Part shown: positions 1 through 42,597 of the stretch, one piece after another | Numbering within the stretch: position 1 is the stretch's first letter | Layout: each line of letters begins with the position of its first letter | Source of the DNA: a candidate division WOR-3 bacterium | GTDB lineage: Bacteria > Hydrothermota > Tepidihabitantia > SM23-42 > JAOAFX01 | Length of the DNA: 42,597 nt | Direction: 5' to 3' | NCBI GenBank assembly: GCA_037444665.1 | Contig: JBBILZ010000019.1 | Coordinates: forward strand, 1 to 42,597 | Notes under the pieces: generated by a model | Database searches by the model: none | Told to the model about the DNA's origin: nothing | Seen by the model: only the letters and a program-made list of their open reading frames with translations | Translations under genes and position numbers: made by a program

Positions 1-121
1 AAAGGAATAAAAAAAATTATAAAGAAGGTTTATGAGTTTGGACCCGGTTGACCAGAAAGGTGCATCACCCTATGCCTATTGTGCCAATAATCCAATAAAA
101 TTTACTGACCCGACGGGCGAG
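1..121 (+). repeat. Rhs-core junction repeat, copy 1 (identical to 5038-5158)
   Basis: By direct comparison 1-121 matches 5038-5158 base for base, including the 3' end of the nucleotidyltransferase gene and the Rhs MSLDP...DPTGE coding segment. Confidence 0.97.
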
Positions 122-778
122 ACTTCAATGGCTGCAGATTGGATTCAGTGGCAGATGGAAGATGATGCAGCATTTTTTGGAACGATGGGTGAAAATGGTC
201 TTGTGCCTTATACGGGCTGGCGCTCAAAGACCTGGTTTTTAGGTTCGTCAGCTGAGTTAGACCCAGATTTCTGGGCACCGGGCTGGGATTGGTCAGCGGG
301 TGCCAATGATTTGCTTAGACAGGTGATGTTTTTATTGAGCTCTGGAATATTTGAATGGGAGATTCTTACCGAGAACGGTTGGCAATTTATTAATATTGGA
401 GAATGGATAAAAGTTAATAATATCCGCATAATAAATGCCAAAATGCCTGGAATATTGGGGTATACTGGATATGGAGAGGCGTTTGGGCATAAGCTGGGAC
501 CCCTTGTAATGCTTATAAATTTATCGTTAATTGCGGAAAAGGGCGGTGGTCTATATGAGGTTGCAGGAACCATACTCCACGAAGCCACCCATTTGCTACA
601 AAGAAGTTTTGGATTTGAGGCTGGAGGTTATAATGAGGGGACTGCAACGCAGTTACTTATGCAACAAGAACGGCAAGCTTACAGTGTTGAAGGATTTTAT
701 TTTGGAAATCTATACACTTCTAATTTTCGTAATGCATGGATACAAGGTGCAATGCTGTGCGGTTTAATACGCCCGTGA
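32..778 (+). CDS. Orphan Rhs C-terminal toxin 1, HExxH zincin-like domain
   Basis: Starts with the Rhs-core tail MSLDP...PYAYCANNPIKFTDPTG; C-terminal region has ILHEATH and a downstream Glu (QERQAY). Confidence 0.85.
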   Translation: MSLDPVDQKGASPYAYCANNPIKFTDPTGETSMAADWIQWQMEDDAAFFGTMGENGLVPYTGWRSKTWFLGSSAELDPDFWAPGWDWSAGANDLLRQVMFLLSSGIFEWEILTENGWQFINIGEWIKVNNIRIINAKMPGILGYTGYGEAFGHKLGPLVMLINLSLIAEKGGGLYEVAGTILHEATHLLQRSFGFEAGGYNEGTATQLLMQQERQAYSVEGFYFGNLYTSNFRNAWIQGAMLCGLIRP

Positions 779-779
779 C

Positions 780-1523
780 ATGGTAGTGAAAAATTGGGTA
801 TTTAAAATGTCTGGTTGTGTAGGGGTGACCTATGGAATTATAAAAAGAAATAAGCAATTTTCTACATTACATTTTTGGGCATGGACGAACATTAGATTGT
901 TTCTACATTTGATTATTATTTCTTGTGTTAGTTATCATAAATTAACGCAAGGCACAATGAATCTAGTTTTTAGTACAGATTCAATGAGTGTGATTAGTAT
1001 GAAACATCTTGAGGCAATGTATATAACAAATGCCGATTTAGATGCCACAACCGATGGACATCTTAACATAATCGCTGGCGATAAATATATTTTCATGTTG
1101 CACGCTATCTATCCTCCGCCTGCCATGCGCATTTTCCCACCTGAAACACTTGTAGACTACCGCTTATTTATTTTCTTGGATTCAATAGGGGTAAATAATT
1201 CGGTGGAATTGAGTCGGACAAAAGCACTATTTTATCATGACGAGATTTGTAACTTCAATTTGACAATAAAGGAAATTGGTTCAATAGTTCTAAAAAAATT
1301 TATTATTTATCGACAGATGAAAGATACAATTTTGGGTTACATATCTTTTAAGGGCGAAGTCTACGATATGAACCCACGAAAATACTATGAATACAAAACC
1401 TCAAGAAAGGTAGAGGGTCAAGTTTGTTTTAAAGCCGTGAAGACAAATTTAAAAAAGATTTCCTCTCAACTAAAAGAGTTCTGGTTGCCCAAAGGATTTT
1501 TGATAGATTTCTTAAAAGAATGA
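780..1523 (+). CDS. Putative immunity protein for toxin 1 (possible lipoprotein; start uncertain)
   Basis: Immediately downstream of toxin 1; hydrophobic stretch ending in Cys (LFLHLIIISC); no recognised family. Confidence 0.55.
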   Translation: MVVKNWVFKMSGCVGVTYGIIKRNKQFSTLHFWAWTNIRLFLHLIIISCVSYHKLTQGTMNLVFSTDSMSVISMKHLEAMYITNADLDATTDGHLNIIAGDKYIFMLHAIYPPPAMRIFPPETLVDYRLFIFLDSIGVNNSVELSRTKALFYHDEICNFNLTIKEIGSIVLKKFIIYRQMKDTILGYISFKGEVYDMNPRKYYEYKTSRKVEGQVCFKAVKTNLKKISSQLKEFWLPKGFLIDFLKE

Positions 1524-1581
1524 TTTTGCAGAAGTGAAAAAGGTCAGTATTTATTTGGAAGCTAAACAAATGGAGGTAATT

Positions 1582-2061
1582 ATGTCAAAAATTAAAAAGC
1601 CATTTTTGTATTTGCTGATAGTGCTTTTACCAGTGTTATGTGCTCAAAAGAGGGTTTGGCAGGGGCAGTATATAACCATCCAGACGAATGAATTTCCTAA
1701 GGAAGATTTCAAGGTTGGTAATTATATTGTTGTTGCCTATACTCCTCAGGAATACAATAAGAAGTCTAAAGTTATTTACCAGTTTGATATTATGGAGAAT
1801 CAGAAGCGCACTCGTATGATTGTATTTCAGGAGTGTTTTCTGTTAATTACAGAAAGGCCAGAGCCAAACAAAATGGATAAGGATAAAGATTATGATTATG
1901 CTTTGATTGAAATTAATCCTGCATATTTCGGCAAATTGAAACATCTATCTGTGGTTAGTGGGACTACTCATAAGCTCTATGAGAAGATGCACAGTTATGA
2001 AGAGATCAAGGAGGAAGTTATTGATTTGATATTGGGCAGAGGATTGATGCCGGAATATTGA
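1582..2061 (+). CDS. Hypothetical exported protein (second immunity candidate)
   Basis: GGAGG at 1572-1576 before ATG 1582; signal-peptide-like MSKIKKPFLYLLIVLLPVLCA. Confidence 0.6.
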   Translation: MSKIKKPFLYLLIVLLPVLCAQKRVWQGQYITIQTNEFPKEDFKVGNYIVVAYTPQEYNKKSKVIYQFDIMENQKRTRMIVFQECFLLITERPEPNKMDKDKDYDYALIEINPAYFGKLKHLSVVSGTTHKLYEKMHSYEEIKEEVIDLILGRGLMPEY

Positions 2062-2175
2062 AGATTAGATAAAACAACACTTTATTTTTGCATTTCACTT
2101 TTGCGGTTAAGTGGAAGGCGATTTTAATTTAGATATTTTAGTGGTTTGATATTGCGATATGTTTGCTATGCTTAA

Positions 2176-2203
2176 TTGACAATTCTTTTTTTATTAATAT
2201 AAT
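2176..2203 (+). promoter_or_regulatory. Sigma70-type promoter for the DUF433/DUF5615 pair
   Basis: TTGACA-16 bp-TATAAT; AGGAG RBS at 2214-2218. Confidence 0.8.
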
Positions 2204-2223
2204 TAACTTATAAAGGAGATTAG

Positions 2224-2445
2224 ATGGAGAGAATAACAGTAGATAATGCAGTGCACTTTGGTCAGCCTTGCATTGCAGGCACAAGAATACCGGTGTATTG
2301 TATTCTTGAACTCATTGAAGCGGGTATTTCTTTTGAAGAAATTATTGAAAAATACTATCCTGGGATTATGATTGAGGACATTAAGGCTTGTATTCAATAT
2401 GCTATGAATATTATTAAAGCCGAAGAAGTGCACATTGCCGAATAA
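2224..2445 (+). CDS. DUF433 family antitoxin
   Basis: Motif HFGQPCIAGTRIPV...ILELIEAG.SFEEII..YP.I..EDIKAC..YA. Confidence 0.9.
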   Translation: MERITVDNAVHFGQPCIAGTRIPVYCILELIEAGISFEEIIEKYYPGIMIEDIKACIQYAMNIIKAEEVHIAE

Positions 2446-2451
2446 CAATAG

Positions 2452-2823
2452 ATGAGATTTTTAATTGACGAAGATGTTTATGAATTAACCATTAAATTTT
2501 TGCGTGGACACGGATATGATGTTGTAAAAGTTGCAGATATTGGCTTACGAGGTAACCCTGATGTAGTTATTTTGAGCTATGCTTTGCAGCACGGTTTAGT
2601 GCTTATTACACGCGATAAAGGATTTGGCTCTTTAGTATTTTTAAGCAAGAAAAAAGAGGCTTGTGTAATTCTGTTGCGATTAACACCTGAGACTCTTGAA
2701 GAAGTTAACAATGAGCTTTTGAAGGTTCTCAAAATTCACAGTGATAAACTATTGCCTGGGTATTTTATAGTTATTGAACCAGGTAAACATCGGGTAAGAA
2801 AAAAGGATGACCAACAGAAATAA
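2452..2823 (+). CDS. DUF5615 family PIN-like toxin
   Basis: MRFLIDEDV...GYDV...D..IL.YA....VLITRDKGFG; follows DUF433. Confidence 0.88.
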   Translation: MRFLIDEDVYELTIKFLRGHGYDVVKVADIGLRGNPDVVILSYALQHGLVLITRDKGFGSLVFLSKKKEACVILLRLTPETLEEVNNELLKVLKIHSDKLLPGYFIVIEPGKHRVRKKDDQQK

Positions 2824-3649
2824 CTCACAGCGTTACTACGACCCACAGATTGGCAGGTTTATGAGTTTGGACCCGGTTGACCAGAAAGGTGCATCACCCT
2901 ATGCCTATTGTGCCAATAATCCAATAGGATTTACTGACCCGACGGGTGAGGTGATGAGTTATTCCCATATTGAAGAGATGTTTCAAGTTTATGGAATGTG
3001 GAAGGCTGGTTTTACGTACTATACTTTTTGGAATTATGATGAGTGGGGTAATTTACTGGGTATCGATTACTATAGCCCCACCGATTTGAACAATCCATAT
3101 TTAGAATTAGGAATAATCCCACCGGCGGTATATTTCGCAATTTCATGGTCTAACAGAATATATGGCGCTTATTCTGACAAGGTTTCTTTTATGCGGTGTG
3201 TCTATGTATTGTCTATAGCAAGCCCGAGGGCGGCTTACTATTTATCAGCATACACACAATGTTCTGTTTTCTTAGGGGATCCTGTTATGGCAACAACGAA
3301 CAGCGCTATAACCTATATGAATGAGGATGGGTCGATTTATGTCCATTTCGGCGAACATACTTCTTTAGGAATGCTGGCGAAGAATATCTTACATGAAGCC
3401 TCACATATTTGGGGATTCCTGAATCCGGAGTTAGATTTAGGCCCAGAATTTATGGAAATGTGGTCAAAAATAGGAGAATCGGGGGTTCTTTTCAGGCGCT
3501 ATTATGATTCCCCTCAGGATCGTTTTGCAATAGATTTAATTCGTGACATTGGACCTCTGTTTCGTTATGGAATATTATGGCCAAACTGGCCAACTCGGCC
3601 AACGGACACTGGGTGGTTCTTGCTATATAGAGAAATATGGCGACCATAA
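2807..3649 (+). CDS. Orphan Rhs C-terminal toxin 2, HExxH zincin-like domain (alternative start 2861)
   Basis: QRYYDPQIGRFMSLDP...YCANNPIGFTDPTG core tail; ILHEASH motif. Confidence 0.85.
   Translation: MTNRNNSQRYYDPQIGRFMSLDPVDQKGASPYAYCANNPIGFTDPTGEVMSYSHIEEMFQVYGMWKAGFTYYTFWNYDEWGNLLGIDYYSPTDLNNPYLELGIIPPAVYFAISWSNRIYGAYSDKVSFMRCVYVLSIASPRAAYYLSAYTQCSVFLGDPVMATTNSAITYMNEDGSIYVHFGEHTSLGMLAKNILHEASHIWGFLNPELDLGPEFMEMWSKIGESGVLFRRYYDSPQDRFAIDLIRDIGPLFRYGILWPNWPTRPTDTGWFLLYREIWRP
2855..3003 (+). repeat. Rhs-core junction repeat, copy 2
   Basis: Matches 5063-5211 with 3 mismatches; identity continues past DPTG into the toxin N-terminus (EVMSYSHIEEMFQVYGMWK). Confidence 0.95.
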
Positions 3650-3734
3650 TACTATAATACTACTTGCACGATGAATCTCAATGTTTATAATAAGTGCAAT
3701 GCACATCAGAATTAAGATTTTGTTAAAGGGTTAT

Positions 3735-4232
3735 ATGGGGATACCGAAGATCGGATTTATATTGCTATCCACGGTCATAATATTCGGTATGTTCCAATGT
3801 TATTATCTTACGACCCCCCAATTAACTAACAAAGATAAGAGTGAACTTGTGCAGATGACTTTGGTTAAAGTTCTTGAAGAGAAAGTAGAGCCGTTCTACT
3901 CTGTGCTGCAGGATACCGGTTGTGTTGTTCTAACCAACTATTCACTGGAAGGAATGAGTTCCATACAATTATTCACCATAGATTTAAAAATACTTGATAA
4001 AAATGCAATGAAAACAAGAGCTGACAGCATCGGTCCTTACAGATGTTTCCATTTTCTTTTTGATATTGTAAATAATGATAATGTGATTGTGATACTGCAC
4101 TTAGTGTGGATCTTACCAGATGAGGAAATTGGAAGTGAATATATAAACCGACCAATGTTGGCAATAAAATTTCATAAGGAGCGAGGTATGTGGAAACCCG
4201 GCGAAATTTTGCATACGGAATCACGCTACTGA
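3735..4232 (+). CDS. Putative immunity protein for toxin 2 (lipoprotein-like; ORF is open from 3681)
   Basis: Directly downstream of toxin 2; MGIPKIGFILLSTVIIFGMFQC resembles a lipoprotein signal. Confidence 0.6.
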   Translation: MGIPKIGFILLSTVIIFGMFQCYYLTTPQLTNKDKSELVQMTLVKVLEEKVEPFYSVLQDTGCVVLTNYSLEGMSSIQLFTIDLKILDKNAMKTRADSIGPYRCFHFLFDIVNNDNVIVILHLVWILPDEEIGSEYINRPMLAIKFHKERGMWKPGEILHTESRY

Positions 4233-4298
4233 ACATTATGAAGCATGGAGCAGAGATGAACTTTTGCCGTTGGCAGCAATTGGTATACTGACCCAATC

Positions 4299-4326
4299 TT
4301 GACTTATCTTTAATTTCTGGTAAAAT
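4299..4326 (+). promoter_or_regulatory. Sigma70-type promoter, probably leaderless
   Basis: TTGACT-16 bp-TAAAAT with TGn extension; ATG 4334 follows after 7 nt with no SD. Confidence 0.7.
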
Positions 4327-4333
4327 TAGCAAG

Positions 4334-4582
4334 ATGAAAAGAGGCATTCGTAAATATCGGACATTTTTGGAAGCAAGGTTGGATATGTATCGGGAGATGT
4401 GGAAAAGAGGATTTCAGGAAAAAAGGGTAGCAAGATTCTTAAAAGAGTTCGCCGATTCCTTAAGAAAGTATAATCATCCAGCAAGCAAAATTCTTTATAA
4501 ACCGGGTCTCTATTTTTTTGAATCATTTGAGCAATCTCAAAGAGACCTGGAAATGCGAATAAAAGAAAATGATAACCCTTGA
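4334..4582 (+). CDS. Small basic hypothetical protein, putative partner of the nucleotidyltransferase
   Basis: 82-aa ORF overlapping the next gene; own promoter; TA-like two-gene layout. Confidence 0.65.
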   Translation: MKRGIRKYRTFLEARLDMYREMWKRGFQEKRVARFLKEFADSLRKYNHPASKILYKPGLYFFESFEQSQRDLEMRIKENDNP

Positions 4583-5072
4583 AAAATTATCATTATTCTG
4601 TGATGTATTAAATAGACATAGTGTCAAGTATATCTTAATTGGTGGTTGTGCGGTTATTTTACATGGATTAGAAAAGCCAACTTACGATATTGATTTTCTT
4701 GTGGAAGATACGGAGGAAAATGTTGCAAAAATAAAAAAAGCATTGCTTTGTTTTTTGCGTGAAAATGAAATAGCAGAGCTTAATGCTAAAATGCTTCGCC
4801 ATTATCAAGTTGTCAGGGTGGGGCTCGGTGGTTATTATGTTGACCTATTAACGAAAGTGGGTGATATTGATTATAAAGTAGCAAGACAGGAGATATATTT
4901 TGAGAAAGTTGGTGGTGTTGAGATTCCTGTGGCTGGTCTGGATACGATGATCGCTTTGAAACAGAGCTATCGGGAAATAGATCAAAAAGATCGGCTTTTT
5001 CTTGAGGGTAAAAAAGAGTATTTAAGGCGGAAAACGAAAAGGAATAAAAAAAATTATAAAGAAGGTTTATGA
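4569..5072 (+). CDS. Minimal nucleotidyltransferase-fold protein (DUF6036-like)
   Basis: YILIGGCAVILHG...TYDIDF (GG and DxD), later VDLL and LIALK...R..D..D-type motifs. Confidence 0.85.
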   Translation: MITLEKLSLFCDVLNRHSVKYILIGGCAVILHGLEKPTYDIDFLVEDTEENVAKIKKALLCFLRENEIAELNAKMLRHYQVVRVGLGGYYVDLLTKVGDIDYKVARQEIYFEKVGGVEIPVAGLDTMIALKQSYREIDQKDRLFLEGKKEYLRRKTKRNKKNYKEGL

Positions 5073-5211
5073 GTTTGGACCCGGTTGACCAGAAAGGTGC
5101 ATCACCCTATGCCTATTGTGCCAATAATCCAATAAAATTTACTGACCCGACGGGCGAGGTGATGAGTTATTCCCATATTGAAGAGATGTTTCAAGTTTAT
5201 GGAATGTGGAA
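5038..5211 (+). repeat. Rhs-core junction repeat, copy 3 (mosaic of copies 1 and 2)
   Basis: 5038-5158 equals 1-121; 5159-5211 continues identically to 2951-3003. Confidence 0.95.
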
Positions 5212-5845
5212 AGAAGGTCAGCCTCGGATTATGGTTGGTTTTGGTAGTGAATATGGATCAATGCAAAGCTACATGGAAGCGAATTCGTGGTTCTATATGG
5301 AGGTCGCCCTCAATGAATACATCAGCCAAATGCGATTTTACTTTGCTAAGCATGATTATTTTAGACAAACATACCAATATGGTTCAACGACAATAGAGAC
5401 CTATATGTATTTTAATCCTATTACTATGTCAGTAATGGTTGGAATGAATCGCTACGACAATCCGGAATATGTAGCTGGTAGTGGCGCAGGACTGGGTTCA
5501 ACCTATACAGTGGCCGATGAAATGAATCTAATGCGAACAGCCTATGTCAATTTTATGGTAGCAAATTATCCAATTCATGGTTCAACAATTGTTCCTGAAT
5601 ATGCTATAAGATATTTAGCCGGTGACCCCAATGTATGGGCTTGTGCTGACTGGTCGTATGAACTTAATGCGATGTTTGGATCAATGAACTTACAATATTG
5701 GCAAACAAAAGTTGTGAATATCTGGAAAGTTCACTCTCTGGTAAGTGCCACCTGTTATGGCGAATGGACACGGTACTTTGATCCTTATTTTATGGCACCA
5801 TTCCTTTATGGTTTTCAAGTTTTTCCACCTTTACCTTATCGATAA
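5069..5845 (+). CDS. Orphan Rhs C-terminal toxin 3, putative papain/transglutaminase-like domain
   Basis: Rhs-core tail, then Cys (WACADWS), His (VHSLV) and Asp (YFDPY) in transglutaminase-like order. Confidence 0.8.
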   Translation: MSLDPVDQKGASPYAYCANNPIKFTDPTGEVMSYSHIEEMFQVYGMWKEGQPRIMVGFGSEYGSMQSYMEANSWFYMEVALNEYISQMRFYFAKHDYFRQTYQYGSTTIETYMYFNPITMSVMVGMNRYDNPEYVAGSGAGLGSTYTVADEMNLMRTAYVNFMVANYPIHGSTIVPEYAIRYLAGDPNVWACADWSYELNAMFGSMNLQYWQTKVVNIWKVHSLVSATCYGEWTRYFDPYFMAPFLYGFQVFPPLPYR

Positions 5846-5867
5846 TTTGAAAGAGGAAAATAGTATT

Positions 5868-6281
5868 ATGAAAAAGTTAGACCCGTTTTCTTTTTTACTC
5901 GTTTCAATATGGAGTATTGGAACATTAATAAAATTGCCTGATCTATTGGAACTCAATAGAGGCCCCGAATTGATTTTGAATATCGCGGCGGTTATGCTCA
6001 TACTAATTATTTTAATAATATGTGCCATTGGAATAAATTACAGAAAATGCTGGGCGCGAACTTTATATCTATACGTCAGCATTATTGTTATATTCTTAAT
6101 TCTTTTTGTTACCATTTATTCCCTACAAAAACAACAGGTTCTGGACGCTACTTTGCTCGGTTATAGTCTTCTTATTTTTTCTCCTTGGATTGGTATTCTC
6201 CTATATGGCATTTACTATTTAAACCGCAAAGACATCCGTGAATCCTTTGGTTTATCAAAGGATAATAAATCCAAAAATTAA
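5868..6281 (+). CDS. Putative membrane immunity protein for toxin 3
   Basis: About four hydrophobic segments; directly downstream of toxin 3; GAGG upstream. Confidence 0.7.
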   Translation: MKKLDPFSFLLVSIWSIGTLIKLPDLLELNRGPELILNIAAVMLILIILIICAIGINYRKCWARTLYLYVSIIVIFLILFVTIYSLQKQQVLDATLLGYSLLIFSPWIGILLYGIYYLNRKDIRESFGLSKDNKSKN

Positions 6282-6353
6282 AAAATAAAATGGAAAACTG
6301 GTGTGGAGACAGGGGTTGACTTTTTGACAGTAAGGCGGTCTTTATTTTAGGCA

Positions 6354-6378
6354 TTTTGCCTATTTGCTTCAGGCAAAA
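6354..6378. terminator. Possible bidirectional terminator hairpin
   Basis: TTTTGCCT-9 nt-AGGCAAAA. Confidence 0.4.
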
Positions 6379-6452
6379 ACTTATAGGTCTTTGGCTTCGA
6401 TATTGGCTTCATTAGATATGTCTATCTTTTAGGCAAACGAAATTCTACACAG

Positions 6453-6480
6453 TTGAATTCCGTAGAAATATATGTATAAT
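6453..6480 (+). promoter_or_regulatory. Sigma70-type promoter upstream of Rhs fragment 4
   Basis: TTGAAT-16 bp-TATAAT. Confidence 0.55.
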
Positions 6481-6552
6481 AGATTATTGATAAGGGTCAT
6501 TTAACGAGGGCGGGCACCCTTGAAAATTCGGGTAGAATACATCAGAGGTAGG

Positions 6553-7569
6553 ATGACAGAAGCAAGAAGCAAGATAAGAAATCGTGAAAGAGCGGTAATA
6601 TCTGATTTCTCTTCTTTACATCCTGGCTTCTATATAAATCATTGCGATGCCCTGGGTAGTCCAAGGAAGATGACGAATGAGTCAGGCACTGTTGTCTGGA
6701 CGGGTGCCTATCAGCCGTTTGGAGAGATGATAACAGGCTCGGGCAATGTGCATGGGTTTACAGGGAAGGAAGTGGATTCAGAGATGGGTTTAAACTATTT
6801 CTGTCAAAGATATTACGACCCACAGCTTGGCAGGTTTATGACCCTTGACCCCTTTGGCGGTTACATTGAGCTCCCCCAAACCCAGATGAGATACGGCTAT
6901 TGTGTGAACAATCCCCTTAAATACATTGACCCGCTGGGGTTGAACCCACCGATGGAGTGGTTGTGGGATGAAAATATAGCGTGGACTTGTTATGATGATA
7001 TATGCATTGGTGTATGGACACCACCTCCTATTCCACCGCTTCATCGTATTCCTGATGCTTCTTCAGATGAAGGATTAATAGGTGCGGATGAAGATGCGTA
7101 TTCAGACCCTTATGGTGGTGGTACTGGTGGTTATCTTGGAGGTCGGAGGAGAAGGAGTGGTTATAATCCTTACGGCGGGGGCGGTCAACCCGGTCATAGT
7201 GGTACTCCTGCACACAATATAGTAATCGGTTTCCAATTTCAAGCGCAGGCTACATTTTTGTGGTGGGGCATGTCATGGGGTCAAACTTACATTATTACGC
7301 CTGCTGAACAGCGTGGCTGGTACTTTTTTATGGAACCAAATAAAGGGTTTGGACTTGGTATCGGTCTTGGACCTATTGTTGCATGGGGTAGTGGTCCATT
7401 AACTGGTGATATGGCAGATTTTTCCGGAGGCGGTGGGCCAATAATTATTTCAATTTTTGATAATGGACTTATGAAATCAATATTCTTTGGATATAACTGG
7501 GGAGTGCCAATCACAGTATCTAGTGGATTAATGACAACAGAAGAAATGGACAATTTAGAATGGCCATAA
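6553..7569 (+). CDS. Rhs repeat-associated core domain fragment with Gly-rich C-terminal toxin 4
   Basis: HCDALGSPR...YQPFGE...FTGKE.DSE.GLNYF.QRYYDPQLGRFMTLDP...YGYCVNNPLKYIDPLG; start uncertain (TTG 6520 or ATG 6553). Confidence 0.9.
   Translation: MTEARSKIRNRERAVISDFSSLHPGFYINHCDALGSPRKMTNESGTVVWTGAYQPFGEMITGSGNVHGFTGKEVDSEMGLNYFCQRYYDPQLGRFMTLDPFGGYIELPQTQMRYGYCVNNPLKYIDPLGLNPPMEWLWDENIAWTCYDDICIGVWTPPPIPPLHRIPDASSDEGLIGADEDAYSDPYGGGTGGYLGGRRRRSGYNPYGGGGQPGHSGTPAHNIVIGFQFQAQATFLWWGMSWGQTYIITPAEQRGWYFFMEPNKGFGLGIGLGPIVAWGSGPLTGDMADFSGGGGPIIISIFDNGLMKSIFFGYNWGVPITVSSGLMTTEEMDNLEWP
6558..6631. repeat. Degenerate heptamer-repeat element
   Basis: Purine-rich arm AGAAGCA AGAAGCA AGATAAGAAATC and pyrimidine-rich arm TCTGATTTCTCTTCT...CTGGCTTCT. 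Confidence 0.55.
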
Positions 7570-7588
7570 TATATTAGAGTAACAAAGG

Positions 7589-8086
7589 GTGAAAAATATG
7601 CAGCTAAACAAAAAGAGTGTATTATTTCTATGTATCCTACTGATAATAAGTGTACTACTGCTAATCTTTTTTCATACCGACAATGGTTTATATCTATTCG
7701 CTGTATTTCTAATACTTTGGTTTTTGCTTATTGTTTTGACTATAAAACCATTAAGTAGATTTCAATACCGAATGATCTTTCAAAAATCACCTACGGAAAA
7801 ACAATTAACGCAATTCATTTTAGGAGGATTTGTATTTACTCCGCTGTTTATCCTCTATGGTTTGTTAAATATTAAATATCCTACTACCCCGTTAAATTAC
7901 TTTTTTAGAACTGTAATTATTGGGTTTCTACTTATTGGAATATATGTGATCTACAAATATATCAAAAAAGAGAAAATTTATATAGTTAAAGGTGAGGAAG
8001 AAAAACCACCATCTGTAGTCCATTCTAAAAAAGTTGCTATGGCAGATAAAGATATACAGCAAGGCCATGCAAATCATTTAGAATGA
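7589..8086 (+). CDS. Putative membrane immunity protein for toxin 4
   Basis: Four hydrophobic segments; 19 bp downstream of toxin 4. Confidence 0.7.
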   Translation: MKNMQLNKKSVLFLCILLIISVLLLIFFHTDNGLYLFAVFLILWFLLIVLTIKPLSRFQYRMIFQKSPTEKQLTQFILGGFVFTPLFILYGLLNIKYPTTPLNYFFRTVIIGFLLIGIYVIYKYIKKEKIYIVKGEEEKPPSVVHSKKVAMADKDIQQGHANHLE

Positions 8087-8204
8087 TAGCATAGTGACAA
8101 AAATAATAAATAAACATCTGGTTCGTATTTTTTTGCACTTTTCTACTGGCAGAAAAAGGTCAGGTGTAATAAAAGTAAAAACTCAGGATAATGGAAAATA
8201 GCTA

Positions 8205-8297
8205 ATGATGAAACGGGATTTAAAAATTTTATTAATAGGTCTTCCTCTGCCTATTGTAATGGGAATACTTATTGCACTTCTATTAAATCTGTTTTAG
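8205..8297 (+). CDS. 30-aa single-TM peptide (not in the ORF track)
   Basis: Own translation MMKRDLKILLIGLPLPIVMGILIALLLNLF; flanked by hairpins. Confidence 0.35.
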   Translation: MMKRDLKILLIGLPLPIVMGILIALLLNLF

Positions 8298-8430
8298 TTT
8301 GCAACATTTTTCTGCCTGCCGTAAAAATGTTGTTTTTTGAATTTGCTGAAGAACTTCAGGTTTATGTTTTTTAGTTTTGACAATATTTAAAGTAATTTAT
8401 TATTGGACTTTTAGGTATTTGAATATGGTG

Positions 8431-8458
8431 TTGACACAGGAAAAAAATTGGCTAAAAT
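8431..8458 (+). promoter_or_regulatory. Sigma70-type promoter for the second DUF433/DUF5615 pair
   Basis: TTGACA-16 bp-TAAAAT; AGGAG at 8471-8475. Confidence 0.75.
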
Positions 8459-8481
8459 TAATTTAATAAAAGGAGATATTT

Positions 8482-8763
8482 ATAGCACATACAGAAGCAA
8501 AGATTGAGCAAGATTATGTCATAAAGAATCCGGTTATTCATGGTGGTGAACCTGTAGTTAAGGGAACGCGGTTTCCGGTTCGTTCAATTGTTATTTACAT
8601 TTTAAAAGAAGGAATGTTGCCGGAGGAATTGGTTAAAGAGTTTCCCCAGTTGACACTTTCGGCAGTCTACGGTGCACTTGCTTACTATTATGACCATAAA
8701 GAGGAGATTGATTCTTTGATTAACGAGCAGAAAGAGTCTGAATGGAAGGACAAAGTCAAATAA
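8482..8763 (+). CDS. DUF433 family antitoxin with ATA at the expected start (possible pseudogene)
   Basis: Own translation ...NPVIHGGEPVVKGTRFPVRSIV...GMLPEELVKEFPQLTLSAVYGALAYYYDHKEEID; 94-codon frame begins with ATA 6 nt after the RBS. Confidence 0.85.
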   Translation: MAHTEAKIEQDYVIKNPVIHGGEPVVKGTRFPVRSIVIYILKEGMLPEELVKEFPQLTLSAVYGALAYYYDHKEEIDSLINEQKESEWKDKVK

Positions 8764-9094
8764 AAATTTATCTTGATGAAGATGTTCGGTTGCTTCTTGC
8801 TAAAGTATTAAGGGAAAGGGGATACGATGTAATAAGTTGTGTTGAAGAGGGGTTAATCGGGTTGAGTGATGAGCAACAATTATTACAGGCAATAAGTAAA
8901 GAGAGAGCGATATTATCGCACAATATAAGAGACTTTGTTCATCTTCATAAAAATATTATCAAAGTCATTTTGGTATAATTTTAAGCGAGCAGGTAGATTT
9001 TAAGATTCTTTTAAGAAGAACGCTACGATTCTTATCAAAATCAGCGCCTGGGGATGTGAAGGGGCAGGTGGTTTGGTTAGGTAATTACGGATAA
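8742..9094 (+). pseudogene. DUF5615 PIN-like toxin, frameshifted
   Basis: N-terminus KIYLDEDV...SDEQQL...ILSHNIRDF; adding one A to the A5 run at 8949-8953 restores ...HKKYYQSHFGIILSEQ...GQVVWLGNYG*. Confidence 0.85.
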
Positions 9095-9231
9095 TTTAGC
9101 GAACTGTATGCAGAAGAAAAAACAGTCAGAAGGCGATGATGGGTAAACCGACAGGATTTTTCTGCCTGGCAAGAAAGTGTTGCAATAAAAGTTTTTCGAG
9201 TGTGCTGTATTTTGCAGAATTTAAATTTAAG

Positions 9232-10608
9232 TTAATGATTGCGATGAACAAGATAGTGGTGATAAAATGAATAGACATCAGGATAGAGATAGAATGAGCC
9301 AAAGATGAGAGTGATTAAATTGTCCATATTTTTTGCACTGATATATTCCAGTGCTCGTTTGATTGAGCCGGCAATTAAGAGATTTTTTTGATATTTTTTT
9401 GCCCGCTTATAAATTTCTAAGGGTTCCATTGCTCTGGGATTTTCAATTCTAACAAGAAGAATTTGCTTTGCTTCGGGGAAGATATATTTTATTGCATAAT
9501 TTATGTCTTTATCCCTGCTACAACCAAAAACAATATAGAGTTCTTTTTGTTTTTTTATATCTGAGCCAATAAAAAAATTTTTCAAATTATTATTTAATGC
9601 ACAGAAAGAATCTTCATTATGCGCAACATCATATATGACCAGAGGTCTTTGTGAGATGATTTCAAACCTGCCTGATAATTTAACCTGTGTTAATCCTTTT
9701 TTTATTGCAGAAATAGAAATCGGGAAGCCTCTATTTTTCAATTCGTATAATACAGCAAGCGCAATCTTTAAATTTTCAAGTTGATGTGCACCCACAAGGG
9801 GCAGAAATATGTCGAACTTTCCCAATGGACCTTTGATGTGCATTTTAGTTCCTGAAAGCTGAATTCTTTTAATTTTTATCCCCTGCAGTTCATCAGCATA
9901 TATAATTTTATTTTTTCGCTCCCGGGCAATTCTTTTTAAAAGTTTTTCTACACTTGGATGCTGGTGGATGGTAATAAAAAATCCCCCTGTTTCCCCCTTT
10001 ATAAAAGAGGGATTGAGGGGGATTGCTTCCCTGATAATTCCTGCCTTTTCATAGGCAATCTGTGATAATCTGTTCCCAAGCAGGTTCATATGGTCATAAC
10101 CAATTCTGGTAATTACTGGAATTCGGGCATCAACAACATTTGTCGCATCAAGCCTGCCACCAAGACCGACCTCAAGGACTGCAAAGTCCACCTGGTTTTT
10201 TGCAAAGTGCATAAAGGCGATTGCGGTTAAAACTTCAAAGAATGTGCGTGCACCAATGCGGGTTTTAAAATTGATATGGGGTCTGATTAATCTGATATAT
10301 TTCTCCATCTGTTTTTTGGTGAGCTCTTTATTGTTAATCTTTATTCTCTCGGTGATTCGTAAAAGATGGGGTGAGGTGAAGAGCCCAACTTTGTAGCCAT
10401 TTGCAATCAAACAGGAGTTGATGATTGTGGCAGTAGAACCCTTTCCTTTTGTACCCGCAATTAAAATAACATTCTTTAATTTTTTTTGCGGTGCGCCAAT
10501 CTTTTCAAGAAATAATTTATATGCGGTGAGGTCATACTGATAACCAGGAATTTTTTCGTAGTTAATAAGTGAGTTTAGAAATTCTTCAGGTTGCAATATT
10601 TTTTCCAT
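9232..10608 (-). CDS. folC: Folylpolyglutamate synthase / dihydrofolate synthase
   Basis: IAGTKGKGST, GLFTSPHL, FFEVLT, EVGLGGRLDATN, DVAHN, FGSFYL. Confidence 0.95.
   Translation of the reverse strand: MEKILQPEEFLNSLINYEKIPGYQYDLTAYKLFLEKIGAPQKKLKNVILIAGTKGKGSTATIINSCLIANGYKVGLFTSPHLLRITERIKINNKELTKKQMEKYIRLIRPHINFKTRIGARTFFEVLTAIAFMHFAKNQVDFAVLEVGLGGRLDATNVVDARIPVITRIGYDHMNLLGNRLSQIAYEKAGIIREAIPLNPSFIKGETGGFFITIHQHPSVEKLLKRIARERKNKIIYADELQGIKIKRIQLSGTKMHIKGPLGKFDIFLPLVGAHQLENLKIALAVLYELKNRGFPISISAIKKGLTQVKLSGRFEIISQRPLVIYDVAHNEDSFCALNNNLKNFFIGSDIKKQKELYIVFGCSRDKDINYAIKYIFPEAKQILLVRIENPRAMEPLEIYKRAKKYQKNLLIAGSIKRALEYISAKNMDNLITLIFGSFYLYPDVYSFYHHYLVHRNH
9980..10024. repeat. 45-bp palindromic element inserted in-frame in folC
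   Basis: AATCCCCCT...AGGGGGATT termini and an inner CCC/GGG hairpin; encodes IPLNPSFIKGETGGF. Confidence 0.8.
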
Positions 10609-10692
10609 TTGTCTTCTTGGATTATATTCAAATATTTCAAGATTTCAAGGTGATTGCATCCTGAAACTCTGCCAGTATTTGGGAGTATTTTA

Positions 10693-10715
10693 GTGCCATA
10701 AATGGCACCGCTACA
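10693..10715 (-). repeat. GTAG-type REP
   Basis: Minus strand TGTAGCGGTGCCATTTATGGCAC; same design as the REPs at 25877-25954 and 31005-31093. Confidence 0.75.
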
Positions 10716-10745
10716 AAGAAAGGTATTTTAATTTATAAAAACAGA

Positions 10746-10790
10746 CCCCTCACCTTTTTCCTCTCCCCGTTTTAACGGGGAGAGGATGAG
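10746..10790. repeat. C-rich/G-rich palindromic repeat
   Basis: CCCCTCACC...CCTCTCCCCGT-TTTA-ACGGGGAGAGG. Confidence 0.75.
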
Positions 10791-10810
10791 AAATCTAAGA
10801 ACGGATATTG

Positions 10811-10839
10811 TTGACAATTTCCTGTTTTTACCATATAAT
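10811..10839 (+). promoter_or_regulatory. Sigma70-type promoter, leaderless
   Basis: TTGACA-17 bp-TATAAT, 5 nt before ATG 10845. Confidence 0.75.
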
Positions 10840-10844
10840 TCACT

Positions 10845-12185
10845 ATGGCTAAGGGCAAAACAGAAAAAGAGAATGACCATCAAAAAATTATTGAAGGTTT
10901 GGGTCGTGTTGCCAGCGGCGACTTTGCAACGGAGATGCGTTTATCAAGTGATGACCCAGATATTGCAGCAATTGCTCAGGCATTCAATAATATGACACGC
11001 AAACTGAAAATTATGATTGATGAACTGAGAGATGAAAATCGCCAGATTTTAATTACTACAAAAAGATTAAAAAAAATTTTTGATAATAGTAAAGATATTA
11101 TTTTGTATATCAATAAATACGGGACAATTGTTGATATTAATAAAAGTGTAAAAGAAATCTTGGGTTATGAGCCGGATGAATTAAAAGGAAAACATTTTGC
11201 CAAGACCGATGTAATCTCTACATCGGAGATTCCTAAGTTGATAAATAGATTTAATTTAGCAATTACAAAAGGTATTGGTAAAGACATAATGAAATTGGAA
11301 TTTAAAAAAAGAGATGGCGAGAAGTTATGGCTTGATGCGAGCATAAGATTATTAAAGAGCGAAGATGAGATTGAGGGAGCAGTCATTGTGCTCAGGGATA
11401 TGACAAAACAGGTTCAGGCTGATACAAAACTATATGAAGAGCAAGAGAAATTACGGGTTGTTCTTTCATCAATTGAAGATGCAGTTTTCATTCTAAATAA
11501 AGATTATCAGATTATTGAATACTACAGAGCTCAAGCTCAGGGTGATTTTTTTCTAACTAATGACTTTGACAAGTATATCGGAAAGCCAATTAAATCTATT
11601 ATTCCTAAATCAACATGTGGAGAGATTGAAAAGGTTATCGGGCAGTGTATGAAGACAGGAAAGATACAACAGGTAGAATGTTCCTGGACTGTGCATAAAC
11701 AACCTTATTGTTTTAATATAAGGGTGGCTCCTGTGCGTGACCAAGATGGTAATATTGTCGGAACGGCTGTGGTTATTCGTGATATTTCCCATAGAGTAGA
11801 GATGGAGAAGGCGATTGCCCGTAGTGAAAAGAAGTATCGTGAGATATTTGAACAATCACCGCAGGGTTTGATTATCCTTGATGCAGAAGGTAAAATCGTG
11901 GATGTTAATAAAAAAATATGTGAATGGTTAGGATATAAGCCTGAAGATATGATTGGCAAGGACCATATATTATATCCCTTTCTTACAAAATCAGGTAAAA
12001 TTGTTGCCATTAAGAAATTTATTCAAAGATTGTCCGGAAAATTTATACCACCTTATGAACTTGAATTTATTGCTAAGGATGGAAAAACTTATATCGGTGA
12101 AATTGATGCCCGACCCATTAAAGATGAAAAAGGAAATATTACATTAATAGTAGTAATGGTTACAGATGTAACCAGACGACATTAA
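10845..12185 (+). CDS. HAMP + three PAS domain protein without an output domain
   Basis: RVASGDF...IA.AFNNM (HAMP); three PAS/PAC units ending LRDMT, IRDIS and VTDVT. Confidence 0.85.
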   Translation: MAKGKTEKENDHQKIIEGLGRVASGDFATEMRLSSDDPDIAAIAQAFNNMTRKLKIMIDELRDENRQILITTKRLKKIFDNSKDIILYINKYGTIVDINKSVKEILGYEPDELKGKHFAKTDVISTSEIPKLINRFNLAITKGIGKDIMKLEFKKRDGEKLWLDASIRLLKSEDEIEGAVIVLRDMTKQVQADTKLYEEQEKLRVVLSSIEDAVFILNKDYQIIEYYRAQAQGDFFLTNDFDKYIGKPIKSIIPKSTCGEIEKVIGQCMKTGKIQQVECSWTVHKQPYCFNIRVAPVRDQDGNIVGTAVVIRDISHRVEMEKAIARSEKKYREIFEQSPQGLIILDAEGKIVDVNKKICEWLGYKPEDMIGKDHILYPFLTKSGKIVAIKKFIQRLSGKFIPPYELEFIAKDGKTYIGEIDARPIKDEKGNITLIVVMVTDVTRRH

Positions 12186-12194
12186 AAATATTTT

Positions 12195-13064
12195 TTATTT
12201 TTCCACTTGTCCTATCGGTTTCATTTTTAAAGCAATGTCAATTGCTGGTGCAGAATGGGTCAGGGCACCTATTGATATACAATCAATATCCAGTTCTGCA
12301 TAATTGATGATATTATCAATATCTATTCCGCCGCTTACTTCAATTTCAATCTTCTTTTTTGATGTGCGCACATATTTTATTGCCTGGTCAATCTGTTCCA
12401 GATGCATATTGTCAAGCATCACCCGATTTACACCAAGTTCAATTGCCTCTTTTAGTTCATCCATTGTTTTTACTTCAACTTCAATGAATATCTTTTTCTT
12501 TTTGCTATTCTTTCTGACCGCATTTACTGCATTGGTAATACTTCCAGCAATTTCAATATGGTTGTCTTTTATTAAAACCATATCATACAAACCAAATCTG
12601 TGATTGTATCCGCCGCCAGTTTTTACGGCATATTTTTCCATAATGCGCAAGCCGGGTGTGGTCTTCCTTGTATCCATAATTTTTATTCTATTGTTATTGA
12701 CGAGTTTGACAAATTTTCGCGTCAGTGTCGCGATACCACTGAGTTGCTGTAGAAAATTGAGCGCAGTGCGTTCTGCTTTCAAACAACTACCAGCAGGTCC
12801 AATGATTGTTGCGATTGTCATCCCGGGGCTGAATTCTGCTCCGTCTTCCATCTTTGCCTCAAAATTTATATTTTTATCAATCTCTTCAAATACATATCGG
12901 GCAATGTGGACTCCGCATAGCACTCCATCTTCCTTGGGAAAGATAATTCCCAGGGTCTGGGCATCTGGCGGTATGATGGAATCAGTTGTAATATCGCCTT
13001 TGCCCAGGTCTTCTTTTAACGCCATGCGGACAATCTTTCTGAATTTATTTTCAGGGTTTTTAAT
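12195..13064 (-). CDS. nadC: Nicotinate-nucleotide pyrophosphorylase (first ATG at 13025; possible ATT start at 13064)
   Basis: ALKED...GDITT, ERTALNF, DTRKTTPG, HRFGL.D..LIKDNH, EVEV, MLDNM, SGG, SIGALTHS. Confidence 0.96.
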   Translation of the reverse strand: MKNPENKFRKIVRMALKEDLGKGDITTDSIIPPDAQTLGIIFPKEDGVLCGVHIARYVFEEIDKNINFEAKMEDGAEFSPGMTIATIIGPAGSCLKAERTALNFLQQLSGIATLTRKFVKLVNNNRIKIMDTRKTTPGLRIMEKYAVKTGGGYNHRFGLYDMVLIKDNHIEIAGSITNAVNAVRKNSKKKKIFIEVEVKTMDELKEAIELGVNRVMLDNMHLEQIDQAIKYVRTSKKKIEIEVSGGIDIDNIINYAELDIDCISIGALTHSAPAIDIALKMKPIGQVEK

Positions 13065-13096
13065 GTTGCCTCCTTTTCAGCAAGAAAAATTTTGAA

Positions 13097-13183
13097 CACT
13101 CTGTTTTTTCTTTTTGTCATTGCGAGCGAACAGAGTGAGCGTGGAAATCTCGTAAGGTAAAGATAATATTGCTTATTCTTCAT
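13097..13183 (-). mobile_element. GTCATTGCGAG-family element with a GIY-YIG-like N-terminal remnant
   Basis: Near-identical inverted copy of 28141-28229. Confidence 0.7.
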
Positions 13184-15171
13184 TAAAATCGCTTTCGTGC
13201 GCTCCTTTTATCATTTGCTTCAATCTTATTTTTGACTTTTTTTATCTTATCACGAAGTTCAGCAGCCCGTTCAAACTCCATCAATGAAACCGCATCTGCC
13301 ATCTCTTTGTATAATCGTTCAATCTCTTCAAAACTTGCTTCCTCCTTTTTTTCATCAGCGAATAATCGGTCTGCTACTGATGTTGCCTTTAAGATTTCTT
13401 CCCTGGTTTTTACAATACTCTGGGGCGTGATATTGTGTAATTTATTATACTCTACCTGCTTGTTGCGACGCCGTTCCATTTCCGCAAGCGCCCTTTTCAT
13501 TGAATCTGTAATCTCATCAGCATAAAGGATGACTTCACTGCGGACATTCCTTGCTGCCCTGCCCGCAGTTTGAATTAATGAACGTTCGCTTCTCAAAAAA
13601 CCTTCACGGTCAGCGTCAAGGATTGCTACTAAAGCCACTTCAGGAAGATCAAGCCCTTCCCTTAAAAGATTAATCCCCACCAGCACATCAAATTCACCGA
13701 GTCTCAGACCGCGCAAGATTTCTACCCTCTGGATTGCATCAATTTCAGAATGGAGATAACGGACCTTTATGCCGAGCTCATTGAGATACTGGGCGAGGTC
13801 CTCTGCCATCTTTTTTGTCAATGTTGTAACCAGAACCCTTTCCTTATTTATAATCCTTTTTTGAATTTCATTGATCAGGTCATCTACCTGATTGGATGCG
13901 GGTTTTATTGTAACTATGGGGTCAACAATGCCAGTGGGACGGACAATCTGCTCAATAATCCGGTTATTAGATTTTTTAATTTCCCATTCTGCTGGTGTGG
14001 CAGAAACACAGATTGCTTGATTAATCAATGATTCAAATTCTACAAACTTCAATGGTCTATTCTCCAGGGCTGAAGGCAGACGAAAACCATATTCCACAAG
14101 GGTCAATTTCCGTGAATGGTCGCCCTCATACATCCCTTCAATCTGGGGAATAGTGACATGGGATTCATCAATTACAAGTAAAAAATCTTTAGGAAAATAA
14201 TCAATCAAACAGAATGGTCTTTCACCCGGTCTTCTACCTGATAGATGCATTGAGTAATTTTCTATGCCCGGACAATAACCAAGTTCAAGCAACATTTCAC
14301 AATCAAAGAGTGTGCGTTGTAGTAATCGCTGTGCTTCAAGTAATTTGCCATTTTTCTCTAACTCAGCAACCCGTTGTTCAAGTTCATTCTTAATATTGGC
14401 AATAGCGATTTCAATTTTGGGTTTTGTGGTAATGAAATGTTTGGCAGGAAAGATTATTGTCTCATCAAGGTCATCCATAATATGACCGGTGAGCGGGTCA
14501 AAAATCTGGATTTTATGGATAGTATCATCGCAAATTTCCACGCGGATGCCATTTTTTTCATCGGCAGGGAATATATCAATGATTTCACCCCTGACCCTGA
14601 ATGTTCCCTGTGTAAATTGGATATCATTACGCTGGTACTGGATACTGACGAGCATATCCATCAGTGATTCTCTACTTTGCACCGCACCCTTTTTTAAAAA
14701 AACGACCAATTCTTTGACCTCATCAGGTGAGCCGATATTATAAATACAGGAAACAGACGCAACAATTATTACATCATTCCTTGTTAGAAGGGATGATGTT
14801 GCCTTTAATCTAAGACGCTCAATTTCTTCATTGATTGAGGCATCCTTCTCAATGTATAAATCTGTCTCAGGAACATATGCCTCTGGTTGATAATAATCAT
14901 AATAAGAAATAAAATATTCAACTGCATTATCTGGAAAAAAAGATTTAAATTCGCTGTATAACTGGGCAGCGAGGGATTTATTGTGTGATATTACAAGCGT
15001 GGGTCTTTGAACCTGTTCTATAACATTGGCGATGGTAAAAGTTTTACCTGAGCCGGTCACACCAAGTAAGGTCTGGTATTTATTGCCTGCTTTAATGCCT
15101 TGAACTAATTTTTGTATTGCCTCGGGCTGGTCCCCTGCAGGTTTAAAATTAGAGACGAGTTTAAAATTCAC
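13183..15171 (-). CDS. uvrB: Excinuclease ABC subunit B
   Basis: [41 protein letters not shown]-terminal UVR FE.AA.LRD. Confidence 0.98.
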
Positions 15172-16834
15172 GCCGGAAGATTTTGTATGACCTTGCAGGG
15201 ATGGATAATCTCAATTGCTGGTTTGCCACAATGTGCTTATCACCTGTTATCAGGTCTGTATAAGTTCCATTCCAGGCAGACAGAACCACGAAACTTGGTG
15301 CGTTATCACTATTAATAACAACTATGATCCCACCGCGGTCAAAGGCATAGACCCGATTTATATCATTGACATACAGAGTAAAGAAATATTTATTGGATAG
15401 GATGGGATTTGATTTGCGGATATTGAGCAATTTTTTAATCTCCTCAAATAGTACTCTATTCTGCTTTTCAAGGGTCCAGGGAAAACTGCCCATATTAAAT
15501 TTTATGCCTTCAACCTTTCCTAATTCATCGCCAAAGGTTATTACTGGTGAACCGCAGGAGGTAAAGAGAAATGCATAGACCAATATTAGACTATTTATAT
15601 CAGTAATACCGGCAATCCTCTGGTCAAAGTCACTCAGGTCTATCAGATTAGTTAAATTGACCTGTGCAGGATTAAAGAACAATAACTTTCTCAATTCATT
15701 ATCAAAATCACTTGTGGCAATGGTTTTGTGAACAAAGTAATTTATTATCAGATCAGCCATCTTTTTGTTTGTTGTGCCATCAAATCCATTTATTCCGGTA
15801 TTTTCAGCACTGCCCAGAATGACTATCAATGGATATTTCTTTTTTAAAAAGTTTTTTAACTCACGCACAAAGTCCGGGTCAATCTTACTGTCTTCACCAA
15901 TATATATACCGTCAAATCCAAAATGTAGCCAGTAGTCAATATAACCATACAAAAATGCCTTAACTGAATTATCTTTAAGATTTAACTTAGGGAAGCGGGC
16001 ATCGTCCAGCCAGCAATCATAATTGGGTGGAGAAGTTTTAACCGGCAACCCTTGAATATTATACCAGGAATAATACTTTGAAGATGTACCATTTTTTACT
16101 ACATCAACAAAAGCAGGAAAATCATTGCCCGTATGTGTGGTAACAAATTTTAAAATGATTTTTTTGCCGGTCTTATGCAGTTCATTTATTAATTGTTTTA
16201 ACTGGGTGGTATCACCAAATGTTGGGTCCATATTGCCATAATCTCGGGGATTGTATTTGTGATTTGAACTTGCAGAATGTATTGGTTGTAATAATAATAT
16301 ATCAAAATTCAAAGAGTCAAGATAAGGAAGTTTTTCAATAATGCCTGCCAGATCCCCACCATAGGAATACTCTTTATCAGGTTGTTTGTCCCAGGATACT
16401 ACATTGGGTGGGTCGTTCAAGGCGTTGGCGTTGTAAAAACCATCTGGAAAGATACTATAATAAATTTTACCATATGCCCATTCAGGTATTGAAAAAGGAG
16501 GCGTTGTGCTCCTATATGTTCCCATCTGTGGTAAAAGCAATGAATCTGTTCTATCGCGCACTAAAAATTGATAGGTGAGTGATGTATCAAAGCGTCCAAT
16601 GTCTGCAGTAAAATAGTCAAATTTGGCGTCCTGATAACTGATAGTCATCTTTGTTCTCTTGCCCGCATATATAATAAAGGCTTCAGTGACCGCACCCCTT
16701 GCGGCTCTCAATTTTACCTCACCCATCCAGTGATTCACATAAAAGAAGTTGTCCGGGTTATGAGTAAGCACATCAATATTTATGGCTTTAGCAAAAATTG
16801 TGAAATAGATTACCAATATACTGATTTTTCTCAT
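15161..16834 (-). CDS. Secreted GH13 (neopullulanase-like) protein, catalytic motifs degenerate
   Basis: PEW...[40 protein letters not shown]; signal-like [17 protein letters not shown]; start chosen from promoter position. Confidence 0.85.
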
Positions 16835-16841
16835 ACATAGA

Positions 16842-16942
16842 ATTTTACTCAACAAATAAAATTTGTCAATAGGTTGTATAAGATTTTTTAAAGACTTAAG
16901 CCTTTCTGGGTTGCTTGACAATGCAAATTTTTTGATTAATAT
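16842..16942. promoter_or_regulatory. Divergent promoters for GH13-uvrB and ddl
   Basis: Minus: TTGACA(16869-16864)-16-TAAAAT(16847-16842); plus: TTGACA(16915-16920)-16-TAATAT(16937-16942). Confidence 0.7.
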
Positions 16943-16948
16943 AGTAAT

Positions 16949-17881
16949 ATGCAAAATGAACGAGTTTTTTTCCTCAAAAAAGTGATTGGTGTATTATATG
17001 GGAGTTGGTCTTCAGAAAGAGAGATTTCCATCGGTTCAGGCCAGACAGTTATTGAATCGCTTAAAAGGCAGGGTTTTCAGGTAAAAGGCATTGATGTGGA
17101 CCGGGATTTTATCAAAAAATTGAAGAATATAGACATTGCTTTTATTGCCCTGCATGGTAAACCAGGCGAAGATGGAGTTGTGCAGGGAATACTGGAATTT
17201 ATGGATATTCCTTATACTGGTTCGGGTGTTGTAGGTTCTGCGATTGGAATGGATAAGATAATTTCTAAGTATATATTTGAATCCCGTGGTATACCAACGC
17301 CACCATACTATTATGAAAAAGAGATTGATGTGGATAAAATTATTGAAAAACTTTCTTTGCCAGTTGTGATTAAGCCCAGGGCTGAAGGTTCAAGTGTGGG
17401 CGTATTCATTGTGGAAAACAGGGCGGAATTGGTCAAAAAAATAAAGACCATCAGAAATAAATACCCGGACATATTTTTTGAAAAATATATTCCTGGAATG
17501 ATGGCGACCTGCGGTATTCTTAATGAAGTGCCTTTGCCCATTCTTGAAATCGTGCCCAGGAAAAAGAAATTTTATGATTATAAATCCAAATATACAAAAG
17601 GGATGACAGAATATATTGTTCCGGCAAGGATTCCTGAAGAGCAATACAAAAAGACCCAGGCAATAGCATTGGCTGCACATCAAGCAATTGGTGCTTATGG
17701 TTTTTCCCGGGTTGATTTTGTATTTGATTTTGACCATACGCCATATGTCCTGGAAGTTAATACAATCCCTGGATTACTTCCTGAATCCAATCTGCCCCTT
17801 GAGGCAAGGGCGATTGGATTGAATTATGATGAACTGATATTTGAAATCCTTAAGACAGCATTGATAAGGGTTAAGAAGTAG
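16949..17881 (+). CDS. ddl: D-alanine--D-alanine ligase
   Basis: SEREIS, ALHG..GEDG, YTGSG, KP..EGSSVG, FYDY..KY, EVNTIPG. Confidence 0.96.
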   Translation: MQNERVFFLKKVIGVLYGSWSSEREISIGSGQTVIESLKRQGFQVKGIDVDRDFIKKLKNIDIAFIALHGKPGEDGVVQGILEFMDIPYTGSGVVGSAIGMDKIISKYIFESRGIPTPPYYYEKEIDVDKIIEKLSLPVVIKPRAEGSSVGVFIVENRAELVKKIKTIRNKYPDIFFEKYIPGMMATCGILNEVPLPILEIVPRKKKFYDYKSKYTKGMTEYIVPARIPEEQYKKTQAIALAAHQAIGAYGFSRVDFVFDFDHTPYVLEVNTIPGLLPESNLPLEARAIGLNYDELIFEILKTALIRVKK

Positions 17882-17892
17882 TAATCTGCGAA

Positions 17893-18828
17893 TTACATAA
17901 GTTCTTTATTATAAGCAAAGATACTGAAGATTCCACCAGTGTGGATGAAGATAACTCGCTTATAATTTTTCTTTTTTAAATCCTCAAGCATTCCATAAAA
18001 TGCCTTACCCGTATATACAGGCTCAAGAATGATTCCTTTTTTTGCAATATTTTTTATTGTTTTAATCTCTTCGGGATATGGTATGCCGTAGCCATCACCA
18101 ACAAAACCATCAATGAGATTGATTTCATTGTTCTGGATTTTAGACTTTAGATTAAATTTTGCGATTGCCTTATCACAGATTTCCGAAATTTTATTTTTAA
18201 AATATTCTACTGTATCACAGATTATTACACCATTTAAATCAATATCTAATTTTAGCAATTTTTTTCCTAATAATAATCCTGCATAGGTTCCACCCGAGCC
18301 TACAGCACAATAGATTGCTTCTATTTTGTTTTCTTTGATAAAGGTTTTCATTTCGCGTATACAATCAATATAACCGAGTGCACCAACCTCATTTGACCCG
18401 CCCTCAGGAATAATATATGACCGCTTGCCTTTTAATCTTTTTGCATAATCTGCCATTAATTCCATACGATGCTGGTATTCTTCAGGGGTGATAAATTTTA
18501 TATTCGCACCAAGGAGTTCATCAAGTAAGAGATTGCCGGTATGTTCTTCACCACCCTTTTTCCTCAATAACAAATGACATTCAAAACCAAAAATTTGTGC
18601 AAATGCCGCAGTTGTTCGGCAGTGATTGGATTGAACAGGACCACAGGTGAGCAATGTATCACACTTTTTATTTCTCGCATCAGCAATGAGATATTCAAGT
18701 TTGCGCGCCTTATTGCCCGAAACGAGCAAGCCATTCAGGTCATCGCGTTTCAAAAAAATACGAGATTTAGCAGGCAGTTCTCTGATTTCTTCAATCGGCG
18801 TCGGTTTTAATATTTTTGTTTTTTTCAT
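17893..18828 (-). CDS. D-cysteine desulfhydrase / ACC deaminase family PLP enzyme
   Basis: KRDDL...SGNKARKL, QSNH, PEGGS, GSGGT, LEPVYTGK, FIHTGG. Confidence 0.92.
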   Translation of the reverse strand: MKKTKILKPTPIEEIRELPAKSRIFLKRDDLNGLLVSGNKARKLEYLIADARNKKCDTLLTCGPVQSNHCRTTAAFAQIFGFECHLLLRKKGGEEHTGNLLLDELLGANIKFITPEEYQHRMELMADYAKRLKGKRSYIIPEGGSNEVGALGYIDCIREMKTFIKENKIEAIYCAVGSGGTYAGLLLGKKLLKLDIDLNGVIICDTVEYFKNKISEICDKAIAKFNLKSKIQNNEINLIDGFVGDGYGIPYPEEIKTIKNIAKKGIILEPVYTGKAFYGMLEDLKKKNYKRVIFIHTGGIFSIFAYNKELM

Positions 18829-20161
18829 ATATCTCCTTTGCTAATTTTAATCCCTCTTCTTTTGTTTTTATTTTACCCTCAAGTTGCATATCAAGTAGTT
18901 CCTGTAAAATTATTTTAAATATTGGTCCTGGTATCAGACCCAGGGCAATGAGGTCATAGCCGTCAATTAATCTTTCAATCTTTGGCTTTGCATCATCGGC
19001 CCGTTTTAATGCGAGCATTTTTAAAAATTTCTCTTCAAGGTGTTTGGTGTGACCTGCAGTTGCATAGCCATCTGCCCAGGCAAGCATCATTGCACCAAAA
19101 TAATCATCTCCTAAATCACGGAAAAATCTGCGGATTGCACGGTCTGTTAATTCGCCATTTGTTGCCAGCAAGTGTGGTCTCATATGTTCTTTTACCAGTT
19201 TCCTTACCATTGAAACATCGTTGCGCGAAAGTTTCAAACGTTTATAACCTAAAATTTCAACAATCTTTGCACCCTTTGTATCATGGCCATAAAAGTGCAC
19301 ATCTCCATTTTTTAACAAGAATGTATCAGGTTTTGCCACATCATGGAAAAGTGCGGAGAGTTTGAGGAGTGGCTTGCGGCGTTCAACAGAAAAATATTGA
19401 GAAAATTCTGGCTCCAGTGTCGTAAAAAATCCTTCCCTCATCAGTCTTTCAACTGCATAATAGGTATTGAGTGAATGCCCCCATAAAAAACTATCCTCAA
19501 TTATCTTTTTTGCCTCGGGAAAAATCTGGGACAGTAAGCCGAGTCCATTCATTTTCAATATCTGTTTATATGAATCAGGCACAGAGATTATTCTTATAAA
19601 TTCGTATCCAATTCTTTCTGCAGCAACATTCTTTAGATTTACCTGTTTTGCTTTTTTAAAAAATTTTTTATCAATCTTAAAATTTAACTCCAGGGCAAAT
19701 CTGAATGCCCGTAGCACACGGAGTGGGTCATCAATGAGTGTATCATCAGAAGTTAGACGGATTATTTTGTGTTTGAGGTCTTTTACACCACTAAAAGGGT
19801 CAAGGAACTCAAATGTATCCAAATCCACAGCCATTGCATTAATTGTAAAATCTCGTCTTCTCAGGTCCTTTAAGATATCGTCTTTATAGCCGACAAAATC
19901 ATAAATAATTTCATCTTTGACCACTCGTGCTTCATCATCTTTTTTGCTTAATAAAACAAAAGAGCCCTGAATTTTTTTTGCGACCCGACGGGCAAAATAT
20001 ACACCTGAGCCTTCAACTGTAAAATCATAATCCTTTGGTATTGTATCAAGCAGAATATCCCTTATGGTGCCACCGACAAGAAATAATTTCTGTCTCCGTT
20101 TCAGCACAGCAATCTGCTTGATGTATTGGTCTATCTTGACTCTTTCTATCAATTTTTCCAT
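18791..20161 (-). CDS. cca: CCA-adding / poly(A) polymerase family nucleotidyltransferase with HD domain
   Basis: LVGG.IRD, DYD, RRDFTINAMA, DDPLRVLRAFRF, HDVAKP, HF.GH. Confidence 0.88.
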   Translation of the reverse strand: MEKLIERVKIDQYIKQIAVLKRRQKLFLVGGTIRDILLDTIPKDYDFTVEGSGVYFARRVAKKIQGSFVLLSKKDDEARVVKDEIIYDFVGYKDDILKDLRRRDFTINAMAVDLDTFEFLDPFSGVKDLKHKIIRLTSDDTLIDDPLRVLRAFRFALELNFKIDKKFFKKAKQVNLKNVAAERIGYEFIRIISVPDSYKQILKMNGLGLLSQIFPEAKKIIEDSFLWGHSLNTYYAVERLMREGFFTTLEPEFSQYFSVERRKPLLKLSALFHDVAKPDTFLLKNGDVHFYGHDTKGAKIVEILGYKRLKLSRNDVSMVRKLVKEHMRPHLLATNGELTDRAIRRFFRDLGDDYFGAMMLAWADGYATAGHTKHLEEKFLKMLALKRADDAKPKIERLIDGYDLIALGLIPGPIFKIILQELLDMQLEGKIKTKEEGLKLAKEIYEKNKNIKTDAD

Positions 20162-20167
20162 CTACAT

Positions 20168-20244
20168 ATTTTATTCAGATAAAAGATTAAGTCAACGGAA
20201 CAAAAAATATTAAATGTTGACTTTAGACGAAATTTTGTTAAAAT
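20168..20244. promoter_or_regulatory. Divergent promoters for cca and parA
   Basis: Minus: TTGACT(20195-20190)-16-TAAAAT(20173-20168); plus: TTGACT(20217-20222)-16-TAAAAT(20239-20244). Confidence 0.72.
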
Positions 20245-20249
20245 AGTTT

Positions 20250-21008
20250 ATGCGAAAGATAGCAATCTGCAATCAAAAAGGTGGAGTGGGTAAGACCGCC
20301 ACTGCCGTGAATTTAAGTGCAGGGCTATCTCTTGCTGAGAAACGAACCCTGCTTGTTGATTTTGACCCACAGGCAAATGCCACAAGCGGGGTCGGTGTTG
20401 ATTATAAAAATTTAGAGATTTCAGTCTATGATTGTCTTTTTGATGCCACACTTATTCACCAGGCAATTATAAAAACAAAATGGCTCTATTTTTCAGTTCT
20501 GCCCTCAACACCTGACCTTGTTGGGGCTGAGGTTGAACTCGTTTCTGAAAATAATCGTGAGCAGAAACTGAAAACTGCACTTAGTTTGATTGATGGAGAA
20601 TATGATTTTGCAATCATTGATTGTCCACCTTCACTGGGCTTGCTCACGCTTAATGCCCTTGTTTCTTGTGATAGTGTTATTGTGCCTATTCAGTGTGAAT
20701 ATTATGCCCTGGAAGGGCTTGAAAAATTATTAAAGACATTGAAGACAGTAAAAGAGAATCTGAATCCAAATTTGAAAATAGAAGGCATCCTTTTGACTAT
20801 GTTTGATGCACGATTGAACCTTTCAAAGGATGTTGTAGAAGAGATTAAAAGCCATTTTGCTAATTCTGTTTTTGACACAATCATTCCCCGTTCTGTGCGT
20901 ATTGCTGAGGCACCATCATTTGGAAAGTCTGTATTGCATTATAATCTTTCTTCTTCGGGTGCCCAGGCATATTTACATTTAACAGAGGAGATTTTAAACC
21001 ATGCGTAA
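20250..21008 (+). CDS. parA: Chromosome partitioning ATPase ParA/Soj
   Basis: NQKGGVGKT, D.DPQAN, IIDCPPSLG, QCEYYALEG, EAPSFG. Confidence 0.96.
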   Translation: MRKIAICNQKGGVGKTATAVNLSAGLSLAEKRTLLVDFDPQANATSGVGVDYKNLEISVYDCLFDATLIHQAIIKTKWLYFSVLPSTPDLVGAEVELVSENNREQKLKTALSLIDGEYDFAIIDCPPSLGLLTLNALVSCDSVIVPIQCEYYALEGLEKLLKTLKTVKENLNPNLKIEGILLTMFDARLNLSKDVVEEIKSHFANSVFDTIIPRSVRIAEAPSFGKSVLHYNLSSSGAQAYLHLTEEILNHA

Positions 21009-21852
21009 AAGGGCACTTGGTAGAGGGATTGATGCCTTAATTTCTCAGGAAGAGAAGGTCGTTGTGCAGGAAGGTTTCAGAATGCTTCCGATTACAGATA
21101 TCAAACCAAACCCGTATCAACCACGGGAGAAAATTACTGAGGAGGGCTTAAAGGAATTGGTCAATTCAATCAAACAAAAAGGGATTATTGAGCCGATTAT
21201 TGTAAAAAAATGGAATAATCAATATATTCTTGCGGCGGGTGAGCGTAGATTTCAGGCAGCAAAACTTGCCGGATTGAAAGAGGTACCGGCAATTGTAAAG
21301 GACCTTTCTGAACAGGAATTATTAGAAATAGGATTGATTGAAAATTTACATCGCGAAGATTTGAACCCGGTTGAAGAAGCACTTGCCTATGAGCAATTAA
21401 ATAAAAAATTTAGCCTGACCCATGAACAGATTGCACAACTTGTAGGTAAGGACCGTTCCACAATCACCAATGTTTTACGACTTTTAACCCTGCCTGAGAA
21501 AATTAAAGAATATTTAAAAAAGGGTTTGCTCCAGGAAGGACATGCACGGGCGATTCTATCACTTAACAATGAAATACAGATGCTTCAGATTGCAGATAAG
21601 ATAGTTCAGGATAATCTTTCGGTCAGGGAGACGGAGAAACTTATCAAAAAATGGGCAAAGATACCAAAAATAAGGCCGGGTAAAGAAAAAGAACCGAATC
21701 TTTTAATCCTTGAAGATGAACTTTCAAAGATATTAAGAACAAAGGTGTCAGTTGAGTGGAAAAGAAACAAAGGTAGTATAACCATTTATTGCCTGAGCCT
21801 TGAAGATTTTAATCGCATTTATGAATTTTTGCGTAAAATTAAAAGAACTTAA
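21001..21852 (+). CDS. parB: Chromosome partitioning protein ParB/Spo0J
   Basis: LGRGIDAL, PNPYQPR, AGERR, IENL.REDL, EGHARA. Confidence 0.96.
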   Translation: MRKRALGRGIDALISQEEKVVVQEGFRMLPITDIKPNPYQPREKITEEGLKELVNSIKQKGIIEPIIVKKWNNQYILAAGERRFQAAKLAGLKEVPAIVKDLSEQELLEIGLIENLHREDLNPVEEALAYEQLNKKFSLTHEQIAQLVGKDRSTITNVLRLLTLPEKIKEYLKKGLLQEGHARAILSLNNEIQMLQIADKIVQDNLSVRETEKLIKKWAKIPKIRPGKEKEPNLLILEDELSKILRTKVSVEWKRNKGSITIYCLSLEDFNRIYEFLRKIKRT

Positions 21853-21894
21853 AGAATGAAAATAATTGATATGAAACAAAAAGGAGGCTATTAA

Positions 21895-22776
21895 ATGTAT
21901 CAAGGTTCGTATGTTGCAATAATTACGCCATTTAAAGATGACATACTTGATGAACAAGGATTGAAAAAAAATTTACGCTATCTTATTGATAATGGTTCTA
22001 ATGGTATTGTTGCCTGTGCTACTACTGGAGAGAGCCCGAATCTTGATGATGATGAATATGGAAAGGTGATAGAGATCTGTCTTGAGCAGACTGGAACCAG
22101 GATTCCAGTAATAGCCGGTGCAGGCACCAATTCAACCTCCAAGACAATTAAATTAATTCACCGGGCAGAGAAATTGGGAGTGCAGGGTCTATTGATTGTA
22201 ACTCCATACTACAATAAACCCACACAGCAAGGATTGTATCAGCATTATCGTGCGATAAGTAATGAGACGGATTTGCCCATAATTATCTACAATGTTCCTG
22301 GTCGCACGGGTGTTAATATCCTGCCGCAGACTGTGGCAAGGCTTGGCCGTGACTGCAAAAATATTGTTGCAATTAAAGAGGCAAGTGGTAACCTTGACCA
22401 GGTCTCTGAACTGGCAAGCCTTCTTGGCAATGATTTTGATATTTTATCAGGAGACGATTCTCTAACCTTGCCTATGCTGGCGATCGGTGCAAAGGGCGTG
22501 ATCTCAGTGATTGCCAATATCTTTCCTAAGGATGTGGCAAATATGTGTCGGCTATTTTTTGACAGCGAGATTGATGAGGCAAAAAAACTACATCTCAAAA
22601 TGTTTCCCGTCATAAAGGCACTACTCATTGAGACCAACCCCATACCTATTAAGAAGGCAATGGAATTGATGGGGCTTGCTGCGGGCAGTCCCAGATTGCC
22701 ACTTGTTCAGATGAGTGAAGAAAATGTAGCAATCTTGCGTAAGAAACTTATTGAATACGGACTGGAAATATGCTAA
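21895..22776 (+). CDS. dapA: 4-hydroxy-tetrahydrodipicolinate synthase
   Basis: TTGE, GAG.NST, PYYNKP, YNVPGRT, IKEASG, SGDD, NPIPIK. Confidence 0.96.
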   Translation: MYQGSYVAIITPFKDDILDEQGLKKNLRYLIDNGSNGIVACATTGESPNLDDDEYGKVIEICLEQTGTRIPVIAGAGTNSTSKTIKLIHRAEKLGVQGLLIVTPYYNKPTQQGLYQHYRAISNETDLPIIIYNVPGRTGVNILPQTVARLGRDCKNIVAIKEASGNLDQVSELASLLGNDFDILSGDDSLTLPMLAIGAKGVISVIANIFPKDVANMCRLFFDSEIDEAKKLHLKMFPVIKALLIETNPIPIKKAMELMGLAAGSPRLPLVQMSEENVAILRKKLIEYGLEIC

Positions 22777-23552
22777 AAATCGTGGTTTGCGGCACAGCAG
22801 GCAGGATGGGAAGGGAAATAATCAGTGCTGCTCAGAAGGATAATGGTATAAAGGTCATTGCCGGTGTAGAAGAAAAAGCGAATGCCTTTGTGGGCAAAAA
22901 GATTGAGGATGTTCCTGTTTTTGATGACATCCTGAAGGTAATTGAAAAATCTGATGCAGTTATAGAATTTACGAGCAGTAAGGCAACAATGGAGAACCTC
23001 AAAAAAACCGCAAAGTTTAGAAAGCCTTATTGTATTGGCACAACCGGATTTACTGAAAAAGAGATAAAACAGATAAAAATGTTTGCCAAAAAAATTCCCA
23101 TATTTTTAAGCCCGAATATGTCAGTAGGTGTGAATCACCTTTTTAATCTTGTTAAGAATACAGTTGAAATACTTCCTGAATATGATATTGAAATTGTTGA
23201 GACCCATCATCGGATGAAGAAAGATGCGCCATCTGGCACTGCCCTAAAAATCGCAAATGTGATAAAAAGAATCAGACCCGATGTTAAATTTATTTACGGC
23301 AGGCAGGGGTTGAAGGGAGAGCGAACTAAAAATGAAATTTGTATCAATGCAGTAAGGGGTGGTGATGTAGTTGGTGAACACAGGATATTATTTTTAGGAC
23401 AGGGTGAATTTCTTGAATTGCGACACTATGCTACAAGCAGACAGTGTTTTGCCTGGGGAACGATTCAGGCAGTTAAATTTCTCGCTAAACAGGGACCGGG
23501 TTTATATTCAATGGAAGACCTCTTAAAAAATATTTATGCTAAAATCCATTGA
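22770..23552 (+). CDS. dapB: 4-hydroxy-tetrahydrodipicolinate reductase
   Basis: G.AGRMG, GTTG, PNMS.G, ETHHRMKKDAPSGTA, RGGDVVGEH. Confidence 0.96.
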   Translation: MLKIVVCGTAGRMGREIISAAQKDNGIKVIAGVEEKANAFVGKKIEDVPVFDDILKVIEKSDAVIEFTSSKATMENLKKTAKFRKPYCIGTTGFTEKEIKQIKMFAKKIPIFLSPNMSVGVNHLFNLVKNTVEILPEYDIEIVETHHRMKKDAPSGTALKIANVIKRIRPDVKFIYGRQGLKGERTKNEICINAVRGGDVVGEHRILFLGQGEFLELRHYATSRQCFAWGTIQAVKFLAKQGPGLYSMEDLLKNIYAKIH

Positions 23553-23576
23553 CAGATTTGGCCAGAGTGATATAAT
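23549..23576 (+). promoter_or_regulatory. Sigma70-type promoter
   Basis: TTGACA-16 bp-TATAAT with TGn; AGGAGG before TTG 23605. Confidence 0.8.
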
Positions 23577-23604
23577 TAAAAAAAATTTTAAAAGGAGGTA
23601 AAAC

Positions 23605-24375
23605 TTGGTCTGGAAGAGCGGGATAAGTAAAATTGAGCCCAATCATATTGTGACCAGGGGGTATCGGCAGGAAGATTTGATTGGCAATGTGCCCTTTGCC
23701 TCGGTTTTTTTTCTGTTAATCAAGGGCAGGATGCCGGACCAGAAAGAGGCAAAAATGATTGATGCTATTATTACTTCGTCAATTGACCATGGAACAACGC
23801 CTCCTTCTTCCCATTCAGCAAGGGTTGTGGCATCTGCTGGCGTGCCGCTGCCTGCTGCAGTGGCAGCAGGAATCCTTGCGGTCGGTGATGTGCATGGTGG
23901 TGCAATTGAAGAATCTGCCCGGTTTTTGCAGGAATGGGTTAAGAAGATGAAAACAGAAAACTGGGATTATGAACAGACTGCCCGTAATCTGCTCAATACA
24001 CTAAAATCCGCAGGCAAATATATGCCTGGCTTTGGACACAGAATTCATACCCAGGACCCGAGAACAAAGAAACTTTTCCAGCTTGCTGATGAACTGAATA
24101 TTACTGGTGACCACATAAGATTGACCAGGGCAATTGAATCAGAATTTGCCAGAGCAAAACCATTGCCCGTGAATGTTGATGGCGCGATTGCAGCAATTAT
24201 TTCTGATATGGAATTTGATTGGCGTCTGGGCAAGGCATTCTTTTTGCTCGGCAGAACTGCAGGACTCATTGCCCATGTATATGAAGAGATGACCAGGGAA
24301 AAGCCAATGCGTCGGATGTGTGAACAAGAAGTGGAATATGATGGACCATGGGAACGGAACCTTGATAAATCCTAA
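23605..24375 (+). CDS. Citryl-CoA lyase / citrate synthase-like protein
   Basis: W.S.I...RGY, DHG.TPPS, HGGAIE, PGFGHR.H..DPR, NVDGAI, R.AGL.AH. Confidence 0.88.
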   Translation: MVWKSGISKIEPNHIVTRGYRQEDLIGNVPFASVFFLLIKGRMPDQKEAKMIDAIITSSIDHGTTPPSSHSARVVASAGVPLPAAVAAGILAVGDVHGGAIEESARFLQEWVKKMKTENWDYEQTARNLLNTLKSAGKYMPGFGHRIHTQDPRTKKLFQLADELNITGDHIRLTRAIESEFARAKPLPVNVDGAIAAIISDMEFDWRLGKAFFLLGRTAGLIAHVYEEMTREKPMRRMCEQEVEYDGPWERNLDKS

Positions 24376-24499
24376 ATCCGAAATACGAAATCCTAAACAA
24401 ATCCGAAATTACAAATTCAAATTTTCAGAATATTGTTTGTGGTTTTGGTCCATGGGATTTAAACATTGTTTAGAATTTAGAATTTCGAATTTCGTGCTT
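24367..24499. repeat. Heptamer tandem-repeat element with mirrored arms
   Basis: AAATCCT/AAATCCG/AAATACG/AAATCCT... followed by complementary TAGAATT/TAGAATT/TCGAATT/TCGTGCT. Confidence 0.8.
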
Positions 24500-24527
24500 A
24501 AACAAAGTAGACAAAGGCGATTTTAAT

Positions 24528-25772
24528 ATGCCCACCATCGTTGAAAAGATATTGGCGCGAGCATCAGGTAAAGCAAAGGTGGTGCCTAATGAAATTGTGA
24601 TGGCAAAGGTGGATGTAGCAATGTCGCATGAAAATGCGGATGTGGTTTTAAAGTCATTTCAGGAGATTGGTGTGGAAAGGGTCTGGGACCCGGAAAAGAT
24701 AGTGATTCTTTTTGACCACCGTATTCCTGCGGAATCAGAAAAATCTGCAACGACCCATAAAAGAATTAGAGAATTTGTTAAAGAGCAAGGTATCAAACAC
24801 TTTTATGACTTAAAAGAAGGTATATGCCATCAGGTTCTGCCTGAAATGGGCCATTGCCGTCCTGGTGAAATTCTCGTTGGGACCGATTCTCACACAACGA
24901 CCCATGGTGCCTTTGGCACATTTGCTACCGGGATTGGTGGCACAGAGATGGCTGGTGTCTGGGCAACTGGAGAACTATGGTTAAAAGTTCCTGAATCATT
25001 CAAAATAAAAGTTATGGGTAAATTTGCAAAATATGTTACAGCCAAGGATTTGATACTGTATATTATCGGGCAGTTAAAGGCAGATGGTGCGGATTACAAA
25101 TCAGTGGAGTTTTGTGGTCCGACCATTAGTGAAATGTCTGTTGCTTCAAGAATGGTGCTGACAAATCTCTCAATGGAGATGGGCGCAAAGAATGCCTTTG
25201 TTTTGCCAGATGAAAAGACGATTGAATTTGTTCGGAAAAGAACCGAAAAAAAATTTGCAGCGGTATTGCCGGATGAAGATGCTGAGTATTTAAAAACATT
25301 TGAGTTTGATGTGAGTAATTTAAGAGCCCAGATTGCCTGCCCCCATTCAGTTGATAATGTTAAGGCAGTTAAGGAAGTTGCTGGATTAAAGGTCCACCAG
25401 GTCCTTATTGGTTCCTGCACAAATGGCAGACTTGAGGATTTACAGGTTGCCGCAGAGATACTGGAAGGGAAAAAGGTTCATTCTGATGTTCGCTTGATTG
25501 TTATCCCAGCTTCAAGAGCAGTCTATCTTGAGGCATTAAAGGCAGGGTACATTGAAATATTTTTAAAGGCAGGTGCATTAATTCTCAATCCAGGTTGTGG
25601 CCCCTGTCTTGGAGCACATCAGGGTCTACTTGCAGCCGGAGAGGTCTGTCTGTCAACGACAAATCGGAACTTTAAAGGAAGGATGGGCAGTCCGGATTCA
25701 TTTATCTATCTTGCATCTCCGGCAACTGCAGCATTTTCCGCAATAAAAGGGGAGATAACAGAACCACTATGA
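24528..25772 (+). CDS. 3-isopropylmalate dehydratase / homoaconitase family large subunit
   Basis: FDH, GICHQ, DSHT, MEMGAK, GSCTNGR, CGPCLG, STTNRNFKGRMG; substrate not determinable. Confidence 0.93.
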   Translation: MPTIVEKILARASGKAKVVPNEIVMAKVDVAMSHENADVVLKSFQEIGVERVWDPEKIVILFDHRIPAESEKSATTHKRIREFVKEQGIKHFYDLKEGICHQVLPEMGHCRPGEILVGTDSHTTTHGAFGTFATGIGGTEMAGVWATGELWLKVPESFKIKVMGKFAKYVTAKDLILYIIGQLKADGADYKSVEFCGPTISEMSVASRMVLTNLSMEMGAKNAFVLPDEKTIEFVRKRTEKKFAAVLPDEDAEYLKTFEFDVSNLRAQIACPHSVDNVKAVKEVAGLKVHQVLIGSCTNGRLEDLQVAAEILEGKKVHSDVRLIVIPASRAVYLEALKAGYIEIFLKAGALILNPGCGPCLGAHQGLLAAGEVCLSTTNRNFKGRMGSPDSFIYLASPATAAFSAIKGEITEPL

Positions 25773-26068
25773 TTAAATTCCAAATCCCAAGTCACAATAA
25801 CCAAACAACACATAAAATCCAATATTTAAACCACCCTCTCCTTAGTCCTCCCCCTTTAAGGATTCTGTTGCAAAATTGTAGTTGCACGATTTATCGTGCA
25901 TTCGAAATACTGAAAATTCATTACATTTTTAGCCTCATAAATGAGGCAACTACAAAAACGACAAAATCTTCAAGGCAAGGACAGAGGTGGGGTATGTTTT
26001 GGGTTTTGGTCATTGGAATTTGTTTGGGATTTGGTTTTTGGATATTGGAGTTTTAGGTTATGATTAAA
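25768..26068. mobile_element. Nested composite repeat insertion flanked by a 10-bp direct repeat
   Basis: TATGATTAAA at 25768-25777 and 26059-26068; inside are heptamer arms, a split C/G-rich palindrome and a GTAG REP doublet. Confidence 0.75.
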
Positions 26069-26575
26069 GGTCGTGCTTACAAATTTGGCGATAACATAAA
26101 TACTGATGATATTTATCCGGGCCGTTATCTTTCTATTACTACAGACCGTGAAGAGATGGCAAAACATTGTTTTGAACTGGCATATCCAGATTTTTTGAAA
26201 AATGCAAAACCTGGCGATATCATTGTTGCTGGTAAAAATTTTGGTTGTGGTTCATCAAGGGAACAGGCCGCAACCTGTTTAAAATATTTTGGCATCAGTG
26301 CAGTCATTGCTGAATCATTTGCCCGCATATTTTATCGCAATGCAATAAATCTTGGCTTACCAATTTTGATCGCTCCTGAAATTACTAAAAAGATTAATCA
26401 TAATGATACCCTTGAAATTGATTTAAAAAAGGGTATAATAAAAAATATGGAAACATGGGAGACAATAAAAGTTCTGCCATTACCTCCATTCATTCTGGAA
26501 ATTCTCAATGAAAGGGGGTTAATACCATATTTGAGAAAAAAGATTGCAATTAAAAAAAAGGGGGAAAGTAGATGA
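26060..26575 (+). CDS. 3-isopropylmalate dehydratase / homoaconitase family small subunit
   Basis: GDNINTDDIYPG, GKNFGCGSSRE, SFARIFYRNAINLG. Confidence 0.93.
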   Translation: MIKGRAYKFGDNINTDDIYPGRYLSITTDREEMAKHCFELAYPDFLKNAKPGDIIVAGKNFGCGSSREQAATCLKYFGISAVIAESFARIFYRNAINLGLPILIAPEITKKINHNDTLEIDLKKGIIKNMETWETIKVLPLPPFILEILNERGLIPYLRKKIAIKKKGESR

Positions 26576-27129
26576 GATACAGACTGATAAAGGATGAGAT
26601 TGCTTATACTGGCGAACAATTGAGAAGTAATTTTGCTTATACTACTTTTGGCATTGTGGGTGATTCAATAGTTGCTTTTTGTGGTCCCTGTGATGTAAAA
26701 CTAAAGGAGATGGTAGATATTGAAGATTTGAAAGCCGGTAAGGCAATCTATTCTGAGTATATGCTTCATTTCATTGTGGAGCATTATGATACAGATATTG
26801 AGAAGATTATTCTCAAACAACTGATACTTACCTGCATTGTGCGTGATGCAATAAATGAAATCAAAGGAAAACTCATTGTAAAAAGGGTCAATTCAGACTT
26901 ATACGAGGATGATGCGAAAATTACTATTTCTGTAGCAACAGTTTCGCCCCTTTCTTCGCTCATCCATTTTGGTGTAAACATTACTTCAACAAATACGCCA
27001 GTGAAGACCAAAGGTCTGAAAGACTATGATATTGAACCTTATGAATTTGCCAATATGATAATGGACCGTTATACAAAGGAGATAGAAAAGATAAATAATG
27101 TCAGATGCAAGGTAAGATGGGTGCAATGA
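26572..27129 (+). CDS. DUF366 family protein
   Basis: Y.GEQL....AY..FG..GDSIVAF.G.CDV...MVDIED, MLHFIVEH, SVAT, IHFGVN. Confidence 0.85.
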   Translation: MRYRLIKDEIAYTGEQLRSNFAYTTFGIVGDSIVAFCGPCDVKLKEMVDIEDLKAGKAIYSEYMLHFIVEHYDTDIEKIILKQLILTCIVRDAINEIKGKLIVKRVNSDLYEDDAKITISVATVSPLSSLIHFGVNITSTNTPVKTKGLKDYDIEPYEFANMIMDRYTKEIEKINNVRCKVRWVQ

Positions 27130-27271
27130 AAAGGTTTACGGCTATGGTTAAAGGTCATCGCCCTTTGTATCATAAAATATCTTTGTCATTCGTTTTAAAA
27201 ACAGTGAACCATTGACTGATGACGAAACGGACATCGTAACCTTACAACTGATTACGAACAACTAAAAATAT

Positions 27272-27955
27272 ATGGCTGGTTATTTAAGAGAAATCTTTAC
27301 TTCAATCCAGGGCGAAGGTATTCGTGTAGGGCAGAGAATGACCTTTGTCAGATTTTTAGGTTGTAATCTTTCCTGTAATTACTGTGATGTTCCTGAGTGC
27401 CAAAAAAAGGAAGGTCCATTTATTTATAATCATAAGACATTTAATAATCCAGTGGAAATCAGTTTTGTCATTGATAAGATTACTGAAAAGATTGTAGCAA
27501 TGACTGGTGGTGAACCCCTGCTTCAGCCACTATTTTTATTGCAGTTGTGCGAAGATTTAAAGAAACAAGGGAAGATAATTTACCTGGAAACCAATGGCAC
27601 ACTGCCCGGTGCACTTGAAATGGTTTTAAAACATATTGATATTATTGCCCTTGATTTTAAAATTCCTACTGCAACCGGTCGCCCCGGGATGTGGAAAAAA
27701 CATGAAGAGATACTCCGTATTGCAAGTAAAAAAGATATTTTTGTAAAAATGGTGATAAACGAGAATCTTATTCCCAGAGAACTTGATATGGTGCTTTCAA
27801 TAATTGAAAAGATTGATAGAAATATTCCGCTAATTATTCAACCCGTATTTGGTAGAACAATCCCCAATCTGCTTGATCTCCAGAAAAAGGCACTCCAGAG
27901 ATTGAATGATGTGCGGATTATTCCACAGGTACATAAATATTTACACATGGAATAA
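27272..27955 (+). CDS. queE: 7-carboxy-7-deazaguanine synthase (radical SAM)
   Basis: EIFTSIQGEG, FVRF.GCNLSCNYCD, TGGEP, ETNG, PQVHK. Confidence 0.9.
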   Translation: MAGYLREIFTSIQGEGIRVGQRMTFVRFLGCNLSCNYCDVPECQKKEGPFIYNHKTFNNPVEISFVIDKITEKIVAMTGGEPLLQPLFLLQLCEDLKKQGKIIYLETNGTLPGALEMVLKHIDIIALDFKIPTATGRPGMWKKHEEILRIASKKDIFVKMVINENLIPRELDMVLSIIEKIDRNIPLIIQPVFGRTIPNLLDLQKKALQRLNDVRIIPQVHKYLHME

Positions 27956-27996
27956 AGACAAAATATAGGCATTAACCCCGCATTATTGATAATCAC

Positions 27997-28229
27997 TGTT
28001 ATTGCGAGTAATCTCATCACTTTCCTGTCATTGCGAGCCTCGCCCATTATCAATGGGCGGGGCGAAGCAATCCCTACCACTTCTGTCATTGCGAGTTCCG
28101 TCTTTGACGGAACGAAGCAATCTCATATTTTGAAATCAAAATGAAAAACAAGCAATATTATCTTTACCTTATGAGATTGCCACGCTCACTATGTTCGCTC
28201 GCAATGACAAAAATGAAAAAAACAGAGTG
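27997..28229 (+). mobile_element. Cluster of four GTCATTGCGAG...GCAATC palindromic units around a GIY-YIG-like remnant
   Basis: Units at 27997-28015, 28026-28074 and 28084-28124, an inverted unit at 28173-28209, and the [11 protein letters not shown] remnant at 28141-28173. Confidence 0.75.
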
Positions 28230-28243
28230 CCAAAGGAAATTTT

Positions 28244-29428
28244 CTATGCTATACCAATTTCTTTGTGTTTTGCAAAAATATCATCTGCCAGTCTTTCCAG
28301 TGATTGGAAATCTTTTTCTTTGGGATATCCCTGAGCAATGACCGGTGCTACGATTTCAACTTTAAGATTAGGAATCAGACCCTGCAGGGTTTCCGGCATC
28401 TTTCCTCCCCAGGAATAAGAACCAATAATTGAGATAAATCTTGTTTTTGGTCTCAGGGCATTGACGAGATATGTAGCATATACTGCAGCAGGGTGCGGAC
28501 CAGTGAGCACTGTTGGCGTGCCAATGACAATGGTTGCTGTATCAACGAGTGCCATTGCCAATTCTCCAATATCAGTCTTTGTCAGATTGAATGGTTTGAT
28601 TGTAATACCTCTTTTCATTACTGCATCAATAAAATATTCTGCCATTTTTTCTACACTGCCGTGCATAGAGACATAGGCAAAAACAACCTCATTTTTTACA
28701 TTATCACTTGTCCAGTCTTTATATGCATTAATAATAAAATTAGGTTTATTGTAGATTGGTCCGTGGCTTGGAGCAATTATCTCAATGTTAAATTCTTTTA
28801 ATCGCTCAAGATGTTTCTGGATATTCTTTCTAAAGGGCATCATAATCTCAGCATAATATCTTTTTGCGGACTCATAGACCTTGGCTTCATCTGTTGCATA
28901 TAAATCACTTGTGGCAAGGTGTGAGCCAAAAAAATCGCAGGGGAATAGAATCCGCTCTTCTTTTAGATAAGTTAACATTGTTTCGGGCCAGTGGACCCAG
29001 GGTGCAAAGATGAACTGGAGTGTGCGGTTGCCAAGAGAAACTGTATCATTGTCTTTTACTTCAATAAATTTATCTTCAGGGATGAGTAACAAATCCATCA
29101 GCATTCCTTTACATTTGGAATTTGTAACAACCTTTGCCATAGGATAGCTATTTAACACTTTTGGTATTCCACCGGAATGGTCTTGTTCTGCATGATGAGA
29201 AATGACATAATCAATCTTTTTAATACCGAGTTTATTTAAATTTTCAATCAACTCATTCTCTTTTGCTGGGTCAACCGCATCTATGAGTGCAGTTTTTTCG
29301 TTTCCTATGATTAGATACGAATTATAACTTGTGCCATCAGGCAGAGGGATCAACTCATCAAAGAGTCTTCTATCCCAGTGATTTGTGCCTACTACATAAA
29401 TTTTTTCTTTAATTTCTCTGATGTGCAT
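28244..29428 (-). CDS. fprA: FprA-type flavodiiron protein
   Basis: GTSYNSYL, HHAEQDH, WVHWPETM, DFFGSH, PSHG, then a flavodoxin domain (SMHGS, GSYSWGG). Confidence 0.93.
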   Translation of the reverse strand: MHIREIKEKIYVVGTNHWDRRLFDELIPLPDGTSYNSYLIIGNEKTALIDAVDPAKENELIENLNKLGIKKIDYVISHHAEQDHSGGIPKVLNSYPMAKVVTNSKCKGMLMDLLLIPEDKFIEVKDNDTVSLGNRTLQFIFAPWVHWPETMLTYLKEERILFPCDFFGSHLATSDLYATDEAKVYESAKRYYAEIMMPFRKNIQKHLERLKEFNIEIIAPSHGPIYNKPNFIINAYKDWTSDNVKNEVVFAYVSMHGSVEKMAEYFIDAVMKRGITIKPFNLTKTDIGELAMALVDTATIVIGTPTVLTGPHPAAVYATYLVNALRPKTRFISIIGSYSWGGKMPETLQGLIPNLKVEIVAPVIAQGYPKEKDFQSLERLADDIFAKHKEIGIA

Positions 29429-29460
29429 AAAACCTCCAAAATTTTTATTAAAGTCTTGTT

Positions 29461-29973
29461 CTACTTGTCACTAATATAGGTGGTGGCAGTCTTTGGAACT
29501 TTTAATTTCAATTCTTTATGATAATAATCATAAGTGAGTGGTTCCAGACTTTCATTTATTATTTCTGCATCAACAACCCTGCCAATAAACATTGTATGGG
29601 TACCACAGTCCAGCGAACCTATGACTTCGCATTCAATATAGCCGATTGTATTTTCAAGAATTAATGGTGCTCCAGTCTTTCCAATTTTATAATTGACTCC
29701 TTTGAATTTGTCCAATTCACGTCCTGATTTAAATCCGAATTGACCAATAAATTTGGGTGGTGTATCTTTTGAAAGTATTGCAATAGAAAAGACTCTACTC
29801 GTTTCAATGTATTGATGTGTTAGATTTTGTTTATTGACCGAAATTCCCATCTGGGGTGGTTCAGCAGTGATCTGGAATACTGTATTAACAATCTGACCAT
29901 TAATTTTATCGTCCTTTTTTGAACTTACGATATAGATACCATAGGAAACTTTGTGTAATGTTTTTATATTCAT
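29461..29973 (-). CDS. Flavin reductase family protein
   Basis: SYGIYIV, NG.I.NTVFQITAEP, NK.NLTH, FGFKSGR..DKF, GTHTMF. Confidence 0.9.
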   Translation of the reverse strand: MNIKTLHKVSYGIYIVSSKKDDKINGQIVNTVFQITAEPPQMGISVNKQNLTHQYIETSRVFSIAILSKDTPPKFIGQFGFKSGRELDKFKGVNYKIGKTGAPLILENTIGYIECEVIGSLDCGTHTMFIGRVVDAEIINESLEPLTYDYYHKELKLKVPKTATTYISDK

Positions 29974-30290
29974 AAAACTTTCTCAATATGTTTAATCAAT
30001 TCCTCTTTTGGAACGACCCCGATTATTTCATCCACAACTTTGCCCTGTTTGAATATTTTCATATTAGGGATAGACATAATCTTATATTCTAAGGTCTTAC
30101 TTGGATTTTCATCCACATTTATCTTTGCGACCTTCAATTTCCCTTCATATTCATCAGCAATTTCATCTATGGTTGGTGCCATCATCCGGCAGGGACCACA
30201 CCAGGCTGCCCAGAAATCTACCAGAACCGGCGTTGTAGAATTTTTTACTTCCTGGTCAAAATTTTCATCAGTTAAATGTATTACTGGCAT
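29970..30290 (-). CDS. trxA: Thioredoxin
   Basis: VDFWAAWCGPC; AGGAGG RBS. Confidence 0.96.
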   Translation of the reverse strand: MPVIHLTDENFDQEVKNSTTPVLVDFWAAWCGPCRMMAPTIDEIADEYEGKLKVAKINVDENPSKTLEYKIMSIPNMKIFKQGKVVDEIIGVVPKEELIKHIEKVL

Positions 30291-30344
30291 AATGCCTCCT
30301 TACAAATCCCATTCAGTCAATTACCATTCACCAATTTAATCAAT

Positions 30345-30569
30345 TTAAAATACTTGCTCTACTGCTTTTACTTCTGGTATCGCGTCTTTGAGCCTCTTTT
30401 CAATCGCCATTTTAAGAGTAAGCATACTCATTGGACAGCCACCGCAGGCACCAGTAAGTTTTACCTTAACAATACCATCGTTACTGACCTCAACAAGCTC
30501 TACATCACCACCATCCATCTGTAGATTAGGTCTTATTTCGGCAAGTATCTTTTCCACCTTTTCTTTCAT
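30345..30569 (-). CDS. NifU-like (Nfu domain) Fe-S cluster carrier
   Basis: [25 protein letters not shown]. Confidence 0.93.
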
Positions 30570-30639
30570 AAATAACCCCCTTTAAATTATCTGGCATACC
30601 ATATTTAGATGCCAGGATTTTAAATAATGTTTATTATCA

Positions 30640-30667
30640 ATGATACCAAGAAATTTCGCAAAGTCAA
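30640..30667 (-). promoter_or_regulatory. Promoter for the nfu-trxA-flavin reductase-fprA operon
   Basis: Minus strand TTGACT-16 bp-TATCAT with TGn. Confidence 0.6.
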
Positions 30668-30682
30668 GGGATAGAAAAGCAG

Positions 30683-30843
30683 ACTACTCCCCACTTTTTC
30701 CTCCCCCTTCAAGGGGGAGGGCAAGGGTGGGGGTATTGCACATTGTTTCTACAAAAACATAAGAATTTTTCCACCCTCCCCTTTATCCCCTCCCATCAAG
30801 GAAGGGGATAAAGGACTAACTTTTGTAAAAAGTGGAGAGTAGT
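30683..30843. mobile_element. MITE-like element containing two C/G-rich palindromes
   Basis: 17-bp terminal inverted repeats with 1 mismatch (ACTACTCCCCACTTTTT / AAAAAGTGGAGAGTAGT), flanked by CAG on both sides. Confidence 0.7.
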
Positions 30844-30901
30844 CAGATTGAAAAGCAGATGATGAGTCAGCAAAGTAGAGAGGTGGCAGGTTCAAATTCT
30901 C

Positions 30902-30929
30902 TTGACTTGGATAGAAAATTAGGGATAAT
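30902..30929 (+). promoter_or_regulatory. Sigma70-type promoter
   Basis: TTGACT-16 bp-GATAAT. Confidence 0.55.
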
Positions 30930-30971
30930 TTATAGACTGATTAATCACTTTGCCTGTATGGACAGGCAATA

Positions 30972-31111
30972 GGTTAGCCATTCTAAAAAATGGAATTAAA
31001 TCAATGTAGTTGCCCAATTTCCCGAAGGGACTCTCGTCCCATCGGGACGGAGCATTGGGCTCTTTCTGGTGCTTGATAAATCAAGCAACTACAATTTCAG
31101 GATGGCTAAAC
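30972..31111. repeat. REPIN-like GTAG REP doublet with outer inverted arms and an insertion in one loop
   Basis: GGTTAGCCATTCT...AGGATGGCTAAAC arms; TGTAGTTGCCCAATTT[33 bp]ATTGGGC and GCTTGATAAATCAAGCAACTACA. Confidence 0.75.
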
Positions 31112-31148
31112 TGTTACGGCAATAAGAATTGGTGAAAGGAGGTTGCAA

Positions 31149-31703
31149 ATGCCTGCACAAAAGATTGAAGTGCCTGTTTCACGGGCAAACAGGCTGGTCA
31201 ACTCAGGGAATGTAATTCTTGTAACATCCTGTTATAAAGATAAAAAAAGTATTATTACCATTGCCTGGCACAGTCCGATCTCTATTAAACCACCTGCCTT
31301 AGGCATTGCAGTAGGAAAAGAACGTTTCTCTGCAGAATTGATTAAAAATTCTAAAGAGTTCATTGTTAATATTCCTGCCTGGGATATATTAGACCAGATG
31401 CTCTATTGCGGAACATATTCAGGCAGGGATGTTGATAAATTTAAAGAAACAGGGCTCACTCCACAGAAGGCAGAGAAATTGATAAATACACCGAAAATAA
31501 AAGAATGCATTGGAGCGATTGAATGTTCAGTAATAGACTCCATAGAAGTTGGTGACCACATTATGTTCTTTGGTGAAGTGCTTTATGCTGAGGCAGAGGA
31601 AGATTTATTTAAGGACGGTGTCTGGGATACAAATAGGGCAGAATTGATATACCATCTTGGTGGAAGCTGTTTTATGAAGTCTTCAGAGATTCATCGGGTG
31701 TAG
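31149..31703 (+). CDS. Flavin reductase family (flavoredoxin-like) protein
   Basis: VILVTS, AWH.P.S..PP, EFIVN, CG..SGRDVDKF, EC, GDH; AGGAGG RBS. Confidence 0.88.
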   Translation: MPAQKIEVPVSRANRLVNSGNVILVTSCYKDKKSIITIAWHSPISIKPPALGIAVGKERFSAELIKNSKEFIVNIPAWDILDQMLYCGTYSGRDVDKFKETGLTPQKAEKLINTPKIKECIGAIECSVIDSIEVGDHIMFFGEVLYAEAEEDLFKDGVWDTNRAELIYHLGGSCFMKSSEIHRV

Positions 31704-31755
31704 TAGGTCGCTATATGCCAGTATGCTGTAATATACCCTTTATAATTGGCTTAGA

Positions 31756-32481
31756 ATGAAACTGATTTATACCACACTGTGGATTTTATTGATGGTAATG
31801 AATGGCACTGCAAATGAAACTGACCGTGTCAGTGAGGCAAGAAAAGAACATCAACCCGAGATTGATTCGCTGTTTGATAGTCTGGGCATAGAGTATCCAC
31901 CAGAACGGGTCTTGATTACTGCCTATAAAAAGGAGCAGATTCTTCAATTATGGGCAAAATCAAAAGATGATAGTATTTTTTCGTTCTTAAGGGAATACAA
32001 ATTTACTGCTTATTGTGGCGCATTAGGACCAAAACGCAAAAGGGGTGACCTGCAGATTCCAGAAGGGTTTTATCATATCAATTGTTTTAATCCTCGTTCC
32101 AGGTTCCATCTTGCAATGGGCATAAATTATCCAAATGCATCAGATAGAATACTTGGAAGTAAAAGAGACCCTGGTGGTGATATTGCTATTCATGGCTCGG
32201 CAGTAACCATAGGTTGTATCCCTATTGGTGATGAAGCAATAGAAGAACTTTATATTATTTGCTATGATACAAAATTTAGAAATCAAACAAAGATACCTGT
32301 CTATATCTTTCCCTGTAAGATAGATAGTGCCAATATGGTTATGCTCAAACAATTTGCAGGAGAGGATACAACATTACTTAAATTCTGGAATAACCTTAAA
32401 CAGGGCTATGATATTTTTATGAAGCAAAAAAATCCGCTCAAATTTTATGTCAACCGTAAAGGTAAATATATTTATGAATGA
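31756..32481 (+). CDS. YkuD / L,D-transpeptidase family protein (YafK/DpaA-like)
   Basis: Signal peptide; GPK...GD.Q.PEGFY, NPRSRFHL...INYPN.SD, IHG...TIGC. Confidence 0.88.
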   Translation: MKLIYTTLWILLMVMNGTANETDRVSEARKEHQPEIDSLFDSLGIEYPPERVLITAYKKEQILQLWAKSKDDSIFSFLREYKFTAYCGALGPKRKRGDLQIPEGFYHINCFNPRSRFHLAMGINYPNASDRILGSKRDPGGDIAIHGSAVTIGCIPIGDEAIEELYIICYDTKFRNQTKIPVYIFPCKIDSANMVMLKQFAGEDTTLLKFWNNLKQGYDIFMKQKNPLKFYVNRKGKYIYE

Positions 32482-32603
32482 TTTTAATTCAGATTCAAAC
32501 AGATTGGACGGATTCAAATTATTTTTGGTAATGGTTTATAGTTATTGGGCATGGATGCTGGTATGGTCATAGGGCATGGTTTATGGTCAGAAAAAAAATA
32601 CGC

Positions 32604-32648
32604 GGCTAAAGTCGCTGTTAGGTTTTTATTGCCCACTTTAGCCTTTTT
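32604..32648 (+). terminator. Possible intrinsic terminator
   Basis: GGCTAAAGT...ACTTTAGCC stem followed by TTTTT; loop unusually long. Confidence 0.4.
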
Positions 32649-32746
32649 GAGTCATATTTCGACCTCTGCATACGATACGGGCTTCGTCCCAGTTCAACGA
32701 TTAACGATTTTTTCAGGGGCATTTATTTTGCTAAAAAGGGGGTCTT

Positions 32747-34309
32747 ATGCTATTATTGCTTTTTTTGTGTAGTATCACTGTTGATTCAAAGATTGATTCA
32801 GTAGTAATCTACAGTGATAGGGTAATGGTTTCAAGGATTGCCAGTATCTATCTTGAACGGGCTACGGATTTGGTATTTGCAGATCTGCCCGGCAGTCTTG
32901 ATGACCAATCTGTGAAGATAAAGGCGACTGGTCTTGTGGTCGGCGAGGTCCAGATACAGAAAGGATATATGGCGTATCCACACCCGAGATTAAAAGAACT
33001 TGAAGAGAAGATTAAATTTCTTGAAAAAAAGGACCGTGCACTTTCTGATGAACTAACAGTAATGAAAGAAAAAGAGAAGTTCTTGCAGACAATTTCGGTC
33101 GGAGCACCGGATGTGATATCAAAAGAAGTCTATACCGGAAAGATTACTCCCCTTGCCTGGAAACAGGGTCTGGAGTTTATGGTAAATGGATTACTTGGCG
33201 CAAAGGCGCGCATAGCCCAGATAGAAGAGGAGCGTAAAGAATTGGTTACTGAGTTAGATACCCTGAGAGCGAAACTGAGCGATACAAAGGCATTGATACA
33301 AAACAGAAAGTCAATAAAATTTGATGTTCACCCTGAAAAATCAGGAAATTACAATATAGAATTGAATTATATTTTATATGGTGTAACCTGGCGAACCCAC
33401 TATGAATTAAGGGCAAACCCTTCAGAAGGAAGGATTCGTATCACCTATTCTGGGAAAATAAGCCAGCGCACTGGCGAAGACTGGGAAAATACAAAGATTG
33501 TTCTTTCTACAGGTAAACCTGCGCTTGGTGGTCCTGCACCAACCGTTGAACCCTGGTATATTTATTCGTATAGATATGAGAGAGAAAAAAGTTTACCACC
33601 GGCACCAGCAGCTACAGCCATGGAAGTCACTGCTGAAAAGTTAACTGTGATAACAGAACAGAGAGGAGCCCCACCAGTAGAGACCGGTATTGCGGTCTGG
33701 TATCCTCTACCCGGTAGATACACGATAAAGACTGGAGAACCAGAAAAGAAAGTGCAGATTTATGAGTCAGATTTTGATGCGGGTTTTGAATATCTAATAA
33801 TTCCGAGATTAACAGAACTCGCCTACTCAACTGGTAAATTTCAGAATAAGTCTGAGTATCTCTTTCTTGCTGGTGATGCAGGCACTTATGTAGGTGATGA
33901 TTATACAGGAAAGACATATTTATCCAATCTTGCACCTGATGATTCTGCTACTGTATCATTTGGTGTGGACGAGATGATAAAAGTGAGCAGGGAACTCAAA
34001 AAATCAAAGGTCTCTCGCGGAGGTCTTTTCAAAAAGGTTAAGAAACACGAATTGGTTTATGAAAACTCTATTAAAAATTTTCGGAACAAAGAGATTACCT
34101 GCACTATCATTGACCAGGTGCCAGTATCACAGGAGCCGGATATAAAGGTTTCAGATATTAAGTTTGAGCCAAAACCCAATGAAGAAGACAAGGACCGGGG
34201 CATTTATTACTGGAAGATAACTATTAAACCAGGAGGTTCATTTAAGATTACTACATCATTTTCTGTTGAGGCGCCAGAGACATCAAATGTGGAGGAAATG
34301 CTTTATTAG
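32747..34309 (+). CDS. DUF4140/DUF4139 (MuiA-like) protein, paralog 1
   Basis: I..V.IY.DR..V.R, LP..LD..S, coiled coil, Q.TGEDW....LST, FGVD, DQ.PVS. Confidence 0.88.
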   Translation: MLLLLFLCSITVDSKIDSVVIYSDRVMVSRIASIYLERATDLVFADLPGSLDDQSVKIKATGLVVGEVQIQKGYMAYPHPRLKELEEKIKFLEKKDRALSDELTVMKEKEKFLQTISVGAPDVISKEVYTGKITPLAWKQGLEFMVNGLLGAKARIAQIEEERKELVTELDTLRAKLSDTKALIQNRKSIKFDVHPEKSGNYNIELNYILYGVTWRTHYELRANPSEGRIRITYSGKISQRTGEDWENTKIVLSTGKPALGGPAPTVEPWYIYSYRYEREKSLPPAPAATAMEVTAEKLTVITEQRGAPPVETGIAVWYPLPGRYTIKTGEPEKKVQIYESDFDAGFEYLIIPRLTELAYSTGKFQNKSEYLFLAGDAGTYVGDDYTGKTYLSNLAPDDSATVSFGVDEMIKVSRELKKSKVSRGGLFKKVKKHELVYENSIKNFRNKEITCTIIDQVPVSQEPDIKVSDIKFEPKPNEEDKDRGIYYWKITIKPGGSFKITTSFSVEAPETSNVEEMLY

Positions 34310-34376
34310 ATATATCTTTATAGGCAATTGTTGACACAATTGAAAATTTATAGATAATGATTAATAAGGAGGTCTT

Positions 34377-35924
34377 ATGTCAATGATGGAAGTTGAGCCG
34401 AAAATTGATACCGTGATAGTTTATCCAGACCGTGTGCAGATAATAAAGGTCTGTGAAATTGAGTTGAATGAGCCATCAGATATAGTGATCCCTAATCTTC
34501 CTGGTGCTCTTGATGATGAATCAGTAAGGGTAAAGGCAAAAAACATAAAAATTGGAGAAGTACAGGTTAAACCTGGTTATAAAAAAGAATTATCTGAGAG
34601 GGTGAAAGAACTTGAAAACAAACTAAAAAAACTTGAGATTGAAGACCGGGTATTGATAGATGAGAGTGCGGTCTTACAGGAAAAGGCAAAATATTTAGGA
34701 ACAATATCGGTCAGCAGTCCTCAGACAATTTCAAAAGAACTTTTCACGGGCAGTATTTCTCCCGATGCCTGGCGTGCTGGTTTGAATTTTATTGGTGATG
34801 AAATGCTCAATATTAAAAATCGGCTTGCAGAGATTGAGCGTTTGCGTGCCAAACTCAGGGAGTCAATGGATGTAATAAAAAGGGAGTTTAAGGATATCCA
34901 GGCAGTATCGCAGAACAAAAAGACAGTTGTTTTTGATGCAACACCCCACACATCTGGTAAGACTGTGTTAGAAATAAGTTATGTGGTCTATGGTGCCAGC
35001 TGGTCCACATATTACGAATTAAGGGCTAATCCAGCTGAATCAAAGATTGAACTATCTTATTTTGCAAAGATTGAACAACGGACTGGTGAAGATTGGAAAG
35101 ACACAAAGATTATTCTCTCTACTGCACAACCTGCACTGGGTGGCACTGCACCTGAACCACAACCCTGGTATATAAATCTCTATGTTCCAGAACCTGTGGC
35201 AAGGGCAAAAAAGGCTATGCCCGCTGAAGCAATGGCATCATCTTCTGCAGCGGATATGGAAGCAAGGGAAGGAATTTATGAACCCGCACCGCCGGTTGAG
35301 ACCGGCATTGCAGTTAACTACCCATTATCAGGAAAGTATACAATAAAGAGTGGTGAACCAGCAAAAAAAGTAAAGATTTGTGATGTATCACTGGAAGCAG
35401 AATTTGAATATTTTATCATACCGAGAATCACTGAATTTGCATATCTAAATGGTGGAGCCAGAAATTCAAGTTCTTATCTGTTCCTTGGTGGTGAAGCCAA
35501 TACTTATGTTGGCGATGACCTTACAGGCAGGGTCTATCTGAATACTATTGCACCCGGGGAAAAAATTGTTTTTTCCTTTGGCATTGATGAACATATAAAA
35601 GTAGAAAGGAAGCAGAAAAAATCACATATAGAAAAGAGTGGACTCGTCAGGAAAACAATAAAATATGAATTTGTATACGAGAATATTATAAAGAACTTTC
35701 ACAAAAAAGGAATTAAATATACAATCGTTGACCAGTTACCTGTGCCACAGAGTCCAGAACTTAAGATTCAGGACATTAATTTTGAACCAGAGCCATCAGA
35801 ACAGGAGAAGGAACTGGGAATATATCGCTGGAAGGGTATGCTTGATACTGAGAAAGAGATTAAGATTATTGTCTCTTTCACAGTTGAATCACCTGAAGGC
35901 ACAAAAATACAAGGACTGTTCTGA
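34377..35924 (+). CDS. DUF4140/DUF4139 (MuiA-like) protein, paralog 2
   Basis: Same motif series, collinear with paralog 1; own promoter TTGACA(34331)-16-GATAAT and AGGAGG RBS. Confidence 0.88.
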   Translation: MSMMEVEPKIDTVIVYPDRVQIIKVCEIELNEPSDIVIPNLPGALDDESVRVKAKNIKIGEVQVKPGYKKELSERVKELENKLKKLEIEDRVLIDESAVLQEKAKYLGTISVSSPQTISKELFTGSISPDAWRAGLNFIGDEMLNIKNRLAEIERLRAKLRESMDVIKREFKDIQAVSQNKKTVVFDATPHTSGKTVLEISYVVYGASWSTYYELRANPAESKIELSYFAKIEQRTGEDWKDTKIILSTAQPALGGTAPEPQPWYINLYVPEPVARAKKAMPAEAMASSSAADMEAREGIYEPAPPVETGIAVNYPLSGKYTIKSGEPAKKVKICDVSLEAEFEYFIIPRITEFAYLNGGARNSSSYLFLGGEANTYVGDDLTGRVYLNTIAPGEKIVFSFGIDEHIKVERKQKKSHIEKSGLVRKTIKYEFVYENIIKNFHKKGIKYTIVDQLPVPQSPELKIQDINFEPEPSEQEKELGIYRWKGMLDTEKEIKIIVSFTVESPEGTKIQGLF

Positions 35925-35987
35925 TGTCGGATTTTGCAGAATTTTGCTGGATTACAATCACTATATTTTTATAAATTAGGGGGTAAA

Positions 35988-36767
35988 ATGGGCTACAAAT
36001 ATATAATTGTTGAGATAGCAGAAAAGATTGCTATCTTAAAGGTTAATAGACCAGATGTTTTGAATGCAGTAAATGTAGAGGCAATCCTGGAGATTGAATC
36101 AGCAATGCACGAATTGAATGAAAATAAGGATGTTCGGGTTGTGATAATAACTGGCGAAGGCAAATCGTTCGTTTCTGGCTCAGATATTTCAAGGCTTGCC
36201 CAGATGGATGCGCTTGCGGCACGGGAGTATAGCCAGATAGGCCAGAGGGTTCTGTTTTTTATTGAAAATATGGAAAAACCAGTAATCGCCGCAGTGAATG
36301 GATATGCACTCGGTTCTGGTTGTGAGATTGCGATGGCGTGTGATATCAGGATTGCTTCGGAAAAGGCAAAGTTTGGACAGCCTGAGGTTAAATTAGGTTT
36401 AATACCTGGACATGCAGGCACACAGAGATTGGCAAGGCTCGTAGGCATTGGAAGGGCAAAAGAACTGATTTTCACGGGTGATTTGATTGATGCCCAGGAG
36501 GCAATGAGAATTGGTCTGGTGAATAAGGTTGTGCCCTCAGAAAATTTACTTGAAGAGGCAAAGAATCTTGCAAAGAAGGTCATTGAAAATGCGGGTCCTA
36601 ATGCAGTAAAGATTGCCAAAACTGTTTTAAATAGAGGTATTGATGCAAATCTCTTTACTGCCTGTTCTTATGAGATGGAAGCATTCAGTATTCTTTTTTC
36701 TACTGAAGAGGCAAAAGAAGGAATGAAGGCATTCTTAGAAAAGAGGAAGCCGAACTGGGGCTTGTAA
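35988..36767 (+). CDS. Enoyl-CoA hydratase / crotonase family protein
   Basis: NRP..LNA, F.SGSDI, KPVIAAVNGYALG.GCE.AM.CD.R, GQPEVKLG.IPG..GTQRL. Confidence 0.92.
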   Translation: MGYKYIIVEIAEKIAILKVNRPDVLNAVNVEAILEIESAMHELNENKDVRVVIITGEGKSFVSGSDISRLAQMDALAAREYSQIGQRVLFFIENMEKPVIAAVNGYALGSGCEIAMACDIRIASEKAKFGQPEVKLGLIPGHAGTQRLARLVGIGRAKELIFTGDLIDAQEAMRIGLVNKVVPSENLLEEAKNLAKKVIENAGPNAVKIAKTVLNRGIDANLFTACSYEMEAFSILFSTEEAKEGMKAFLEKRKPNWGL

Positions 36768-36803
36768 ATAATTGAAGATAAGGGGATAGGGGGATGGGTA
36801 GGG

Positions 36804-36828
36804 AGTAGGTAGTAGGTAGTAGGTAGTA
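36804..36828. repeat. Heptamer tandem repeat (AGTAGGT)x3
   Basis: AGTAGGT AGTAGGT AGTAGGT AGTA after a G-rich tract. Confidence 0.8.
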
Positions 36829-36835
36829 TTTACTC

Positions 36836-36863
36836 TTGACAATTGGCATAATAAGAGTATAAT
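36836..36863 (+). promoter_or_regulatory. Sigma70-type promoter
   Basis: TTGACA-16 bp-TATAAT. Confidence 0.8.
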
Positions 36864-37033
36864 ATATATAGTAGTCTGTAATAAATGAACTGCTGAAAAT
36901 TTATACATATAACATTAGAATAGAGAATTATGCCCCGCTATTCTGGTGTTTATAAAATTTTTGCTTTTGAACTGAGCTATAAGGGGGTATTTTGCGGGGC
37001 AGAGATAATATATATAACGGGCAGGAGTTTAAG

Positions 37034-40000
37034 ATGATACAATCTCTTGCAGAGGGCATAATTGAAACGACAGACCAGCCGATTTTAGTGCTGGATGGTG
37101 ATTTACGGGTCGTCGCAGCCAATAGCGCATTTTGTAATTTATTTAAGACCAATCCAGCCGAGACCATAACTAAATTTATTTATGAACTGGGCAATCGGCA
37201 GTGGGATATCCCAGAATTACACAACCTTTTAAAAAAAGTTATTCCTGAAAAGATAGTTGTTGAAAATTATATTGTCAAACATAAATTCCCCAATATTGGT
37301 GAAAAGGTAATGTCCATCAGGGCAAAGTTTGTCCAGTCTCCTGACCCCAATCTCAAATTGATTCTTTTAACAATCCAGGATATCACTGAACAGAAAAGAT
37401 TAGAAGAAACCTTAAAAACAAGGATTTCAGAATGGCAAAAGATATTTGACTCAACCCTTGATGCAATATTTGTGCTCAGTGCAGACCAGAAAATTATAAA
37501 GGTAAATGAATCTGCACTTGAACTCTTCGGGATAAAGGCACAGGATGTCTTAGGAAAACATTGCTGGGAGGTCGTCCATTCTACGGATAAGCCAGTCTCT
37601 ATGTGTCCATTTTTGAAGATGGTAAAATCTTTACACAGGGAATATATGGAGATGCCTGTGGGTAATATGGTCTTTGAAGTGACGGTAGACCCCATCTTTG
37701 ATAAATATAATACCTTTATCGGTGCAATCCATATTATCCGGGACATAACTGCACTTAAACAGATTGAAAAACAACTATCTGCAAGTGAAGAGAAATACCG
37801 ATTGATAACCGAGCATTTACCAGATATGGTGGTGATACATTCAGGAGAAAGGATTCTTTACGCAAACAATGCAGTTTTAAAGATGCTGGGTCTGGAATCA
37901 TTTGACCAGATAAAGGATATACCCATAATAAACTTTGTCCATCCTGATTATCGTGATGCGGTTCAAGAAAGAATTAAAAGAATGCTCGTAAATAAAGAGA
38001 TTGCCGAGCCACTGGAAGAGAAGTTCATCAAACCGAATGGCGAGATTATAGATGTTGAGGTAAGGGGTGTACCCATAGAATTTGAAGGTAAACCTGCAAT
38101 CCAGCTCATTATCAGGGATATTACTGAGCGCAAAAAAACTGAAGAAGCAATCAAAAAAAGTGAGATTCGTTATCGGACAATCTTTGAAACTGCGCGCGAC
38201 GCCATCTTTGTTATGGAACAGGACCGTTTTATTGACTGTAATCAGACTGCAATGAAATTATTCAGGGCAGAATATAAACAATTAATAGGAAGAACACCAT
38301 ATGAAGAGTTTTCACCACCTTTACAACCAGATGGACGGGAATCAAAAGAAAAGGCACTTGAGAAAATAAACATTGCCTATAAAGGAATTTCACAGTTCTT
38401 TGAATGGCAACACAAGACACTTGATGGAAGCCTTTTTGATGCTGAAGTCAGTTTGAATAGGTTTGAAATAAATGGCAAAAGTTATCTTCTGGCAATCGTA
38501 CGGGATATTACTGAGCGCAAGATGGCAGAAATGGCGTTAAAAGAGAATGAAGAAAGGTTTAGGTTGATTGCGGAGAATGTCGGTGATGTGATAATAACCC
38601 TGAGTATGTCAATGAATATAACCTATGCAAGCCCATCAATGCAAAAATTAACAGGTTATACAAATACCGAGAGTATTGGAGAGAATGTTTATAAATTTAT
38701 GCCTTCTGAATCAGTAAATAAGATTCAAAAAATAATCGCTGAAGAGATGCTCTTAGAACAAAAGGGCGTTCCACTTGATAGAATCAGGAGCCTTGAACTC
38801 CAGATATACCATAAAGATGGCTCTTTAATCTGGATTGAATTGACAGGCACATTTTTGCGTGATAGTAAAGGTAGACCTACAGGTATCTTAATCATCTTTC
38901 ATGATATCTCAGAGCGTAAACAACGAGAAGAGGAGACAGCAAGAAAATTAAATGAACTTGAATCGCTCCTGAAGATTTCTACCTCTTTGCGCAAAGCCCA
39001 TACTGAGAATGAGATATTACCTATCTTTCTTGATGAGGTACTGGTTCTATTAAATTGTGAGGCAGGGGCAATTGTTTTGTATCAAGAAGCGATGGATGCA
39101 CTCAAGATTAGCCACGCCCGTGGCTGGGCAAAAGAATTACTTGGTTATACACTTAAACCAACAGAAGGGATTGCAGGTAAGGTCTTTACCAGTGGCGGCG
39201 TCTATGTGAGCCGTGATTTAAGCAAGGACCCCAATGTGGCACCGGCAGCCCGTTCATTTATAAAAGAGAATTGGGGATGTATTGGCGTTCCCATCCAATC
39301 TGAAGATATTGCCCTGGGTGTCTTTTTTGCCTTTGCTCCATCTAACCGTGAATTTACCAATGAAGAGGTTAAACTCGTTAATTCTCTCTCAGAGATGTTA
39401 GGGATTGCTATACATCGTGTAAGACTCTATCAAGATGCAAGAAAGCAGATTGAACGTCTTCAGACAATGCAGACTATTGACCGTGCGATATTGGGTAGTA
39501 TGGATAGGAATGTTATGTTCAGTATCTTCTTGAAAGAGATCACTACCCAGCTTAATATTCCGGCAGCGGGTGTATTGCTCTTTGACCCAACCGGGCTCAC
39601 ACTCCTTTATGAGGCAGATTATGGATTTAAGACTGACATCTATAAAAAGACAAGATTGAAACTTGGCGAAGGTTTTGCAGGTAAGGCAGGTCTTGAAAGG
39701 AAGAGATTGTATATCTCGGACATCAGGGAATCAAAGGATGTCACGCCACCAAGGATTATGCTTGAAGAAGGTTTTGTTTCATATGTGGGTCAACCATTCA
39801 CAGCAAAAGGTCAATTGATTGGAGTCCTTGAGATATTTAATAAAGAACCTATCAAACCGGATTCAGAATGGTTCAATTATCTTGAGACCATTGTCCAGCA
39901 GATTGCAATAGCAGTTGATAATGTCAAATTATTTGAGAATCTCCAGAAGACCAAGACCGAACTCTTACTTGCCTATGAATCCACGATTGAAGGCTGGTCA

Positions 40001-40531
40001 TATGCAATGGATTTGAGGGATAAAGAGACTGAGGGCCATAGTCAGCGTGTGACTGAAATAACTTTAAGATTGGCACAGGAACTGGGTATAAAAGAACAGG
40101 ATTTGATACAGGTTAAGCGTGGTGCTCTACTCCATGATATTGGCAAGTTAGGCGTGCCTGATGCAATATTATTCAAGCCAGACAAGTTGAGCGAAGAAGA
40201 ATGGGCAATAATGCGTAAACATCCGGTCTATGCCTATGAGATGCTTATTCGCATAGATTATTTGAAACCAGCCATAGATATTCCATATTGCCATCATGAA
40301 CGATGGGATGGTTCTGGCTATCCCAGGGGCTTAAAAGGAGAAGAGATTCCTTTATCTGCGCGTATCTTTGCGATTGCTGATACCTATGACGCATTGAGCA
40401 GTGACCGTCCTTATCGTAGTGCCTGGCAAAGAGAGAAGATTATTGAATATATCAAAGAACAAAGAGAAAAGAGTTTTGACCCCAAGGTTGTGGATGCATT
40501 TTTAAGAATCTATGCGAGCGATTTTCTATAA
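37034..40531 (+). CDS. Multi-PAS, GAF-GAF, HD-GYP cyclic dinucleotide phosphodiesterase
   Basis: Five PAS/PAC units (ending DIT/DIS), two GAF-like regions, HS.RV, LLHDIGK, HHERWDGSGYP; AGGAG RBS at 37023. Confidence 0.93.
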   Translation: MIQSLAEGIIETTDQPILVLDGDLRVVAANSAFCNLFKTNPAETITKFIYELGNRQWDIPELHNLLKKVIPEKIVVENYIVKHKFPNIGEKVMSIRAKFVQSPDPNLKLILLTIQDITEQKRLEETLKTRISEWQKIFDSTLDAIFVLSADQKIIKVNESALELFGIKAQDVLGKHCWEVVHSTDKPVSMCPFLKMVKSLHREYMEMPVGNMVFEVTVDPIFDKYNTFIGAIHIIRDITALKQIEKQLSASEEKYRLITEHLPDMVVIHSGERILYANNAVLKMLGLESFDQIKDIPIINFVHPDYRDAVQERIKRMLVNKEIAEPLEEKFIKPNGEIIDVEVRGVPIEFEGKPAIQLIIRDITERKKTEEAIKKSEIRYRTIFETARDAIFVMEQDRFIDCNQTAMKLFRAEYKQLIGRTPYEEFSPPLQPDGRESKEKALEKINIAYKGISQFFEWQHKTLDGSLFDAEVSLNRFEINGKSYLLAIVRDITERKMAEMALKENEERFRLIAENVGDVIITLSMSMNITYASPSMQKLTGYTNTESIGENVYKFMPSESVNKIQKIIAEEMLLEQKGVPLDRIRSLELQIYHKDGSLIWIELTGTFLRDSKGRPTGILIIFHDISERKQREEETARKLNELESLLKISTSLRKAHTENEILPIFLDEVLVLLNCEAGAIVLYQEAMDALKISHARGWAKELLGYTLKPTEGIAGKVFTSGGVYVSRDLSKDPNVAPAARSFIKENWGCIGVPIQSEDIALGVFFAFAPSNREFTNEEVKLVNSLSEMLGIAIHRVRLYQDARKQIERLQTMQTIDRAILGSMDRNVMFSIFLKEITTQLNIPAAGVLLFDPTGLTLLYEADYGFKTDIYKKTRLKLGEGFAGKAGLERKRLYISDIRESKDVTPPRIMLEEGFVSYVGQPFTAKGQLIGVLEIFNKEPIKPDSEWFNYLETIVQQIAIAVDNVKLFENLQKTKTELLLAYESTIEGWSYAMDLRDKETEGHSQRVTEITLRLAQELGIKEQDLIQVKRGALLHDIGKLGVPDAILFKPDKLSEEEWAIMRKHPVYAYEMLIRIDYLKPAIDIPYCHHERWDGSGYPRGLKGEEIPLSARIFAIADTYDALSSDRPYRSAWQREKIIEYIKEQREKSFDPKVVDAFLRIYASDFL

Positions 40532-40603
40532 AAACTACAACAACTACCATTTTGAAACAAAGAAGATATAGTAGCGGTTTGATTTATCAAACAATAATGC
40601 TCT

Positions 40604-41524
40604 ATGGGTAAGATCAGCCGGAGAGATTTTTTAAAAGCTGGTGCTGGTATTGTTGCGTCAATATTTTTACCCCGGTATTTTACTGGTTCTGAGGTGAAAT
40701 CGGATAAGGGTCCGTTTATCGGTGTTGCCCAAGGTAATAAAGCAAAACTCGTAACAGGTGCGATTGAGCAGATTGGTGGTATTGAGCGATTTGTAAAAAG
40801 CGGGAATAGAGTTCTTATCAAACCAAATATCTCTTTTGCTGCGAATGCTGAATGTGGTGCAACCACGAGTGCTGAAATTGTAAAACAGATTGTGCAATTA
40901 TGTTTGAATGCAGGTGCGGTCAAGGTTATTATTGTTGACTATCCCCTTGCGAACACAGAAATCTGTATTGAAAAGACTGGTATAAAAGAAGCGCTGGTTG
41001 ATAAGACAAAGGTTAATATCTTGATGCTCAGTAAAGAACGACAATTTTATGAAGTTGAAGTTCCTGGTGGAAAGGCATTGAAGACCGTGAAGATTGCTAA
41101 AGAGTTGAATAATGTTGATGTAGTAATTAATGTGCCGACTGCTAAATCCCATTCTGCCACAGGTGTGAGTTTGGGAATGAAAAACCTGATGGGCCTTATC
41201 TGGGATAGAAATATATTTCATCGTGGTAATTTACATCAGTCAATTGCTGAACTTGCTACAGTAGTTAAACCTCATCTTACAATTGTTGATGCAACAAGGG
41301 CATTGACCAGTGGTGGTCCTGGAGGACCAGGAAAGACTGTGATACTCAATACGGTAATTGCCGGAACTGATATTGTGGCAGTAGATTCTTATACTACAGG
41401 TATCACACAATGGTACAACAAATCATTTACTGGAAGAAATGTCAAACACATCGTTGCTGGTTATGAACTTGGCTTGGGCGAGATAGATACAGAAAAGATG
41501 CAGATTAAAAAGGTTGAGGTTTAG
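40604..41524 (+). CDS. Tat-exported DUF362 family protein
   Basis: SRRDFLK twin-arginine signal; VLIKPN, INVP.AK.H, SLGMKNLMG, D.VAVD. Confidence 0.88.
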   Translation: MGKISRRDFLKAGAGIVASIFLPRYFTGSEVKSDKGPFIGVAQGNKAKLVTGAIEQIGGIERFVKSGNRVLIKPNISFAANAECGATTSAEIVKQIVQLCLNAGAVKVIIVDYPLANTEICIEKTGIKEALVDKTKVNILMLSKERQFYEVEVPGGKALKTVKIAKELNNVDVVINVPTAKSHSATGVSLGMKNLMGLIWDRNIFHRGNLHQSIAELATVVKPHLTIVDATRALTSGGPGGPGKTVILNTVIAGTDIVAVDSYTTGITQWYNKSFTGRNVKHIVAGYELGLGEIDTEKMQIKKVEV

Positions 41525-41538
41525 CCGATATAGAATAA

Positions 41539-42597
41539 ATGCCCTTTAAATTACACCGTTTAATAAGGACTATTATCCAGATAATATTTTTGCTATTTTT
41601 CATTTTTCTTTTTTTAAGGACATCTTATGGTGTCAAAATTGATATTCAGAATACTTTTTATAGGTTTAATCCACTGTTATTCATAACTTTAAGTATTGCT
41701 TCTCGTGCTTTTGTTTCTGGTATGCTACTTTCTGTAATACTAATAATCTTGACTTTGCTCCTGGGACGGATTTTTTGTGGATTTATCTGCCCACTTGGAA
41801 CAGTGATTGATCTATTTGATGGTTTTATAATTAAAATCAGAACTCAATTCCATAAAGATAATCTTCAGAACAGATGGTTTATAATAACAAAATCCACAAA
41901 ATATATTGTCCTTTTATTTATAATTGTTTCAGCGCTATTTGGTACATCCTTTGTTCACTTTTTTGACCCGCTCGTCATCTTTGAACGCTTTTTGACATTC
42001 GTGATGCTACCTGTAGTAACATATTTTGCAGGCTCTTTTTCTAATATAAAACTCTTTTTTGCTAATGAAACCATATTTGTTTTGTTATATGTTATCGGCA
42101 TCCTGGGCTCTGGCATTTTTGTATCAAGATTCTGGTGCCAATATCTTTGCCCCCTGGGTGGATTGCTGTCAATACTTTCTAAAATCGCCATCTTTAAATT
42201 TCTATTTACTAAGGATTGTTCCAGATGTTCACTGTGCAGGAAAATTTGTCCGACCGATGCGATAAGTCTAAAAACAAATAATATAGATGCAGGCGAATGT
42301 ATTACTTGTTTTCGTTGTCAATATGAGTGTCCGGACAGGGTTATAAAATACAAAATGGGATTAAAATTGAATAATTTTAATATTCGGCGCAGGCATTTTA
42401 TTACTGCTACGGGAATGGCGCTCATTGCTGTACCACTGGTGCGCATTAATATCCATCAAAAAAACAATGGTAGATTAATTCGTCCACCAGGGGCAATCCC
42501 GGAACTGGATTTTTTAAATACCTGTATCCATTGTGGAAAATGTATAAAGATATGTCCAACAAATGGTTTACAACCCTGTTTACTTGAATCTGGTATC
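41539..42597 (+). CDS. Membrane 4Fe-4S binding protein (NapH/MauN-like with ferredoxin domains), truncated at the window end
   Basis: Own translation MPFKLHRL...GRIFCGFICPLG...RFWCQYLCPLG...CSRCSLCRKICP...RPPGA...CIHCGKCIKICP; no stop before 42597. Confidence 0.88.
   Translation, partial: MPFKLHRLIRTIIQIIFLLFFIFLFLRTSYGVKIDIQNTFYRFNPLLFITLSIASRAFVSGMLLSVILIILTLLLGRIFCGFICPLGTVIDLFDGFIIKIRTQFHKDNLQNRWFIITKSTKYIVLLFIIVSALFGTSFVHFFDPLVIFERFLTFVMLPVVTYFAGSFSNIKLFFANETIFVLLYVIGILGSGIFVSRFWCQYLCPLGGLLSILSKIAIFKFLFTKDCSRCSLCRKICPTDAISLKTNNIDAGECITCFRCQYECPDRVIKYKMGLKLNNFNIRRRHFITATGMALIAVPLVRINIHQKNNGRLIRPPGAIPELDFLNTCIHCGKCIKICPTNGLQPCLLESGI

Follow-up and report, generated by a model that had tools for sequence, protein, structure and literature searches.

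The DNA analysed here (the window, 42,597 nucleotides, which is an entire MAG contig) forms, together with contig C88 of the same assembly, an array of about 12.6 kb in which five orphan Rhs-CT/immunity cassettes are combined with five two-gene TA-like modules, one strand being used throughout. The chances are about even, in our judgement, that this is a parentless orphan array situated in a hot spot, in which autonomous type II TA-like operons serve as promoter-bearing, hard-to-lose heads of the cassettes, an integrase-free analogue of the TA cassettes of integrons. The array reads [85-aa/DUF2283]-CT0-I-I-[sORF/NTase]-CT1-I-I-[DUF433/DUF5615]-CT2-I-[sORF/NTase]-CT3-I-CT4-I-[decayed DUF433/DUF5615], with a conserved 305-aa gene at its left edge and a folC-like gene at its right. 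A TA-like module stands at the head of four of the five cassettes, the exception being CT4. The cassette and module order given in an earlier note on this DNA was recovered from ORFs, Pfam and NCBIfam, as listed in Table 1. The host assembly (G000) comprises 120 contigs and is 99.5% complete, and one of its genes has its best named homologue in candidate division WOR-3.

Table 1. Positions of array features and the right flank in the window.
Feature	Position	Strand	Details
Repeat R copy, upstream, end part	1..121	+	NTase 3' end 1-31 and Rhs tail; 100% identical to 5038-5158
NTase-like gene, 3' end	1-31	+	Identical to 5038-5068
Orphan Rhs-CT1	32-778	+	ATG is Met of conserved GRFMS core motif; TIGR03696 positions 47-75; HExxH motif
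Putative immunity gene I1a, 247 aa	780-1523	+	ORF
Putative immunity or lipoprotein-like gene I1b, 175 aa	1534-2061	+	ORF
Promoter of DUF433/DUF5615 operon	2176..2203	+	TTGACA-16-TATAAT, 12/12
DUF433 antitoxin-like gene, 73 aa	2224-2445	+	PF04255, E 2.7e-21
DUF5615 PIN-like (Mut7-C/COG4634 type) toxin-like gene, 123 aa	2452-2823	+	PF18480, E 1.1e-21
Orphan Rhs-CT2	2807-3649	+	TIGR03696 positions 32-75, E 3e-15; HExxH motif
Putative immunity gene I2, 183 aa	3681-4232	+	ORF
Promoter of sORF/NTase operon	4299..4326	+	TTGACT-16-TAAAAT with TG, 10/12
Repeat R, 838 bp	4321..5158	+	-10 box, 82-aa ORF, NTase gene, Rhs tail
82-aa ORF, putative antitoxin, upstream partner of NTase	4334-4582	+	No family match
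Small NTase-fold gene, 167 aa, AbiEii/DUF6036-like	4569-5072	+	Weak PF19502 and PF09970 matches
Orphan Rhs-CT3	5069-5845	+	TIGR03696 positions 47-75
Membrane immunity gene I3	5868-6281	+	Likely start 5868; longest ORF from 5745
Terminator-like hairpin after I3	6348..6362	+	
Weaker promoter-like site before CT4	6453..6480	+	10/12; CT4 without upstream TA module
Orphan Rhs-CT4	6520-7569	+	Longest core remnant; Gly-rich C-terminal domain
Membrane immunity gene I4, 165 aa	7589-8086	+	ORF
Boundary element with hairpin 8299-8332	8298..8389	+	X1 and X3 contigs break here
Promoter of decayed DUF433/DUF5615 pair	8431..8458	+	11/12
Second DUF433, decayed	about 8482-8763	+	PF04255 in six-frame search, E 1.1e-15; ATA at start-codon position
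Second DUF5615, truncated, 78 aa	8742-8978	+	Model positions 2-74 of 110
Right flank, conserved 458-aa gene	9232..10608	-	FolC/Mur-ligase-like by eye

The left end of the window lies inside repeat R, and the contig begins there because R, which has two genomic copies, was collapsed into one in the assembly. C88 and the start of the window each share a 121-nt exact overlap with R, and the unitig depth of R in run X1 is about twofold (32.8, compared with 14-19 in the flanks). The join and the strain comparison were based on Logan contigs and unitigs. In run X1, unitigs cover 92-2864, 2974-4350, 4321-5092, 5355-6653 and 6912-9100, none of them with more than one difference. Another study's run, X3, contains a contig that passes through 4321-5037 and then back to base 1; in one X3 contig of 3844 nt the order is C88-type flank, R, CT1 through DUF5615, then CT4, its loose end matching the C88 flank. 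A metagenome chimera at the repeats, produced by assembly or binning, would be compatible with a MAG in this many pieces, a window whose first bases fall in a collapsed repeat, 60 overlaps between contig ends in the whole assembly and a reliance on Logan contigs. However, the X1 unitigs span most of the array, the contig from the other study runs from the NTase gene to CT1 through DUF5615 and on into a tail, and G004 also has the DUF433/DUF5615-tail junction, so that such an artefact is considered highly improbable. The exact overlaps and the independent X3 contig indicate that the interleaving is real. Near-identical Rhs-core DNA at three cassette starts, likewise claimed in the earlier note, was confirmed between 1-121 and 5038-5158 (100%) and between 2855-3003 and 5063-5211 (98%), while the leftward extension of the contig supplied further units on C88 but no parent rhs.

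All four CT ORFs of the window open with a TIGR03696 Rhs-core remnant in the NCBIfam search. CT1 has homologues in G025 (51%), G004 and G007, and its assignment to Peptidase_M91 (Atlas score 0.88) serves as a lead only. Neither I1a nor I2 matched a family in Pfam and NCBIfam profile searches; weak homologues of I1a lie downstream of CT1-like genes in G025 and G007, and I1b is 72% (G004) and 67% (G007) identical to genes at the corresponding array position. CT3 aligns over 262 aa, at 70% identity, with the C-terminus on a 954-aa rhs gene of G004, and I3 shows 85% identity to the gene directly 3' of that rhs; such tips are therefore in use in the genus. CT4 matches PF03527 (E 8e-10) and the full length of TIGR03696 (E 3e-20) and is 68% identical to an orphan of G002, the gene 3' of which shares 62% identity with I4; four tandem paralogues of I4 are present in G025. 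No full-length rhs was found in the 99.5%-complete assembly, no RHS_repeat or YD shell anywhere in its contigs, and no rhs in the DNA neighbouring the locus, which is colinear with G008. There is therefore nothing here for the cassettes to be shuffled onto, contrary to the proposed transfer onto a full-length rhs.

Among the TA-like modules, the first DUF433/DUF5615 pair is best defined by its families, with DUF5615 additionally matching PIN_10 and Mut7-C; the two genes are 82% and 70% identical, respectively, to the array copies of G004. The NTase gene has Pfam matches below the cut-off (E about 3e-3), but the NTase call is backed by a G..DxD motif in its sequence and by 15 homologues, among them proteins with an AbiEii/AbiGii-family name or with PF19502, PF10706 or PF08843. 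Profile searches matched no family to the 85-aa and 82-aa partner proteins. The sORF/NTase pair recurs in G022 with the same 14-nt overlap and 74% nt identity, without Rhs context. A second DUF433/DUF5615 pair is present as noted earlier, although in decayed form, with an ATA start and a truncated toxin-like gene; this DUF433 has just 29% identity to the first copy. In G008, the nearest relative, the 3' part of the second DUF5615 is 98% retained and the pair is cut down further. Two of the five modules (sORF/NTase) are identical copies, which could act as a source of antitoxin for one another, and the 838-bp direct repeat should promote deletion.

Motif scoring placed a near-consensus sigma-70 promoter, directed into the cassette, at each TA module. 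The assembled array (11.8 kb) has four sites that score at least 11/12; all are on the coding strand immediately 5' of TA modules, and the fifth module's site scores 10/12 with TG. The hexamers, RBS and start of the first DUF433/DUF5615 operon are kept in G004, and at the other R copy TTGACA is supplied by its own flank (11/12). Array TA modules elsewhere reach 11/12 in G004, G007, G002, G221 and G219 and 10/12 in G025. Perfect consensus sites number 242 genome-wide, compared with about 5 by chance on our rough estimate, and this promoter type therefore appears to be in use. Coupling to the cassettes is close: the DUF5615 stop (2823) and the CT2 ATG (2807) give a 17-nt overlap, the NTase stop and the CT3 ATG overlap as ATGA, and in G221 a DUF3368 gene and an orphan share a 4-nt overlap. 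Terminator prediction returned none between the toxin stop codons and the orphan CT ORF starts. From consensus motifs only, we infer that the modules may be co-transcribed with the cassettes. Having their own start codon, a seemingly constitutive promoter and an immunity gene, the orphan CT ORFs could therefore be made inside the cell. It should be noted that strong promoters and co-orientation are inherent to TA operons and that selection for the cassettes is not required.

Comparison with relatives shows that promoter, TA module and Rhs tail together make up the conserved piece: window 2196-2952 is 69% identical to the G004 array across the TA-tail junction. The genes bordering a module, upstream as well as downstream, vary between G000, G004, G007 and the runs X3 and X4. 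Downstream of the CT1-type cassette, for example, G000 has DUF433/DUF5615, G007 has a 72-aa ORF and a PIN gene, and G004 lacks a module. With such variable neighbours and with boundaries of their own, the TA modules do not belong to the fixed CT+immunity+TA recombining unit suggested in the earlier note. The recombination between Rhs repeats invoked in that note does find support: in X3 a 3977-bp block (2849 to 6827) differs from the window and both block ends lie inside Rhs tails. IS200-type transposase genes occur in some arrays.

A survey of TA density near Rhs arrays, which the earlier note had also called for, revealed enrichment. In G000, the 0.47% of the genome near Rhs tails contains 4 of 14 TA markers; for 41 related genomes, 9 of 162 marker matches are at most 5 kb from Rhs tails against 0.42 expected, an about 20-fold excess in which kinship is ignored (5 of 148 against 0.37 without G000), and the remaining 153 are far from Rhs tails. 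By hand tally, of 55 orphan tails across the phylum that could be evaluated, about 11 have a same-strand TA-family gene no more than 500 nt upstream and about 44 have no recognisable upstream TA gene. At least six TA families are represented at orphan tails, in eight genomes, and on hand reading about 20 TA-family genes in or beside arrays are, with one exception, co-oriented with the cassettes. Arrays right behind an intact rhs (G019, G016, G027, G030, G063, G216) mostly lack TA genes. TA genes of G000 also cluster without Rhs, for instance PIN and HicA on contig C2. Variable islands of any kind gather TA genes.

The array site is a conserved intergenic hot spot. Every one of the 12 genomes of the genus has a homologue of the 458-aa gene. 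Among the 11 relatives, 4 have a gap of 20-54 nt between it and the homologue of the 305-aa gene, 5 have 1.4-2.8 kb of other genes between the two, and G008 has a different array end at the flank site. A 76% copy of the boundary element occurs at the array's left edge (C88 2817-2909), and C2 carries a 34-nt copy.

In the reading we favour, the array would have been built and reshuffled via homologous recombination at the 100-150-nt tails and the duplicated TA modules. The TA operons would be independent selfish cassettes, retained as deletions of a unique pair would be counter-selected, and their promoters would maintain transcription of the orphan immunity genes and short cytoplasmic CT proteins downstream, where there is no parent rhs promoter. 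The mechanism of the earlier note, in which CT, immunity and TA recombine as one unit and TA stabilises a silent toxin library loaded onto a full-length rhs, is partly supported. The marked enrichment and the modules heading four cassettes speak for it, as do the CT3 tip and immunity gene on the G004 rhs and precedents for addiction against deletion at rhs repeats (PMC7043789) and in integrons (PMC13108822). In X3 the differing block holds an NTase module whose identical twin remains, and therefore no unique TA family is missing there. As a whole this mechanism seems rather unlikely: assembly and neighbouring DNA lack an RHS_repeat/YD shell, TA neighbours vary on both sides, two identical modules form an 838-bp deletion substrate, one pair is decayed and shortened more in G008, and the toxin gene is on the tail-facing side of the module, so that a deletion from the tail would take the toxin first.

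Possible, though doubtful, is a neutral account: Rhs leftovers and selfish TA genes would both collect in a hot spot that tolerates recombination, and their adjacency, co-orientation and read-through would be by-products that do nothing for the cassettes. The site itself, the variable flank spacing among genus relatives, the Rhs-free TA genes (153 of 162 marker matches, G022, the C2 cluster) and the IS200-type transposases are in keeping with this account. It explains less readily that TA genes of so many families sit right at the tails, often overlapping the orphan ORF, that nearly all share the cassette orientation, and that the TA-tail junction is kept between G000 and G004.

The TA-headed orphan Rhs layout recurs in related bacteria and can be set beside several known systems. 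Orphan rhs-CT/rhsI arrays reportedly arise through C-terminal displacement, as in rhs-main/rhs-orphan of Salmonella Typhimurium. The present array resembles them in its truncated core tails with PxxxxDPxG, variable tips with small genes after them, near-identical tail DNA where cassettes start, tail-bounded strain differences and a tip shared with a relative's rhs (CT3, G004). It differs in that neither the genome nor the DNA beside the array contains a full-length rhs, an unrelated promoter-bearing TA-like operon stands at the head of four of the five cassettes, and the host is an uncultured subsurface FCB-type bacterium. The idea of an addiction-type block on rhs-repeat deletion is already published for Rhs CT/I themselves: Starsta et al. 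2020 (PMC7043789) describe CT/I pairs that behave as type II TA modules, expressed from a promoter within rhs, 89 nt before the motif, with pair loss blocking deletion between rhs repeats. The orphan CTs here similarly have their own start codons and are apparently constitutively promoted with an immunity gene, whereas the promoters are those of distinct, classical TA operons joined to the tail on its upstream side. In sedentary chromosomal integrons, TA cassettes bear promoters and their excision kills cells (Richard et al. 2024, PMC13108822), and promoter cassettes activate silent downstream cassettes (Blanco et al. 2024, PMC11014356). Mostly promoterless cassettes interspersed with promoter-bearing TA operons, TA enrichment and the proposed roles, excision counter-selection and downstream cassette transcription, are common to both; unlike integrons, the locus showed no integrase gene and its cassette borders no attC-like inverted repeats, recombination is apparently homology-based (rhs tails, duplicated TA modules) and the cassettes are toxin/immunity pairs. 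Finally, Makarova 2009 (PMC2701414) and Matelska 2017 (PMC5499597) give DUF433 (COG2442) with PIN-like COG4634/Mut7-C as predicted TA pairs, e.g. VapBC45; the pair at 2224-2823 matches these in order, sizes, 7-nt spacing and Pfam families, and differs in that the 3' end of the putative toxin gene is fused to an rhs tail.

Arrays of orphan toxin/immunity genes are regarded as silent reserves reliant on a parent gene. Here, in a genome where no parent gene was detected, orphan Rhs cassettes have classical toxin-antitoxin (TA) operons, with apparently strong promoters, fused to their heads. It is well supported that the locus is a parentless orphan array with modular TA units and that it recombines from tail to tail. 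The source is a metagenome-assembled genome of 120 contigs and 2.54 Mb (rated completeness 99.5%, contamination 2.7%), and the window is the whole of one contig. The sequencing runs that contain DNA of the locus (X1-X4) are labelled as subsurface and sediment metagenomes, with no RNA run found among them, and the best named homologue of one gene came from candidate division WOR-3, a taxonomic hint only. Run comparisons were made on Logan contigs; X2 and X4 have low depth and yield only fragments, X4 without a usable long contig.

The features listed in the earlier note were found by ORF calls at their places, all on the + strand, and the tail DNA is repeated as collected in the table. The first 121 nt of C88, another contig of the genome, are the reverse complement of window 4321-4441. 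The simplest path runs from C88 (reverse complement) through R, an 838-bp repeat (-10 box, 82-aa ORF, NTase gene, Rhs tail) assembled once, then through window 122-4320, R again, and 5159 onward. This path is supported by the depth of the R unitig in run X1 (32.8 vs 14-19 for its neighbours), by a 3844-nt X3 contig, about 95% identical and derived from a separate study, which reads R and then returns to base 1, and by the loose end of that contig before 4321, the 30 letters shown matching the C88 flank. Leftward extension had been expected to reach a parent rhs gene and more units: the array indeed goes on into C88 with one further cassette, and the parent is absent there. Gained from C88 are a promoter, an 85-aa ORF, and a DUF2283 gene (E 1e-16), followed by a fifth orphan, CT0, of 319 aa with a full TIGR03696 match, and two membrane ORFs, past which come the genes for a 305-aa membrane protein and a radical-SAM/SPASM protein. 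With I for putative immunity gene, the rebuilt array of about 12.6 kb reads TA-CT0-I-I-TA-CT1-I-I-TA-CT2-I-TA-CT3-I-CT4-I-TA(decayed).

Coordinates of the array features and of related elements
Feature	Sequence	Position	Remark
Repeated tail DNA	window	1-121 and 5038-5158	100% identity
Repeated tail DNA	window	2855-3003 and 5063-5211	98% identity
Repeat R	window	4321-5158	
DUF433/DUF5615 pair	window	2224-2823	Pfam DUF433 E 2.7e-21, DUF5615/PIN-like E 1.1e-21
Second DUF433/DUF5615 pair	window	~8482-8978	weaker Pfam matches
NTase gene	window	4569-5072	Pfam matches all below threshold
CT4 ORF	window	6520-7569	RHS Pfam match, E 8e-10
Promoter-like site	window	2176-2203	12/12, coding strand
Promoter-like site	window	8431-8458	at least 11/12, coding strand
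Promoter-like site	C88	143-116	at least 11/12, coding strand
Promoter-like site	C88	2800-2773	at least 11/12, coding strand
Promoter-like site, fifth TA module	window	4299-4326	10/12, extended -10 box
Promoter-like site, CT4	window	6453-6480	10/12
Terminator-like hairpin before CT4	window	6348-6362	
Hairpin element, ~90 nt	window	8298-8389	between I4 and decayed DUF433
Hairpin element, ~90 nt	C88 (L001)	2817-2909	after 305-aa gene; perfect 17-nt stem
Hairpin element, 34-nt core copy in the source genome	contig C2	27044-27077	
Short hydrophobic ORF, ~30 aa	window	8204-8296	between I4 and boundary hairpin
Four tandem I4 paralogues	L015 (G025:C31)	10771-12390	34-55% identical to I4
rhs remnant, 1123 aa	L069 (G002:C23)	1166-4537	
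Dispersed repeat, ~115 nt	L070 (G008)	4605-4720	
Dispersed repeat, ~115 nt	window	31002-31123	

A TIGR03696 remnant (Rhs-associated core, ending PxxxxDPxG) heads all five cassettes, four in the window and one on C88. Each scores above cut-off in a six-frame search; read as ORFs from their own ATG, CT1 and CT3 fall just under it. The start Met of these two belongs to the GRFMS core motif, where it is conserved, and a specially evolved start was rejected because GRFM is already present in the rhs genes of relatives G019 and G004. Beyond the common tail the CT sequences diverge in self comparison. Tip and downstream gene are conserved together for CT3 and I3 in G004, for CT4 and I4 in G002, and for CT1 and I1a/I1b in G004, G007, and G025. 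Judged from sequence, the variable tips are accompanied by putatively cognate small genes directly downstream, as in orphan Rhs-CT/immunity arrays, and the products are putative toxins and immunity proteins. A 954-aa rhs gene of G004 has a tip 70% identical to CT3 and is followed by a gene 85% identical to I3, and therefore the tips belong to a pool in use within the genus. HExxH motifs occur in CT1 and CT2; the ESM Atlas gave a Peptidase_M91 lead for CT1 at a below-threshold score of 0.88 and nothing for CT3. PADLOC, which recognises known defence systems, returned no match for 20 array proteins, and an NCBIfam scan of the array proteins found nothing beyond the Rhs core. I4 is a putative membrane immunity gene, and its paralogues in G025 close a parentless array headed by HicB/HicA. 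At three loci of G024 and G038 (L009, L010, L019) a PD40/beta-propeller protein of 345-388 aa follows the Rhs tip in place of a small immunity protein.

The TA modules differ in how fully they resemble a type II pair of two small genes. From family matches, DUF433 and DUF5615 form such a predicted pair twice, with one copy decayed: the second DUF433 has ATA at the expected start codon, 7 nt past an AAAGGAG site, and the second DUF5615 ends at 78 aa. The likeness is partial for the sORF/NTase pair, where the NTase stays below Pfam cut-off and its putative partner has no family match, and for the 85-aa/DUF2283 pair, where one candidate partner has none. Some of the 15 NTase homologues are named AbiEii/AbiGii-family nucleotidyltransferases or carry PF19502, PF10706, or PF08843. 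Promoter-like sites matching the consensus at 10-12 of 12 positions lie 10-50 nt upstream of all five TA modules. In the 11.8 kb of assembled array there are four sites of at least 11/12, each immediately upstream of a TA module. Promoters of this type are apparently in use, since the genome contains 242 perfect TTGACA-N16-18-TATAAT sites vs about 5 expected by chance, a rough estimate. R starts exactly at the -10 box, and both of its differing upstream flanks provide TTGAC as a -35 box, with a spacing of 16 nt. CT2 starts (2807) before the DUF5615 stop (2823) is reached, ATGA is common to the NTase stop and the CT3 start, and no predicted terminator separates a TA module from its CT. CT4 is the sole cassette without a TA module, and its own site stands behind a terminator-like hairpin.

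The five TIGR03696 matches of the genome all lie within this array, and RHS_repeat and YD_repeat searches across all 120 contigs gave nothing significant (best E 0.17 and 0.49). Accordingly, no full-length rhs upstream, with which orphans could recombine, was found in the 99.5%-complete assembly, outside which such a gene could fall. A parent just past the C88 end was rejected, as the DNA beyond it is contig C27, which is colinear with the nearest relative, G008, and leaves no room for one. In G002, an rhs remnant stands 4.7 kb upstream of the homologous locus; it ends a few residues past the GRF core motif, without a toxin tip. In relatives there are rhs genes whose open frames span 1400-1950 aa, several with orphan tails behind them. 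The full-length rhs genes of the genus at L003, L004, and L016 (G002, G005) begin with DUF6531 and adjoin a GspD-like secretin gene, in G002 also a PilM-like gene; these neighbours hint at a delivery route for the Rhs proteins of the genus.

The locus is a hot spot. The 305-aa gene and a folC-like gene are neighbours throughout, 20-54 nt apart in four of 11 relatives (G004, G005, G010, G011) and 1.4-2.8 kb apart, with other genes between, in five. G008 has them at the ends of two contigs, with folC preceded by a fragment resembling CT1, a different gene of 236 aa, and, of the truncated DUF5615, the 3' part only; the query used did not find the 305-aa gene in G007. The hairpin element occupies both outer edges of the cassette block, its window and C88 copies being 76% identical, and X1 and X3 contigs break at it. 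It could be a REP-like element or a terminator marking insertion borders. The ~115-nt repeat of G008 occurs at more than 25 places in the source genome at 82-94% identity and has the look of a dispersed family of REP- or MITE-like elements.

In the comparison that the earlier note had proposed, TA genes are denser near Rhs tails than in the genome background. Among 41 genomes (the source and 40 relatives), 162 matches to five TA markers were found (DUF5615 30, DUF2283 13, PIN 27, HicA 48, NTase-like 44), 9 of them within 5 kb of a TIGR03696 match vs 0.42 expected (territory about 0.26% of DNA), an enrichment whose significance is overstated by the relatedness of the genomes. With the source genome left out the count is 5 of 148 vs 0.37 expected; within it, 4 of 14 matches fall in the array, 0.47% of the genome. 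Across the phylum, Rhs tails at E <= 1e-10 occur in 43 of 242 genomes. Around tails of other genomes 60 loci were fetched; all 229 called ORFs were scanned in L001-L021 (including C88), and the 181 of 283 up to 230 aa in L022-L061. By a hand tally that excluded tails in open frames >700 aa or cut by a contig end, about 11 of 55 orphan tails have a same-strand Pfam TA-family gene ending within 500 nt upstream and about 44 have none. The arrangement recurs with different TA families: four cases in the source genome and one each in G004 (DUF433/DUF5615), G007 and G219 (PIN), G010 (DUF3368), G025 (HicB/HicA), G221 (UPF0175/DUF3368, 4-nt overlap), and G223 (DUF433 alone). More TA genes stand at array ends in G002, G221, and G231, possibly also G211 and G016, and Pfam-negative small ORFs may hide others. 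IS200-type transposase genes occur in three arrays.

The modules also change neighbours. Window 2196-2952 (-10 box, DUF433, DUF5615, tail) matches the G004 array at 69%, where the module lies downstream of an I3-like gene and upstream of a CT1-like tip; in the source genome it stands after I1b and before CT2, and in the X3 strain before CT4. What follows the CT1-type cassette differs too: DUF433/DUF5615 in the source genome, a 72-aa ORF and a PIN gene in G007, and no module in G004. The 85-aa/DUF2283 pair stands first in the array here and last in that of G002, and sORF/NTase occurs in G022 without an Rhs tail (74% nt identity, same 14-nt overlap). Run X4 has differing sequence upstream of 2171 and 4299. 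In the X3 contig 2849 is joined to 6827 through 15 nt of common sequence inside the tails, so the X3 strain is without CT2-I2-sORF/NTase-CT3-I3 relative to the source genome; deletion and gain are indistinguishable from these contigs, and the TA module of the variable block has an identical twin that stays.

These observations bear on what the TA modules do. The earlier note had proposed an addiction-stabilised toxin library. Alternation and enrichment speak for it, and it is weakened by the missing parent gene, the changing neighbours, the duplicate modules, and the one decayed pair. Cross-protection between the two DUF433/DUF5615 pairs is unlikely at only 29% and 43% identity. Neutral co-accumulation of TA and Rhs genes is a serious rival. 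We favour the reading that the TA operons would be autonomous, addictive cassettes whose promoters may in addition drive transcription of the orphan immunity and CT genes behind them. Should the cassettes be driven by these promoters and their loss be hindered by the TA pairs, this would explain how orphan immunity genes stay useful as a defence against the Rhs toxins of neighbours. It is doubtful, and offered as a speculation, that orphan cassettes with TA heads form, generally in the phylum, an integrase-free counterpart to chromosomal integrons, in which portable promoter-antitoxin-toxin-rhs tail units combine promoter, addiction element, and recombination handle, a parentless tip/immunity library is kept expressed, hard to delete, and easily reshuffled, and short orphan CT proteins act as extra cytoplasmic TA-like toxins.

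No description of TA modules interleaved with Rhs orphan cassettes was found in the literature covered, which mostly excludes subscription journals, and absence is unproven. Unlike an integron cassette array, the locus has no recombinase family among the scanned array or flank ORFs and no recurrent, attC-like inverted repeat at cassette borders, where one was looked for, and the integron reading was rejected on these grounds. Should promoters and TA pairs act as supposed, the integron solution, promoter-bearing TA cassettes policing an array, would have arisen independently in a system recombining by homology only. The closest precedents in print are orphan Rhs CT/I pairs that work as type II TA modules through internal promoters, by which, the authors remark, deletion between rhs repeats is prevented (PMC7043789), chromosomal integrons with their promoter-bearing TA cassettes (PMC13108822; PMC11014356), and DUF433-PIN-like as a predicted TA family (PMC2701414; PMC5499597).
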